This document shows positions 1 to 64,000 of a stretch of DNA of 64,000 nt, piece by piece (position 1 is the first letter of the stretch; the number at the start of each line of letters is the position of its first letter). Under the pieces are notes generated by a model. That model saw nothing but the letters and a program-made list of their open reading frames with translations. It ran no database searches and was not told the origin of the DNA. This DNA comes from a virus (lineage: Duplodnaviria > Caudoviricetes): the IMG/VR virus record IMGVR_UViG_3300037067_004891, positions 192,001 to 256,000 of that record; one strand, given 5' to 3'. The position numbers were made by a program, and so were the translations under genes.

Positions 1-281
1 TAATTGAACAAAAAGCAACTAAACGTGGTATCATTGTTAAATATGTCGACCCTTATCATACAAGTCAGACTTGTTCATGCTGTGGTATGATTGGTGAAAG
101 AAATGGTGCTGATTTTAAATGTATTAATGCTAAATGTGAAGAATTTAATAAAGATAAAGTAATTGATAGCGATTATAATGCTGCAATGAATATAGCTACA
201 TCTGTTGATTATTTAGATGATGCAAGCAAAGGAAAATATTACTTAAATAAAACCAAAAAGGTTTTAGAAGAAGTTCTTTGA
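1..281 (+). CDS. C-terminal part of a Cas12f-like (TnpB-family) RNA-guided nuclease, truncated by window start
   Basis: Frame from base 3 reads IEQKATKRGIIVKYVDPYHTSQTCSCCG...FKCINAKC...IDSDYNAAMNIA: Zn ribbon plus RuvC-III motif. A CRISPR array lies 217 bp downstream. Confidence 0.8.
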   Translation, partial: IEQKATKRGIIVKYVDPYHTSQTCSCCGMIGERNGADFKCINAKCEEFNKDKVIDSDYNAAMNIATSVDYLDDASKGKYYLNKTKKVLEEVL

Positions 282-284
282 AAT

Positions 285-395
285 AATATTGAGGTTTATT
301 GGGTTGGACGTAAGTCCAGTAAATGAACTGCTATATACACTCACTAAAATGTATGGTGAGCGCAGGGATTAAAACCAGATAGTGAGGTCAGGAAA
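285..395 (+). ncRNA. candidate tracrRNA/omegaRNA-like scaffold
   Basis: Hairpin TGGAC-GTAA-GTCCA; CTCACTA (340-346) pairs with TAGTGAG (380-386); TTGAGGTTTA (289-298) is 9/10 complementary to the repeat; lies between nuclease and array. Confidence 0.5.
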
Positions 396-498
396 TCAAA
401 AATTGGATTTTTTAGAGTTAAATTTAAAAGATTACATATTTTTTTTCCACTAATACACTCACTAAATACCTTTATTTCAGTGGTTTAAAATGGGATAA

Positions 499-864
499 GA
501 TGGGTTAAACCACAAATTGAGAGGTATGCCCAGCTATACATCGCTTAACTTGGTAGTAAGAGCAAGATGGGTTAAACCACAAATTGAGAGGTATGCCCAG
601 CTAAGGGACGAATACGATAAATCCACCTGTGATGGGTTAAACCACAAATTGAGAGGTATGCCCAGCTACCTTTTTTACATGCGTCAATTAAAGAAAGATG
701 GGTTAAACCACAAATTGAGAGGTATGCCCAGCTTATAATTCATCATCATCATTTTTTAATTAGATGGGTTAAACCACAAATTGAGAGGTATGCCCAGCAG
801 CCACAGTGAGGAATTTGTTTTTAACTATGATGGGTTAAACCACAAATTGAGAGGTATGCCCAGC
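499..864. CRISPR. CRISPR array 1: 6 identical 36-bp repeats GATGGGTTAAACCACAAATTGAGAGGTATGCCCAGC, 5 spacers
   Basis: Repeats start at 499, 566, 631, 697, 763, 829; unique spacers of 31, 29, 30, 30, 30 bp. Confidence 0.97.
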
Positions 865-896
865 AAGTCACATGGACTTATAACACTAAGGAAAAT

Positions 897-1115
897 ATGC
901 AAAAAACTCTTGGTCATTCAACCTCTATTAAAGAAAGTCAATGGTATGACAATGTACAGTTTCCATATTCTGAAAGTCGTTCATGGGGTCATATAAACGA
1001 ACCAAAAGATACCACTGTTGAAAGATTTGGTAAATATTGCAATTTTAATAAACACGCTGATAATGTTCGGGTACTGTATAATGAAGAAGAAATATTTAAT
1101 GATGTTTTAAAATAA
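897..1115 (+). CDS. hypothetical protein
   Basis: 72-aa ORF, first of a tightly packed run of small + strand ORFs. Confidence 0.4.
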   Translation: MQKTLGHSTSIKESQWYDNVQFPYSESRSWGHINEPKDTTVERFGKYCNFNKHADNVRVLYNEEEIFNDVLK

Positions 1116-1120
1116 AATAG

Positions 1121-1393
1121 ATGGAAAAAATTTTAGGATATAAGTACAACAAAAATGTTTTTAAATCAGTCGTTATAGCTGATGTTGATGATAAGAAATG
1201 TGTATTATCTACCAACTTTAAAAAAGGTGATGCAGTTGTTAGATTTGTTGACAAACCCGCAAATAGTTATTGGATGCATGGTGTAGCATCGTCAGTATAT
1301 AATGATGGTTCATGTCTTATATACAAAGATGATGTGCCATGTGGCAATGCATATACTGAAATATGGTATAAAATAATCGCAATATTATCATAA
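1121..1393 (+). CDS. hypothetical protein
   Basis: 90-aa ORF with an A-rich initiation region. Confidence 0.6.
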   Translation: MEKILGYKYNKNVFKSVVIADVDDKKCVLSTNFKKGDAVVRFVDKPANSYWMHGVASSVYNDGSCLIYKDDVPCGNAYTEIWYKIIAILS

Positions 1394-1496
1394 TATGAAG
1401 TTTAACAAAAACATAGCCGAAAAACATTTCAATAAGCTTTTAAAATAATATAAAAATAAAAGTGACAGAAGAACTAATCTTAAAATAATAACAATA

Positions 1497-1847
1497 ATGA
1501 AATACGAAATCGATTATAACAACCAACAAAAACGTTTTTATTTATTTGAATACGTTGGTGATGAACCAGTAACATATGATTGTAAATCTGGTTACTGCTG
1601 GCGAGATTGTGTACCGTGTTCTTATTGTGAAGCGTCTATAAGAATTATCCCAGACCAAGCAAAATATGATGCATGGAAAGAAAAATATAAAAACCGTAAA
1701 AAAAATCCATGTTCAGCAAAAAATAATGAATATTTTACAAACCATCGTTTACAAACAAGAGATTTCACTGACAGTTATTTTGAAATTATAAACGGTGAAG
1801 CTGTACCATACATCCAGAAGAAAATTGAATTCGAATTTAAAGAATAA
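1497..1847 (+). CDS. hypothetical Cys-rich protein
   Basis: 116-aa ORF with CKSGYCWRDCVPCSYC. Confidence 0.6.
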   Translation: MKYEIDYNNQQKRFYLFEYVGDEPVTYDCKSGYCWRDCVPCSYCEASIRIIPDQAKYDAWKEKYKNRKKNPCSAKNNEYFTNHRLQTRDFTDSYFEIINGEAVPYIQKKIEFEFKE

Positions 1848-1852
1848 ATATT

Positions 1853-2149
1853 ATGCCATACATAGCTAAAGAAGACAGAGTGAAATTTGAAAAACCTGTA
1901 CAGAAATTTGCTGACAATATCGAAACTGATGGTGATTTGAATTATTGCATTTCATTACTGATGCATAAAGTCCTCAAAAAAAGAGGTGTTAAATATCAAA
2001 ACATGAATAACATCATGGGTGCTATCGATTGTGCAAAAACGGAATTTTACAGAACTGTCGCAAGTCCTTATGAAGATAAGAAAAAAGCCGAGAATGGAAA
2101 TGTAAGTGAATTGGATAAAATTGGATACAAAACGGATAAATATCGGTAA
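1853..2149 (+). CDS. conserved phage hypothetical protein (MPYI...GDLNY...EFYR...PYED type)
   Basis: Motif pattern typical of a widespread small phage family. Confidence 0.7.
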   Translation: MPYIAKEDRVKFEKPVQKFADNIETDGDLNYCISLLMHKVLKKRGVKYQNMNNIMGAIDCAKTEFYRTVASPYEDKKKAENGNVSELDKIGYKTDKYR

Positions 2150-2510
2150 TGTAGTATGGTCAGATGAACTTGATCTAAATACAGGAAATTACACTAAAAA
2201 AATTGTTGTAGTTGACCAATATATTCACAATTATATCTTAACTGGTAATTATCTAAACAAATATTCTGACATACCACTTACAGCTTCCATATTAATGTTT
2301 AACTTTGGTTTCGAACCATCTCATAATATAGGAAGTAGGCGTTTTTACAGTCTTGGAAATCTTGTTGTAGAAGAATGTCGTGGAAAGGATTTTCCATTAT
2401 ATTATCCAAAAGGTGAGTTACTATGTTTTGTCCATTCGGTAAGTCATTTGCAAAATTTATATCAATTTTTAAGTGATGGTGAATTAATATTTAAATTTTC
2501 TGAAAATTAA
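2106..2510 (+). CDS. hypothetical protein (Bacteroidota-phage type)
   Basis: RINIGN...IPLT...L..FGF...VSHLQNLY pattern. Confidence 0.65.
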   Translation: MNWIKLDTKRINIGNVVWSDELDLNTGNYTKKIVVVDQYIHNYILTGNYLNKYSDIPLTASILMFNFGFEPSHNIGSRRFYSLGNLVVEECRGKDFPLYYPKGELLCFVHSVSHLQNLYQFLSDGELIFKFSEN

Positions 2511-2521
2511 AATGTAAACAT

Positions 2522-2692
2522 ATGATAAAAACAGGTAAATTTAATCCGCTTGGCGATGAAATTCTTCAGATTGAAGAATCTGATATTAATTTCTGGAACA
2601 CAAAATGGGACGACTTAGAACTTGAACAGAAAGCTGATTTTGTTCTTTCATTAAAGCACCTTTTCTTGGTAAACAAAACGAAAAATCAGTAA
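2522..2692 (+). CDS. small hypothetical protein, paralog of 2968..3174
   Basis: 56-aa ORF absent from the track; INFWNTKWDDLELEQKADF resembles IDFWDFEWNKLTGNQKDYF. Confidence 0.45.
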   Translation: MIKTGKFNPLGDEILQIEESDINFWNTKWDDLELEQKADFVLSLKHLFLVNKTKNQ

Positions 2693-2747
2693 AAGCAAGA
2701 TATGAATATTACCAATTAAAAAACACAATGAATTTATAATTTTAATT

Positions 2748-2951
2748 ATGACTATAAAACACAAATGTGGTGATGAAATTGTAAGCAATTCTACCACCCG
2801 AAAAACAGAAAATCGTTCATCATATAGTGAACACGCTGAAATGCATTATGAAGGTGGTGGTTGGTTTCATTGGACTGAAATAACATATACTGTCAGTAAA
2901 AGTATAAAATGTGGCAAATCACATTTTTTAAAAGAAAGTGAATTATTATAA
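2748..2951 (+). CDS. hypothetical protein
   Basis: 67-aa ORF in a co-directional cluster. Confidence 0.5.
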   Translation: MTIKHKCGDEIVSNSTTRKTENRSSYSEHAEMHYEGGGWFHWTEITYTVSKSIKCGKSHFLKESELL

Positions 2952-2967
2952 CATATAAACACTTGTT

Positions 2968-3174
2968 ATGACTGGATTGATGGGATTTAATGAGATTGAT
3001 AGAACTAAAATTGATTTTTGGGATTTCGAATGGAATAAACTAACTGGAAATCAAAAGGATTATTTTTGCGAATTAATTGGATTAAAATCCAGAGAACAGG
3101 AAGGCGAATTCCTCGCATTAATGGCTTTTCAAACACACAGAAAAAATTTGGGAATAATTAAAAAAATTATTTAA
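2968..3174 (+). CDS. hypothetical protein
   Basis: 68-aa ORF abutting the next gene. Confidence 0.55.
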   Translation: MTGLMGFNEIDRTKIDFWDFEWNKLTGNQKDYFCELIGLKSREQEGEFLALMAFQTHRKNLGIIKKII

Positions 3175-3175
3175 T

Positions 3176-3436
3176 ATGAATAGAATAGAAGCACTCGAAT
3201 CAGTTGTAAGTGGTAAGAAAATATTCCATAAATATTTTTCAGATTATGAATACCTCGAATTCAAAGACGGTAAATTATTAACTGAAGATGGATATGATTT
3301 TAAAAAAAGTTTTTATGAATTTGACCATTTCAAAGATGGCTGGGAAATATATAAGGATTTTAAACTTAAATATTGTGAGATATGCGTCCAAATGACTAAT
3401 CATTTTGATGGAGTGTGTCAGAAACATAATAAATAA
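3176..3436 (+). CDS. hypothetical protein
   Basis: 86-aa ORF, EAL...GKKI.H..F...EY pattern. Confidence 0.6.
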   Translation: MNRIEALESVVSGKKIFHKYFSDYEYLEFKDGKLLTEDGYDFKKSFYEFDHFKDGWEIYKDFKLKYCEICVQMTNHFDGVCQKHNK

Positions 3437-3444
3437 TAATTTTA

Positions 3445-3834
3445 ATGATAACACCTATTACTGATATAGTATTGGTTAGAAAGTTGGAGCTGGAAACAAC
3501 TCCAATAAACAATTTTAGGATATTTGATGACGTTTTTGATTCCTACATGAGTGTTATATCATGGTATCATAACCGTAATGACATCGATGCAAATTCGTCC
3601 ATATACAAGAAATGGAATAAAATATCCGAATTACTGGGATTTAAACCCATTTATCATCCAACTTATCTATATAAAAATGGTTTGTGGGCTTTCTATTGGA
3701 ACGGTGACTCAGTATTATTATATTATGATAAAAGAGGAATGAAAATTCAAGTCGGACTTAAATTTAAGAAAAATGAGGTTGTACCGCTTTTAGAATATAT
3801 CAAAGGAATTTTAAATAAAAAATCCATCATATAG
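3445..3834 (+). CDS. hypothetical protein
   Basis: 129-aa ORF ending at a terminator-like hairpin. Confidence 0.6.
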   Translation: MITPITDIVLVRKLELETTPINNFRIFDDVFDSYMSVISWYHNRNDIDANSSIYKKWNKISELLGFKPIYHPTYLYKNGLWAFYWNGDSVLLYYDKRGMKIQVGLKFKKNEVVPLLEYIKGILNKKSII

Positions 3835-3846
3835 AGGGATTTTTTT
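3817..3846. terminator. bidirectional intrinsic terminator
   Basis: AAAAAATCC...GGATTTTTTT between convergent genes. Confidence 0.5.
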
Positions 3847-3858
3847 ATGTTATCCGTT

Positions 3859-4518
3859 TTAACCAGACTCACGCTCCTTTTTTTCGTTAGAAATATGACT
3901 AACACCATATCTCTCTATCATAGTTCTTTTTTGTTTTTCTTTAAATTCTGGTAGACTCTGTGGGTATTTAGTACCATAAACTAATAAATTATGTTCATAC
4001 ATTTTATTCTTTATTTCATCAGAAAACATACAATGTTCAACACCATAAATTTTTAACATTGTTAGTTTAGATTTTTCTTTAACTTCTTCCAATTGGAAAA
4101 CATTATCTACATTATAATTTTCTTTAACAGTTTGCTTTACCTTTTCCTGATTCCAATTATTTTCTTGGCATATTTCACTACACTTATGACAACAATACAT
4201 CCTTGGTGTACCTCTATTAAATGAAACTAAATTATCACATTCAGGGTTTTTACATTTAGGATGACCATTTTGTTCAATATATTTCTTTTCTAACCACTCA
4301 TATCTATCATGTCCAATTGCATACCCTTTAAATCGAGTTCTTTGAAAATTTGGGCGTTCATTACAATACCCACATTCACATTTTGGTTCGACACCATTCA
4401 ACTCAGTTAAAATATAATAATCGGCTTTAGATAGACCATGTTTTTCTTTAACATGAATTGTTAAATTACCACCTTTATTGTTTTTAAATTCTTCACCACA
4501 TATTTCACACTTAACCAT
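3859..4518 (-). CDS. homing-endonuclease-like Zn-finger protein, probably truncated (no nuclease domain seen)
   Basis: CEICG, CECGYC, CKNPEC and CCHKC fingers plus (K/E)xYGVx repeats; ends abruptly. Confidence 0.6.
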   Translation of the reverse strand: MVKCEICGEEFKNNKGGNLTIHVKEKHGLSKADYYILTELNGVEPKCECGYCNERPNFQRTRFKGYAIGHDRYEWLEKKYIEQNGHPKCKNPECDNLVSFNRGTPRMYCCHKCSEICQENNWNQEKVKQTVKENYNVDNVFQLEEVKEKSKLTMLKIYGVEHCMFSDEIKNKMYEHNLLVYGTKYPQSLPEFKEKQKRTMIERYGVSHISNEKKERESG

Positions 4519-4525
4519 AAAATAA

Positions 4526-4562
4526 AAACTCTTTAGTATTATATATAAATACTAAAGAGTTT
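4526..4562 (-). promoter_or_regulatory. perfect 15-bp hairpin enclosing a TATATA late-promoter-like motif
   Basis: AAACTCTTTAGTATT-ATATATA-AATACTAAAGAGTTT, 7 nt upstream of the start at 4518. Confidence 0.6.
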
Positions 4563-4590
4563 CCTTATTGAATATAACGTAACTACTTGA

Positions 4591-7500
4591 TTATGAACAC
4601 CTTGAACTTCCGCACGACATACATGTCATACACCCTTCTTTAAATTCAACATGTTCACTACCACATTCTTGACACACACCTTTTATTTTTTCACCATCTT
4701 TAATATATCGTTTAATAACTCTTTCAACACCAGCTTTCCAAGTGTTTAAATGAGCATCATTTAGGTTTAAAGAATTTATTAATTCATAAACATATATTAA
4801 AGGCATCGCATGTCGTAATAAACCACTCACCAATTTTGCATAGTTCCAAAATTCAGGGTTGAACGAATGATTTAATTCTAAATATGTTTTCTTTTCACCA
4901 TCGACATCAACATATTCCATATCATAACGAGAAATTTTCTTACCATCTTCACCATCTATTTTATTTTTAACAACCTCACATTCTTTAATAGTAGGTGAAA
5001 GAGAAGACAACCCGTTAACAAGACGACCAGTAAAGAGTTCGTATGGTCTACCATCTAATAAACCAACAACAGCAATCCACTTTTCAGAATCATTTTGGAA
5101 ACGGATAATATCAGCTTTTAAACGTTTAGGTCTTTTTGGTGCGTTGTGGTCTTTAAAAGCTTCAAGTTTTTCCTTTTCTTTTTGTTCTTTTTTAGAAACT
5201 AAAACACCTGACCGAGAACCGTCACGATAAACAGTCATCCCTTTACAACCACATCTCCAACCTGTTTCATATACTTTAGCCACAATTTCTTCAGTAACAT
5301 TATTTGGTAAATTAACGGTGACAGATATGGAATGGTCAACATGTTTTTGTAATCTTCCCTGCATTTCTACCTTTTCAAGCCAATCAACATCGTTAGCAGT
5401 CGCCTTAAAATAAGGTGATTCTTTAACGATTTCGTCCAATTGTTCTCTCTTCATATTTTTAACAGCGTCTATATCATAATTATTCACTCCAAGCCACATT
5501 TCAAATTTATGATGAAATACTGGGTACTCTTGCCATGATACACCTTCTTCGTCAATAAAGTCTACCCGAACATTTTTTTCTTGTGGATTAATTTTACGTC
5601 TACGCATATAAACTGGAAGAAAACATGGTTCAACACCCGATGTTGTTTGTGTCATTAAACTCACACTTCCAGTTGGAGCTATGGTTAATAAAGAAATATT
5701 CCTACGACCATATTTTACCATTTCATCATATAACAACAGGTCTTGTTCTTTTATCCTTAATATAAACGGGTTATTTATTTCACGTATAGAATCATATATT
5801 GGAAATGAACCTCTTTCATGTGCCATTATAACAGAAGAACGATATGCTTCTAATTTTAAAGTTTTTTGTATTTTTTCAGAAAATATAGTAGCTTCTTTTG
5901 TACCATATGTAAAATTAAGAGCTGCTAACATATCACCAAGACCTGTAATACCAAGACCTGTCCTACGTCCCATCTCAGCTTTTTTCTTAATTTCAACCCA
6001 AAGATTTTTTTCATAAATTTTTATAAATTCATCTTCTGGGTCATTATCTATTTTATTTAATATTTGGTCTATTTTTTCAAGTTCTAAATCAACAATGTCA
6101 TCCATCAATCTTTCAGCAAGAATTATATCTTTTTTAAATAAATCAAAATCAAAATATGCTTCTTTAGTAAATGGATTTTTTACATATCCAAAAAGATTTA
6201 AAGCTAATAAGCGACAACTATCCGATTTACAAAGTGTTATTTCTCCACAATTTCTCCCCAACACACTTACAGTTAACTGTTTACCACTTTTAGTTTTTTC
6301 TTGAAAACCCCCAAAATAAAAATTATGAACATCATCCACAGTACCATTATATACATCTTCATAACCATCTAATTCAACAGATATTACTTTATGATTATAT
6401 AATTCAGCTTCTTCTTTTAATTCATTAAAAGTATTAAAACCATGTTTAGTTTTTAATCTAAATGGGATATTTTGTATCTTACATTCATTTTCCCACTCTT
6501 TTAATAATGGTGTTCGTTCTAATTGAAATTGAAGTTTAGAGAATATTTTTATTTGTTTTTGTTTATTTTCATCTGATTTAATTTTAAAAATATCATTAAT
6601 AGTTTTAGTTCTTATAATATTTGCATCAGTTGTTCTATTCACATAAAGATTAGAACATGTGTTACTACAAAATGAATTTTCTCTTTGTTTATGTTCTACC
6701 CAAAATGGTTCACCACATTCTTCACAAATTTTCTCAACATAAACTTTATGATTTTCAATTTTTGTATTATAACCATTACTTAACATATTTTTATATGTTC
6801 TAACAAGTCGGGGGTCGTTATTTATAAATTCAATATTTAATTCTAATGCAGCCCACTTAGCCATAGATGTTATACCAGAATTAATTTCTTCCAATCTAAA
6901 TTTAGAAAAATACTTAGGTAATTTGTTTTCATTAGCATATTTACCCCAATCATCATTAGAAAACCTTCTTCCTAAAATTTTAGTTAATCTTAACGCATGG
7001 TCTTTTATATCATCTGATAATATATTACTATATTTGGAATTAGAAGAACCTTTATGTGATGCGAAATTAAACTTCCACTCATTTGACATTTTATGATAAG
7101 GATTTTTTTCACCAATCATATCAGTTTTGTGAAATTCGTCATGTTCATATTTGGTCATCATTAATAAATTATTAATATTGTTATTTAAACTATTATAATC
7201 TTTATGATGAATAACATTACCAGAATCGATTTTAATATTGTTTAGTTGTTCATATAAAAATCTATGTTCAGATACAGTAGATTTAAATTTGCCATTATTA
7301 ATCCATATATAATCACTACTTTTTGAGTTAGAATTTGGAAATAATTCTTCAAATGATGCAAACCATTTTGTTAAAATATTTAAACTATCACCACTTACTA
7401 AGTTCTTAGCTTCTTTAATATTTCCGTCTTTTAAAATAAATTTATGATTACCAGTTACTCTAACTGAATGACCACCTTGAATGTTAATTTTATATATTGG

Positions 7501-10041
7501 TTTATTAAACCCAGTAATACGAGGGTTACGCATAGTTTTAATAACTAATTTACTATTTACTTCATCCATAGCATAAACTGGTATGTCATTACCTTCATCA
7601 GCTAATTGCTTAATTGACACATATTGTCTACCATCAGCTACTGCAACCAAAGTTTCACCAACAATGCACGGATTAGTTGAAACTGTTTCAAATCCTAAAT
7701 CTGCATAACAATCAGGAATAGATTCTCTTAAAATAGTGTCCCAATATAAAATTCCTGGTTCTGCACTATTTGAAATTGCAAAACCATTTGATAATATAAA
7801 AGTATGATTATCATTAACTGTTAAATCATATACATAGTTATGTTTTGATTTATCAATTATATTTTTTTCTTTTACTTCTTCATATATAATATCATTATTG
7901 TAAATTATATCATCAATTTCTATATTTTTACATTTTAATTTTTTAATTAACACACTTTTTGAAATTCTTCCTGAATAATGTCTAAGTTTATTTTGGAATT
8001 TTTTATTTATAGGTATAAAAGTAGACCCCTTTTCTGTAATTAGATTTTCATTTAATATATTTTGTTTACATTTTAATATAAATTTTATGTATGTGTGAAA
8101 TAAAATATTATGTTCCTTACAGATATATAGTCTGTAACTGTTTTGTATATTACATAACTTTCCCATTATTATTTTTTTACCCATTTTTTCTTTTAAATGA
8201 ATAGAAGAACGAATACCAAATAACATTAATAATTTTTGAATATTATTAATTAAATGTAAATTAGATTGTGAAACATCTATCACACCGCTATTTATTGAAC
8301 CGTCCCCACTAAAAAAACCAGATAACAACGATGATATTTTATTTTTAGTTAGAGAAAAAACCCAATTTGGTAACATTTTTTGTCCATCAATATAATCAAA
8401 TCCAATAGATTTCATTAAATTACCTAATAACGTACTATTTATAGTTATGCAACAATAATTTTTATTAATTTTATAACTCCAATTACAATGAAATTTGTCA
8501 GATATATATTTTAATATATATCTGTAATCTTCAATCTCATTTTTATTAATATGTAATAATACCGAGTTACTATGATATGAACCTTCTGCCAGCCATAAAC
8601 CTAAAAAATTAGAAAATATATTATCAATAAAAAAATCTTTATTTATTAGAATTTCAGTGTTGTCATTTATATTTGGTTTTATTCTAATATTATTTATTTG
8701 AACTACATCTTTTATTTTTAAATATTCAAATATTGGTAACATTTTATAATGAATATAATTACTTGATTTATATCCACCATTTTTATTCATACCAAGTAAA
8801 TGTTTAATTTGTCCATTATTTAAAACATTTTCGAAATCATCAAATATTATAGAACTACCATTATTAAAATAATTTAAATCAATTTCAACCATATCCACAC
8901 CATCGTCATCTAATTTTGTTTTATCTGACAATAATATATAATCACCAATATTTACTTCATTAATAGGTATAGATAATATTTTAAAATCTCTTATTACATA
9001 TACTATATGGTCTTCAGTTGTCGATAATTCTTTTCTCGTTTTAGTTTTTAATGTTATAATATTTTTATTATTCTCATATTTTTGAAAATCTGTTATTGGT
9101 TTTCTTTCTATTCTTAATGTATTTAAATTTAAACTTATTGCTTCATATTTTCTATGTTTATCATGATTTTCAACTAAATCACCTATTTTAATAGTTTTGT
9201 AAATATCGTTTTCATATATAGGAATTTCAGTATCATACGGTACACACTTCCAAGCGTTAAAAATTATTTTATTCCATAATTTTTTAGCATCAATTTCTTG
9301 CTTTACTAATGGAATATCACTTACTAATGGGAATTGTTGAGAATATGAGGTTTCGTTTAAAACTGATTTCATAAATTCATCATCAATTTTAACTGAAATA
9401 TTTGCACCCGTAACTTTACCCTGTTCAAGTTTAGCATCAATAAATTTTTCTACATCTGGGTGTTTAATGGGCATTGAAAGAAGAAGTGCGCCCCTTCGTC
9501 CATCCTGCGCTACTTCACGGGTAGTGTTAGAATATCTTTCCATGAATGGAACAATACCTGTTGAAGTTAATGCACTGTTTTTAACGGGTGAACCTGTTGG
9601 TCTTATAAATGATAGGTCAAAACCGACTCCTGCTCGTCTTTTTTGAAGTTGAGCTGTTTCTTGGTCAAGTTTAAATATACCACCGTATGAATCAGAATCG
9701 TTTTCATTACCTATAACGAAACAATTACTAATACTAACAATTTGAAAGTTGTTACCGATACCAGACATTGGACTACCCTGTGGTATTACTCTTTCAAAAT
9801 TTTTTAATGAATCAAATATGACTTCTTCTGATATAGGATTTGAATATTTATTTTCAATACGTGCTAACTCACCAGACAACCTTCTATGCATATCATCTGG
9901 TGATTTTTCATATAAATTACCAAATGAATCTTTTAAACAATATTTATTAATCCATACTTCGGCTGCTAATTCATCGCCTTTGAAATATTTTAATGTTTCT
10001 GACAATACTTCTTCTCTTGTATATTTTACTAATTCTGACAT
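4591..10041 (-). CDS. nrdJ: class II (adenosylcobalamin-dependent) ribonucleotide reductase with two inteins
   Basis: YFKGDELAAEVWINKY, SNCF, NP|CGE, RRTGLG, TIAPTGS, GCKGMTVYRDGSR and a C-terminal Zn ribbon. Confidence 0.92.
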   Translation of the reverse strand: MSELVKYTREEVLSETLKYFKGDELAAEVWINKYCLKDSFGNLYEKSPDDMHRRLSGELARIENKYSNPISEEVIFDSLKNFERVIPQGSPMSGIGNNFQIVSISNCFVIGNENDSDSYGGIFKLDQETAQLQKRRAGVGFDLSFIRPTGSPVKNSALTSTGIVPFMERYSNTTREVAQDGRRGALLLSMPIKHPDVEKFIDAKLEQGKVTGANISVKIDDEFMKSVLNETSYSQQFPLVSDIPLVKQEIDAKKLWNKIIFNAWKCVPYDTEIPIYENDIYKTIKIGDLVENHDKHRKYEAISLNLNTLRIERKPITDFQKYENNKNIITLKTKTRKELSTTEDHIVYVIRDFKILSIPINEVNIGDYILLSDKTKLDDDGVDMVEIDLNYFNNGSSIIFDDFENVLNNGQIKHLLGMNKNGGYKSSNYIHYKMLPIFEYLKIKDVVQINNIRIKPNINDNTEILINKDFFIDNIFSNFLGLWLAEGSYHSNSVLLHINKNEIEDYRYILKYISDKFHCNWSYKINKNYCCITINSTLLGNLMKSIGFDYIDGQKMLPNWVFSLTKNKISSLLSGFFSGDGSINSGVIDVSQSNLHLINNIQKLLMLFGIRSSIHLKEKMGKKIIMGKLCNIQNSYRLYICKEHNILFHTYIKFILKCKQNILNENLITEKGSTFIPINKKFQNKLRHYSGRISKSVLIKKLKCKNIEIDDIIYNNDIIYEEVKEKNIIDKSKHNYVYDLTVNDNHTFILSNGFAISNSAEPGILYWDTILRESIPDCYADLGFETVSTNPCIVGETLVAVADGRQYVSIKQLADEGNDIPVYAMDEVNSKLVIKTMRNPRITGFNKPIYKINIQGGHSVRVTGNHKFILKDGNIKEAKNLVSGDSLNILTKWFASFEELFPNSNSKSSDYIWINNGKFKSTVSEHRFLYEQLNNIKIDSGNVIHHKDYNSLNNNINNLLMMTKYEHDEFHKTDMIGEKNPYHKMSNEWKFNFASHKGSSNSKYSNILSDDIKDHALRLTKILGRRFSNDDWGKYANENKLPKYFSKFRLEEINSGITSMAKWAALELNIEFINNDPRLVRTYKNMLSNGYNTKIENHKVYVEKICEECGEPFWVEHKQRENSFCSNTCSNLYVNRTTDANIIRTKTINDIFKIKSDENKQKQIKIFSKLQFQLERTPLLKEWENECKIQNIPFRLKTKHGFNTFNELKEEAELYNHKVISVELDGYEDVYNGTVDDVHNFYFGGFQEKTKSGKQLTVSVLGRNCGEITLCKSDSCRLLALNLFGYVKNPFTKEAYFDFDLFKKDIILAERLMDDIVDLELEKIDQILNKIDNDPEDEFIKIYEKNLWVEIKKKAEMGRRTGLGITGLGDMLAALNFTYGTKEATIFSEKIQKTLKLEAYRSSVIMAHERGSFPIYDSIREINNPFILRIKEQDLLLYDEMVKYGRRNISLLTIAPTGSVSLMTQTTSGVEPCFLPVYMRRRKINPQEKNVRVDFIDEEGVSWQEYPVFHHKFEMWLGVNNYDIDAVKNMKREQLDEIVKESPYFKATANDVDWLEKVEMQGRLQKHVDHSISVTVNLPNNVTEEIVAKVYETGWRCGCKGMTVYRDGSRSGVLVSKKEQKEKEKLEAFKDHNAPKRPKRLKADIIRFQNDSEKWIAVVGLLDGRPYELFTGRLVNGLSSLSPTIKECEVVKNKIDGEDGKKISRYDMEYVDVDGEKKTYLELNHSFNPEFWNYAKLVSGLLRHAMPLIYVYELINSLNLNDAHLNTWKAGVERVIKRYIKDGEKIKGVCQECGSEHVEFKEGCMTCMSCGSSRCS
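6250..7668 (-). mobile_element. intein 2 in RNR, HNH type (473 aa)
   Basis: STNP|CIVGET...VLGRN|CGEI; TGNH block B; IHHKDYNSLNNNINNL...H. Confidence 0.9.
7768..9246 (-). mobile_element. intein 1 in RNR, LAGLIDADG type (493 aa)
   Basis: NAWK|CVPYDT...FAISN|SAEPG; FLGLWLAEG and LLSGFFSGDG motifs. Confidence 0.9.
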
Positions 10042-10050
10042 TTTTCATTT

Positions 10051-10962
10051 TCATATTTTTTTAATTTCGATTAAACGAAATTTATTCATTTCTTCTTCTA
10101 AATTTTGTAAATATGATATTCTTATTAATTTGAAACCATTTTGTTTACAAAAATTTTCTTTTATTAAATCATGTTTTTTAATTTTTTCCAAATTTTTTTC
10201 ACCACCCCATTTTTCTATTGCTTCAAAATGGTGTCTTCCGTCAAATTCAATACACAACTTTTGTTTTGGTAAATAAAAATCAAAAGGTAATGTTCTTATA
10301 CTTTTACAATTTTCAAATTTATGTTGTCTGATAAACTCAATATTATTTTTTAATAACAAAGAAGTTATTTTTTTTTCACCTTGTGATTCTGAACACATTG
10401 GACAGCCAATACCTTTTAAATGATTATTTGGAGTTTGTTTAAAATCGCCATGTTTAGGACAAGTTATGACAACCTTTTTTTTAACTATTTCAAAATTTGT
10501 TTTATTATAATCATAAAAATAATTATGCACCTTTTCACTTCTACGTATAAAATCATCGTGTGAGAGTTTGTAAGTTAATGAACATTTAGGACAACCCTTT
10601 TCACCATACATATGATTATTTAATGTTTGTTTAAATTCACCGTGTATTGGACAAATTATAATAACATAATCATTCATTGTCTCATATTCAACATTAGAAT
10701 AATCATATTTATTCAAATGTATATTACCACATTTTATTAAAACTTCTTTTTTTCTTTTAGCATTTCTTTCTTCTTTTTTACATATTTTACATAAAAATTC
10801 ATTTAATAAATTTATAGGTGTTTGTTCAAAACAACCATGTTTTTTACAAATAACTTTAACTTTTGTATGCATATCTTTATAGATAATTTGACTATAATCA
10901 TACATATTATTAAGTAAATTTAAACGTTCAATGACAATATGTACTGGTAAAGTTTTTTTCAT
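10051..10962 (-). CDS. free-standing homing endonuclease (Zn-ribbon repeats plus Vsr/PD-(D/E)XK-like domain)
   Basis: Repeated CPxHGxFxQTxxxHxxGxGCPxC; C-terminal FDFYLP...IEFDGRHH. Confidence 0.8.
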   Translation of the reverse strand: MKKTLPVHIVIERLNLLNNMYDYSQIIYKDMHTKVKVICKKHGCFEQTPINLLNEFLCKICKKEERNAKRKKEVLIKCGNIHLNKYDYSNVEYETMNDYVIIICPIHGEFKQTLNNHMYGEKGCPKCSLTYKLSHDDFIRRSEKVHNYFYDYNKTNFEIVKKKVVITCPKHGDFKQTPNNHLKGIGCPMCSESQGEKKITSLLLKNNIEFIRQHKFENCKSIRTLPFDFYLPKQKLCIEFDGRHHFEAIEKWGGEKNLEKIKKHDLIKENFCKQNGFKLIRISYLQNLEEEMNKFRLIEIKKI

Positions 10963-10969
10963 ATTTTAA

Positions 10970-11758
10970 TTAAACGAAATTTATATTATCCAAATTTTTC
11001 AAATACCCCTTGGATTTGAGTTCTCTGATTACAATGGTAGCATATTTTTTATCTAAAAGTTTGAAAATATTAAATATGTTATCGGAAAAATAATAAGCCA
11101 GTTCAACAAATATTTCCGAATGTGTATATTTTATACTCAAATGATTCAACAATAGCCTATAATAATCATTAAATGATTGTTTGTTTGGTTTTCTTCGATT
11201 ATTTTTAAATTCTAAATCAGTATGTTTTTCTAAGATTTCAAAAACATCATTTGAAAGATTTTTTTGATTAACATATTCTTCATTGTTTCGAGATTCTTGT
11301 TCAAATAAACTACCAGAATCAATCTTATAATTTTTATTAATAGGATGATCAGATGTATCGTCATCTGCTGTTTCTATTTTATTTTCTTTGCCTTTAAATA
11401 TTGTATCTCTCTTTAAAGAATGTCTACCTTCTCTTTTATGTTTATTGTTATTAAAACGATAAAGAGCATTTAAATCGGAATGTTTATTAGTAGAAACGCT
11501 TTGATTTTCATTTTCTTTCACATTCTTATCACCATCATCATCTTCATCATCTTCGATTTCTTCTATATAAGATAAATCTTCTACATTTTCTTCAACATCA
11601 CTTATATCTTCAAATTGGTTATTACCGAGTGTAATTTCATTATACTCATCAGAATCTTCATTATCAATTTCTAAAAAATCTGGGGTTTCATAATCATCTT
11701 CTAATTTTAAATTTTTATTTTTATCGTTCATAAAATTAAATTTGTTTTTAAACAACAA
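10970..11758 (-). CDS. hypothetical acidic protein (start may be ~11730)
   Basis: 262-aa ORF in the replication cluster. Confidence 0.7.
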   Translation of the reverse strand: MLFKNKFNFMNDKNKNLKLEDDYETPDFLEIDNEDSDEYNEITLGNNQFEDISDVEENVEDLSYIEEIEDDEDDDGDKNVKENENQSVSTNKHSDLNALYRFNNNKHKREGRHSLKRDTIFKGKENKIETADDDTSDHPINKNYKIDSGSLFEQESRNNEEYVNQKNLSNDVFEILEKHTDLEFKNNRRKPNKQSFNDYYRLLLNHLSIKYTHSEIFVELAYYFSDNIFNIFKLLDKKYATIVIRELKSKGYLKNLDNINFV

Positions 11759-12833
11759 CTAATAAATCGTTTTCCATTGTTAAAGTTTCTGGTTTAAAGG
11801 TGAATTTAATCTGTTGCTCTTTACATTCACCATCACGGAGTTTTAAGTTTTTCAGACGATAAAGATTTTGTCTTTTCATTTCTGTCGTTCTGATAATAGC
11901 CCAAACAGTGTCGGCAGTTTCGACAATAGCTTTTGATTCTGGTACTGCATCCATTTTGATATCAGATGCTCCCCACACTGCCCTATCAGTTTGTGTAGCA
12001 GTAATAAATGTGGTGTTATGTTTTCCAGCCAAATACCTTAGACCTTCAGCTATATGTTTTCCTTTTTGATATAAATTATTTTTAAAATCTAAATTTTTTT
12101 CAAGACTCATAATATTAAGATAATCGACAATTACCATATCAACTTTAAATTGTTTGGTATCTTGAATTTTCATGATATAATTGTCAATATCTGTAACAGT
12201 GCAATCACTTGTATTAAACTTTTTTACAAAGAGTTCCCCTGATTTATTATTAAATAAATTAGTAGTTATCGTACTATTACGAAATGATTTTAATTTATTA
12301 ATCATATATTGGGTATCATTACTCTTTTCTTCATAAAGACTTGGTGGAATTTCAAGTAACATAGAACCCATTCTTTTGGTACACTTATATTCAGCCATTT
12401 CTAATGTCAAAACCAAAACATTTCGACCAGATTTAATAGTATTGGATGCTATATTATGAAGCCACATTGAATTATGAGATAATATACCACTTGTGTAATA
12501 TCTATGTTCGTCACCCTTTAAAGAGATATCAAACATATTAGATTTTATTTCAGTTTTATTATTATATAATATTTCACTTACATCGTTTATAGTGATTATT
12601 TTATCTCCTTTAACTAAATTTTCTACATATACTTCATTATAATTTTCATCAAATAAAATATGTTTATCAGCACATATTAATTCAAAACCATCTGTTGTTT
12701 TTAATTTCCACTCATCATATTCAATTGTCTTACCAATCTGGTCAATATCTGACCACCCACTATCAGTTTCTATTTGCCAATCTTCGACATCAAAAACTTC
12801 AATAAATTTTTTAAAAGTATTATCACTTAACAT
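11748..12833 (-). CDS. split-intein C-fragment (121 aa) plus C-terminal half of gp41/DnaB-like helicase
   Basis: CADKH block B; YYTSGILSHN|SMWL; then TLEM, VIVDYLNIM and TATQTDR helicase motifs. Confidence 0.9.
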   Translation of the reverse strand: MLSDNTFKKFIEVFDVEDWQIETDSGWSDIDQIGKTIEYDEWKLKTTDGFELICADKHILFDENYNEVYVENLVKGDKIITINDVSEILYNNKTEIKSNMFDISLKGDEHRYYTSGILSHNSMWLHNIASNTIKSGRNVLVLTLEMAEYKCTKRMGSMLLEIPPSLYEEKSNDTQYMINKLKSFRNSTITTNLFNNKSGELFVKKFNTSDCTVTDIDNYIMKIQDTKQFKVDMVIVDYLNIMSLEKNLDFKNNLYQKGKHIAEGLRYLAGKHNTTFITATQTDRAVWGASDIKMDAVPESKAIVETADTVWAIIRTTEMKRQNLYRLKNLKLRDGECKEQQIKFTFKPETLTMENDLLVVV

Positions 12834-12840
12834 ATATTAA

Positions 12841-12988
12841 TTATTGTTTATTTATAAAATATATACATTTTGTATATTTATCTTCTATATTTTGTTTATT
12901 CTTTTTCTCAAATTTTCGAAGAACATAATATGTGGTAACTTTTACTAACAGTCAAAAATTTAGTATCATTTCCACATATTTTACAAAC
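12841..12988 (-). pseudogene. eroded homing endonuclease remnant between the split-intein halves
   Basis: Reads VCKICGNDTKFLTVSKSYHILCSSKI*EKE*, then shifted ...EDKYTKCIYFINKQ*. Confidence 0.55.
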
Positions 12989-13724
12989 CAATTTTTATAT
13001 TTTTATTTTTATTTTTAATTAAATTGAAAAAATCACCAGTTTTCATTTCTATTACCTTCCCAGTTGTTTTATTTCGTAACTTAATGATACTCAGATAATT
13101 ATGACACTTCCCAATATTTGTCTCACCCATAATTACGTTTAATGTAGCGTTATCCCAACCGCCACCTAATACTGTATCAATAGCAGTCCAACCTGTTCTT
13201 ATCTTGTTTAAAGCAATATTTTGTTTATGTGATTCTGGATCATAAAAATCAGAACCTAAATCTTCATCTATATTATCTATAATTAGAAGATTCTTGTATA
13301 AATTTTCTAATTCAGATGATATACCAAGAACATTCGATATATTAACATCATCTAAACCTCTTATTAATTCAACACTTTTAAATACTCTTTCTTTAACAGA
13401 ATTGGAAATTTTCCAAGCTCTAAATCTACTTTCAACCCATTCTTTTTCAAGTGTATCTATTTGATGTTTTAAAATACTATTTAATGTTCCGTCAGTTATT
13501 TTATTTTCGGAATCGTTCATTTTAACCATCTCGATTATCTGTTCATTAGATGGAACTTTTTTCACTTTACTTGATAGATAATAATCATGTAATATTTTAT
13601 AAATAAACTGAAGTACATCAACTTTAAAAAATGATGTTTCAACGTATTGAAATTGTATAGGATTTACCAATATATAAGAAAAAAACGATAATTCCGTTTG
13701 TGGTGTTATTCTTTCTCCAGACAT
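12981..13724 (-). CDS. N-terminal half of gp41/DnaB-like helicase plus split-intein N-fragment (41 aa)
   Basis: IRTGWTAIDTVLGGG...GETNIGK|CHNYLSIIKLRNK...; Walker A is broken at K/S. Confidence 0.9.
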   Translation of the reverse strand: MSGERITPQTELSFFSYILVNPIQFQYVETSFFKVDVLQFIYKILHDYYLSSKVKKVPSNEQIIEMVKMNDSENKITDGTLNSILKHQIDTLEKEWVESRFRAWKISNSVKERVFKSVELIRGLDDVNISNVLGISSELENLYKNLLIIDNIDEDLGSDFYDPESHKQNIALNKIRTGWTAIDTVLGGGWDNATLNVIMGETNIGKCHNYLSIIKLRNKTTGKVIEMKTGDFFNLIKNKNKNIKIGL

Positions 13725-13798
13725 TTTATATTTGCATTATTTTAGATAAAAACATGCGAATTATAATTTCACATGTTTTTCTATATTTTTATTAATGT

Positions 13799-15040
13799 TT
13801 AATCGAAAAGTTTATTTTCAGAACCGTCAACATCTATATCAAAAGTATCATCAATTTCATCGATAACATTTGATTCTGCTTTGTGATGTTGTTCTAAAGA
13901 TTGTTCCTGATATTGTTGAGCTTCTTCATAAGATGCATAACGAAAATAATCTTTTACAATTGGTTCTAACTTTTCTAATATATCTTTTGTGAACACTTTA
14001 GTTGTATAAAGGTCTTTATCATAAAAAGTTTGGTCTAAATGTCGAACATACCACTTTGAACGTTGTCCACCAGCTTCAAATTCCAACACACCATCTTTAT
14101 TTTTTATCATTTTACCTCTTGCAATACCAATTTTTTCAAAATTTTCAGCATTACAGAAAAAATCAAGTCCACCATATTTATTTGTACCACCATCACCATC
14201 GATATCAAATTTTATCTTTTTCAATTTAGCCATACGATTTTTCTTAGCTTTTGCACTAACAACAATACCAGTCTGTCCAATAGACATATCATCTTCTCTC
14301 TCACTTTTCAACTTTGCCGATGTTAAATAAACTATAACAGAAGCAGAATATTCAAGACCTTTCCCACCATTCATAATTGCTTGTGGAAATAAATCTTGTG
14401 ATAAATAAATATGATTTGTGGCTACAAGAGGCATCCGTAAAAATCCCATTTCGACTGATATAATTCTAAATAATTGTTTAAGTGATTTAGCCCTCGTCAT
14501 ATCTTGTTTGTTTTTCCCTTCGATTGCATCATCAATTTCTTTTCTTGATGCAACACCACCAATTGAATCGAAAAATATAATAGTTTTTCTAAGTTCAAAA
14601 CCTTCTTCTTTTTTCTTTCTCATATTATTAAGAAATTTTGCCATAACAGTTTTGATAGTATCAACGTCCTTTATTCTTATTAATTGAAAATTTTCTTTTT
14701 TCACATCAACTCCAAATGTTTCAAATGTAGATAATGTACAAGCATGTTCTGTATCAATAAATATTACATAATATCCTTGTTTTTGGGCATTTCTGGCTAT
14801 ATTATAACATATATACGATTTACCAGTTTGAGGATCACCTGCAAACACTGTGATTCGATCATCAGCTACTCCACCATCTATTACATGTGTAGAAAGTAGT
14901 GCATCCAATATGTGAACATCTGTGCTTATGTAAGTGTTTTGAATGTTTGAATTTTCCAGAATAACATCTGTTTTATCAGAAGCAGATTCAAGTAATCCTG
15001 AAATATCACTGAATTGATTTAATGAAGTTTTTTTTGCCAT
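13799..15040 (-). CDS. uvsX: UvsX/RecA-like recombinase
   Basis: AGDPQTGKS, FIDTE, FFDSIG, QDMTRAK, ATNH, GGKGLEYSAS. Confidence 0.92.
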   Translation of the reverse strand: MAKKTSLNQFSDISGLLESASDKTDVILENSNIQNTYISTDVHILDALLSTHVIDGGVADDRITVFAGDPQTGKSYICYNIARNAQKQGYYVIFIDTEHACTLSTFETFGVDVKKENFQLIRIKDVDTIKTVMAKFLNNMRKKKEEGFELRKTIIFFDSIGGVASRKEIDDAIEGKNKQDMTRAKSLKQLFRIISVEMGFLRMPLVATNHIYLSQDLFPQAIMNGGKGLEYSASVIVYLTSAKLKSEREDDMSIGQTGIVVSAKAKKNRMAKLKKIKFDIDGDGGTNKYGGLDFFCNAENFEKIGIARGKMIKNKDGVLEFEAGGQRSKWYVRHLDQTFYDKDLYTTKVFTKDILEKLEPIVKDYFRYASYEEAQQYQEQSLEQHHKAESNVIDEIDDTFDIDVDGSENKLFD

Positions 15041-15283
15041 TTTTAAATTAAATTGTTTTTTATGCTATTAAAGCGACTAATGCCATTAATTGCTTTTTAA
15101 TCTTTTAGAACTAAAAAGTAAAAAAGTTTAAAAAATATTTGTTTTTTTAATCGTGAATATTATATATAAATGGGAAAAAACCTTTTTATAAATTATCAGA
15201 TAGTTAGGGGGAAAAAAAATAAAAATATTTTTTTAGACCCTATTATTACTTATATATACTTTAAAAATAGAATAGTTTAATTT

Positions 15284-15682
15284 ATGAATTTTTATATTGT
15301 ATTCTGTAAAACCCGAAAGAAATTCGATAAGTATATAAAAGTAAATAAAATTAGAAATAAAGTTATAATTGATATAAAAGATCAATTAGAACAAGAAGAT
15401 ATTGATTATGAAGAATTTAAAGAATATTTTGATGTGATAATTTACACGAAAATTATACATGCTTTTAAGAAGGGAAAGGATGTATATTATATACCAAATT
15501 TCGAAAAAGATAATATCGATATTAAAGAAATATTTAAAGTATCCAATACTATTAAGAATTCTGATATTAATTACAACGTTTTATTTTTTCATGATGAATT
15601 TAAAAATGATATTCATATAAATAATTCAATAATAGAAAACATTGACAAATTTAATACATCGCAAATTATAAAAGATTATTAG
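15284..15682 (+). CDS. hypothetical protein
   Basis: 132-aa ORF preceded by a TATATA motif. Confidence 0.7.
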   Translation: MNFYIVFCKTRKKFDKYIKVNKIRNKVIIDIKDQLEQEDIDYEEFKEYFDVIIYTKIIHAFKKGKDVYYIPNFEKDNIDIKEIFKVSNTIKNSDINYNVLFFHDEFKNDIHINNSIIENIDKFNTSQIIKDY

Positions 15683-15717
15683 AACACATCTAATTTTCTT
15701 TAATTTGGATATGTTCA
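15681..15717. terminator. imperfect hairpin closing array 2 and ORF 15284
   Basis: GAACACATCTAATT...AATTTGGATATGTTC. Confidence 0.4.
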
Positions 15718-15741
15718 TTTAAAACAAATGTGGCAGGAATG

Positions 15742-16177
15742 ATTGTGTCAACCCTCATTTTTGTGTGTTCACTCACCAAAGAATATATTGGTGAAAAAAT
15801 GATTTGTGGTTGTGTCAACCCTCATTTTTGTGTGTTCACTCACCTATCGAATATTTCAACCACATCGGTTACATAAGTTGTGTCAACCCTCATTTTTGTG
15901 TGTTCACTCACCTTTTCCTCGCCATAAGGAAAGCAGATAATTAGTTGTGTCAACCCTCATTTTTGTGTGTTCACTCACCCAAAAATAAAAAAGATAGTAA
16001 AGTGGCTGGGTTGTGTCAACCCTCATTTTTGTGTGTTCACTCACCGTACAAAGTATGCAAAACCGCCCCATCCTGTTGTGTCAACCCTCATTTTTGTGTG
16101 TTCACTCACCTGAGTTGGGTGTAGTATATATAGTCGGGTCAGTTGTGTCAACCCTCATTTTTGTGTGTTCACTCACC
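15742..16177. CRISPR. CRISPR array 2: 7 x 36-bp repeat GTTGTGTCAACCCTCATTTTTGTGTGTTCACTCACC, 6 spacers
   Basis: Repeats at 15742 (first base A instead of G), 15809, 15877, 15944, 16010, 16075, 16142; spacers of 31, 32, 31, 30, 29, 31 bp. Confidence 0.97.
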
Positions 16178-16443
16178 ATACCACCAATTATTTCATTAGC
16201 ATTCAATATGTTAAGGTGATATTTCGTTTCTAAAACTTGATATATTTTGTTGAAGTTATAATATAAAACATATTTTTTCTTATCGTAATTAAAATAAACA
16301 ACATCATTTTTCTTTCCAACTAAAATATTAGAATTATACTTAGCAGTAACCCACTCAGTATCTTTAATTATTTGCCATAAAAAATACTTAGGACTTCTCG
16401 CTTCTTGTATCTTTCGAATTATATCTGATATATCTTCTTCCAT
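16102..16443 (-). CDS. small array-fused protein (C-terminus encoded by repeat plus spacer)
   Basis: 113-aa ORF with its own TATATTTG promoter motif; VSEHTKMRVDTT is the repeat. Confidence 0.75.
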   Translation of the reverse strand: MEEDISDIIRKIQEARSPKYFLWQIIKDTEWVTAKYNSNILVGKKNDVVYFNYDKKKYVLYYNFNKIYQVLETKYHLNILNANEIIGGMVSEHTKMRVDTTDPTIYTTPNSGE

Positions 16444-16462
16444 TTATTTAAAAATCTTATAA

Positions 16463-16470
16463 CAAATATA
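16463..16470 (-). promoter_or_regulatory. Bacteroidota-type -7 promoter element TATATTTG
   Basis: Matches TAnnTTTG, 20 bp upstream of the ATG at 16443. Confidence 0.55.
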
Positions 16471-16532
16471 CTTTATTTTTTAATATATACTATAAGACTA
16501 TAAGTAATCTAATAAAAATTTAAATATTACAA

Positions 16533-18209
16533 ATGTATAACGAAATGAGTTTTTTATTCAGTAAAGAGTTAAAAGTTAATACCATTCGAACAAATGGCGA
16601 AGAATTAACTAATTTAAAACCATTATTTGAAAATATTAATACTGAAAAAAGCTATGTTGTTTACAAAGATAAGAATTTTTTTAAGGGTCAAAACGGTCAA
16701 ATAAGAAATTATATAAAAGAAAAAATATATGATGTTGATTCAACTGATACAAATCCATATATACAATTATTAAAAGACTCAGAATTTCAATCTGGTTCGA
16801 AACGTTTAAAACCAAGTTATTTTTCATATTTGAGAGATTTGGGTGTATTTCCAATAAACAGATTAATAATATTAAGGAGATTTCCAGAAGGTACAGTAGT
16901 GACAGATGATTTGAATCAAATAAAAACTTCTCCAATTTCGACAATGGTTGGTTGGGTAAAAGAAGATTTAGATATTTTTAATTTGTCATTCAATGAAGAA
17001 TGGGATACTCAGACAAAATATTTACATGAAATAATATTCGATATTCTTAAAAACGATTTCAAAGTTGGTGGAGCAGAAAAAGTTATTCCAGCTCCAGGCT
17101 GGTCTCAAGGATTATTATTTGGTTTTTTAAAAGCTATGGGTCTAACTGATAGTGATGCATATGATATACCATTTGGTGATCCCAATCTTTTACGAGAAGC
17201 AGCTTATAGGGATTATGATAAACAAGGATTAAAATCAACAATGAATATATCATTTGAGACTATATATGAACAAAAAATAATTGGTGATTTTGATCCAGCA
17301 ACTGCTATGTTAGATATTTTAAGAAATATTTTAAAAATGGGTACTTCAGATATGAGATATATATTTAAAGCCAATTCACCAATACTCAAACAACTAACGT
17401 CTGCTGTCAATGGTAAAGGTAATAATATAGATGAATGGGCTTTGCTTGTCAAAGAAATAGTAGATGCTTTTATCGAGGCAATTGGAAAAACATTCGAAAA
17501 TATATCAGGTAAAAAATTAGATGATGCTGCAAATGATTTTGAAAATTTGTCCAATGAACAAAAATCTGAAGATACAAGATTGATTGAAATTAATAATGAA
17601 CTAAAAATATTGGATAAAAAACCGAGACCAGATGGTTGGAAAGCGAGAAAAAAAGAATTAGAAACAGAAAAAAAATCATTAGATAAATCTGTGGAAGCAA
17701 AACAAGGTCAAGAAAAAGCAAAACAAAATGAATTAGAAAACAATCAAAATATACAAAATGCAGCAGCAGTAAACGCAAGTATTGGAACATTAAAAAACAT
17801 ATCAGATGATAGTAAAACATCTGATTTTTTACGAACAATAGTAGCTTCAACTTTTGCCAAACACAGATGGCCTATTCGTGGTTCTATTGGAGCAATGACT
17901 GGACAACCAACAACACCTTGGCATATAACAATTGGAAATCCTTGGTCACCAATTGTTTCAGCAGGTAATATGATAGTTGATAAAATTGATTTATCTGCCA
18001 AGGGAGAAATGGGTTTTAATGATATGCCAATATTTTTAAATGCTACTGTTAATTTACGATTCGGAAGAAATATGGGAGCGCAGGAAATTGAACGAATTTT
18101 TAACAATGGATATCAAAGAATATATAACAAACCACAAAATGATCAAAGTAGAACTGATAAAACAAAACCAAAAGATAATATAACAAAACCGCCAACATAT
18201 AACAATTAA
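16533..18209 (+). CDS. putative baseplate/tail structural protein
   Basis: 558 aa, first gene of the baseplate cluster; WHITIGNP..PI...GNM motif. Confidence 0.55.
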   Translation: MYNEMSFLFSKELKVNTIRTNGEELTNLKPLFENINTEKSYVVYKDKNFFKGQNGQIRNYIKEKIYDVDSTDTNPYIQLLKDSEFQSGSKRLKPSYFSYLRDLGVFPINRLIILRRFPEGTVVTDDLNQIKTSPISTMVGWVKEDLDIFNLSFNEEWDTQTKYLHEIIFDILKNDFKVGGAEKVIPAPGWSQGLLFGFLKAMGLTDSDAYDIPFGDPNLLREAAYRDYDKQGLKSTMNISFETIYEQKIIGDFDPATAMLDILRNILKMGTSDMRYIFKANSPILKQLTSAVNGKGNNIDEWALLVKEIVDAFIEAIGKTFENISGKKLDDAANDFENLSNEQKSEDTRLIEINNELKILDKKPRPDGWKARKKELETEKKSLDKSVEAKQGQEKAKQNELENNQNIQNAAAVNASIGTLKNISDDSKTSDFLRTIVASTFAKHRWPIRGSIGAMTGQPTTPWHITIGNPWSPIVSAGNMIVDKIDLSAKGEMGFNDMPIFLNATVNLRFGRNMGAQEIERIFNNGYQRIYNKPQNDQSRTDKTKPKDNITKPPTYNN

Positions 18210-18228
18210 AAAATAAAATTATTATAAA

Positions 18229-18696
18229 ATGAAAATTTTTTCATTTAATAAGTTAAAAAGAGATACGAAAGTTAAAGGTGCGCCTTTTGATTTATTTATA
18301 AGTACTGTAACTGATAAAGATATAAATAATATAAAATTATATTTATATATAGTACCACCAGAAAATGTTGGTAGAATAGATAAAATATCATTAGAACTTT
18401 ACGGTTCGATAGATTATTCAGACGAATTAATGAAGATAAATAATATACTAAATTCTTTTTCAATAAACGAAAAAGATGAAATATTATATCCCGAACTCGA
18501 AAATATATCAATTATACATTTACCAATTGAAAATGAAATTGATACTGTTTCTAATATCAATAATCCTAAAAATACAAGAAAAGATACGAATAGAACAAAT
18601 TCAAATCAATCCGTTGTAGTAAAGGAAAAGGGTGCTAAACAGGTAGAATGGAATAAAAATAATAAAACAATTTCAATAACAAATATAATACCTTAA
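18229..18696 (+). CDS. baseplate wedge protein, gp53-like (LysM-type)
   Basis: GRIDKISLELYGSIDYSDELMKINNI..SFSI. Confidence 0.7.
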   Translation: MKIFSFNKLKRDTKVKGAPFDLFISTVTDKDINNIKLYLYIVPPENVGRIDKISLELYGSIDYSDELMKINNILNSFSINEKDEILYPELENISIIHLPIENEIDTVSNINNPKNTRKDTNRTNSNQSVVVKEKGAKQVEWNKNNKTISITNIIP

Positions 18697-18697
18697 T

Positions 18698-20086
18698 ATG
18701 ATAACCAGAATAGTGAAACCTTCTATAGTATTACAGAAAATAGACATTCAGTATAATGACAACGTATCAGATGATAATGCCAATGATTTCATTTCAAAAG
18801 TTGGGTTTTATCCATTTGTTATTATAAATGGATTAATATTAGAATATCAATATTTTGTGAAATTTGTTTTAAGAAATGATCAATTTCTCCCAAAATTAGA
18901 AATTTCATTTAGAGATAAAAGTAATAAAATAACAGATGAATTATTTCCATTAGACGATGCAATTATTTCCATTTTTATAAAATCACCATCTGAAATTTTA
19001 ATGCCAGTTAGAATGGATTTTAAAGTGACTGTATTTAATCCAGTAAAAAACGAAGTAAATAATGAAGATGTTGTTTATACATTGGAAGGTATTTTAAATG
19101 TAAATGGTTTATATCATTCACCATACTGGGCTAAAAATAATACATCTTTTAATGTTTTAAAGGAACTTGCTAATGAAATAGGGCTTGGATTTGCTACTAA
19201 TATACAAAACACAGATGATAAAATGATTTGGATAAATCCAAGTGATATAAATTTAGATTTCATAAAAGCTACAACAATGGTTTCATACAAAGATGATGAA
19301 TCTTTTCTATGGTCATATGTAGATTTTTATTATAATTTAAATTATATTGATATAGAAACTCAATTTGGTGATACGACTGAGGGTTTAGAAGGTATAAATT
19401 CAAATAAATACATAATGGATGATGCTAATAATATAACGCCACTATATTTAACAAATCACCCAGATTCATATGGTTCTTCATTATTTATATCAAAATATAA
19501 CATTGATAATTCATCAACTAAAATAAACCTTGATATTGGATATAACTTCTTTATTAAATATTATGACACAATTGAAAAAAATTTAGCTGGATTTGTATTA
19601 GATACAATTTCTAATATTGGTGATAATGGTGATATCGTATTAAAATCGAATAATGAAAATGGTGGTAATTCTGATTCATTGTATCAACAAAATGTAACAA
19701 ATGATTTTTGTGGTAGAATTGATATAGATAATATGCACAAAAATTTTTATTATGCTTCCGTTCAGAATGAAAGAAATATGAAATATTTTCAAAAAATTAA
19801 AATGAAAGTTGTATTATCAACTCCAAATTTCAATTTAACAAGATTTCAAATGATTCAAGTTAAATTATATAAAATACAAGAATTAGATAATAAAACAAGA
19901 ACAACACCGCCAGAAAATAGAGATAAGTTAGCAAATAAAAATATATATGAAGATAAATTGAATAAAAGACTATCTGGAAATTGGATGATATCTGGAATTA
20001 ATTACACATTTAGCTCAGATAGTGGGTGGCAACAAGAAATTAATTTAGTTCGCAGAGAACTTGGGGATAGTCAAATAAAAACTTAA
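18698..20086 (+). CDS. putative baseplate hub protein
   Basis: Sits between gp53-like and gp5-like genes; C-terminal LSGNWMISGINYTF...QEINLVRRE. Confidence 0.55.
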   Translation: MITRIVKPSIVLQKIDIQYNDNVSDDNANDFISKVGFYPFVIINGLILEYQYFVKFVLRNDQFLPKLEISFRDKSNKITDELFPLDDAIISIFIKSPSEILMPVRMDFKVTVFNPVKNEVNNEDVVYTLEGILNVNGLYHSPYWAKNNTSFNVLKELANEIGLGFATNIQNTDDKMIWINPSDINLDFIKATTMVSYKDDESFLWSYVDFYYNLNYIDIETQFGDTTEGLEGINSNKYIMDDANNITPLYLTNHPDSYGSSLFISKYNIDNSSTKINLDIGYNFFIKYYDTIEKNLAGFVLDTISNIGDNGDIVLKSNNENGGNSDSLYQQNVTNDFCGRIDIDNMHKNFYYASVQNERNMKYFQKIKMKVVLSTPNFNLTRFQMIQVKLYKIQELDNKTRTTPPENRDKLANKNIYEDKLNKRLSGNWMISGINYTFSSDSGWQQEINLVRRELGDSQIKT

Positions 20087-20094
20087 ATTTAAAA

Positions 20095-21612
20095 ATGGGA
20101 GTATTTAGTCTTAAAAATAATACGGCAGCTACAAAAGCAAATGATATTATAAAATCTGTTAAAGAAGCTACTACACCTGTAAACAAAGTTTCAGATAATC
20201 GTCATGGCCCAAAACGAGAATTAAACACTGGTTATATAAAAGGTTATGAAGAATTAACCAAAAATGAAGAACAACGAATTGTAGTTGGACTTGATGTTAA
20301 AACCAGAGAAATTGGTGACACATATGATTATATTAGAAACCAAGTTCAAGCTGACTATGATATGGATACTTTCAAATATGGACTGGAAAAAAACACACCA
20401 TTATATGAAGACCCAACAATACTTGGATTTGAATTGTTTTTTGACGATACTGATTCTTCTTCACCATTTTTTTATGGAAATGAAAATAAGGTTATGAAAT
20501 TCTTGAATTTATATCAAAATATACCAGATATAGCAAAAAGAATAGATTTATTTAATGAATTTAGAAATAAATTTTTTGAAGTGTTTAATACATTATCTGT
20601 TGAAGGTATTTCATCATATGTAAGAAAAAATTATTATATATCATCTATTAGTGGTATGGATATTCTCACTAAAAAAATAATAAAATATCCTGAAGATAAA
20701 ATTACTATCACTTTAACAGAAGATGTTATGATGAGTATACAATATTTAAGTGAATTATATAATAATCTGATTTATTGTTATAGAAATAACAGATATATGA
20801 TACCAGAACATCTACTTAGATTCGATTTACATATTAAAATTTATGATATTCGAAAATTTAGAAATTTAAATTCAAAATATAACAAAGATAAAAGTATTGG
20901 AAAAGACAACAATCCTTATATATTACAAGAGAATCAATCAGTAATAATTTATGTTCTTCATGATTGTAATTTAAATTTTTTTAATAGTAAAAACATATCA
21001 AATGATATATTAGTAGCTGGTTATAATATTGGTATGCCTTCTATATCAAATTTAAGTTTTGATATTTTTTTCAAATCTGTATCAAAACGTATGGAAGCAA
21101 AATTAAGACCAAACTCTTTAACAATACACAATAAAGAAAAGGCATTATTTAAATTGGATAATATCAATGATCGTCAATATTTTAGTAACCAAAAAAATGA
21201 TGACTCATTAGCTGATTATGATATGCAAAATTTATTTAAATACAACCCAAGTGAAGTCTCAAAAGAATTTACAACTGCATCTTTATATAAAAAACCAAAC
21301 ATAATTGAAAGTGGTATAAATACTTTAGTAGATAAAGTTAAAAATACTGTTATTCAAAAAATAAAAGAAAAACGTAATGAATTAATTAATAGATTTTTTG
21401 GTCAAATTGAAGATAAAACACAAATCAAAAAACGTATTCCCGAAGGTAATGTTTATGATGACAGTTATAGAAACCAAAGTCGTATAGATGTTAATTCTCT
21501 TAAAAGTAGAGTTATTAACGATGTTGAAAATTATAAAAACAGTGTTATTCAAGAAGGCAAATTAGGGTTGAATAATTTGGTTTCTAATTTTGATAAAAAA
21601 ATAGGGTTTTAA
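20095..21612 (+). CDS. putative virion structural protein
   Basis: 505 aa in the baseplate cluster. Confidence 0.5.
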   Translation: MGVFSLKNNTAATKANDIIKSVKEATTPVNKVSDNRHGPKRELNTGYIKGYEELTKNEEQRIVVGLDVKTREIGDTYDYIRNQVQADYDMDTFKYGLEKNTPLYEDPTILGFELFFDDTDSSSPFFYGNENKVMKFLNLYQNIPDIAKRIDLFNEFRNKFFEVFNTLSVEGISSYVRKNYYISSISGMDILTKKIIKYPEDKITITLTEDVMMSIQYLSELYNNLIYCYRNNRYMIPEHLLRFDLHIKIYDIRKFRNLNSKYNKDKSIGKDNNPYILQENQSVIIYVLHDCNLNFFNSKNISNDILVAGYNIGMPSISNLSFDIFFKSVSKRMEAKLRPNSLTIHNKEKALFKLDNINDRQYFSNQKNDDSLADYDMQNLFKYNPSEVSKEFTTASLYKKPNIIESGINTLVDKVKNTVIQKIKEKRNELINRFFGQIEDKTQIKKRIPEGNVYDDSYRNQSRIDVNSLKSRVINDVENYKNSVIQEGKLGLNNLVSNFDKKIGF

Positions 21613-21618
21613 TTTTAA

Positions 21619-23358
21619 ATGGATAATTCATATTTAGGTAAAGTATATTCTGGTATAGTAGTTGACATAAAAGACCCTCGAAGATTGGGTCGAGTTAGAG
21701 TTAAAGTTGCAACCATTTTTGAAGAAATAGAAGTAACATATATACCTTGGGCTACACCTTATAAAGGTCTTAGTGGTAAAAATTTTCATGTACCACAACT
21801 TGGAAAATTAGTTAATATAATGTTTGAAAATGGTTATTTATATTCACCAGTTTATATTTATACTGAACATTTTAATATTAATTTACAAAAAAAATTAGAA
21901 AATTTAAGTGAAGACGATTATACAAAATTTATAGCAATATTATTTGATCATAAAACTCAAATATATATTGATAATAATGGGTTTAGACTTGATTACTTAT
22001 ATAATCAAATTCATATTAATGAAGAAAATATATCATTTCGATTAAAAGATAACACACAAATATTAAATTTGGGGTCAAGTGATTCAAATCAAGATGCTGT
22101 ATTAGGTACTAATTTCTTTAAATGGTTTGATAAATTCGTAAACAAACTTATCATACCAACAACATTAACTGGAAATTTAGGCGCACCAATTTTAAGACCA
22201 GAATTAGATGCTTTAATGACAGAATATCAAACAATAAAAAACACTTTTCTATCGAAACATGTTAAATTACCAGATAATAACAAAATTGAAAAAGTTAAAA
22301 GAGATATTGAAACAGTTGCTGCTGAAAATGATAAAGATATACAATCAAATGATCAAGACCCATTCGTATCTGGTCAAAAAAGCACTCCGAATTCAGAAAT
22401 ACTTACTGAAGATGTAAAATCAAATATTAAAGAAAAAACTGAAAACGAACAAAGCGAATTAAACGATGCAAAACCGTCAAAATCAGCTAAAGTCGATGAA
22501 ATAGATTATCATGAAAACAATACTGATGCTCCTAATGATGTAGTTTACATGATTGATGATAATGGTGAACTGTATTCATCTTCATATGAAGATTTACAAA
22601 ATGAAGACAAATATGATTATGTTGGGGCAGAAGATATTGATATTAACAATTCTTATGAAAATGATGAATCATCATATACATCTTATAATGATGAAGTAGT
22701 AATTACTGATGATAATTATGGAACATATATAACATCTAATATAATTAATAATGATGATAATATAAACACTACACCAGTAAAAGTTCCAAATAGTGAACCA
22801 AAGCGTGATGTATATGGTAATGTTCAAAAAGACAATAATGGTAATGCAGTATATGAAAAGGTTGATGTATATTTAAAAGGAAAAATTATTGGAAAAGAAG
22901 AATATGTAACGTTTCAAAATCAAAAAGTTATTAGGAAATATTTCGAACCATTTAAAAGAATGTATGATGCTGCCAAAAAAGATGGAATTAATATAATATT
23001 AGTTGATGCATTCCGTTTTTGGGATGAACAATATGGATTGAGAGTTCAAAATAAAAAGAAAGATTTTACGGAACAAGAATTAAAAACGAATAGTTCAACG
23101 AATTATAAACCATATACAGGAAGACCTGGTCAATCGTTACATCATTATGGGACTGCATTTGATATGCAAACAAATAATGGGAAGAATAAAACATACAAAT
23201 GGTTAGTTAAGAATGCTATAAAATATGGATTTATTAGAACGGTTGAAAGCGAAACATGGCACTGGGAGTATCAGCCTTGGTTGTATTCAAACATCAAAGC
23301 AAATAATCAATTTGCAATAGTCAACCAAAATCACGAATCTTGGATGAATTTAGTTTAA
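21619..23358 (+). CDS. gp5/VgrG-like baseplate spike protein with C-terminal M15 (VanY-like) peptidase
   Basis: GIVVDIKDPRRLGRVRVKV...IPWATP OB-fold; FR...Q, SLHHYGTAFD, ETWHWEY. Confidence 0.8.
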   Translation: MDNSYLGKVYSGIVVDIKDPRRLGRVRVKVATIFEEIEVTYIPWATPYKGLSGKNFHVPQLGKLVNIMFENGYLYSPVYIYTEHFNINLQKKLENLSEDDYTKFIAILFDHKTQIYIDNNGFRLDYLYNQIHINEENISFRLKDNTQILNLGSSDSNQDAVLGTNFFKWFDKFVNKLIIPTTLTGNLGAPILRPELDALMTEYQTIKNTFLSKHVKLPDNNKIEKVKRDIETVAAENDKDIQSNDQDPFVSGQKSTPNSEILTEDVKSNIKEKTENEQSELNDAKPSKSAKVDEIDYHENNTDAPNDVVYMIDDNGELYSSSYEDLQNEDKYDYVGAEDIDINNSYENDESSYTSYNDEVVITDDNYGTYITSNIINNDDNINTTPVKVPNSEPKRDVYGNVQKDNNGNAVYEKVDVYLKGKIIGKEEYVTFQNQKVIRKYFEPFKRMYDAAKKDGINIILVDAFRFWDEQYGLRVQNKKKDFTEQELKTNSSTNYKPYTGRPGQSLHHYGTAFDMQTNNGKNKTYKWLVKNAIKYGFIRTVESETWHWEYQPWLYSNIKANNQFAIVNQNHESWMNLV

Positions 23359-24131
23359 AATGGTAAATCATCGATATAATTAAGCGCAACATTATTTACT
23401 TGAGTATGTTGTGGTGGATTGTGAATATTAACAATATATCCCATTTTTTCTTTATAGTCATCTAAATTTTGATTATCACTCAATATTTCATTTATTTTCA
23501 ATATTCGGGTTTTTCTCAATCGATTCATATCATTAAAAATAATTTCATCGAAACCCTTTTCATACATTTTTCGTTTTCGAGCTTCTATTCGTTTATGATT
23601 ATACATCAAATTATCTTCTAATGATAAAAACTTTTTTTCCAAACAATGTTTAACACTACCAACATATGACTCATATAAAACTTCACCATCCCAAAACAAC
23701 CCACAGCAACTTAAATCAACATTTCTTAACAATTCAAAAAATGAATATATAAAATAATTTAAAAAATATTTACTATAATAATTCCCATCTAAATTTGGGT
23801 TCATAGAAGGTCTTATGAATTGAATTTTTTTACCATTCGAATTTATATAAGTTCTTGGTTCAGATATAACATGTATTTCTTCATACATATTTAAGATATC
23901 TCTCGAATATAAATCTGTATATATATACCCCTTACTTTCTACTATTTCAATAGCCCTTGTCATGGATTGTTTTAAACATAATATATCGATATCATTTATT
24001 TTATTATTCGTTAATATATCTCTCAGTGAACCACCAAAAACAACAAAGTGTTCATTTGGCAAAAGAATTTCATTGGAATCAAATTCTAAATATTCATTCA
24101 ATCCTTTTTTAATCTGTTCAGAATAATTCAT
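23355..24131 (-). CDS. nucleotidyltransferase-like protein (poly(A) polymerase/CCA-enzyme head fold)
   Basis: VVFGGSLRDIL...DIDI; VDLSCCGL. Confidence 0.65.
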   Translation of the reverse strand: MNYSEQIKKGLNEYLEFDSNEILLPNEHFVVFGGSLRDILTNNKINDIDILCLKQSMTRAIEIVESKGYIYTDLYSRDILNMYEEIHVISEPRTYINSNGKKIQFIRPSMNPNLDGNYYSKYFLNYFIYSFFELLRNVDLSCCGLFWDGEVLYESYVGSVKHCLEKKFLSLEDNLMYNHKRIEARKRKMYEKGFDEIIFNDMNRLRKTRILKINEILSDNQNLDDYKEKMGYIVNIHNPPQHTQVNNVALNYIDDLPF

Positions 24132-24212
24132 AATATTTAATTAAATATAAAATATAATATTCCAGAAGTATTTTCTTGCATTATAATTTCTTGTAAATGT
24201 ATTAATAAAAAA

Positions 24213-24812
24213 TTATATTACGTTTTTTAGGAATTGTTTTTCTTTAAATAAATTATTTATATCAAATATTTCAAAAATATCATTATTCTGGTCTAACCTA
24301 ATAAAAACATCTCTATTGTTGTCTTTTAATCTTTTTGCTAAAAGGTTATCAACTATTATATTTAATATATTAAAATCTGAAAAGTCTTTTATAACATTTG
24401 CCAGTTTAGCATCTATGATACTGTATTTTAAACTTTCCTTAATTATTTGTTTAGGATTTTCTTCAAATGCAATTTCAGTTAAGAATTCTTTATCCATTTT
24501 TGTAAAGATATCAACATACATAAATAACTGAAAATCAAATAATACTTGATTTGTATTAGTATTACTTAATATAAAAGGTTTTTTGTAATTTATTTCGCCA
24601 GTTATAAGAAGTTTCCCACCGAGTTTATATTCATCCTGATTATATCTTTCGGCTTTTTCATCATCAATAAATGAAAACCACGTCCCACCTCTTAATTCAT
24701 TAGTATTTATAGTATTAGGGGAACAATATCTTTTTACTTTAATTTTACCAGTTTTTATTATATTTATCTGGTTTTCAAATATTTTATATGATTTTATATA
24801 ATGCTGTTTCAT
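24213..24812 (-). CDS. hypothetical, putative internal head protein
   Basis: N-terminal YIKSYKIFEN motif. Confidence 0.55.
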   Translation of the reverse strand: MKQHYIKSYKIFENQINIIKTGKIKVKRYCSPNTINTNELRGGTWFSFIDDEKAERYNQDEYKLGGKLLITGEINYKKPFILSNTNTNQVLFDFQLFMYVDIFTKMDKEFLTEIAFEENPKQIIKESLKYSIIDAKLANVIKDFSDFNILNIIVDNLLAKRLKDNNRDVFIRLDQNNDIFEIFDINNLFKEKQFLKNVI

Positions 24813-24814
24813 TT

Positions 24815-25222
24815 TTAAAATATTTCATCATTTAAAATTTCAATAATATATTGAACAGCTTTTTTTGTTCCATTAATCATAATATCATAAAGACCATAAA
24901 CATTTAAAGCAGTCTTACCGTTAAAGTAACCTTTATCCTTCAATAATAAATCCACATCATCTTTATGTTTTAGATAAAAATTTTGAATATCAGAATCTTC
25001 AATAAACCCGTTAATTTTTATATTATCGACTCCATTTTTTTCAATGTCTGCTAAAAAATTTTGAACATTGACCATTTCTTTTTTCTGATTATCATCTAAT
25101 GTTCCATCAATTAATAAAAGAACATCTCTTTTTAATGATAAATATTTATCTGACAATTTATCTTTTAACTGGTCATCCAGATTTTCATTTAATTTATATT
25201 GAGAAAATGTTTTTATATTCAT
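24815..25222 (-). CDS. hypothetical, putative internal head protein
   Basis: MNIKTFSQYKLNE motif. Confidence 0.55.
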   Translation of the reverse strand: MNIKTFSQYKLNENLDDQLKDKLSDKYLSLKRDVLLLIDGTLDDNQKKEMVNVQNFLADIEKNGVDNIKINGFIEDSDIQNFYLKHKDDVDLLLKDKGYFNGKTALNVYGLYDIMINGTKKAVQYIIEILNDEIF

Positions 25223-25248
25223 TTTTTATTTTTATTTTTTTTTATATA

Positions 25249-26949
25249 TTAATCACCAACTTTACCATTTTTTAATTGTATCTTTTTAATTATACCATTA
25301 TGAATTTCGCCATTATTAAAAACACCATCTTGCCAGAAACCATTAACAAACGAACCATTATTCCAAATAGGTGTTGAAGACTCTGTTCCAAAATATCCAT
25401 TAAGAAATTCGCCATTATTAAATGTACCATCTTTAAGCCAACCACCATACCATTTACCGTTATTAAAATTACCATCATTCCAAATAGATATCTTGTGATT
25501 GCCTGATTCTTGAATATTTTCATTAGAGTCTTTGATCACACCAGAATGAAACTCGCCATTATTAAACTCGCCATTATTCCAAATACATCGTTCATAATTA
25601 TAAGTCGAATTATCTGTTGTATAATAAACATTAACCACTAATCCTGCAAAACGTATAAATGCATTTGTAACATAAATACCACTTTTATATAATTTGAAAT
25701 TTACCGAAAAGCTGTCACTATTTATATCCTTAGCAGATAAATTTGTTCCCCAAGTATTAGTTGGACTTCCAAAAATAAAATTATAAACAGGATTATATGG
25801 ACTTAATGGAAAAACTGGTATAACTTCGAAATCAGCCAAATTATTCGATTGATTAATAGGATCATTTGTCGGAAAAGGCGATATTGTAACATTTGTTATA
25901 TTATATCGCTTTTCAAATTCTGCTGTGACACTATAAAGTGCCAATTTAACTTCAATACCATTTATAACAGAATTGTTTGGTATGTTTAAATTAAATCCAT
26001 ATATGGAAATTGTTTTTACGTAATCTCTTCCACTTTTAGTTTCCGATTCAGCATATGTAGTTCTGTTTTCATGTATTTGTCCATTAACTACTTGATACAT
26101 ACCAGGTAATTTCCAAGCTATATAACCATCATTAAATTGATGAAATAATAAAGGTTTTATAAATGAAGTTGTTCCTGTATTTATTAAATATTCGATAAGT
26201 GGTTCAATATTTTCTGTTACGCCAAATCTCGATTTTATATTTTCATCAAAAGTAGTAAACACACCATCCATCCATTGACCATTTATAAAATCTCCACCTA
26301 AAAACGTACCATTATACCACACAAATCCATTAAATTGTCCATTATAAAATTTACCATTTATCCACTGTATATTTTCCATGTAACCATTATACCAGTTACC
26401 ATTATACCATATAGCATGATAAATTATACCATCATAAAAATTTCCATTTTTCCACACACAAGTTTGCGCACTATTAGAGTTAATATCATTATCTCCAAGT
26501 GAGTTATTAGGATCATATTGAGTATATTTTGACCAATCTACAATTTTTGTACCAAATGTACCACCATGAAAATCACCAGATTCCCATACCACAAACCCAT
26601 CACCAACACCCATAACAGAATATTGATTTCCTTTGTCTATTATATTGAAATTTCCATTTAAAATATCAAAATTATTAAGTTTATAACTATAAAATTTTCC
26701 ATCTTTCCACGTTCCGTTTTCAAAATTACCAGAATACCATGTACCATTATACCAATCTCCACAAATCCAATTACCAGAATACCAAACCAAACCATATGTA
26801 TCTTCACCTATTATAGCATCTTCAATAGAAGCATTGAAAATCCAATTATATCTAATTTTCAATTTGTCAATAGACATACCATCAACAAATGTTATATTCA
26901 TTTTATTAAAATCTACATTTTGTAAAGCTAATGCTATATTTACGGCCAT
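25249..26949 (-). CDS. (W/F)xxGx pentapeptide-repeat protein, likely structural
   Basis: Long WYNGNWYNG/FNNGEF tracts flanking a non-repetitive domain. Confidence 0.7.
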   Translation of the reverse strand: MAVNIALALQNVDFNKMNITFVDGMSIDKLKIRYNWIFNASIEDAIIGEDTYGLVWYSGNWICGDWYNGTWYSGNFENGTWKDGKFYSYKLNNFDILNGNFNIIDKGNQYSVMGVGDGFVVWESGDFHGGTFGTKIVDWSKYTQYDPNNSLGDNDINSNSAQTCVWKNGNFYDGIIYHAIWYNGNWYNGYMENIQWINGKFYNGQFNGFVWYNGTFLGGDFINGQWMDGVFTTFDENIKSRFGVTENIEPLIEYLINTGTTSFIKPLLFHQFNDGYIAWKLPGMYQVVNGQIHENRTTYAESETKSGRDYVKTISIYGFNLNIPNNSVINGIEVKLALYSVTAEFEKRYNITNVTISPFPTNDPINQSNNLADFEVIPVFPLSPYNPVYNFIFGSPTNTWGTNLSAKDINSDSFSVNFKLYKSGIYVTNAFIRFAGLVVNVYYTTDNSTYNYERCIWNNGEFNNGEFHSGVIKDSNENIQESGNHKISIWNDGNFNNGKWYGGWLKDGTFNNGEFLNGYFGTESSTPIWNNGSFVNGFWQDGVFNNGEIHNGIIKKIQLKNGKVGD

Positions 26950-26951
26950 TT

Positions 26952-29042
26952 TTAATTGTTAATTTTTGATTTAAGAATATTTACTTCTTCTTTTAAATTT
27001 TTAATAATTTCATTTTGTTCTTGCATAGCTTTAACCAAAACTGCACTGAGGGTATTATAACTTACACCTTTTATAGAATCACCAATAGTTGGTGGTATTA
27101 ATTCTGGGATAACAATTTCAACTTCTTGTGCAATCAAACCAATTTTCTTAGATTTATCATCACCATTCTTAAAATTAAAATAAACTGGATTCAATTTAAT
27201 AATTTTATCAAGAGCATTTTCAAATGTTGATATATTTTCTTTTTCTCGGATATCTGAGATTGAAATCCAATCGGTCGCTTCACCAACACCATTAACTTTT
27301 AAACGTCTATTACTTGTGTTACTATTAGTGCCTATTAATACATTACCTCTTGCAGTTGAACTATAATATTGCATTATAATATCACCTCTTATACCGTTTG
27401 TAATCCCACCGTTTCCACCATTTCCAGTGAATATATTAATATTTCCGCTGTTTCCACCATAACGACCAGTGGAATGACCACCAGTTCCAGTTTGAAGTAT
27501 TAAATCACCACTATTTCCACCATTACCGCCATATATGGTATCTGTACCACCAGCAGTACCACCATTACCAGTATAGAAACTTAATATACCACTTGTAGCA
27601 CCATCCCCACCATATACTGGATATATATCATCAGTTCCACCCGCACCACCAACTAAAGTATATATAACTATATCACCTGATGAAAAACCAGGATTAATTC
27701 CAACTAAACCAGTAGTTCCAGCTCCAGCTCTTATATTAATATCTTGTTGTGCTTGATTATGATATAATGTACCAGTCGAATCATCATTGAAATATATACC
27801 GCCATTGAAATATACATAATTCGAATTGTATGGAAAATAAAACACTGCACTATTTGTACCTGATTGTCTTCTATAAAATATAACGTTATCAATTGGTGTT
27901 AATGCAGATGGTGTATTGTCACCATTATAAATAATACCGCCACCATTGGATATACTTTCACCTACATATAAATATCCAGTACCAGCACTTGGGCCGTATG
28001 CTTCAAAACCAGCTATATAACTACTATTAGCTAATGTTCTTATAACTGAATTAGCTGCTCTTGATGTTTTACCAACATTAAATACTCCATCTATTAATGT
28101 TGTAGATGTACCAATATTCAATGTAGTATTAACATTCAAATCATTATCAATTGTTACAGTACCAACATTATTTATTGTAATATAACTCGTACCACTAAAC
28201 GAAGAACCTCTCGATATTAAAAAATTATCTAAATTGTTAACTCCTGTATACCAATAATTAGCAGCAGAATTATGATATTTATACATCATAGTAACACCAT
28301 ACGCACCATTGTCAATATTATTCAAAGTTATACTTGGTGTGACTCCACCAGTAAAATGATTCACTACTATTTGATCAGAATGTGTTGTTACACCACTTAA
28401 TGTAGATGTAGTATCAGCTAATAATGTGGTTCTGACTCTTAATGAACCATTTATATCCAACGTTGCAGTTGGTGAATCAACATTTATACCAACTGAATTA
28501 CTCAAATCTGGTCTAACTATAACACCAGTATTAAAAATATTATTACCAAATCTCAATGGTGATAACACCAAAAGTATTTCATTATAATTATAAATAGAAC
28601 TTGTTGTTGGATCAATTGTAATTCTATCTGACGATGTATTATAAAAATGACTATCTCCAAAAACAGTTAATTTAGCAGTTATAGAAGCACCACTTAAACC
28701 AATTCCAACGTTTCCAACTGGTGGATTATACCATATACCTGTTGCACCAGATGTCCATATATTAGCAACACCAATTAAATAATCAGCAAAATTTATCCAA
28801 GATGAACCACTAAGTTGATATGTAGTCATCTGATTTCCTCTTTCAGCAGATGAACGCACAGTAATTAACATACCAGTTTCTGTGCGTAGGGGATAATTTG
28901 ATACTAAATTGTTTCTATCAGTATCATAATCTACAACATGATGACCACCCTTTATATCACTCGAATTAACAACAGCATATTTATCTGCATCATCAAAAGT
29001 TTTAATTGTATCAACAACTAATGTTCCTGTATTTTTTGCCAT
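26952..29042 (-). CDS. tail fibre protein with C-terminal intramolecular chaperone (peptidase S74)
   Basis: SDIREKENI...IGLIAQEVE...VSY...LVKAMQEQ; Gly-rich shaft. Confidence 0.85.
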   Translation of the reverse strand: MAKNTGTLVVDTIKTFDDADKYAVVNSSDIKGGHHVVDYDTDRNNLVSNYPLRTETGMLITVRSSAERGNQMTTYQLSGSSWINFADYLIGVANIWTSGATGIWYNPPVGNVGIGLSGASITAKLTVFGDSHFYNTSSDRITIDPTTSSIYNYNEILLVLSPLRFGNNIFNTGVIVRPDLSNSVGINVDSPTATLDINGSLRVRTTLLADTTSTLSGVTTHSDQIVVNHFTGGVTPSITLNNIDNGAYGVTMMYKYHNSAANYWYTGVNNLDNFLISRGSSFSGTSYITINNVGTVTIDNDLNVNTTLNIGTSTTLIDGVFNVGKTSRAANSVIRTLANSSYIAGFEAYGPSAGTGYLYVGESISNGGGIIYNGDNTPSALTPIDNVIFYRRQSGTNSAVFYFPYNSNYVYFNGGIYFNDDSTGTLYHNQAQQDINIRAGAGTTGLVGINPGFSSGDIVIYTLVGGAGGTDDIYPVYGGDGATSGILSFYTGNGGTAGGTDTIYGGNGGNSGDLILQTGTGGHSTGRYGGNSGNINIFTGNGGNGGITNGIRGDIIMQYYSSTARGNVLIGTNSNTSNRRLKVNGVGEATDWISISDIREKENISTFENALDKIIKLNPVYFNFKNGDDKSKKIGLIAQEVEIVIPELIPPTIGDSIKGVSYNTLSAVLVKAMQEQNEIIKNLKEEVNILKSKINN

Positions 29043-29059
29043 TTAAATATTTTTCTTTT

Positions 29060-30166
29060 TTAATTTATCACAACTGTAATATTACCTGTTAATAAATTTG
29101 CACTTCTATAAAAATAATACGAAGCATTATTACCACTATTATTAATATGAGATATAGTTGAAACGATGGGAACATTTTCAACACCACCAATAGTAAATGT
29201 CGATGTACCCCATGATACTGGGTATATATAATAAAAATATTGATTAGCACATACATATGTTATCGTTTTAACCCTTGTGGTTGATAATTCATTAGAAAGT
29301 GCATTTATTTGACCATCAGATAAGGTAGTCAATGTACCAACACCCCAATATCTTGAATATCTAAAATTAACAGTTGCTGTTGCTAATGCCGTTGCTAATT
29401 CCAAATCAGTACAATGCATAGTATAAGTTGTATTTGTTGTTAGACTAAGACTATTTATTACAATTGTACCAGATGTTGCGGGTGCAAAATTTGTAACAGG
29501 CGCACCAGTTCCTGTTATTGTTACAGAAGACATAATTTTATTAGTTGTCCAACCAACAGAAACAGATGTGACAGTTGAACCAATTTCAACAGCACCACCC
29601 GATGGTATTGAAATTGTTCCAGTAACAACAGGTAAAACATATAATAAACCATTTAAAGCTAATTCAATTGTAGTATAAGCTGGATAAGATTGATTTGTAT
29701 ATGTGATTTCAGTTGCAGTTAAATTATTACTATTATCAACTTTACCCCACACAACACCATTATGAATAGCCCAATCACCAGATTGCCACTCATTAATACC
29801 ATCCAAATTAGTATTACCAGATGTTCCAACAATCCAATACCAGCCCTGTTCAGGCATTGTTGATGGTGGATTGCCTATACTCGCATTCCATGTTCCTTGA
29901 TATATAACTGCACCAAGTATTGAGCTTGGTAAATCAGACACTCTTATTTTTCCACTAATTGGGTCTATTAGTGCTATTTCAGTTACACCAGTATTGGTTC
30001 TCGTCCATAACCTATAATCTACCATATTAAGAAAAAACTCACCTTTATAGATATCAGTATCTAACCAACCCAGAGTATGATCTTCAACAGCAGGTACAGT
30101 TGGTTCAATACCACTTATTTCACTATTTTTTATTAATAACCTCGCACCTTTTACTAATTTTGTCAT
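29060..30166 (-). CDS. tail fibre/structural protein
   Basis: YQGTWNAS...GDWAI...WGKVDN motif; beta-rich, Thr-rich. Confidence 0.65.
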   Translation of the reverse strand: MTKLVKGARLLIKNSEISGIEPTVPAVEDHTLGWLDTDIYKGEFFLNMVDYRLWTRTNTGVTEIALIDPISGKIRVSDLPSSILGAVIYQGTWNASIGNPPSTMPEQGWYWIVGTSGNTNLDGINEWQSGDWAIHNGVVWGKVDNSNNLTATEITYTNQSYPAYTTIELALNGLLYVLPVVTGTISIPSGGAVEIGSTVTSVSVGWTTNKIMSSVTITGTGAPVTNFAPATSGTIVINSLSLTTNTTYTMHCTDLELATALATATVNFRYSRYWGVGTLTTLSDGQINALSNELSTTRVKTITYVCANQYFYYIYPVSWGTSTFTIGGVENVPIVSTISHINNSGNNASYYFYRSANLLTGNITVVIN

Positions 30167-30183
30167 TTCATTTATTTTCTTTT

Positions 30184-33100
30184 TTATAATTCAACTTCAT
30201 TAGAATCAACAACATAATCTGTTGATTCATTCGGATCAACAACTAAAAACACTAAAAACGCATTTCCATCAAGAACATTATATTCGCCAAGATAAAAATC
30301 ATCAATTCGCTCAGTTTGATTAAAATATTCTGGATATAATAATTGTTTAGGAATCATTGTTTTTTTATCAACTCCAACATCTAATATTTCAATTGGTCGA
30401 TAAAAAAGATTCACATCATCTTCTATTTTATAAAAACGCAATATAAAATTTCTTGTGTTTGGTTTACTTTCTGATAATAAACCAAGTGTGTAAAATTTTA
30501 TATAATCATTATTATTCATTATCTCTCCATAATATAGATATATATTTTTTTTTACAAAGTCATTTTTGGAAATATAATAATCATAATCCTCATTCTTATA
30601 AACATCATACAAAATCTCAGATATGGACAATAATTCTTTAATATTTTTTATTTTCACAACGGTTTCCAATGATAAAAAATATTTCGGTTTTTCCAACCAT
30701 ACAATATTTTCGTCTATTTTAAGAATTAAGGTTTTTGTATATGTTGTTGTACCAGATATTTCCACATATGTATATGGATTGAAATTGACCAAATCATCAA
30801 TGTTGGTTATATTCAATTGTATTATATCTTTATCTAAATAAAATTGTGAAAATGATGTTATTTCATCATCATTATAAAGTATCATATCTGGTTTAAATAC
30901 TATACTTGTAACTCCTGATAGAAATTCATATAATTTATATCTTATGTATGAGTTTTGAGTAGTGAATTTACTCGTTGAACCACTATAAACAAATTCTAAT
31001 CCATCATAATCGAATTTTATATTATATTCATATTCAGTTGGTTGAAACAATATTTTAGTCTCGGTCATTGTTGAGATATCATTAACACTAAAAAATTTAC
31101 TTAAAAAAGAATTTTGTAATGAAACCACCAATCCTTCACTACTCAAATCTGAATATTGAATATTACGAATAATCCATGTTATATTTAATTGATTATTAAA
31201 ATCTTTTATAATCCATTCTGGCATCAAATCTGATATTGTCAATCCAGATGATGTTATATCAGTAACAAATGTATCAAACATCAATAAAAGTTTTTCTTCT
31301 CTTTTAATTTCTATTCTAATATAATCATCAATGTTAATAGGTATTGTTGGAAAAACAGAATTGTCCACAATAGTATTATATTTTTTAGAATATGGGTCTG
31401 TTATTAAAAAGTTTTTTATAGTATCAACAGTATATGGTTCATATGTAATAGAACCAGCTACATAAATCATATCAAATAATTGCATTTCACTTATAGATAA
31501 TAATGTCGAACCGTTATTAGTAGTTACATATAATCTATAAAACAAATACGGAACTGTATTATTTATAATAAATTCTCGATATGATCTGGTAGACCAAGCG
31601 ACTTGAGACATCTGAACATCCAAATTTATCCAATCTATATCATTATTAGATGCTTGAAATTTCCAATTTTTTGGACTTTTACTTTCATCATCTGTACATT
31701 CAATACTATATTTCCATATTATAATTGGTGTATTATAATTAAATTTTAACCAACCATTACTTGTATTACTTCTCCAAAATGTTGTATTATTATCATCAAA
31801 AGCTTTCCAAGTTTCAAAACCACTATAAAATGAGCCATTTGCCGAACATGACCCAGATATAGAAACATTACTCGTCATGGGTGGTATGCTATCTGATGTT
31901 CTTTTTAAATAATCATCGAATGGATTATATGTATCAGAAAATTGTATTGAATATGTTTTATTATAACGATTTAAATCAAAAGTATAACCAGTATTTAATG
32001 TGTTTAATGTCATTATAAATCCACTATATAACTCGAAGTTTTTATTATTCATCAATCTTGCAACATCATAATCTGCAAACACCAACTTATGTGTATTACC
32101 AGTATTTGTTGGTATAGTATTTATATCATAAACGATCCTATGTTTTAAAATATAAGAATGTCTCACATCAAACACTTTCTGTTCGCCTGAAATAGGAAAT
32201 ATATCATATGAATTTGGTAATAAAAAAAATTGTTTGTTTTTATTTATTGTACCAAGTTTGACATATGCTTTGAATCTGTCTGATTTTTCTCTATCTGATA
32301 AATAATTACTTAATAAAAAAAATCTTTTTTCATTAACAATATAAATATCATTTTCAAATATATTCGTTTGATCTTTCAGTAAAACTAAATGATTTTGTTT
32401 TAAAACAACATCATCAATTTTGAATTGTGGTTGAGTCAAATCAATATTTCCTACTGATGCAACATCAACTTGTATATAATTTTTAATAAATTTGTTCATA
32501 ATTTCATACTCATTATACATGTTAAATAAAGAATTTGAGTCATCATTTGTTAAAACACCAAATCTATAAACATCACTAAGATTATCAACATAAGTAAATG
32601 ATATACCTGATATACATTTTTGTAATCTAAAATATACATCAGTTAAATCATCAACATTCCACAATTGTTCTCTATCAATTCTTGTTATTTCACCACCTAT
32701 TAATGTATCATAATATTCTACTTCATAATTAAATTTCCATAAACCAAACTGATTTCCAATATACAGTAATTCGTATTCATCAAATGTGGTAATTATGCTC
32801 AAATTATTTGAAGGCAAATTATTGCCGTATGTTACACCCGAAATATTGTTAAATATTTTACCTTCACCATTAACCAAATTATAAGACCATATACCATTTG
32901 TAGTAGATGAAACATATAATTTGTTTTTTATTTCATTTTTATATATTTTTAAAACAGGATCATTTGGGATTTCCACACCATTCGTTGTAAAAGGTATTGC
33001 AGCCGATAAATGATCTCCCACATCATATGTTGTATCATATTGATAAATTCCATTGTCCAACAAACCAGCATACATAATTTCGTTGATATTATCAAAATAT

Positions 33101-33870
33101 ACTGTTCTGGTTGTTCCAGTAGGATATTGATCACCAGAACTCGGAGTGAATAAGCTGTCATATAAAAAACCTTCGTTGTTTGATCTTTTCCATCTCCAAA
33201 TACCAAGTGGTGTTGCTACATATAAAATTTCCAATCGTTTGTTTATCACTATTTGATAAATAGTATCACTTGGTAAATTAACACCATATATTACTGAAGT
33301 AGAAGTGTTCACCAATTTACCACTATCTATTGTAGTATTCCATTCCCAAAATCCAAGTGCTTGATAACCAAAATAAAATATAACGTGATTTAAACTATTT
33401 CTATAATAATTAATATTACAAACATTATAAGTAAAACCTGAAGGTGGAGAATTTCCAGTTGTTGGTATATAATTTTCATTGATTATCCACCCTTTATCTA
33501 TAGTCATATTCCATTTCCATATTCCATCAGCAGTAGTGGCATATAAAATATTATTATATTCATCAATAGATATAGCAAAAATATCATTCGAAGTTAGTCC
33601 ACTACCCTCAAGTGGTATGTATGTGGTATCAATAGTAGTTCCACTATTCAAAAGTTTATTAAATATATATATTCCAGCAGATGTGGCAATATAAATTTCA
33701 TCACCCTTAATATATAAATCCAATATATTATCAGAAGGTATATTTATTTGAATATCTGCGCCAATAGTATTATTGAGTATAACACCAGTTTCTTTCAAAT
33801 TTAAAATTTCTTTACTAATATATTTTGGATTCTGAGTCCACTCATATTTAGGATTCCATATATCTCTCAT
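30184..33870 (-). CDS. large virion protein with beta-propeller repeats and F5/8 (discoidin)-like domain; start moved to MRDIWNP
   Basis: Repeated LY(V/A)AT..GIW; WKAFDDNNTTFW...WLKF...PKNWKFQASN. The upstream 54 codons of the track ORF cover a TATATA motif and overlap a divergent gene. Confidence 0.7.
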   Translation of the reverse strand: MRDIWNPKYEWTQNPKYISKEILNLKETGVILNNTIGADIQINIPSDNILDLYIKGDEIYIATSAGIYIFNKLLNSGTTIDTTYIPLEGSGLTSNDIFAISIDEYNNILYATTADGIWKWNMTIDKGWIINENYIPTTGNSPPSGFTYNVCNINYYRNSLNHVIFYFGYQALGFWEWNTTIDSGKLVNTSTSVIYGVNLPSDTIYQIVINKRLEILYVATPLGIWRWKRSNNEGFLYDSLFTPSSGDQYPTGTTRTVYFDNINEIMYAGLLDNGIYQYDTTYDVGDHLSAAIPFTTNGVEIPNDPVLKIYKNEIKNKLYVSSTTNGIWSYNLVNGEGKIFNNISGVTYGNNLPSNNLSIITTFDEYELLYIGNQFGLWKFNYEVEYYDTLIGGEITRIDREQLWNVDDLTDVYFRLQKCISGISFTYVDNLSDVYRFGVLTNDDSNSLFNMYNEYEIMNKFIKNYIQVDVASVGNIDLTQPQFKIDDVVLKQNHLVLLKDQTNIFENDIYIVNEKRFFLLSNYLSDREKSDRFKAYVKLGTINKNKQFFLLPNSYDIFPISGEQKVFDVRHSYILKHRIVYDINTIPTNTGNTHKLVFADYDVARLMNNKNFELYSGFIMTLNTLNTGYTFDLNRYNKTYSIQFSDTYNPFDDYLKRTSDSIPPMTSNVSISGSCSANGSFYSGFETWKAFDDNNTTFWRSNTSNGWLKFNYNTPIIIWKYSIECTDDESKSPKNWKFQASNNDIDWINLDVQMSQVAWSTRSYREFIINNTVPYLFYRLYVTTNNGSTLLSISEMQLFDMIYVAGSITYEPYTVDTIKNFLITDPYSKKYNTIVDNSVFPTIPINIDDYIRIEIKREEKLLLMFDTFVTDITSSGLTISDLMPEWIIKDFNNQLNITWIIRNIQYSDLSSEGLVVSLQNSFLSKFFSVNDISTMTETKILFQPTEYEYNIKFDYDGLEFVYSGSTSKFTTQNSYIRYKLYEFLSGVTSIVFKPDMILYNDDEITSFSQFYLDKDIIQLNITNIDDLVNFNPYTYVEISGTTTYTKTLILKIDENIVWLEKPKYFLSLETVVKIKNIKELLSISEILYDVYKNEDYDYYISKNDFVKKNIYLYYGEIMNNNDYIKFYTLGLLSESKPNTRNFILRFYKIEDDVNLFYRPIEILDVGVDKKTMIPKQLLYPEYFNQTERIDDFYLGEYNVLDGNAFLVFLVVDPNESTDYVVDSNEVEL

Positions 33871-34005
33871 GAATAATAAAAATATTTTTATAAATAATTT
33901 CCTTCTGTATATATTAAAAAAATATCTACAAAGAATTTGTAATTCAAAATTTAATAAATAAAACAAATTGTAATTAAAAATATATAAGATTAAAAAGTTT
34001 TTATA

Positions 34006-34218
34006 ATGGATGATCAAAGAATAAAATATCAAAACTATAAAATAAAAAAATCTTTTAAGATATTTGATTTTTTAAAAATCTTGAATAAAAATAAGATTAA
34101 AATAATATTGATAGTTCTAATAATAACAATATTATTATTTCCTACTTTCTATGGACAAATAACTGGCAATTTTATAAACAAACTAATTACAGCGTTTACA
34201 AATCAAATATCATTTTAA
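34006..34218 (+). CDS. small membrane protein
   Basis: Hydrophobic IILIVLIITILLFP. Confidence 0.55.
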   Translation: MDDQRIKYQNYKIKKSFKIFDFLKILNKNKIKIILIVLIITILLFPTFYGQITGNFINKLITAFTNQISF

Positions 34219-34503
34219 ATGAGTATCGAAAAGGTGTATATTGAAAAATATAAATTAGATGAGTGGTTTTTTGACGATTATCAAGATAAACAATTAAAAA
34301 TAAGATTTTCAGATAGAATAGAATATAAATTAAATGGTGTGTATCACAATATTTATGATGCTGCTATAAAATTTCTCAGTAATTCTGGAATAGACCAATT
34401 TTATATTCACGGTAAACATTTTAAAGATAAAGTGGAATGGGAGTCTGAAGCTATTAAATTATCAAGAAAAAGTAAAATAAGAAATTTATTTAAAGAAGAA
34501 TAA
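34219..34503 (+). CDS. hypothetical protein
   Basis: 94 aa, EYKLNGVYHN..DAAI...FYIHGK. Confidence 0.6.
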   Translation: MSIEKVYIEKYKLDEWFFDDYQDKQLKIRFSDRIEYKLNGVYHNIYDAAIKFLSNSGIDQFYIHGKHFKDKVEWESEAIKLSRKSKIRNLFKEE

Positions 34504-34605
34504 TTTTTTATTAAAAACAATTGGAAATATATTTTATTTGTTTATATTTACCTGTTTTTTATCTAAATAAAAATTAAAATATTTTTAAATACAACCTTAC
34601 AAAAA

Positions 34606-34956
34606 ATGAATGCTGGTATTTTTTCAAAATCACCATTGGCAACTACAAATTACAGCCAATTTCAAAAAGTAGACGAAATCACCTTTAAGAAAAGTGGAAT
34701 TAAGTATTCAGATCAATTAAAAAAAGAACAAAAGGTTCTAAAAGCCTTAATTACCGAAAAATTCCCAAATTTTATCAATGACAATCTTGTAGCTTTAAAA
34801 AAAGTCACAAACCAATTGTGTTCTATTAATGAAGATGACTATAAATTTGTAGACTTGAATTCATTTGAATATCAAAAGTTGATCACAAAGGAAATTTTTA
34901 TTTTGGTTGGTAAAGTAAAGGACATGAAAGAATTTTTTGAAAATGTTAATGTTTAA
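34606..34956 (+). CDS. hypothetical protein
   Basis: 116-aa ORF. Confidence 0.6.
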   Translation: MNAGIFSKSPLATTNYSQFQKVDEITFKKSGIKYSDQLKKEQKVLKALITEKFPNFINDNLVALKKVTNQLCSINEDDYKFVDLNSFEYQKLITKEIFILVGKVKDMKEFFENVNV

Positions 34957-35234
34957 GTGAACTACCCACCCACGCCAAAGGCGATAGGATGGGCTTCGGG
35001 TTTCATAGAGCGTGCTTTGTTGCCAAAGTCTGATTTACTCTCCACCTTTGTAATGGACAGTTCCTGCCCATATATTTTTAATCCTTCTTTTAGAATGTTC
35101 TTTGCAGCATTAAGGTCACGGTCTAATACGTGTCCGTTTTTGCAAGTCCATTCTCTTATTGAAAGATTTAAGTCTTGATTTATCCAACCACATTCACAAC
35201 AGGTTTTACTTGATGGATACCAACGATTGTTCAT
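34957..35234 (-). pseudogene. tnpB: 3' remnant of IS200/IS605 tnpB with right end
   Basis: [13 protein letters not shown]...[10 protein letters not shown]; end GAAGCCCATCCTATCGCCTTTGGCGTGGGTGGGTAGTTCAC. Confidence 0.85.
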
Positions 35235-35249
35235 TTAATTAATATTTAG

Positions 35250-36470
35250 ATTCCAAATATATAATAAATACATTATATTTGCAACGTGGTTATAATAAAA
35301 ACATATAAACAGAAATTATATAAGTGTGAAAACAAAACTCAACACTTAAATGATCTTTTATACGTTGCCAAAGATGTTTATAATCATTGCATTGCGCTAC
35401 ATAAACGCTATTATAAATTATATAATAAATCACTGAATATATTTCAATTGCAAAAACATATCACAAAGATTAAAAAAACACATAAAAAGCATTGGTATAA
35501 ACTTAATTCTCAGTCTATTCAAGAAATAACGGAACGGATTGATAAGTCTTATAAATTATTCTTTCAGGAACGCAAACGTGGAAATAAAGAAATTAGTTTG
35601 CCAAAATTCAAAAGTTTCAGGAAATATAAGTCAATAACATATAAGACATCAGGTTATCAATACTTTCAGAATTCAATAATTATTCAAAATAGGACATACA
35701 AACTTTTTAAAGACAGACAAATAATTGGTAAAATTAAGACCATCACGGTGAAAAAAGATAGCATTGGTGACTGGTTTATTTGCGTTTCAGTACAGGAAAA
35801 TATTGAGCCAAGCCTTCAAAGAACTGGTAAAACAGTCGGGTTGGATTTTGGCTTGAAAACATTTCTGACTACATCGGACAGTGAAAAAAAAGAAAGCCCA
35901 GAATTCCTGAAATCTGACATGGCCAAATATCGAAAACTTTCAAAAAGTTTATCGAAAAAGGTCAAAGGCAGCAAAAACAGGAGAAAAGCAAGATTGTCAT
36001 TATGCCGTTTTCACGCTAAAATCACAAATAAACGTGATGATTGGCAATGGAAATTAGCCCGTGAATTGGTTGCGAAATATGATATTATAAGTGTTGAAAC
36101 GCTTAATATTAAAGCCATGCAGCGTTTGTGGGGAAGAAAAATAAGTGATCTTGCAATATCAAGTTTTTATTCCAAATTGGAATATCTCTGTAAAATTGAG
36201 GACAAAAAATTCGTCCAAATCGACAGATGGTATCCAAGTTCAAAAACATGTCATTGCTGTGGGCATATTTTAAAAGAATTGTCGCTAAGTCAAAGAACTT
36301 GGATTTGTCCGAAGTGTAATGTTGTCCATGATCGGGATGAAAACGCAGCAAAAAACATTGAAATGGTTGGGACATCGACCATTCGTTTAGCAGATGTAAG
36401 ACTTCATGCAAATGAAGCTGTCTGTGCTTGAGGCGAGAACCTCCCTGCCTTCAGGCGGGAGAGTATGTCA
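35250..36470 (+). mobile_element. IS200/IS605-family tnpB-only element
   Basis: Left hairpin CAAATAT...ATATTTG (35254-35281); right hairpin CTCCCTGCC-TTCA-GGCGGGAG followed by GTATGTCA. Boundaries approximate. Confidence 0.75.
35286..36431 (+). CDS. tnpB: TnpB RNA-guided endonuclease
   Basis: GLDFGLK, VETLNI, YPSSKTCHCCG, DRDENAAKNI; all three RuvC acidic residues present. Confidence 0.93.
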   Translation: MVIIKTYKQKLYKCENKTQHLNDLLYVAKDVYNHCIALHKRYYKLYNKSLNIFQLQKHITKIKKTHKKHWYKLNSQSIQEITERIDKSYKLFFQERKRGNKEISLPKFKSFRKYKSITYKTSGYQYFQNSIIIQNRTYKLFKDRQIIGKIKTITVKKDSIGDWFICVSVQENIEPSLQRTGKTVGLDFGLKTFLTTSDSEKKESPEFLKSDMAKYRKLSKSLSKKVKGSKNRRKARLSLCRFHAKITNKRDDWQWKLARELVAKYDIISVETLNIKAMQRLWGRKISDLAISSFYSKLEYLCKIEDKKFVQIDRWYPSSKTCHCCGHILKELSLSQRTWICPKCNVVHDRDENAAKNIEMVGTSTIRLADVRLHANEAVCA

Positions 36471-36727
36471 GTTTTATATGAAAAGGGTCTCATCTTATAT
36501 TTATTTGATAATGCGCCACCATCTAATTCTAATTTAAAAACAGAAGTAGAAGAATCACCCAAGTATTCACCCATCATTTTGTCTCTGGTTGTTGATATAT
36601 TTGAAAAATATTTAGATGAAATTTTATTATGCTTTAAAATATAAAATATTTTTTCAATATCAATTATATGATAAAGACTACCAATATTTTTATACTCATT
36701 TAAGAATGAATAAAAATTTCTAAGCAT
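36404..36727 (-). pseudogene. paralog of 53173..53757 interrupted by the IS right end
   Basis: LYH...ISTTRD...LD...LSNKYKMRPF, after which the frame runs into IS sequence; lacks the paralog's ExEER. Confidence 0.6.
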
Positions 36728-37211
36728 TGCAATAACGTTTTATTTTATTCAAATCGTGTTTTAACAATTCTACCAATCCAAAATGTTTAGGTTTTATTTT
36801 AATTAGCTCGTCAAACGTTATCCATTTATAACTTTCAGTCTCCCAGTTTAATTCGGGTTCGAATTCTTCATCTATTAAACCTATAAAATTGAAATATTTA
36901 AAAGTCTTTGTGGGTGTTTCAAATATATATGCAGGTATTAGTTTGATATCACCACTGTATCCAGCTTCTTCTGTAAATTCTCTTTTAACAACATCCATAA
37001 TATCATCTTCAGTTTGACCGTATTCTTCATCTATCTTACCACCCCAAACTCCAAAACATTGAGACTCTAAGACATAAGCTGACCTAAAGGGAAGTAATAT
37101 TCTATTTGTTGAGGTACATATCGGTAACACTCCACCACCTACATTTCCCCAAAAATTATCACCAGCGTCATTATAACCATATTCTTCAAGAAATTTTTTA
37201 TAACTTTTCAT
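36720..37211 (-). CDS. NUDIX hydrolase
   Basis: WGGKID...VKREFTEEAG Nudix box; LNWET. Confidence 0.85.
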   Translation of the reverse strand: MKSYKKFLEEYGYNDAGDNFWGNVGGGVLPICTSTNRILLPFRSAYVLESQCFGVWGGKIDEEYGQTEDDIMDVVKREFTEEAGYSGDIKLIPAYIFETPTKTFKYFNFIGLIDEEFEPELNWETESYKWITFDELIKIKPKHFGLVELLKHDLNKIKRYCNA

Positions 37212-37213
37212 AT

Positions 37214-37741
37214 TTAATTCAATAAATTTTTATTGATATTTTCATCATAAAACACTTCTTCTATTAAGCCATCAAATTCATAATGTAAATCATACTCAAC
37301 TGGGTCAAATTCTTCACCATCATCAGTTATAAATTTATAGTCGGATTGCTCTGTTTCTTTATCTCTAACTATATATCCTTTGTATATTTTATATCTAAAA
37401 TGTATTTCACCAACATAAGCTACTGAATCATCTTCATCAGACATATTCTTCAACAAGAAACATATTTCTTTTGTTGAATCATAATATTTTTTGTTAATTA
37501 TATTTTCACCATTAAAAATGGAATTTTCAGAAGGTTCTTCCTCATCATTTTTTAAAATTTTCTGAACTTCGGGAGATTTAACATCTTCTATGTTTTTTAA
37601 TTGATTTTTTTCCTCTGGGGATAACGAGTTCATACCACTTTTAGAAATTTTATCTAATAAATTATCAAGTACTTTTGTTTGATAACTTGAATATTCTTCA
37701 AATAATAATAAAAATTTCATTTTATATGTTTTATTTTTCAT
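37214..37741 (-). CDS. hypothetical protein
   Basis: MKFLLLFEEY; LDNLLDKISKSGMNSLSPEEK motif. Confidence 0.65.
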   Translation of the reverse strand: MKNKTYKMKFLLLFEEYSSYQTKVLDNLLDKISKSGMNSLSPEEKNQLKNIEDVKSPEVQKILKNDEEEPSENSIFNGENIINKKYYDSTKEICFLLKNMSDEDDSVAYVGEIHFRYKIYKGYIVRDKETEQSDYKFITDDGEEFDPVEYDLHYEFDGLIEEVFYDENINKNLLN

Positions 37742-37814
37742 TATATATTAAATTATATTTTTCTAATAATGAACATTCAAATTTAAATATATAGATAAAA
37801 ATAGATAAACAACT

Positions 37815-38441
37815 ATGAATGATAGTGATTCAATAAACCAAGAAAAAAATAGAATCAGAGATAGTATAGAGATATTAGAACAGGAAATAACTGAAATAAA
37901 CATCGATCCAGATAATTTCTTTCCTGATGAAGTTCCAGGGCTTAATCTGAACATCACCCAATTTGATTATAAAGGTGAAATAGATAAAATACGAGAGGAA
38001 TGTCAAGAAACACTAAATTGTTTATCGAGCCTCTATCTCACCGATGAAATAGTAAGTAGGAAAAATGTCAACAATATAATTCAAAACGATGCACTGTCAT
38101 TGTGTGATTTAAAATTTTCAATGGCGATGTCCAAAAGAGCTTTAATTAATTTAATGGAACAAATTGATAGTGGTGTTAACCATCCTGAAATGTATGAAGC
38201 AGTTGGAACTTTTCAAAAAGAAATCCGTGATAGTATTAAAATGTTATATGATATACAAAAACGAATGAAAGAATTCTACAAAGAATTAAAAGATGAATTA
38301 TTAAATATCAATACTGGTGAAGAAACAGCTCCTGATATAGAACAACATGATAAAGTGAAAATCTTTGACCTTAGACTTATAAATAAAGAACTTGATGATT
38401 ATAAAGACTCGGCAAATGATAAGAAAAGAAAAAATAGTTAA
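37815..38441 (+). CDS. hypothetical helical protein (possibly terminase small subunit-like)
   Basis: HPEMYEAVGTFQ resembles the HPRxxEV motif of T4-like small terminases; weak. Confidence 0.4.
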   Translation: MNDSDSINQEKNRIRDSIEILEQEITEINIDPDNFFPDEVPGLNLNITQFDYKGEIDKIREECQETLNCLSSLYLTDEIVSRKNVNNIIQNDALSLCDLKFSMAMSKRALINLMEQIDSGVNHPEMYEAVGTFQKEIRDSIKMLYDIQKRMKEFYKELKDELLNINTGEETAPDIEQHDKVKIFDLRLINKELDDYKDSANDKKRKNS

Positions 38442-38618
38442 GTTTTTGTAAGAAAATATTTATTTTCAGAAAAAGACATTTTCCAATTAGATGGTAATAA
38501 CGTTTGTAAAGTTTTAATCTTTGTATATTTTTTTCTTTATCTCCAGTGAAACTAAATACAAATACTTTAAAAATATCATCAATTGTAATATTGACTTTCG
38601 AAAGTCAATATTTTCATG

Positions 38619-39227
38619 TTATTTAGATAATAATTTTATTAAATCATTTTTAATAATAGCTTTCAAAATAGGTGTTAAATTGGACACCACGACATATTCA
38701 TTAGTACCATCAACTGATAAATCTTCATTTAAATGCTTTTTAATAGAATCTAATGATTTATAATGTGTGATAACACCTTCTACTAATTCTTTTAAATTGA
38801 ATCCTTCTTTTGGATTATATTTAACAACTTGTAGTGTACTTTCGTTTCTATCCATTAAGAAATACCACAACTTCTTATTATCAATTTTAGCAGTTTCTAA
38901 AAAAAGAAAGGCATCTTGGGCTTTTATAACCTTTTCGAAAACAGCTATTTTATTTACGAATTTAATATTATTGAATAAATTTTCCAAATTGATGTTTGTA
39001 TTTTCTTTTTTTAAAGTCGGTTTAACTATTGTTGGTTTTTTTATTTCTGGTTTATCAATAGTAGCCCTATTAATACCAAAAGCATCATTTCTTTTTACCC
39101 TTGGTTCACTTACCTTTTTAACTTCTGCTTTAGGTTCACTAACTTTAGGTTCTTTTACAACAGGTTCTTTTAAAGAATGACTTTCTGTTGTCTTTTTAAA
39201 ATCGTTGAAACTTTTAATTATAGCCAA
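38619..39227 (-). CDS. hypothetical, putative internal head protein
   Basis: TTG start; IKSFNDF motif; Pro/Lys-rich linker. Confidence 0.6.
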   Translation of the reverse strand: MAIIKSFNDFKKTTESHSLKEPVVKEPKVSEPKAEVKKVSEPRVKRNDAFGINRATIDKPEIKKPTIVKPTLKKENTNINLENLFNNIKFVNKIAVFEKVIKAQDAFLFLETAKIDNKKLWYFLMDRNESTLQVVKYNPKEGFNLKELVEGVITHYKSLDSIKKHLNEDLSVDGTNEYVVVSNLTPILKAIIKNDLIKLLSK

Positions 39228-39276
39228 AATATCAATTTTATTTTTTAGTATATATTTATATTTAAAAGTCGTTTTT

Positions 39277-39323
39277 AATACAAAAAATCAACGAAACGTT
39301 CAATTTCGTTGATTTTTTGTATT
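39277..39323. terminator. intrinsic terminator
   Basis: 20-bp inverted repeat AATACAAAAAATCAACGAAA/TTTCGTTGATTTTTTGTATT. Confidence 0.65.
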
Positions 39324-39399
39324 TTTAATGGTTTTTTATTAAAATCTACTAATAAAATACCGCTAAACTAAATATTTAGCTGTTTTCTTGTAAGTTTTC

Positions 39400-39882
39400 T
39401 TAAATTTCTTGCGTACCTGTTTCTTGTGCTGGTATTTCTTGAACAGTTTGTTGTGTTTGCGATGTTGGTTGCGATGTTGGTTGCGATGTTGGTTGCGATG
39501 GTGTTTGGGTCTGAGCTTGTGGCTGTGTTTGAGGCTGTGACTGTGTTTGAGTTGGCTGTGTTTGACTACCTTGTATATCATCAGTAACTTCAACATTGCC
39601 AGATTCATCACCAAGAACTATACTACTTGGAAGATTATCTATAATCATATTATTTTCAACGCAATATTTTAATATTCTGTATGCAACATCAGAATCGCTC
39701 ATCATTTCACGAAGATTTCTTTGAGTTTCATCTTTTACTTTTTTGATATAAGCATTTACTAATGATACAGGAATTTCAATATCACTAAGTACATAAGCAT
39801 TACCAATTTTTATAACACCTTCGTTCAATTTTGAACCGTGTTTCTTATCTTTAAAGTCATTAAATCCTGTTAAGTTTTCCAT
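39400..39882 (-). CDS. hypothetical protein with Q/P/T-rich tail
   Basis: 160-aa ORF; FNDF...LNE motif. Confidence 0.7.
   Translation of the reverse strand: MENLTGFNDFKDKKHGSKLNEGVIKIGNAYVLSDIEIPVSLVNAYIKKVKDETQRNLREMMSDSDVAYRILKYCVENNMIIDNLPSSIVLGDESGNVEVTDDIQGSQTQPTQTQSQPQTQPQAQTQTPSQPTSQPTSQPTSQTQQTVQEIPAQETGTQEI
39457..39500. repeat. 12-bp tandem repeat TTGCGATGTTGG x~3.7 (encodes SQPT)
   Basis: Read directly. Confidence 0.85.
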
Positions 39883-39917
39883 AATTTGTTTTTATATTTT
39901 TTATTTATATATTAATT

Positions 39918-40739
39918 TTAAATAATCATTTTTTTAAACATTTTTATATTATAAGTATTATTTACATCATATTCACACTTTGAAATTCTAAACCATGTGA
40001 AGTTTTTATATTTTTCGATTTTGCCTCTTGCACATAATTTAATATTACTAATACTAAATCCATCTTTCGTAGCATCATTTATAGACGTATATATTTTTTG
40101 TAAATTTTCATCTTTAAACATAAAATAGACAAATAATCTATTACTTTTATATTCTTTCGTAATATAATCATAGCTCCCGTTTCTCATAGATGCCATTACT
40201 ACATTTGGATATTTTTTTCTAAAGTCCATTTTATCTTTACATTTCAAAGCATATTTTTCACATTCATCAGATGTCCATTTAATTTTATTTCCACCTAATC
40301 CACCCGTTTTCGCTTTATTCAACACAACAAAAAATTTGGATAAAAAATTCACATATTCAAATTCTTCAATTGTAGCATCATCAACTGGTATATAATCAGT
40401 TAATTTTAAAAATTTTGGTATTAAACTTGTTTCTATCATATGAGTTTTAACCGCAGAATATTTTATATTATTTAGATGGTCATTAATTCTTTTTTCATAA
40501 TTATATGTCAAACCAACATAAACATGATTATCTGGAAATATTGCACAATATATCATTCTCTTTTTTAAATTTCCAACAGGTTTCATATGAGAACATATTT
40601 CATCTATCCATTCATTAGAACGAGATTTATTATATGCACCACTAAATCTGTTACTAAATTCTAATCTACTATTACATTTTAATGCAGCTTCTCGGCAATT
40701 TCCCTTATTATTCCAATAACCATATGGAAAATATCTCAT
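39918..40739 (-). CDS. GIY-YIG-like homing endonuclease
   Basis: IYCAIFPDNHVYVGLTYNYEKR...H; LNKAKTGGLGG; NUMOD1-like tail. Confidence 0.75.
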   Translation of the reverse strand: MRYFPYGYWNNKGNCREAALKCNSRLEFSNRFSGAYNKSRSNEWIDEICSHMKPVGNLKKRMIYCAIFPDNHVYVGLTYNYEKRINDHLNNIKYSAVKTHMIETSLIPKFLKLTDYIPVDDATIEEFEYVNFLSKFFVVLNKAKTGGLGGNKIKWTSDECEKYALKCKDKMDFRKKYPNVVMASMRNGSYDYITKEYKSNRLFVYFMFKDENLQKIYTSINDATKDGFSISNIKLCARGKIEKYKNFTWFRISKCEYDVNNTYNIKMFKKMII

Positions 40740-40798
40740 AATTATTTACAATTTAATTTTAGATTATATATTAATTATTGAGTGTTTTCTATTTAAAA

Positions 40799-41434
40799 TT
40801 ATTTTTCTTTCAAAACATCATGTTTAACAATATATTTTAACTTATGAATATATTTTTCATCTTTTGCATATCCAATTCTTCTCAAAAATTTATAATAATC
40901 CTCATCATATTTATAATATCTATCTTGCCAGATTTTATAATCTTCAATACTTTCAATATAATTATTATAAATTGCATGACTTTTATAAATTCCAATACAT
41001 TTTCTACCATTTTTATTATTAGGAAGCTTCATTCCGAATAAATTATGATTATATCGGCTCACTTCTGATGTCAAATAATTTGTTTCTAATAAAATCTGCC
41101 CTTTAACTATTTCTGAATGTTTTATTTGGTAATAATCTGCCCAATAACAAACATTGTCCCAGTTAAATTTATATAAATTTTTATTAAATTCTAATTGATT
41201 ATATAAATATGTTGTTAAAGAATCTTGTAAATGTTTAAGGTAAGTAATTGAATCTGATGATGTTTTTATTTGATTTTGATAATTTTGAAGAACTTGAATA
41301 TTTTGATTAATTATATTTTTATTTTTATTTGTTTCTGTTTTTATATCAAAATACATATAACATATTAATATAGTCAAGGATAACAAGATGATTATTATAA
41401 AATAATAGGGATAAAATTTTTTTTCTACTTTCAT
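40799..41434 (-). CDS. glucosaminidase (GH73-like) peptidoglycan hydrolase with N-terminal TM segment
   Basis: QILLET...NLFGMK...Y...ESIEDY...GYAKD..YI.KL. Confidence 0.75.
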   Translation of the reverse strand: MKVEKKFYPYYFIIIILLSLTILICYMYFDIKTETNKNKNIINQNIQVLQNYQNQIKTSSDSITYLKHLQDSLTTYLYNQLEFNKNLYKFNWDNVCYWADYYQIKHSEIVKGQILLETNYLTSEVSRYNHNLFGMKLPNNKNGRKCIGIYKSHAIYNNYIESIEDYKIWQDRYYKYDEDYYKFLRRIGYAKDEKYIHKLKYIVKHDVLKEK

Positions 41435-41472
41435 GCTTTATTTTTAAGCATATATATTAAGTGGAATTTTTT

Positions 41473-43023
41473 TTATTTCATATGAAAACATATTTCATCT
41501 AACCATCCATTTCTAAGAGAAGAACGATATGCACCCGATGAATTATTTTTAAAATTAGTTTTATTTTTGTATTTTAAAGCTTCTTCTACACATTTATCTA
41601 AAATCCAATAATTAATTGGTTTGTGTAGTTCTACCATATGAGAACATACAACATCCAACCATTTATTTCTTAATGCAGAATTATAAGCACCCGATGAATG
41701 TTTTTTAAAATCACCCTTATATTTATATTTTAAAGCTTCTTTTAAACATATAGATTTAGTATTCCATGCACCATTTTGTTTTTTATGTTTTTTCATATGA
41801 CTACATAATTCGTCAGACCATAAATTTCGATAAATACTGTTATATGCAGAGCCAGATTTAGTTCTAAAATCTTTTATATTATCATATTTTAGAGCTTCTC
41901 TATAACAATTATTTTTATTATTCCAAAAATTCTTTCTTTTTTGACATATTTTCATATGAGAACATACAACATCCAACCATTTATTTCTTAATGCAGAATT
42001 ATAAGCACTTGATGAATATTTTCTAAAATTTGTACGACAATTATATTTTTTAGCTTCTTCTTTACATTTTTCAAAATTCCAGTAACTAACTGGTTTATAT
42101 ATTTCTGTCATATGAGTACATATTTCAGTTAACCACCCATTTTTATAAGCACTTGAATAATATTTTTTAGAATGTTTTATAAATTCATATTTAGAATTAT
42201 ATTTTAAAGCCTCAATTAAACATTTTTCTTTTGTATTTATTATATTTCTACCGCCCAAACTTCCAGTTTTAATTTTATTTAAGACACACCAACCTTCTTT
42301 TTTATATTTAGATACAAAATAATTCTCTAAAATTTGAGCTTTTGATTTATCGACATATCCATCGGTTAATATTTTTAAGGTGGGTTTCAAGCCAGTATTA
42401 TTAATATAGAGAGAAACAGAACTTTTTTTATTATTAATATTTAAATGTGATTTGTTTCTTTCACTTAATTTATATGTCAATCCAACATAAACATGATTAT
42501 CTAAAAATTCATAAGAATAAACTATTCTATGAAATCTATCACCTACAATTTCCATATGAGAACATATTTCATCAATCCAATCGTTTCTAAGTGATGCTTT
42601 ATAAGCACTTCTTGAACCTTTTTGAAAATCTGATTTAGTATTATATTTTAAAGACTCTTTATGACATAAATTTTTATCATTCCAATACCCTGTTGGTTTT
42701 TGCAACTCTATCATATGTGAACAAAGTTCTTCTATCCACTTTTTCTCTAATAATTTAAAATAAACTGTTATATTATTTTCTTTTAGTTCTTTTTTAGTGT
42801 TATATTTTAAAGTAACTTCATGACAATTATTTTTATCATTCCAAAAATTTTTTGTTTTTTTAATTTCTTTCATGTGAGAACATATTTCATCCAACCATTT
42901 ATTTCTAATAGCTGATTTATAAGCACTTCTAAAAAATTTTTGAAATTCTATTTTGTTTTTACAAAGAATTGCAACTTTTAAACATATATCTTTATTATTC
43001 CAATATCCATTTGGATGTCTCAT
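41473..43023 (-). CDS. GIY-YIG-like homing endonuclease with ~50-aa repeats
   Basis: VYSYEFLDNHVYVGLT; many C..EALKY...F...SSAY..A.RN.WLD..CSHM units. Confidence 0.75.
   Translation of the reverse strand: MRHPNGYWNNKDICLKVAILCKNKIEFQKFFRSAYKSAIRNKWLDEICSHMKEIKKTKNFWNDKNNCHEVTLKYNTKKELKENNITVYFKLLEKKWIEELCSHMIELQKPTGYWNDKNLCHKESLKYNTKSDFQKGSRSAYKASLRNDWIDEICSHMEIVGDRFHRIVYSYEFLDNHVYVGLTYKLSERNKSHLNINNKKSSVSLYINNTGLKPTLKILTDGYVDKSKAQILENYFVSKYKKEGWCVLNKIKTGSLGGRNIINTKEKCLIEALKYNSKYEFIKHSKKYYSSAYKNGWLTEICTHMTEIYKPVSYWNFEKCKEEAKKYNCRTNFRKYSSSAYNSALRNKWLDVVCSHMKICQKRKNFWNNKNNCYREALKYDNIKDFRTKSGSAYNSIYRNLWSDELCSHMKKHKKQNGAWNTKSICLKEALKYKYKGDFKKHSSGAYNSALRNKWLDVVCSHMVELHKPINYWILDKCVEEALKYKNKTNFKNNSSGAYRSSLRNGWLDEICFHMK
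41635..42008. repeat. 56-bp exact direct repeat (41635-41690 and 41953-42008) inside the repeat endonuclease
   Basis: CATATGAGAACATACAACATCCAACC...TTATAAGCAC occurs twice. Confidence 0.8.
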
Positions 43024-43038
43024 TTCATATTTTATTTT

Positions 43039-43869
43039 TTAAAATCCAAATAATGTATATTGTCCACCTATACCAATATAAACAGAAGGTTTTATATTAC
43101 CATTATAATAAACAGCTCCAACACCAAGTTGTGGCCCGAATGTCCACTTATGCTGTGGTATTAATTTCTTTATAATGTCAGATTTTTGTGGGTCAATCAA
43201 CGAACCTTCTATATTTGTAAATTTTAAATCTGGGTAGTTTGATTTTACAAATATCCTTAATAGTCTATCTTCTTCTTTTAATCCAGTGACAATATTAAAA
43301 GTTAAACCAAAATCAGATAATTCTGAACCCTTTGATATAATACTATTAGTAACAGTATCCAGCACAAAAGATGTTTTACCTTTAATTATTCTAAAATTAT
43401 TTGTATCATATGTTTTTGAAAAATCCCAATATAATGAAGAAACATTTTCTCCATTAATTATCATACTTGTCAAAGAGTCTCTCAATGTCTTATTTTCTTT
43501 TTTTAAATTTGTATTATCAGTTTTCAATTGTGCCAACATATTAGAAATATAAATAACAGTTCCTTTTTGCTTTTCTAATTCATCAGCAAGTTGTTTACTA
43601 AAATCTTCTAATGTTTTTTTAGATGTAATCAGAATTATTTTTTCTTGTTGTAGTTCACCATTTTTATTTTTAACGGTTATTACAGTATCTTGTAATGCCA
43701 CTATATTATTTTGACTTATAAAAGCATCTTTACGTAGATTTTTATTTGATCCACATTGTAATAAAAGTAAAACGAAAAGAAATATAATAACTATAAAGTA
43801 TATTATTTTTTCGTTTTTAGGATTTTTCAAAAAAATCCAATTTTTTTTAAAAATTTCTAAAACTTTCAT
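43039..43869 (-). CDS. membrane-anchored coiled-coil protein (lysis/spanin-like)
   Basis: TM segment ending LLLQCG, coiled coil, C-terminal beta strands GPQLGVG...YIGIGGQY. Confidence 0.5.
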   Translation of the reverse strand: MKVLEIFKKNWIFLKNPKNEKIIYFIVIIFLFVLLLLQCGSNKNLRKDAFISQNNIVALQDTVITVKNKNGELQQEKIILITSKKTLEDFSKQLADELEKQKGTVIYISNMLAQLKTDNTNLKKENKTLRDSLTSMIINGENVSSLYWDFSKTYDTNNFRIIKGKTSFVLDTVTNSIISKGSELSDFGLTFNIVTGLKEEDRLLRIFVKSNYPDLKFTNIEGSLIDPQKSDIIKKLIPQHKWTFGPQLGVGAVYYNGNIKPSVYIGIGGQYTLFGF

Positions 43870-43886
43870 ATTCAGTCATTTGTTTT

Positions 43887-45632
43887 TTATTTTATTCTCA
43901 TTTTCATTGTTAATGATTTATTCAGTCTTCTAATAAAATGTTGTTTTTGGTATGGTTCGAATGCCTTATTTAAAATAGTAGGAGAACCTGTTCCACTGAA
44001 AGAACCCAAATAAAATACACCATTGAGCCAAGTACCACTACTGAATGAACCATTATACCAAACACCATTATGCCAAGTGCCACCATTAAATATACCACTA
44101 TTAAATGATCCAGTCTCCCAAACACTTTCAAAATCACCGCCTGTAAATACACCATTGAGCCAATTACCACCATAAAAATATGAATTAGTCATAATACCAT
44201 TATACCATGTTCCATTATACCAAAAAGATTGGTCTACTTCACCAAAATAAAAAATTCCATTGTTCCACGTACTATTTTTTATTGTTCCATTGTTGAATAC
44301 CCCATTATTCCAAATAGATGAATTTTCAAATGAACCACCATACCAATTTCCATTCATCCAAGTTGAATTATCAAATATACCATTGTACCAATTTCCGTTT
44401 ATCCAATTACTCATAGTGAATTTACCACCATTGAAAACACCATTATACCAAGTAGCACCACTCCCAAATATACCACCATTGAAAACACCTGTTGTCCAAT
44501 TACCATAAAATGTTCCATTATTAAAAACGCCTGTTGTCCAATTCATACCATTTGAAAATACACCATTATTAAACACACCACCACTCCACAAATTGGAACT
44601 AAATATACCTTTATTAAAAACACCAGTCATCCAAACACCCAAAAACAAATTACCATTAAAAATTCCGTCAATCCATAAACAAGAAGATATGAATGTATCA
44701 CCATTAAAAGTACCTGTATGCCAAGTCATATTTGTTGGTGTATTACTTGATTCCCACACTCCATTATACCAATCAATTGGATTAAAACAATATGTAGAAA
44801 TATTTTCTGGATCGAATACACCATAATACCAAAGTGTTGATATACTATTTATTTTTGTTTTTTTATAATAACCATTAAATATTTTAAAATTATTGACAAA
44901 TTCACACATTTCATAATATCCATTATTAATTATTGGATAGTTTGTGGGAGTACTAATTAAAAATCCAGTTAAAATTGTATTGTAAAAATAACCATTATCG
45001 ATATTTGATAATCCTATATTTATAGGTGTTGTTTTACCCAAAAACACACTATATCCATATGTACCATTATTATATGTATAAAAAGATGATATATCACCAT
45101 TATTAACAACAGTATTTAACGATAATGTTTTATTTGTGTATTTATCAGTTATATTTAAATTGGTTATGATTCCACCCAATACAATACCTTGTATCCATTT
45201 AATATTATTTAATGTATTTGTAATATTAGTATTTTTTAATACAACCCCATTTATTTCACCACCCGTAATAATACTTTCCAGCATAATAGTTTTGGAAATG
45301 AAAAAATTTTCATTGGTTATATTAGAAGTATCAAACAATGTGGAATATAATCTATTTATAACTATGGAATTATTATCAGAATCGACTTCTTTAACCAGAT
45401 ATCCTTGTAGATATTGCTCACATACGATATTTCCATTTCCATTACCACTATTTGCTGTATAATATAAATAATTATCCAGATCGAAATTCGCATCATTTTC
45501 ATCATATGAACAGATATAAATTTTATCTCCAACGACAAAATTACTATTAACATTAGTATACAATTTAATGTAACTATCCTTGTTATCGAATTTTGGTAAT
45601 ACTTTAACAGCATTTGATATATTAGAAATCAT
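43887..45632 (-). CDS. (W/F)xxGx pentapeptide-repeat protein
   Basis: About 270 aa of WYNGVFNGG-type repeats. Confidence 0.75.
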   Translation of the reverse strand: MISNISNAVKVLPKFDNKDSYIKLYTNVNSNFVVGDKIYICSYDENDANFDLDNYLYYTANSGNGNGNIVCEQYLQGYLVKEVDSDNNSIVINRLYSTLFDTSNITNENFFISKTIMLESIITGGEINGVVLKNTNITNTLNNIKWIQGIVLGGIITNLNITDKYTNKTLSLNTVVNNGDISSFYTYNNGTYGYSVFLGKTTPINIGLSNIDNGYFYNTILTGFLISTPTNYPIINNGYYEMCEFVNNFKIFNGYYKKTKINSISTLWYYGVFDPENISTYCFNPIDWYNGVWESSNTPTNMTWHTGTFNGDTFISSCLWIDGIFNGNLFLGVWMTGVFNKGIFSSNLWSGGVFNNGVFSNGMNWTTGVFNNGTFYGNWTTGVFNGGIFGSGATWYNGVFNGGKFTMSNWINGNWYNGIFDNSTWMNGNWYGGSFENSSIWNNGVFNNGTIKNSTWNNGIFYFGEVDQSFWYNGTWYNGIMTNSYFYGGNWLNGVFTGGDFESVWETGSFNSGIFNGGTWHNGVWYNGSFSSGTWLNGVFYLGSFSGTGSPTILNKAFEPYQKQHFIRRLNKSLTMKMRIK

Positions 45633-45810
45633 ATAAAAACAATTGTATTTATTTTTACTATATATTAAAAATATTTTTTGGACTTTATTTTTTTAATATA
45701 TAATATAAAATTTTTAAAACTTTTTTATTGAAGCATTATATAAATATTAATTAATAAAGCAAACAAATGCATTTAAGGCAACTTAAAACATTAAAAAAAA
45801 AATAGCAAAC

Positions 45811-46788
45811 ATGAGCGAAAAGAAAGCAAATTTGTTCGAAATGTCAGATGATGACAGCACAATGGATTTCTTAGAAGAAAAGAAAAGAAATGCAGATGGT
45901 ATTTATCGACCATCTCTTACAGATGCAGTAGACAAAAAAGAAGGGTATAAAGCAACAATTCGTTTTTTACCTAATTACAAAAAAAATGGAGAGCTTGGTG
46001 CATCAGCAATCACAAAACATTTGCATTATGCAAAACTTTTAAACAATCCAGACTTAAAAGGATATTACGAATGCAAAAAAAACACACAGACTGATTGTCC
46101 TCTTTGTACAACGTACTGGGAATTATACAATTCTAAAAACGCTGCTGATAAAGAAAAATGTGAATTAATCAAACGTAGTACTAAATTTTACAGTTATATC
46201 TTAGTATTAGAAGATGATAACAACAAAGATTTGGTTGGTAAAATTCTTATTTATCCATTTGGATATAAAATCAGAGAAAAAATTAATGCTCAGAAAAAAG
46301 GTGAACTTGATGGAAGAAAATGTAATATTTTTGATCCAGGTGAAGGTAAAGATTTTCGCCTTATCATAAAGGAAAATAAAACAGCACAAGGAACATTTCC
46401 AAATTATGATGCAAGCAGCTTTCTTGAATCAAGTCCTATTAAAATTAACGGTAAACCATTACCAGTAGAAAAGAATGATGATGGTCATTCTGTTATCACT
46501 AACGAAAAGATTAAAAAAGGTTTACAGGATTTTCTATTAAAAAGAACCGTTGATTTAGACGAGTATAATCCGAAACCTTGGACAGATGAGGAAACAGATA
46601 AAGTTGACAAAATAATTTCACTGATAACAGGTTCTGGTATTTCTGAAGCAAAATCTTCTATTGGTAAAGCATCAAAAGAAACATTTGATACTACATCCGA
46701 AGAAAATTCAAGTGATAATTTTTCTTTCGATAAAGTCGAAGATGATAATAATGATGTTGATGATTTCTTTAATGTTGAAGAAAAATAA
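45811..46788 (+). CDS. single-stranded DNA-binding protein, gp32-like
   Basis: ATIRFLP, CPLC, YILVLED, IFDPGEGKDF, NYDAS.F; acidic tail. Confidence 0.88.
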   Translation: MSEKKANLFEMSDDDSTMDFLEEKKRNADGIYRPSLTDAVDKKEGYKATIRFLPNYKKNGELGASAITKHLHYAKLLNNPDLKGYYECKKNTQTDCPLCTTYWELYNSKNAADKEKCELIKRSTKFYSYILVLEDDNNKDLVGKILIYPFGYKIREKINAQKKGELDGRKCNIFDPGEGKDFRLIIKENKTAQGTFPNYDASSFLESSPIKINGKPLPVEKNDDGHSVITNEKIKKGLQDFLLKRTVDLDEYNPKPWTDEETDKVDKIISLITGSGISEAKSSIGKASKETFDTTSEENSSDNFSFDKVEDDNNDVDDFFNVEEK

Positions 46789-46791
46789 ACA

Positions 46792-47118
46792 TTATATGTT
46801 ATGCGTAATAAAAAGTCCACTAAACAGTGGACTTTTTTTATAACATTGTCTTTTGATAATTCTGATTTTTTTCCTAAACTGTTCTCTAATTAATAAAAAT
46901 ATAATAAAGCAAAATATTAACAAAAATAAAAATAAAAATATAGTAATATACCACATACTATGCAGTATATTATATTTTTTAATCACATCAAACTTTTCGA
47001 AATAATTAGATGCTATTGATAATTCAAAAGATACATAACAAAAGAAACCTTCAATTAGAACAAATAAAGTTGATAATAATATCAATGAATATAAAAAAAT
47101 TTTAGAGGTTTTCATCAT
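46792..47118 (-). CDS. hypothetical membrane protein
   Basis: Two hydrophobic segments. Confidence 0.5.
   Translation of the reverse strand: MMKTSKIFLYSLILLSTLFVLIEGFFCYVSFELSIASNYFEKFDVIKKYNILHSMWYITIFLFLFLLIFCFIIFLLIREQFRKKIRIIKRQCYKKSPLFSGLFITHNI
46810..46839. terminator. intrinsic terminator after SSB
   Basis: AAAAAGTCCACT-AAAC-AGTGGACTTTTTTT. Confidence 0.8.
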
Positions 47119-47334
47119 TAGATTGTTTTAAATTTTTTATGAAAATTATTCATTGCGAACTATTGTTTACAATTGATACCTTGGTTTGTTTTATGTTTAA
47201 TAAAAAAATTCGATGTTATTATTACAGCCTATATAACATTTTAATTTAAGATTAAAAAATTAAATTCTTATACTTTGATAATTTCGCTCCATTAAATTCA
47301 TTAATAAAAAATCCCAACAATTATAAAATGTTTA

Positions 47335-47838
47335 TTATCTATATTCGAACGTCTGTCCATCTCGTTTATAATCGATATAATGATGATTATCTACGAATTT
47401 AATTTCACCTATCATAAAAGTGTCAACTTCAAATTCGTCAGATTTGGGATTAATTAATACAATTCTTGAATATTCATTCAGAACATCAATAAAAACGGTC
47501 TTGCCCATTTTTTCTTCTTGGGTGTATATTTTACCGTTATCTAATGTTTTTACTGTTGAAAATTCATTTTCACAATCAATAATTATCATAGAATGTTCAA
47601 AATGTCCTCTATACGATTCTAATTCATCAGCAGACATTCCAGACCGAATTTGATTTTTTAGGTCTGTTCCGTGATAATACAAGCTAACAATTAAAAATAA
47701 AAATATAAATAATCCAAGAAAACGTTTTCCCAGTGTAAAAACTGTGATTATAATCTGACCCAACAACTCGATTCCACCTTTGATAACACTCAAAAGGATG
47801 AGAACGATAACCGATATTATTATAATTTTTACTATCAT
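47335..47838 (-). CDS. hypothetical membrane protein
   Basis: Two N-terminal TM segments; TATATTTG upstream. Confidence 0.6.
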   Translation of the reverse strand: MIVKIIIISVIVLILLSVIKGGIELLGQIIITVFTLGKRFLGLFIFLFLIVSLYYHGTDLKNQIRSGMSADELESYRGHFEHSMIIIDCENEFSTVKTLDNGKIYTQEEKMGKTVFIDVLNEYSRIVLINPKSDEFEVDTFMIGEIKFVDNHHYIDYKRDGQTFEYR

Positions 47839-47973
47839 ATCTCTATATTTTTAATATTATTATTAAACAAATATACAATCACATGTTGATAAAAAAAAAT
47901 CGTAGAGTATATATTTGTTATTTGAAATTTTTATATATATTGTCAAATAAAAAAAAAATAAAAGATTTTTTAC

Positions 47974-48900
47974 ATGTTGTCAACATATAAACAATTTACA
48001 ATTAAATTATTAGAAAAAAGTTCACTAACAGCACTTGGTGTACCAAAGGAAGTGATGCAGAATATACAAAAAGATTATGCATTACGACCAGATGCTGATT
48101 GGGTAGAATACACATTAAAAAAGAATATTAAAGATGAATTAATCAAAAATAAAAATGTTTTATTTGTTCAAATTGGTGATGATTCAATAAAAATATATTG
48201 TTCTGTGTATGAAAATAAAAGAAAATTTTATTTAATAGATAGATATATAAAATATATAGGTGAATGGGGTGAACACTGGGAAAAAAATAATAGAGAAGGT
48301 ATAACATTAACTCAATTATTAATTGAAATAAATAGTGAACCAAAATATAAAAAATATAAATTAAAAGATGATATTTTTTCTGTTGTAAAAAGTGATATAA
48401 GAAATATCGAAAAATCTGAAAAAGAATTCGAAAATTTTAACATACAATTTAAAAAATATTTGATAAATTATTTTACAAAAGTTCTTAAAAATTCTCACTC
48501 TAAAGCTTCTAAGCGAATAGAAAAGACAATAATTAATAATTTAGCTAAAGTTAAAATTGATTTAACACCAGAAGATATAAAACAGGTGTTGTATCAAAAT
48601 GTCGATCTGGCAACAAAAACAAAAAAACATCAACAAAAAGCGGAAGATATACCCAAATATAAATTGGATAATGAAGAAGTTCAGTTTAATTCTCTAACAA
48701 TTTTCAATGAGTTTTTACTTCAGTTTGAAGAAGAATATTCAGAAAAGTATAATGAATATTATACTGTGAAAAATTTGGTTGAAAAATACTCCAAAGATAA
48801 AATAATATCAGCCTTCATTTATTACCTTTACACTGGTTCATTAATGGATTTGAATAGTTACAAACCAATTGGTGAATTAGATGATTTGTTTAATTTTTAA
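47974..48900 (+). CDS. hypothetical, putative internal head protein
   Basis: MLSTYKQF...LLEK motif; TATATA upstream. Confidence 0.65.
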   Translation: MLSTYKQFTIKLLEKSSLTALGVPKEVMQNIQKDYALRPDADWVEYTLKKNIKDELIKNKNVLFVQIGDDSIKIYCSVYENKRKFYLIDRYIKYIGEWGEHWEKNNREGITLTQLLIEINSEPKYKKYKLKDDIFSVVKSDIRNIEKSEKEFENFNIQFKKYLINYFTKVLKNSHSKASKRIEKTIINNLAKVKIDLTPEDIKQVLYQNVDLATKTKKHQQKAEDIPKYKLDNEEVQFNSLTIFNEFLLQFEEEYSEKYNEYYTVKNLVEKYSKDKIISAFIYYLYTGSLMDLNSYKPIGELDDLFNF

Positions 48901-48981
48901 TATTAATCAAACAATCCATATATTTACAGATATAATAAAAATATATTCAATAATACAATTTTGTAAAAATATTAATAACAA

Positions 48982-49368
48982 ATGACACAACCACCTAAAT
49001 TGATATGGAAATATCGATATATAAATGGGGGGAATATAGTAACTCCATATGAATTTATAAACAGAATACCTGATAAACATAATAGGTGGATGATTGTTGG
49101 TTACGCAACAATGAAAACTAAAGCTATGCCATATTATAAGATATTTGGTAAAGCAATCCATATACCAATGGTTACAATTCAACAAAAGGGGTGTATTGTT
49201 ACAATATCATCATCAATAGATAATTTTTGTGGTCACTTTTCAAATATTAAAGATGCTAATATAGGATATAGTGATTCATATTTTTATGGTGAAACCCCGA
49301 ATGAAGTTATGTTGAAAATTCAAGAAGCTTTTGAACAAACATATAAATGTTTTTTAAATTTTATATAA
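48982..49368 (+). CDS. hypothetical protein
   Basis: 128-aa ORF. Confidence 0.55.
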   Translation: MTQPPKLIWKYRYINGGNIVTPYEFINRIPDKHNRWMIVGYATMKTKAMPYYKIFGKAIHIPMVTIQQKGCIVTISSSIDNFCGHFSNIKDANIGYSDSYFYGETPNEVMLKIQEAFEQTYKCFLNFI

Positions 49369-49369
49369 G

Positions 49370-49777
49370 ATGACAGAAAGAAAAATAGATTTTACAGTAG
49401 TAGTAGATTATATATTTAAAAATAAAAACAAATATTTAGAACTTTCGGATGCTGATAAAGAAATAGCATTTTTCATGATCAACAGGAAATTTTCAGCATA
49501 TTATCCAAGTGATGCTAAAAAACTAAATTATAAAATAGTTAATCGTGCATCTGCTATTGATATATGGTTTAAAGCGTTTAAAAAAACAAATGATATTCCT
49601 TTTTGGTATTGGACTAAAGTTGAAAAAAAAGAAAGTAAAAAAATTTCTAAAAGTGATATAGATATATTTTTAAAATATAATAAGGATATAAATCCTCGTT
49701 ATCTCGATTTTATCATAAATTTTTACGAAGAAGACATGAAAACAGAAATTAAAAAATTAAAAAAATATGAAATATAA
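49370..49777 (+). CDS. hypothetical protein
   Basis: 135-aa ORF, FFMINRKFS..YP. Confidence 0.65.
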   Translation: MTERKIDFTVVVDYIFKNKNKYLELSDADKEIAFFMINRKFSAYYPSDAKKLNYKIVNRASAIDIWFKAFKKTNDIPFWYWTKVEKKESKKISKSDIDIFLKYNKDINPRYLDFIINFYEEDMKTEIKKLKKYEI

Positions 49778-50042
49778 TAAAACATTTTCACAATTACTTA
49801 TAATCTGGAAAAGTGAATTGGAGTCGAACATCGAACATATCAAACATTTAAAAACCCTCCCTGAATATTATGATTTTATACAAATTGATTTATTAGATTC
49901 CAAAACCCGCATAAAATTCATTTTAGAACAGATTGATTTTTTTAATAACCCATTAAACCAAGAAGAAGAATACGACTTTTCAACAATTAATATAATACTT
50001 GACCAAAATATTGATTTCTTAAAAGAAAACAAGTTAATTTAA
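49767..50042 (+). CDS. hypothetical protein
   Basis: 91-aa ORF overlapping the previous stop. Confidence 0.55.
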   Translation: MKYNKTFSQLLIIWKSELESNIEHIKHLKTLPEYYDFIQIDLLDSKTRIKFILEQIDFFNNPLNQEEEYDFSTINIILDQNIDFLKENKLI

Positions 50043-50108
50043 TATATAGAGTATAAAATAATTATACTTTATTTCTTCAAATAAAAATACAAAAAATTTT
50101 CATTTTTA

Positions 50109-50888
50109 ATGAATAAGAATAATAGGATTCTCATTCTTAATCAACAGGATGTTATTGGTTCATCTCTTTATCATAAATTAATTTCTAATAAATTTAATGT
50201 TATAGATTCGAGTGACTTAGATTTTAATAATGATAACGAAATGAAAGAGTTCATATTTGCTACAAAACCAGAATATTGTTTTATAACATTATTGGACAAA
50301 GATTGTGAACAAAAAATTATAAACCATCTAATAAACATTCGTTGTAAAAAGATAATTAATTATTTAAACATCGATGAAATTTCATATTTCACAACATTAC
50401 AACAACAATCATTAATCACAGTATTAATTGATGAAATTTATGGAGATAATGATGAATATAATTTCGAGACATGTAGTTTATTTTCTGGTATATTGAGACA
50501 AATACATGAATCTAACTTATATAATAACCCAATACTTTATATCGATATCGAAAACAATAGGAAAAGAAATTTTATATATAGTGATGATTTAACAAACGCA
50601 TCTATTTATATTATGGATAATTTTGAAACCAACACCATCTTAGATTTAAGAACAGGTTCTAATTTAAATTCTAAATGTTTAGCGGATTTGATAAAAGAAT
50701 GTTTAAATTATAATGGAGAAATAATATTTCATAATCATAATAATTATCCTCGAAATAAAATCAAGTATATTAGACCAATTAAAAAATTAGACTGGATGCC
50801 TAAAATAACAATAAAACAAGGTATTCGTAAAATATATTCGAAATTAATAGATGTAAACAAATATTTTTTTATATCATCAATATTTTAA
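50109..50888 (+). CDS. degenerate NAD-dependent epimerase (GDP-L-fucose synthase-like)
   Basis: IYG.ND.Y, RNFIYSDDLTNA, LDWMPKITIKQGI; N-terminal Gly motif absent. Confidence 0.65.
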   Translation: MNKNNRILILNQQDVIGSSLYHKLISNKFNVIDSSDLDFNNDNEMKEFIFATKPEYCFITLLDKDCEQKIINHLINIRCKKIINYLNIDEISYFTTLQQQSLITVLIDEIYGDNDEYNFETCSLFSGILRQIHESNLYNNPILYIDIENNRKRNFIYSDDLTNASIYIMDNFETNTILDLRTGSNLNSKCLADLIKECLNYNGEIIFHNHNNYPRNKIKYIRPIKKLDWMPKITIKQGIRKIYSKLIDVNKYFFISSIF

Positions 50889-51418
50889 TTCGTCCAAGGT
50901 TTCTTACAATTCTTTATTTTTAATTCAACTTCACTTCTAATATTTTCATCAGTTATATATTCCAAATATTTTTTATAAAAAAACTCTACTGGATAATCAG
51001 CATTAATCAAACAATAAATATCACCCAAATAAGAAAATATAATAGGTGGTACACCATTTTCATAAATAGAATTTAAATAATTTGGATTTATACATTCGGC
51101 AGCATACGAAAAATAATATAAAGCTGAATTATATAATCCTCTCTTATAAAAACATAATCCCAAACGATAATTAAAATTATAATTATAAGGGTCACTATCA
51201 AAAAGTTTTGAATACATTTTATATGCTTTTTTATAATGTCCAGCATAATAATGCTGGTTGGCTTCAGCGTAATAATAAACATATAAATCGAGGTCTAAAT
51301 CTGATTTTAAAACTCTTTCTTTATCAATAACTATAATACCTTTCAAAGAATCAGGTATTGTTTGAGATAATATACTAAGACTAAACATCATCAATAATAA
51401 AAAATAAAACAATTTCAT
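50885..51418 (-). CDS. TPR-repeat protein with signal peptide
   Basis: YKKAYKMYSKL...NYRLGLCF...ALYYF. Confidence 0.7.
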   Translation of the reverse strand: MKLFYFLLLMMFSLSILSQTIPDSLKGIIVIDKERVLKSDLDLDLYVYYYAEANQHYYAGHYKKAYKMYSKLFDSDPYNYNFNYRLGLCFYKRGLYNSALYYFSYAAECINPNYLNSIYENGVPPIIFSYLGDIYCLINADYPVEFFYKKYLEYITDENIRSEVELKIKNCKKPWTN

Positions 51419-51453
51419 AATTCATTAGCTATATTTTTAATACAACTATATAT

Positions 51454-52365
51454 TTATTTTTCATAAGAATATTTTTTGAAGTGTAAATTTAATAATTCTT
51501 TGGTTATACTTTTATCAAATTCTATCTTAACAATTTTATCATTTTTTTTATTTTCAATTAATTGAATCTTGGACGTATTTATAAAACCAACACAGTCATT
51601 AGATAAAAAAACAAAATATTGATATTTCATGGTATTTATACCTCGTTTATAATTGAATACATCTGAAACAACATCTGAAAATATAATTTTAATCACATCT
51701 AAATTTAAAATATTCCATTCACTTTTTTCATCTAATATTAAAGTTTTTAATGCAAACTCGGATTTATTTATTTCGTTAAACATCCATAAATCAATTCCAA
51801 ATTTTTTCTCATTTACTGTTGATTCTTTTGATCTCATACCTTTCACCAACCCATTGTTTAATATATCACTAAATGTAATATTATTTGAAAATGTCGTTAT
51901 TTTTTCCGACCTATCTAATAATTTAATGAAATTAGTCTCCGAGAATATTTTTTCAGTGTGGACATATATATGATTTAAATAGTCTATATTACATTCTTCT
52001 TTATCATATTTAATATTATCTGGGTAATATTTACATATAATCTTAAAAAGATATTTATCTTCCAATATATTATCAAGAATTTTCAATCTTTTATTAGAAC
52101 TGTCATTTACAAGTAATTTAACAACACTTTTAATTCGGTCATTTGAACCTTTATAATCTAAAAGATTTTTTAATAATAAATATCTAATTAAAGTATAATA
52201 ATTTATATAGGTGAATATATCCCTCGCCTTAAAAATTCTATTAAAATTATTTCTCGTTACATGCAAAATCTTATATCCATCTGTGAAAAATTTTATATTT
52301 GGGTCTTTTAGAAAAACATATGAATTTTTTAGATTTTTATCAATGTAACTAATAAAATCACTCAT
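51454..52365 (-). CDS. hypothetical protein
   Basis: 303-aa ORF. Confidence 0.6.
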   Translation of the reverse strand: MSDFISYIDKNLKNSYVFLKDPNIKFFTDGYKILHVTRNNFNRIFKARDIFTYINYYTLIRYLLLKNLLDYKGSNDRIKSVVKLLVNDSSNKRLKILDNILEDKYLFKIICKYYPDNIKYDKEECNIDYLNHIYVHTEKIFSETNFIKLLDRSEKITTFSNNITFSDILNNGLVKGMRSKESTVNEKKFGIDLWMFNEINKSEFALKTLILDEKSEWNILNLDVIKIIFSDVVSDVFNYKRGINTMKYQYFVFLSNDCVGFINTSKIQLIENKKNDKIVKIEFDKSITKELLNLHFKKYSYEK

Positions 52366-52429
52366 TAATATCTTTAATTTTTACTATTATAGTAAATAAA
52401 ATATTAAATGTTTAGTATGTATATGTATA

Positions 52430-53176
52430 TTACTTAAAATATTTATTTGTATTAACAAATTTAAAAATAGTACCAGACTTCTCAACATCATTTTTAATCT
52501 GGATATTATCATCATAATGTTGTAGTGCTTTTATGTTTCTTAGAATATATGATTTTTTAACTCTATCACCATCTGTTGTGAATACCTCATAAATATTAAT
52601 ATTATTATTTCGTATAAATTTCCAAATATTGACCGTATCATAATTCTGCCTCGATGTTACAACAACAATGGTATGTGTTTTTGACAATTCATTTATTTTA
52701 TCAATAATTTCTAAATTCGGTTCAAAATTATCATAATCGTCATAAATTTTAGGACGAATAGTACCTCTTATAATAGATTTATGCAACACGCCATCAAAAT
52801 CAAAACTTATAGTTTTTTTAAATACGGGTTCATATAAATTTGGTAATTTATTATTAATTGTTTTATTTGCTTGTGAATATGAAATAGTTGATGTATTCAT
52901 ATCAAAATCAATATTGAATGCATTTCCTATACGAATCAATTTATCAACTAATTCCTTTTCATTATCTTCGTCCTGTATTATTACATTCAACTTTATAATT
53001 TCTTGAAAATTATCCAAATCTTTTAACATATATGGATGCAACCCTTCTATTTCTTTTATTTTATTATATGCCTGATAATAATAAATTTTATTAGTCGGGT
53101 TTTCTATCTCATATGAATCATATGGTTTGAATGTGAATATTTTATAAGTGGTGTTAAATTCTTCAAATGTTTTCAT
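52430..53176 (-). CDS. protein with C-terminal HAD-like phosphatase domain
   Basis: SFDFDGVLH, VVTSR, K, HYDD; N-terminal MKTFEEF. Confidence 0.7.
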   Translation of the reverse strand: MKTFEEFNTTYKIFTFKPYDSYEIENPTNKIYYYQAYNKIKEIEGLHPYMLKDLDNFQEIIKLNVIIQDEDNEKELVDKLIRIGNAFNIDFDMNTSTISYSQANKTINNKLPNLYEPVFKKTISFDFDGVLHKSIIRGTIRPKIYDDYDNFEPNLEIIDKINELSKTHTIVVVTSRQNYDTVNIWKFIRNNNINIYEVFTTDGDRVKKSYILRNIKALQHYDDNIQIKNDVEKSGTIFKFVNTNKYFK

Positions 53177-53757
53177 AATACTGGTTTGTATTTATCTACG
53201 AATCGAATCGGTAATTTTAATTTTAAATTATAAATTTTATTTTTATATTCATTATATATTTTATCTATGGTAATTTTATCATTCAAATAAGTGTTTTCAT
53301 CTGGGTGATGTGAATTTAAAACACCCTGTTTTTTACTATCAAGTTCTTCTTCATATGGGGCAAGGTTTAATATTTCAATATCTATTAATGATGGTTTAAT
53401 ATCAATACCAGTTTTTATATTATATTTTGTAGCATATACTCTTTCTTCTCTTTCAGATTTATCAGGATAGTTTGTATCGAAAAATGGTTTGATTTTATAA
53501 TTATTTTTTAGCTTGTTATAATCAACACAAATTCGACAACTTCTTTTATCTACTCTTAATTCTGTTGATCTCATATCAAAATTACGACTAAAAGATACAT
53601 AATTAGAATATGAGTTGTGAAGAAATAAACCGCAATCTGGTTTATATTGTTTGAGTATTTTATATAAAATATAAATACTGGTATAATGATATATTGGTGT
53701 TATAATTAAATTATCATTGAGTTTTTCATTTAGAAAATCAGAATATATCTTAATCAT
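53173..53757 (-). CDS. hypothetical protein, possible ADP-ribosyltransferase-like fold
   Basis: YHYTS...VSFSRN...EREER. Confidence 0.5.
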   Translation of the reverse strand: MIKIYSDFLNEKLNDNLIITPIYHYTSIYILYKILKQYKPDCGLFLHNSYSNYVSFSRNFDMRSTELRVDKRSCRICVDYNKLKNNYKIKPFFDTNYPDKSEREERVYATKYNIKTGIDIKPSLIDIEILNLAPYEEELDSKKQGVLNSHHPDENTYLNDKITIDKIYNEYKNKIYNLKLKLPIRFVDKYKPVL

Positions 53758-53759
53758 AG

Positions 53760-55622
53760 CTATTTGTTTATAGTTTTTCTATCGCTAATTCCTTTAAATA
53801 TTACATTAACAGGGCCTAATCCATTTTCCATAGGTGTTTCATTATAATATATATCATTTCTATCTGTCCAACCACCTCGAACAATTGGTAATTCATCTTT
53901 TTCAATAATAATATCACCCATAGTAGAATCTAAACCAAGTATAATTTTCTTATCATATTTTTTTAATTGATATATAGTATTATTCTTTGTAATAGTTGCT
54001 TTTTCCAGTTCCTTTGGTGCAATATTGTAAATTTTTTGTCCATCTTTATGATAGTTTTCATTTTTTTCTGATACAAAATAAACATCAATAGAATCAATAC
54101 TATTAGAATACTTTAATTGTTTTATAATATCTGATTTTATAATTCTATCAAATCTTTGGTTGTTAATAAAATAATCAGATAAAGTACTTATTATTTCTTC
54201 CCTGACATTTTCTTCAACAGTATCATTAAATCTTCTAACATAAATATTAATAATATATCTTGTAATAGTTGGCTGAATTATCTCAATATCACTCGTCAAC
54301 ATTATTATCCCCATTTTTTTTAAATATTTCATAACCTTTTCCTTTTCAATATCATCTAAATAAAAAATATTGAGTGGTGCATTAAAATAATTAATATCAC
54401 TTGTAAAAAAACGAGTAATATCTGGAACTAAATATAAAAACATTTTATCGTCATTTGTAATATTAAGATTTTCTAAATATGATATTTTATTTAAAATATC
54501 TTCTCTTATTACGTTATTTATTATATTATCGTTTATACTACTTTTTAAATCAGTTATAATTTTATTTTTATTAAAGTCATCATAATCGTTCAATAAATTA
54601 TAAGCATTAACTTTTGAAAATATATTTAAACGTTTTAAATGATAAATAAATTGAGATGGAGTAGCCAATACAAAATTTCTGGATACATAAGGTAATATGT
54701 TTTTTGTAAACAATGTTGTTTCACCATTAGATGAAAAACTAATTTCTCTATCTATTATTATATCAAAATAATCTTCAATGCTCAACACGTCACCACCTGA
54801 TGATGTGACTTCACCTATAAATTTAAAATTATTTAAAGTTAAATTTGTTATATCACCATCTACGCCGTCAGTTAATAAAAATTTAATTTCTATTCGAGAA
54901 CCTTGACCTGGAACAAATCCAAAATTATTTGTACCAAAATAAACATCAACCCCACCATTCATACCTGTTTTAACATAACACTCATAAGACGATGGTGCTA
55001 AATCATATAAATGATCTTTTAATGTAACTTGAACACCATTATATGTTACATATACTTCAAAATTATCAATTTTTTTTAAATTTGATACACTAACACTAAA
55101 TGATTGTTCTTCTAATCCATTACCAGTAAATCGCTGAACTTCATATTTTCCTTGTATAATATTTAAATAAATTTCTTTAGTACTACCAAAGTTATATGAA
55201 CTAAACTCATCGTTAGATAAAATGGTATAAAACAAACCATTTGTGTTGTTCTTAATAACAGTTTCATTCGGAATAATTATATTACTTGTTCCAATATCAT
55301 CTAATAAATTAACGCCTGATTTCACTCTTAATTTTAAAACACCAGTTGCTGAAATAGCTCGACTTGGATTGTGTCCACTAATTCTTGATATACTTCTAAT
55401 AGCCTTTTCATTGTATGTGTTTTCTATATCTATTTGGTTAATGGAATTCTTTAAATGTAATATAGTGTGTTGAAACAATTCTTCTTGAACATTTATTATT
55501 TGACCATGTGGAGATGCGTTAGTAAAATTCAAATCACTTTTATTATATACACCACGCAACCAATTTTTAATCTGGTCAGAAAGTTTTTGATATTCCAGTT
55601 CTATGTAATTAAAAAACGCCAT
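53760..55622 (-). CDS. baseplate wedge protein, gp6-like
   Basis: SRISGHNPSRAISATG, QG....F.GNG...QSF, VYFGTNNFG.VP, TDG..G. Confidence 0.75.
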   Translation of the reverse strand: MAFFNYIELEYQKLSDQIKNWLRGVYNKSDLNFTNASPHGQIINVQEELFQHTILHLKNSINQIDIENTYNEKAIRSISRISGHNPSRAISATGVLKLRVKSGVNLLDDIGTSNIIIPNETVIKNNTNGLFYTILSNDEFSSYNFGSTKEIYLNIIQGKYEVQRFTGNGLEEQSFSVSVSNLKKIDNFEVYVTYNGVQVTLKDHLYDLAPSSYECYVKTGMNGGVDVYFGTNNFGFVPGQGSRIEIKFLLTDGVDGDITNLTLNNFKFIGEVTSSGGDVLSIEDYFDIIIDREISFSSNGETTLFTKNILPYVSRNFVLATPSQFIYHLKRLNIFSKVNAYNLLNDYDDFNKNKIITDLKSSINDNIINNVIREDILNKISYLENLNITNDDKMFLYLVPDITRFFTSDINYFNAPLNIFYLDDIEKEKVMKYLKKMGIIMLTSDIEIIQPTITRYIINIYVRRFNDTVEENVREEIISTLSDYFINNQRFDRIIKSDIIKQLKYSNSIDSIDVYFVSEKNENYHKDGQKIYNIAPKELEKATITKNNTIYQLKKYDKKIILGLDSTMGDIIIEKDELPIVRGGWTDRNDIYYNETPMENGLGPVNVIFKGISDRKTINK

Positions 55623-55629
55623 TTGTTCA

Positions 55630-56289
55630 TTAATTATTTTTTATGTTTTCTTTAATATAAATGCCAATTTCATTTATAAAATCATCCAAATTATGAATAG
55701 TTGAATCTTTAATAATATCATTACATTTAAATTTCAAGATATATTCATCATTTTTCTCTTTAACTAATACTATTTCAATATTTTCTTTATTATTTAAATT
55801 TAAAACAAAATTAAAAAACAAATTTTTACAAGGCATAATCTTATTCTGTGGTTCATATTTAAAACTATACACACTATATTCATTCATATCATTATCTTTA
55901 AACCACTTATCAATAAAAGTTGCTGGTTTGGTCATTATATCAGATAATATTTTTATATCACTGCCAAACATCCTCGAATAAAATACCCGTTTTAGTTTTG
56001 TTTTTAAATCTTCAATATCAGTAAAATTTACTCTTCTATAATCACAATTTATATCATATAAATATGTAAAATTGTTTTTTAAAATATTCACTTTTTGATT
56101 ATCTACAAAAAACATTAATTTACCATATATTATATTTGTTTTATTAAAAAACAAATTATGAATGAATACTATCATTTTCAATCCTTGTTCATCTTCAGTT
56201 TTTTCAAAAATGGTTTCAACAGATGACACTTTGGACTCATCAAACATTTCATTAATAATATTTTGTAAAATTTCTAATGATATATTCAT
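55630..56289 (-). CDS. hypothetical protein
   Basis: 219-aa ORF in the structural cluster. Confidence 0.65.
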   Translation of the reverse strand: MNISLEILQNIINEMFDESKVSSVETIFEKTEDEQGLKMIVFIHNLFFNKTNIIYGKLMFFVDNQKVNILKNNFTYLYDINCDYRRVNFTDIEDLKTKLKRVFYSRMFGSDIKILSDIMTKPATFIDKWFKDNDMNEYSVYSFKYEPQNKIMPCKNLFFNFVLNLNNKENIEIVLVKEKNDEYILKFKCNDIIKDSTIHNLDDFINEIGIYIKENIKNN

Positions 56290-56291
56290 TT

Positions 56292-58907
56292 TTAAATTAA
56301 TTCTTTTTCAATCAAATATCTATCAGTTATTGAAGATGTATCAACACCAGTAATTGAGTCTACATCTGTAATTCTTAATATTTTAATTTTGAAACCTTTA
56401 TATGAACTTAAACTTGGAATACCTGCTAAAACCAATTCATGTGTATTCAAATTTATTATAATATAAGATTGTTGAGATTCCACCACTTGATACAACCCAC
56501 TATAATCTATCATAGTTGATCCACTATAATAAATTAAATTATTAATATATGTATATTCACCTATTTCAAATAAATTACTTGATGATGTGAAGAATATTGT
56601 TTGTTCGTTTGTAACACCTGTTGATGCGACCAATTCTGCATATTGATGTACAGACGATGACATATAATATGCTCTATTATATGTTAATGCTGATGTTGTC
56701 TGATCATATGTTTTCAAATCAATTGGCATATCAATATTACTTATCAAATCTGTTTCATATATTCCATCAACACCGTTATCATAATTCATAGATATATTTA
56801 AAGTTTTACTATATAATGCTTTTTTTGGTTTAATATAAATTTCCAACATTTGTTTAAATTTTAGATCATTATTTAAAATGAGCCTCATTGGAAAATTAAC
56901 ACCATTCAAATCATCATTTAAAATGTATAATAATTTTTTGTTATTATTAGGTACAATTATATTATAAGATGTTGCTGTCGTTGTTGCGCTATTTGTTACA
57001 TTATATAAATAAATAGTAGATGTAGTAACAGTTTCGATATCTGTAAATTCTAAATCGATAACATTAAAACTCAGAGCTGGATAGATTCCAGTATAATCAA
57101 CATCAATTTCGGCTGTATCTGAATTTACAAATTGATTTGTTTGATACATTTGCAGTAATTCATCCATGTTTTCTAACCGATTTTTAATATAATCCAAATC
57201 TGTTTGAGAATATATTAAACTTCGCATTTCATTTAATTCAGTATTTATACTAATAAATCGATTCGAAATATTAATGAAGTTCTCTTGTAACTTTCCAAGT
57301 GTGCTTAATACGTTATTATATAATTCAAATCCGAATAAATTATGAATTGCAGTCGGGTCAAAATTGGGTGATATCATATCATTATCAACTTCGAAATTTA
57401 GATTTAAATCGAATATATAAGATAATCCATCTTGCTCACCATTTGATACATATTTTTTATATGGTGTAATTAAAGTGTTATCTACATCACTATCGTCATC
57501 ATCGTTCTCAGGATTATTTAGAAATGATATACCATATAAATTAGTAGTAATATTACTTTGTCCATCGTCTACTTGATAATACCATAAGATAGCATTAAAT
57601 TCAAAATCTTTAGGTGCTTCATTGTTTAATGGCATAGCATTAAATTCATCAAAATTCTTAGAAATGTAATCTGGTAAATTCATTTTCAAATATTGATTCG
57701 TTATAAAATTCATGGTTAAACCATCTATATTAGTCGAATCAAAATCATCTAATTGTTCAAAATAGTCAGTTGTGTCTAATCCAACATTATTTGTTAATTT
57801 TATACCATAATAATCGCCAGATTGTCTCAGATTATCACCATTACTTGTAACATATGTTTTATCAGTTGTATCAAATTGTCCATAAAACGAACCAGGATAA
57901 TTTCCTGGATTTGTTCTAATGGGTGATGACAAATTTTCTGCCCCCAATATTTCATTCTGTATATCGCTTGTCAATATCGGATATTCCATAGTAGGTCTAT
58001 AATTACTATCAGAATCTGTATTAAATAAAATAGTCGGTGTCTGTCCAGCTTGGTGTGGTATAAATGCTGTTATTTCTGTAAAATTACTTTTTGAATTTTG
58101 AACTTTAGACATCGCATTTATTTCACCAATATATTGTACAACTTTATTATAATTTAAATATATTTTAGAATCTGTTGGAGTATAACTCCCTGTAATGGTT
58201 TGATTAAATGTAATCGTAGCACCAGATGTATTTATAAGTAAATCTATTATTTCATATGTTTCTCCTGTTAAAACCTCAGTACCAGTGTCACCAGAAAAAA
58301 TAACCATATCACCAGTTCTAAATTTACACTGTTCATCAAGAGTGACCGTAAATTGACCACCACCAACATTTTCAATATATGTTACATTATATGGTATTAC
58401 TTCTCTTTCTTTCCATAAATATTTTCTGAAATAATCACTATTTGATACTGTATCTTCGTTTGAATTTTTAAAATCTGTTAAATTTTTATCCCAATCAGCT
58501 TTATGCACAGCAGGTTCTAAATCAATAACACCCAGCTTTCTTAACCACTTCCAAAATATTTTTTCTACGACAGTCATTGGTTCACCAACATTATAAAAAT
58601 CAGTATTTGAATTTATTTTTGTTTGTCTAATTCCAACGTCATGGTTAGCTACATAATTTCGCAATGATTCTATTAGTTGATCAGAAAATTTTGATGGCGT
58701 ATTCGGGTCAACAGTATAAAAAGATTCTCTAAAATCTAAAACATTATTTATTAAATCTTGTTTGGGTAATTTCAATAAAACAAATTTCGTGAAATCTATC
58801 TTATAGTCAGCATTTTGAAATGCTATTGTTATATCTTCGGAACTACTTGGAAAACTATAAAAACTAATGCCTTTGGATTTCATTCCCTTATACAATGGTG
58901 TAGCCAT
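56292..58907 (-). CDS. large putative virion structural protein
   Basis: 871 aa, MATPL start, EKIFWKWLRKLG, FEFNAILWYY; TATATA upstream. Confidence 0.65.
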   Translation of the reverse strand: MATPLYKGMKSKGISFYSFPSSSEDITIAFQNADYKIDFTKFVLLKLPKQDLINNVLDFRESFYTVDPNTPSKFSDQLIESLRNYVANHDVGIRQTKINSNTDFYNVGEPMTVVEKIFWKWLRKLGVIDLEPAVHKADWDKNLTDFKNSNEDTVSNSDYFRKYLWKEREVIPYNVTYIENVGGGQFTVTLDEQCKFRTGDMVIFSGDTGTEVLTGETYEIIDLLINTSGATITFNQTITGSYTPTDSKIYLNYNKVVQYIGEINAMSKVQNSKSNFTEITAFIPHQAGQTPTILFNTDSDSNYRPTMEYPILTSDIQNEILGAENLSSPIRTNPGNYPGSFYGQFDTTDKTYVTSNGDNLRQSGDYYGIKLTNNVGLDTTDYFEQLDDFDSTNIDGLTMNFITNQYLKMNLPDYISKNFDEFNAMPLNNEAPKDFEFNAILWYYQVDDGQSNITTNLYGISFLNNPENDDDDSDVDNTLITPYKKYVSNGEQDGLSYIFDLNLNFEVDNDMISPNFDPTAIHNLFGFELYNNVLSTLGKLQENFINISNRFISINTELNEMRSLIYSQTDLDYIKNRLENMDELLQMYQTNQFVNSDTAEIDVDYTGIYPALSFNVIDLEFTDIETVTTSTIYLYNVTNSATTTATSYNIIVPNNNKKLLYILNDDLNGVNFPMRLILNNDLKFKQMLEIYIKPKKALYSKTLNISMNYDNGVDGIYETDLISNIDMPIDLKTYDQTTSALTYNRAYYMSSSVHQYAELVASTGVTNEQTIFFTSSSNLFEIGEYTYINNLIYYSGSTMIDYSGLYQVVESQQSYIIINLNTHELVLAGIPSLSSYKGFKIKILRITDVDSITGVDTSSITDRYLIEKELI

Positions 58908-58956
58908 ATTAAATTAATTAAATTTTTAACTATATATAAAATTATAAAAGATACAT

Positions 58957-59290
58957 TTAAAATATTTGATGTTGTTTCTTCATTTTCATTAAAATATCAC
59001 ATAATTTATAAACTGAGATATACATATCTTTAATATTTTTACTTTGATTGATCCTAAAAACATTACAACCATATTCAGTTTCTAAAAATAATTGTCTTTT
59101 AATATCTTTTTCTAATTGTTGTTGGTTTTTATGATACCTTTCATCCCATTCAATAATAACATTTAATTTTTCTATAAACCCGTCAACAGAATATTTTTTA
59201 AATCTTTTTTCTCGTTCTGTTTTTAGAGCATGTTGTATATATAATTCTGTTAATCGTTCAATTAGCCCAAAAAAATAAAATAGACAATTT
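58957..59290 (-). pseudogene. frameshifted Vsr/DUF559-like endonuclease fragment
   Basis: ...QHALK..EKRFKKYSVDGFIEKLNVIIEWDERYH...DIKRQ...GCNVFRI; frame broken in a T7 run; no in-frame start. Confidence 0.65.
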
Positions 59291-59554
59291 AATATTATTA
59301 GATTTTAAAAAATAAAAAAGGCGTATTAGAATTTACTAATACACCTTTTATATATTAAAAATGCTTTTTACTTATTTGAAAAAAATTCCATCTAACTTTC
59401 TTTTTCGAGTTGATATTTTTTAATGTTTTCCAATGTAGCTATTAATAATTCCGTCTCAATATTTATTAATTTAATATTATTTATAATTGTCAATTTTTTT
59501 CGATTATAGTACTTTTTTCATTAATATAGAAATTATAAAAAATTCCATATTGCA

Positions 59555-60067
59555 CTATTTATCACCAAAAATCTTTTCTATTTTCATTTTTCTTTCATTT
59601 ATATTATTACTATTATAACAAATTGTATTTATCATTAAAATCATTTTATCTTCAAACACCTTTTTACAATTTGATTTTTCTAACAATATTTCAATATTCC
59701 CACACATTTCATTCAATGTATTTTTTTTCATTTTTGCGATTAAAACTTCAGCATTATCAAGTTTCTCATTATTATATTCTTTCTGAACAGAATCATATAA
59801 TTTTTTTGTATTAATTAAATCATCAATAAGGGGTTGTGATGTATTCGTCTGATAAGCACATTTTATAAGATACCGAAATAGAAAACCAGCTTTCTGTCTG
59901 TTTTCTAATTTTAAATAATTCGTTTTCTTTTTTTCAGTAAATGGAAAATATGCCAATAATAAACTATAACTGATAATAACTGGGTTTGGTAATTTAACTG
60001 GATGTAATATTCCAAAATTAAGATATATATCCAAATTTTTCACTTTATTATAAACATTGTTTCTCAT
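59555..60067 (-). CDS. hypothetical protein
   Basis: 170-aa ORF. Confidence 0.55.
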   Translation of the reverse strand: MRNNVYNKVKNLDIYLNFGILHPVKLPNPVIISYSLLLAYFPFTEKKKTNYLKLENRQKAGFLFRYLIKCAYQTNTSQPLIDDLINTKKLYDSVQKEYNNEKLDNAEVLIAKMKKNTLNEMCGNIEILLEKSNCKKVFEDKMILMINTICYNSNNINERKMKIEKIFGDK

Positions 60068-60084
60068 TTTACAATTTTATTAAA

Positions 60085-60198
60085 AATAAGGTTTAAATAT
60101 CCGAGGATGCACCTCATAAATTTATATAATATTAGCAGTTTTAAATGTTACCGCATTATGAATTTAGTCTTTTGTTGCAGATTAGATATTTAAACCAT
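60085..60198 (-). ncRNA. candidate structured RNA or leader
   Basis: 12-bp closing stem GGTTTAAATATC/GATATTTAAACC with internal hairpins; TAnnTTTG just upstream. Confidence 0.45.
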
Positions 60199-60231
60199 AA
60201 TACAAAAATATGATTATTTTTTAATATAATA

Positions 60232-60513
60232 TTATAAATTGCTATTTTTTCTAAAATAAATTGATTCCTTAGAAGCAACAAAACATATAATAGTTTTACC
60301 ATCTTGAAACTCACTGTTTTCATTTATTGCTTGAAATAAAGAATTGTTTTTTATTACAATCGGAATACCATATTCTGTATATTCAGCTATACCATGTTTT
60401 TTAGATTCAGCATCAGATAAATACGATCCTTTTGTTAAACCACATTTACATGATTTGATACTATAATCCAAATTAAATATTTCATTACATTTTGAACACA
60501 TTAATAATTTCAT
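60232..60513 (-). CDS. hypothetical Zn-binding protein
   Basis: MKLLMCSKC...KSCKCG. Confidence 0.6.
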   Translation of the reverse strand: MKLLMCSKCNEIFNLDYSIKSCKCGLTKGSYLSDAESKKHGIAEYTEYGIPIVIKNNSLFQAINENSEFQDGKTIICFVASKESIYFRKNSNL

Positions 60514-60536
60514 ATGATTTTTATATTTATATATTA

Positions 60537-60878
60537 TTATTTTAACAATTTAAAAAAATCATCGATATTTAATACTACATATGTTTTACTTCGATTCCTT
60601 CTGAATACTAAGAGTGATTTAGTATTTGGTTGACAGTTTTTTTCAGCTTGTTCAAGCCAAGCCCAAATTTTAGTGGTTTCTTGATTTTTAGCTTCTATTG
60701 AATAAGGAAATAATTTTTTAGCAGCCGTTGATAATTGAACATCAACACCAGATTCACCAGATATTGTTGATTTAACATCATCTGTAGTTAGTTCTGAATA
60801 TTTTTCAAGTATCAATTCAACGATTTCGTTTTGTAACCGTTTACCTTTATTTTTACAACTTCGACTTTTTATTGACAT
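60537..60878 (-). CDS. Holliday junction resolvase-like PD-(D/E)XK nuclease
   Basis: KNKGKRLQ, GESGVDV, SIEAKNQE, LVFRRNRS. Confidence 0.75.
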   Translation of the reverse strand: MSIKSRSCKNKGKRLQNEIVELILEKYSELTTDDVKSTISGESGVDVQLSTAAKKLFPYSIEAKNQETTKIWAWLEQAEKNCQPNTKSLLVFRRNRSKTYVVLNIDDFFKLLK

Positions 60879-60879
60879 T

Positions 60880-61383
60880 TTAAATATCTATATGTTTCCA
60901 ATTTTTTCTATTTACTATATAACCAATTAATGATTTACTAACATGATATATTTTTGCAATTTCTTTTTGGGTTTTTAAACCTTTCAATTCTATAATTTCC
61001 CTAACTTCGAAATCGTTTAATTTTGCTCTACCATTAAATACACCATTATGATTTAATACACCGTTATCAATAGCATGATTATTATTTTCAAGGTGTGTTG
61101 ACCATTCTAAATTATTTATATTATTATTTTTTTTATTTAAATCTATATGATTTACTGTCCTTTTGTTAAAAGGATTTGGTATAAAAGCTTCAGCAACTAA
61201 TCTATGTATTTTATAAATTTTTGATAAAGGACTGTTTCTCAAATGTATGACTAAATAACCATAATTATCTTCAATTTCTTTTAATAAAATATTTTTTCTT
61301 AAACTTTTAACCCTTCCCTTATTACTAATTTCATATAAACCTTCCCAACTTTTTATTGGTAACCACATTTCGTTTGATTCCAT
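60880..61383 (-). CDS. NUMOD4-HNH homing endonuclease
   Basis: WEGLYEISNKGRVKS; HRLVAEAFIPN...VNHIDLNK.NN..NLEW. Confidence 0.9.
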   Translation of the reverse strand: MESNEMWLPIKSWEGLYEISNKGRVKSLRKNILLKEIEDNYGYLVIHLRNSPLSKIYKIHRLVAEAFIPNPFNKRTVNHIDLNKKNNNINNLEWSTHLENNNHAIDNGVLNHNGVFNGRAKLNDFEVREIIELKGLKTQKEIAKIYHVSKSLIGYIVNRKNWKHIDI

Positions 61384-61396
61384 ATAATATATTTAT

Positions 61397-62038
61397 TTAA
61401 AAATCACCTTGTCCACCATAATGACAAACCAAATATGAGGGTGTTTTAGCTAATTTTTTAAATTGCAAACCCTTCCCAACACACTGAAGTAAAAAAAACC
61501 AATCATGTCCATATCCGTTATTCCATTTAGGTTTATGTACCATATCTTTATATCTTTCTGTATAAAAATTTCTATGTGATATTGAACTCGTACCAATAGA
61601 ACCCCACCTTGGTTCTACCTCTCTGGAAAATAATTGTTTAAAGTCGGACGACAATACTAAATAATCATTATAATAAACCATGTCTACATCATCTGAGAAT
61701 TGATTTACAATGGTTTCTATATGAGTTTTTCCTAATACATCATCGGCATCGAAATAGCTTATTATATCACCCGTTGCAGCTTGTAAACCTTCCTGTCTAA
61801 GTCCACCATATGTTGGATATTTATTAGCTCTTATAAGTTTAACATTTTCATCATTCGAAAAATGTTGGTCATACAAAGCATTTGTAATCTGGCAACCGTC
61901 ACTAACAATTATCAATTCACAATTAGTGTATGTTTGTTTTTTAAAAGAATTGACGGCACGTAAAAATTTTTTATCTGAGTTTTTTGCACATCCTTGGTAA
62001 AATTGTAAATAAGAAGCCATTATAACTGATACTTTCAT
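61397..62038 (-). CDS. glycosyltransferase family 2
   Basis: VSVIMASY, ELIIVSDG, YFDADD. Confidence 0.85.
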   Translation of the reverse strand: MKVSVIMASYLQFYQGCAKNSDKKFLRAVNSFKKQTYTNCELIIVSDGCQITNALYDQHFSNDENVKLIRANKYPTYGGLRQEGLQAATGDIISYFDADDVLGKTHIETIVNQFSDDVDMVYYNDYLVLSSDFKQLFSREVEPRWGSIGTSSISHRNFYTERYKDMVHKPKWNNGYGHDWFFLLQCVGKGLQFKKLAKTPSYLVCHYGGQGDF

Positions 62039-62140
62039 GTTTATTTCTTTGTTTTTTAATCGTATTATTATATACGATTTTTTTATGATAAAATTACACT
62101 TAACATTAAGTTATATATAGTAAAAAATGGGTTTCCTTTA

Positions 62141-62679
62141 ATGAAAAAAATACCCAACATGAAGCAGAAGAAAATGTTTTAAACAAATGCAAAGAAAAAA
62201 ATTACACATTATTAGAAGAATTTACATATAAAAACAATAAAACTAAATTATATTTAAAATGTAATATACATAATGTTGAATTAAAAACAACGTATAATCT
62301 ATTGTTAAGTGAAAATTTAAATTGCTCTGATTGTGTTAAAGATAAAAAAAGAAAAACTAATGAAGAAAAAAAGAATTGGAATATAGAGATATCAACTTTC
62401 AAAAAATATAAAAAACAAGTTAATAAATACACAGATAAAAATAAAAAAGAATTATTTATAAACTGGAATGGTTTAGATTATTATGATGGTGAGTATATAA
62501 AGAATTATTTAACATTACACAATAGTAATACAAGATACCCAACAATCGACCACAAAAAATCCATATTTTATGGTTTTAAAAATAATATATCACCAGAAGA
62601 AATAGGAAAAATTGATAATTTAGTTATAACTAAAAGAAGTATAAATTCAAAAAAAGGAAATAAAATAAATTATATATAA
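62141..62679 (+). pseudogene. HNH-like endonuclease with frameshift after the ATG
   Basis: ATG at 62141 is followed by A7 and is out of frame with TQHEAEENV...CNIH...CSDC...TIDHK...NL...NSKK. Confidence 0.55.
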
Positions 62680-62698
62680 TAAAAAATAAGTTCCATCG

Positions 62699-62965
62699 AT
62701 GAAATATTTAAAAACTTTTGAATATCTTATGAATGATAAATTATATAAAATCGAAGTTTTCGATAAATCAAATCCTGATAAAAGTACACCAATAGCACAA
62801 AGCACTGTGACTGGTAGAGAAAATGACACAACAATAGAATCTGATTTCGAAAAATCAGAAGAATTTTCTAATATTAAAAAGAAAAATCCAAACGCTGATT
62901 TAATAATTAAAGTTTCGAGAGTTCATGATTCGATTACAAATTTTTTAGACAAAAAAAAATATTAA
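62699..62965 (+). CDS. hypothetical, putative internal head protein
   Basis: MKYLKTFE motif. Confidence 0.55.
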   Translation: MKYLKTFEYLMNDKLYKIEVFDKSNPDKSTPIAQSTVTGRENDTTIESDFEKSEEFSNIKKKNPNADLIIKVSRVHDSITNFLDKKKY

Positions 62966-63193
62966 AACATTTAATAATTATAATACAACATCTTTATATA
63001 GAATGAAGAAACAACATGAAGCTCCAAATTACGGTGTTATCGTTTCAATGAAGACCAGAAGTGAGTTAGATGAAAAGGGTTAACCAACTGTTAATAAAAA
63101 TATAATAAAATTTACAAATATTTAATAAAAAAATTAAAAAGAAACCTTTTATTTTTAATATATAGATAGAGAGTAAAAATATACACATTTTAA

Positions 63194-63339
63194 ATGTTAA
63201 AAGCAATAAAAGTAAAATTATATCCAAATAAAAATCAAGAAAAACCTATATTAATAAACTGCTTGGTTGTTACCGATTTATTTTTAATAAGTGCCTTGAA
63301 CTAAAGAAAAATAAATATCTGGAAGATAAACGATATTAA
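63194..63339 (+). pseudogene. tnpB: 5' remnant of tnpB (N-terminal HTH)
   Basis: MLKAIKVKLYPNKNQE, frameshift, YINKLLGCYRFIFNKCL...Y. Confidence 0.75.
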
Positions 63340-63342
63340 GTT

Positions 63343-63735
63343 ATGAGTGCTGATAGAATTTACAAAATATTATATGTAGAAGATGACCAAACTGTAATAA
63401 CAATGGTGAAAGCTATGTTAGTTGATAAGAAATTTGAAATTGATGTGGCGATGAATGGTTCTGAAGCAGTAACTATGGCATTTAGAGGTAAATATGATAT
63501 AATCTTAACAGACATAATGATGCCAGTTATGAATGGTCTCGAAGCAGCTAAAACCATCAAAAACATGTCTCCAAATGTTCCTATATTAGCTGTAACTTCT
63601 TATGATATTGTTGATTTGTCAAAAGATAAACAAATAGATGATGTATTGAGAAAACCTGTCAGAAAAGAAGAATTAAAATATAAAATCATCGAAATGATTC
63701 ATGATTTTGAAAACAAAAATAAAAAAGAGAGTTAA
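63343..63735 (+). CDS. single-domain response regulator (CheY-like receiver)
   Basis: ILYVEDD, DIILTDIMMPVMNG, AVTS, RKP. Confidence 0.9.
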   Translation: MSADRIYKILYVEDDQTVITMVKAMLVDKKFEIDVAMNGSEAVTMAFRGKYDIILTDIMMPVMNGLEAAKTIKNMSPNVPILAVTSYDIVDLSKDKQIDDVLRKPVRKEELKYKIIEMIHDFENKNKKES

Positions 63736-63747
63736 TCAACTCTCTTT
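63724..63747. terminator. bidirectional terminator
   Basis: AAAGAGAGTT-AATC-AACTCTCTTT. Confidence 0.65.
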
Positions 63748-63879
63748 ATATTTATTTACCCTTTTTAAATCAAAAATATCCTCAATCTTAGCTTTTCGTT
63801 CTTTGCGAAGTTTTTCTTTACGCATTAGTTCTTCAGCATGACTATTATCCCACGCCCACGTTGTTCCAGTTAGAGACAT
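63736..63879 (-). CDS. small hypothetical protein (47 aa)
   Basis: MSLTGTTWAW...RKERKAKIEDIF; below the track length cutoff. Confidence 0.4.
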   Translation of the reverse strand: MSLTGTTWAWDNSHAEELMRKEKLRKERKAKIEDIFDLKRVNKYKES

Positions 63880-64000
63880 TTTAAATTAATTCATTTTTAT
63901 CAAAAATCGTGTCCAATTTTTGTTTACGTTCATCTTTTATTTTCTTCATTAAATCTAAATACTGTTTCATTATTCTATACTATTATTTTTTAAATATTTT

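Follow-up and report, generated by a model that had tools for sequence, protein, structure and literature searches.

[quoted passage not shown]

The array and the gene in its leader position

We examined a 64,000-nt stretch of DNA (positions 192,001-256,000 of IMGVR_UViG_3300037067_004891, a 421.7-kb jumbo phage from landfill), to which we refer as the window and in whose positions all coordinates are given. A CRISPR array of seven 36-nt repeats and six spacers was identified at 15742-16177 and, on the minus strand, an ORF encoding 113 aa (16102-16443) runs into it. The C-terminus of this ORF reads ...EIIGGM, continues with VSEHTKMRVDTT from repeat 1 and DPTIYTTPNS from spacer 1, and ends at GGT GAG TGA in repeat 2. 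An array with an in-frame small ORF had been described here by a first-pass annotation, the coordinates, reading frame and stop of which were all reproduced. The features of the locus are as follows.

15284..15682, plus strand: convergent gene of 132 aa with no assigned function, which bounds the cassette and whose position is conserved in relatives
15662..15726, minus strand: weak hairpins that may form a terminator, situated between the array and the 132-aa gene
15742..15777, minus strand: repeat 7, the distal terminal copy, with its last base changed from C to T on the ORF strand
15778..16074, minus strand: spacers 2-6 (29, 30, 31, 32 and 31 nt) alternating with repeats 3-6
16075..16110, minus strand: repeat 2, which provides the stop codon (GGT GAG TGA; stop at 16102-16104)
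16111..16141, minus strand: spacer 1 (31 nt), closest to the gene and taken as the newest, translated as the tail DPTIYTTPNS
16142..16177, minus strand: repeat 1, which doubles as codons 89 (third base) to 101 and encodes (M)VSEHTKMRVDTT
16178..16443, minus strand: unique portion of the small gene, from codon 1 to the second base of codon 89, at the place of a CRISPR leader
16463..16470, minus strand: promoter-like motif TATATTTG, a Bacteroidota-type -7 element, 20 nt before the ATG

Six of the seven repeats (minus strand; 15742-15777, 15809-15844, 15877-15912, 15944-15979, 16010-16045, 16075-16110 and 16142-16177) are identical, and a single base change is confined to the distal copy at 15742, which had already been singled out as the only variant. 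No two of the spacers are alike (31, 29, 30, 31, 32 and 31 nt, counted from the gene), and a shuffled-sequence control for the repeat gave 0 matches. With at least three near-identical direct repeats of 23-55 nt, regular unique spacers and a degenerate terminal repeat opposite the insertion end, the locus has the generic features of such arrays and is shown to be a genuine CRISPR array. The one generic feature that it lacks is a non-coding AT-rich leader, the 266 upstream bases being a coding gene in the frame of the repeat.

The neighbours of the cassette are the 132-aa gene, a UvsX-like recombinase, a DnaB-like fragment and a baseplate-side cluster, and no cas gene adjoins the array or lies within about 10 kb of it; this agrees with the earlier description of an array without an adjacent cas gene, flanked by a hypothetical gene and the baseplate cluster. 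A Cas12f/TnpB-like gene at a distance of 15 kb is accompanied by an array of its own, the repeat of which is different, and no Rfam family matched the region. The hairpin that had been noticed on the distal side is present but weak (-11.6 kcal/mol, z -1.74), as 10 of 200 shuffles fold equally well and a T-run is absent. In the same way, the TAnnTTTG promoter proposed for the gene stands as a motif at 16463-16470 but not as proof of a promoter, since TAnnTTTG occurs in the window no more often than chance would give (105 against 134 expected) and by itself proves nothing; some paralogs without such a motif abut an upstream gene instead.

An alternative genetic code was considered and rejected, as the standard code fits (code 11 gives 86% ORF cover, to which codes 4 and 15 add little) and no suppressor tRNA is present, so that the TGA stop of the ORF is taken to be real. 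The small protein had no match in Pfam, PHROGs, PADLOC or NCBIfam, and no nucleic-acid-binding signature was found in it. Compared with PDB structures, its best Foldseek E-value was 0.17 and its VIA Z-scores were 4.1-4.6, while in BFVD and the ESM Atlas it matched uncharacterised viral proteins only. Judging from these profile and model comparisons, it would appear to belong to no known family or fold.

Copies of the cassette and selection on the repeat-coded residues

Seven full cassettes, with 58-88% amino acid identity, are present in this 421.7-kb genome, and each of them ends exactly on a repeat. The complete 640-kb relative G001 has 12 copies, 11 of which end on a repeat while the twelfth is array-less, and additional cassettes were detected in four other IMG/VR or ENA contigs. 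A profile search retrieved 256 cluster representatives at E<=1e-3. Among the homologs, 22 of 154 read on through a second repeat-coded peptide with a period of 22 aa, their sequences being varied and often very different. Three distant members were checked at the DNA level; all had real arrays, with 36-nt repeats that have diverged but keep the codon phase. The codon phase of the junction is identical even among members that are 22-40% identical, and family members can be aligned down to about 20% identity. All distant members that were looked up lie on contigs shorter than 4 kb, and a tblastn search for their wider context among GenBank phages gave no match. A Pfam search of the long homologs detected a SET domain in one of them and nothing else.

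Homologs that end before the repeat would, according to the first-pass annotation, have spoken for the chance insertion of an array into a gene. The seven copies here, eleven of the twelve in G001 and the distant metagenomic homologs instead run in the same phase into a repeat-spacer-repeat with variable tails, and such recurrence, as far as sequence comparison can tell, rules against chance insertion. The alignments show the fusion in the same phase across a large, divergent and phage-only family, and the gene-array cassettes point to an undescribed CRISPR-linked protein family.

It could still be that the gene came first and the array is a by-product, the end of an ordinary small phage protein gene being accepted as a repeat by a host integrase, with off-target integration repeatedly seeding and extending functionless 'neo-CRISPR' arrays. 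Off-target Cas1-Cas2 integration is known to create new arrays, the repeat evolves as coding sequence, self-derived spacers are present and searches of the phage records found no effector. In addition, array-less orthologs at the same syntenic site retain a homologous C-terminus (the 132-aa neighbour also occurs in G001 and in an SRR20217207 contig, next to a small gene that lacks an array). However, the junction phase is the same in members of 22-40% identity, 17 of the 19 full copies in the two genomes (this phage and G001) bear at least one spacer, and the largest arrays have 8 or more repeats, which suggests an ancestral and maintained association rather than sporadic accidents. We regard a by-product as quite improbable.

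Among the seven paralogs, pairwise dN/dS is 0.16-0.41 at dS of up to 1.1 (Fisher p = 3e-5 for the most divergent pair), and one paralog has an in-frame 4-codon indel. Within the clade, pN/pS of the repeat-coding part is 0.3-0.4, and the repeat columns have their highest entropy at the third codon position, followed by the first and then the second, with the synonymous swaps GAA/GAG, CAC/CAT, GTT/GTG/GTA and TTG/CTG. These substitution patterns show the gene to be under purifying selection. That the ORF is untranslated, merely a conserved DNA or RNA leader that is open by chance, is very hard to believe; some copies do lack a recognisable promoter of their own, but dN/dS stays far below 1 even at the highest dS, indels are in frame, members remain alignable at about 20% identity, and a confident compact fold (pLDDT 91) could be built on co-variation over 116 sequences.

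Residues 90-101 are conserved like the core in the family alignment (occupancy 1.00, entropy 2.41), and the spacer-coded tail has an occupancy of 0.34 and a low pLDDT. AlphaFold with the 116 sequences gave a pLDDT of 91.4 overall and 97 over residues 91-100, and in the model the residues from repeat 1 complete helix 79-94 and begin the last strand. By alignment and predicted structure, the 12 repeat-coded residues are thus shown as an ordered and conserved part of the protein. Two AlphaFold models place the helix at 79-94, as anticipated by the earlier proposal of a helix that continues over the gene-repeat junction, and the idea of selection as both repeat and protein is borne out by dN/dS, the codon-position pattern and the structure model. 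On the other hand, diversification of the protein through its tails, which had also been put forward, seems improbable, as these are disordered, not conserved and of arbitrary length.

Array growth, spacer matches and missing machinery

In sister arrays and relatives, the distal repeats are degenerate or older variants, and the proximal run of repeats carries the coding variant (VIEH vs VSEH). Taken as a record of insertion, these variants show that new units are added beside the gene, as copies of the coding repeat, with the gene in the leader position as previously supposed. A 'frame gate', that is, selection against 30-nt first spacers, is unsupported, as the nine first spacers listed for G001 are all 30 nt. 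The DNA runs gave fragmented contigs in which the paralogs are merged, so that spacer gain is not visible in them.

None of the six spacers of the array at 15742-16177 has a target in this genome, G001 or INPHARED, and no match was found for two of them in IMG/VR or for one in JGI metagenomes. Cassette spacers measure 28-32 nt, and those of sister cassettes gave five perfect matches to genes of their own or a related phage; 4 of 47 cassette spacers match perfectly the phage's own genes, all mRNA-sense. All five perfect self or cross matches are mRNA-sense in the direction of the ORF; neither of the two antisense matches is perfect. At 5-6 of the 7 protospacers there is a 3' NAAA(A) flank (NAAAA is expected at 0.027 per site), and this A-rich flank lies on the 3' side in ORF orientation, facing away from the leader.

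We searched for the machinery that could fill and use these arrays. cas1 was not found in the four phage records. Among the relatives only G001 has Cas9; neither TIGR01865 nor tblastn with the Cas9 of the relative detected one in this genome, and the Cas9 predicted for it by the software of the publication was not reproduced. Eight large ORFs had no PADLOC match and no Cas-related Pfam match, and three of them had no PDB sequence match. A tracrRNA anti-repeat was sought by ungapped and half-repeat pairing scans, together with duplex folding against the ORF and the array flanks, and was absent from the 421 kb of this genome, from the complete 640 kb of G001 and in cis, the scans returning AT-rich noise or extra degenerate terminal repeats only. 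Of the traits of type II systems, the cassette has the 36-nt unstructured repeat, the ~30-nt spacers and the 3' PAM; Cas9 in the genome and a matching tracrRNA are missing. Two pattern scans for the repeat in 185,579 species genomes gave no arrays, and nothing or single chance matches, and the family-consensus repeat pattern and the protein profile were absent from 401 sampled Bacteroidota. A Bacteroidota host is indicated by a protein with a CHU_C (type IX secretion) domain, and by the published clade assignment.

If the crRNAs were loaded into a host effector that targets RNA (type VI-B-like or type III-like), self spacers would persist only where they are non-complementary to phage mRNA, and the useful ones would target competitors or host transcripts. 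The strand of the perfect matches and the imperfect antisense ones are in keeping with this, as are the ~30-nt spacers, the 36-nt repeat terminating in ...ACAAC and the indicated host; bioRxiv 10.1101/2020.02.20.957498 gives the same depletion of mRNA-complementary self spacers for a Flavobacterium columnare VI-B array. Yet five of five amounts to p of about 0.06 (two-sided), and no large ORF with two R-x4-H (HEPN-like) motifs, one near each end, was detected in the two phage genomes. The repeat folds no better than shuffles and has no stable fold, and its ends are GGUG...CAAC against the GUUG...CAAC of type VI-B repeats. Its alignment with the PspCas13b repeat scored similarly in both orientations, with a gapped shuffle test that gave low p both ways and did not discriminate between them, and the A-rich flank points away from the leader, opposite to F. 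columnare VI-B. We think such an effector unlikely.

A counter-defence decoy would explain the same arrays differently, the cassettes mimicking host CRISPR loci. The host integrase would be soaked up by the many leader-repeat junctions that the phage brings into each infected cell (an adaptation sink) and the host effectors by the repeats, in the manner of RNA anti-CRISPRs, with the protein as an anti-CRISPR or decoy helper. Phage repeat mimicry is an established strategy (PMC10651486). There are 7-12 copies per genome in phages without cas genes for the cassette arrays, and solitary-repeat and truncated copies occur. The four perfect self matches among 47 spacers are as expected if prespacers were drawn from the most abundant DNA of the infected cell, while self matches number 0/10 in the Cas9 array and 0/5 in the Cas12f array of these phages. 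A mimic should, however, match its host, and a similar repeat was found in no bacterial genome searched; the repeats drift with the synonymous sites of the protein and are not pinned to a host repeat, and a pure sink leaves the mRNA-sense bias of the self matches unexplained. A decoy therefore appears to us a minor, though not negligible, possibility.

Known systems and a proposed explanation

The arrays of this genome have already been published as orphan arrays in PMC12607003, the searchable text of which does not mention a gene fusion; since that survey compared spacers only with array-less viruses, it was blind to self matches. Phage orphan and mini arrays, including those of huge phages, are likewise cas-less and several per genome, their effectors being presumed elsewhere. 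The searchable papers on them do not mention a gene fusion, whereas here both leader and first repeat are coding and one protein family accompanies the arrays across many phages. RNA anti-CRISPRs (Racrs, solitary repeat units) and phage crRNA-like regulatory RNAs (PMC10651486; bioRxiv 10.1101/2024.10.29.618823) are also phage repeats without cas and resemble the solitary-repeat forms of the cassette. Racrs copy the host repeat and are non-coding; for the cassette no host repeat was found, spacers are still acquired and the ORF is constrained as a protein.

The F. columnare VI-B arrays (bioRxiv 10.1101/2020.02.20.957498) grow without adaptation genes of their own (type II-C Cas1 acting in trans), as the cassettes do, and the array is transcribed from its leader. 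They share with the cassettes the carry-over of a PAM-like motif, self spacers biased against mRNA complementarity and the host phylum Bacteroidota, which is the likely one for the cassettes. They differ in being located on the host chromosome, next to cas13b, and in having non-coding leaders (a leader ORF appears in a figure legend, but a fusion is not described), and their PAM side is toward the leader instead of away from it.

The type II-C locus of G001 (Cas9, tracrRNA and an 11-repeat array), in a related phage of the same clade, is likewise built of repeats of 36 nt and spacers of 30 nt. When aligned in the same orientation, its repeat and that of the cassette agree at 21 of 36 positions (p about 5e-4 by composition shuffles), but the tracrRNA, which forms a duplex of -30 kcal/mol with the repeat of its own locus, shows no better pairing with the cassette repeat than with shuffled sequences. 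Furthermore, its array has a non-coding leader, no self-matching spacers and a growth polarity, relative to repeat orientation, opposite to that of the cassettes. In TnpB/IscB systems, the scaffold of the omega-RNA starts within the coding sequence of the upstream gene, and the RNA is used by the encoded protein itself, a nuclease. The cassette similarly uses one DNA stretch for protein and RNA; its protein, however, is of ~100 aa and shows no nuclease features, and its RNA is that of a CRISPR array with several spacers.

In the explanation that we favour, and to which we give an even chance, the locus is one copy of a cassette conserved among phages, with a small protein gene standing in for the CRISPR leader and providing the first repeat as its 3' end. 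Transcription from the start of the gene would yield a single RNA that is both mRNA and pre-crRNA. Spacers would be inserted by an integrase supplied in trans, which is assigned to the host because the phages have no cas1, with a type II-A-like geometry (36-nt repeat, ~30-nt spacers and, on the side away from the leader, an A-rich motif 3' of the protospacer); with such geometry at the gene-proximal repeat, each event would swap only the disordered tail. The protein may be an accessory factor dedicated to the array and acting preferentially on its own cassette, most likely by binding the gene-repeat junction or the repeat RNA and promoting adaptation or crRNA output, and the crRNAs would be used by an effector encoded away from the array.

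Several points stand against this favoured explanation. No adaptation or interference machinery could be tied to the arrays, the scans of the two phage genomes gave no anti-repeat, and the repeat was found in none of the 185,579 species genomes. The protein shows neither a nucleic-acid-binding signature nor a known fold, and the six spacers of the array in the window have no known target. Array-less orthologs keep the C-terminus, so that the protein may work without an array, and spacers with a perfect self match persist, although a working system that targets DNA would hardly be expected to tolerate them. This tolerance, together with the strand bias, gives a hint of an effector other than a DNA-cutting one. 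We would go only tentatively, and with more doubt than belief, as far as a new class of CRISPR-associated gene, in which the coding sequence is leader and first repeat, the repeat is under protein constraint and one transcript is mRNA and pre-crRNA; crRNA processing or insertion at repeat 1 would then directly alter protein output through the shared transcript.

CRISPR repeats and leaders are usually treated as non-coding and shaped by Cas proteins, while here the fold of a protein shapes the repeat and a gene replaces the leader. The cassettes offer a handle on how cas-less phage arrays are filled and used, on whether phages exploit or sabotage host adaptation, and on the origins of arrays and repeats; the protein, being small, confidently modelled and without a known fold, is an easy target for biochemistry. 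If the proposed coupling is true, the cassette would be an adaptive module that is self-contained, has no cas genes and borrows host enzymes, and it could sense or regulate CRISPR activity during infection.

The gene-array cassette and its phage

The cassette in the window is made of two overlapping elements:

15742-16177: CRISPR array of 7 repeats of 36 nt, start-to-start 65-68 nt
16443-16102, minus strand: small gene ORF of 113 aa, in frame through repeat 1 and spacer 1

Six of the seven repeats share one sequence, from which the distal copy departs at 1 base; no repeat matches were found in shuffled sequence, and no two of the six spacers (29-32 nt) are alike. The in-frame fusion proposed in the first-pass annotation was borne out by the reading of the ORF, in which repeat 1 is translated as VSEHTKMRVDTT, spacer 1 as DPTIYTTPNS, and the stop is a TGA within repeat 2. 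The genome fits the standard genetic code and has no suppressor tRNA. The lack of a cas gene next to the array was likewise confirmed by annotation of the neighbours, which are a convergent 132-aa unknown gene, a UvsX-like recombinase and a DnaB-like fragment, with the baseplate-side cluster on the other side. The DnaB-like helicase (11748-13724) appears split into 247-aa and 361-aa ORFs, and is a single 462-aa ORF (66046-67434) in G001, a complete 640-kb relative; an insertion, the remnant of an intein or an artefact of assembly might explain this. In plus-strand reading, the start of the repeat forms a short hairpin, GGTTG-TGT-CAACC, with a T-run after it (15808-15820 and 16008-16022), and includes CATTTTTG, 1 base off the TAnnTTTG promoter motif, from which antisense transcription of the array may be possible, judging by sequence alone.

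The source IMG/VR record has 421,673 bp and 25.7% G+C, the window being its bases 192001-256000. A landfill jumbo phage of 421,673 bp was reported to carry six CRISPR arrays, two of them termed orphan, with cas annotations that the authors labelled speculative; >600-kb landfill megaphages, of the same kind as the relatives compared here, were assigned to the Mahaphage clade, their hosts being predicted as Bacteroidetes, and that paper does not mention a gene fused to arrays (PMC12607003). One protein of the present genome agrees with a Bacteroidota host:

Genome 16587-19484: 966-aa protein carrying a CHU_C type IX secretion signal as well as PKD domains

The same genome also encodes an 850-aa protein in which GNAT, ART-PolyVal and poly(A) polymerase head domains are fused (271344-273893).

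Copies, relatives and distant homologs

Six arrays of the cassette repeat family and one solitary degenerate repeat were identified in the present genome, each preceded by a paralog of the small gene (tblastn with residues 1-89). The paralog alignments, at 58-88% identity, all stop precisely where the first repeat begins and share one frame, and so the test set beforehand, that homologs run in frame into a repeat-spacer-repeat, came out as predicted. One additional copy, shortly before the window start at genome 190603-190760, is truncated to 44 codons and abuts the 3′ half of a cassette repeat. As it is flanked by a 432-aa TnpB-like ORF, an HNH-like 185-aa ORF and a Cas12f-like gene, this cassette looks to have been disrupted by mobile elements.

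The cassette was also found in the 640-kb G001 and a 676-kb relative, and on 98-kb, 78-kb and 20-kb contigs. G001, complete with direct terminal repeats, was examined whole: it has 12 full small-gene copies, 11 of which end on a repeat (one of these frameshifted) and 9 of which have at least one spacer, and a thirteenth, fragmentary copy lies ~2 kb from cas9. At the exact syntenic site of the window cassette, both G001 and a third phage have an ortholog without an array, ending in a diverged single "repeat". The window gene is 82-88% identical to two paralogs of its own genome and only 52% to the G001 syntenic ortholog, which means that cassettes are lost or gained, or undergo conversion between loci.

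When 1.84 billion cluster representatives were searched with a profile, 256 proteins reached E<=1e-3. Members 22-40% identical to the query retain the repeat-coded peptide, with a second copy 10 residues later that differs widely between distant members (e.g. VEEHYKLEVNTT, MWETLKLK, VYETLKLDAETT, IEDTFKIKGVTP). A 22-aa period, equal to 36 + 30 nt, was seen in 22 of 154 representatives, about the expectation for in-phase, stop-free first spacers. The DNA of three distant members contains real arrays with their own 36-nt repeats, which begin at the same codon phase as the cassette repeat, 29-32-nt spacers and degenerate distal repeats; in-frame repeats with variable tails thus hold for distant homologs as well. 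All ten looked-up members are metagenomic, on contigs <4 kb, and neither GenBank phages nor a sample of 401 Bacteroidota genomes yielded a match to the family.

Selection on the gene and on its first repeat

Pairwise Nei-Gojobori comparison of 88 pre-repeat codons among paralogs of the present genome gave dN/dS of 0.16-0.41, with dS up to 1.1. The most divergent pair has a synonymous excess (Fisher p = 3e-5) and one paralog carries an in-frame 4-codon insertion. These patterns indicate a genuine protein gene, more than conserved leader DNA, and make it very unlikely that the ORF is an untranslated leader.

The cassette repeat itself behaves as coding sequence. Among 14 repeat variants, column entropy is 0.77, 0.64 and 0.46 at third, first and second codon positions and synonymous swaps are plainly visible, while pN/pS of the 11 repeat codons, which saturates at deeper divergence, is 0.3-0.4 within the megaphage clade, similar to the remaining gene. 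In a 116-sequence alignment, residues 90-101 show full occupancy and conservation equal to the core, and the spacer-coded tail has an occupancy of 0.34 and the highest entropy. The AlphaFold model from this alignment (pLDDT 91.4, pTM 0.80), with which a shallower-alignment model is consistent, predicts two helices, a four-stranded sheet, two helices and a short final strand; pLDDT is 97 at residues 91-100 and falls to 43 in the tail. Helix 79-94 spans the gene-repeat junction, as foreseen for helix continuity in the earlier proposal of an amphipathic helix continuing into the repeat peptide, and the suggested selection as both repeat and protein fits the entropy, pN/pS and conservation values. 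The small protein had no match in profile libraries and the modelled fold none among solved structures (best VIA Z 4.1-4.6); matches in BFVD and the ESM Atlas were uncharacterised viral proteins only.

Array growth, machinery and spacer targets

Clean proximal and degenerate distal repeats are the usual mark of leader-end insertion. In every array whose DNA was examined, gene-proximal repeats are clean and distal ones degenerate, and in two arrays the proximal run has the newer coding variant VIEH and the distal repeat the older VSEH, which indicates that new repeats are copies of the coding repeat. Both patterns support the earlier placement of the gene in the leader position; insertion would occur at the gene end, so each event would replace the tail alone. 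A live alternative is that off-target integration at a gene end resembling a repeat gives rise to the arrays as by-products.

No Cas1 profile match was found in four phage records, and Cas9 was found in G001 only:

G001 283321-289566: complete type II-C-like locus encoding a Cas9 of 1138 aa, with a tracrRNA and its terminator-like hairpins downstream and an array of 11 repeats and 30-nt spacers upstream

The degenerate repeat of this array lies distal to cas9, and the G001 genome has neither cas1 nor cas2. The tracrRNA anti-repeat pairs with its own array at -30 kcal/mol, and shuffled sequences pair with it as well as the cassette repeat does. The two repeats have 21 of 36 bases in common in the same orientation (composition-shuffle p ~5e-4), which hints at common descent of the two families. 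The cassette repeat is unstructured; no anti-repeat to it was detected in the present genome or complete G001, and it is absent from genomes of 185,579 species. None of the large ORFs examined resembles a Cas effector. Because of these negative results, adaptation and interference must be supplied by the host or by unrecognised proteins; a cassette acting as a decoy for adaptation or effectors is also a live reading.

The window opens (1-865; genome 191010-192865) with the C-terminal end of a Cas12f/TnpB-like ORF of 423 aa. After ~217 nt of intergenic sequence comes an array whose 36-nt repeat is a different one, present in six copies; its five spacers (29-31 nt) do not match the phage itself. 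As for spacer length, 19 of 21 G001 cassette spacers are exactly 30 nt, the same as in its Cas9 array, and those of the present genome, without Cas9, are 28-32 nt.

Perfect full-length matches to own genes were found for 3 of 26 cassette spacers in the present genome and 1 of 21 in G001, with two more imperfect in the latter; no self match occurs among the spacers of these phages' Cas9 array (0/10) or Cas12f array (0/5). On the related 98-kb contig, spacer 4 of the cassette array has a perfect 31-nt protospacer at window 11609-11639, in mRNA sense within a 262-aa minus-strand ORF, its 3′ flank being GATAT, not NAAAA. All five perfect matches are in target-mRNA sense, read in the ORF direction, and both antisense matches are imperfect. 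An NAAA(A) 3′ flank accompanies 5-6 of the 7 matches (0.027 per site expected for NAAAA); in ORF orientation, with leader-side transcription and a 3′, leader-distal motif, the geometry is similar to type II-A. Tolerance of perfect self matches argues against a DNA-cutting effector, and use of the crRNAs by an RNA-targeting host effector is a live possibility. The mRNA-sense bias, only suggestive at n=5, echoes Flavobacterium columnare, whose cas1-less VI-B array is depleted of mRNA-complementary self spacers (bioRxiv 10.1101/2020.02.20.957498). Since mean spacer G+C is ~0.36 against 0.26 for the genome, many spacers probably derive from other DNA.

The small gene and its array form a conserved, phage-only cassette, at which a real protein and a real growing array share a coding first repeat. 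Both would be carried on a single bifunctional transcript, with adaptation and effectors provided in trans, and the small protein may serve its own array.
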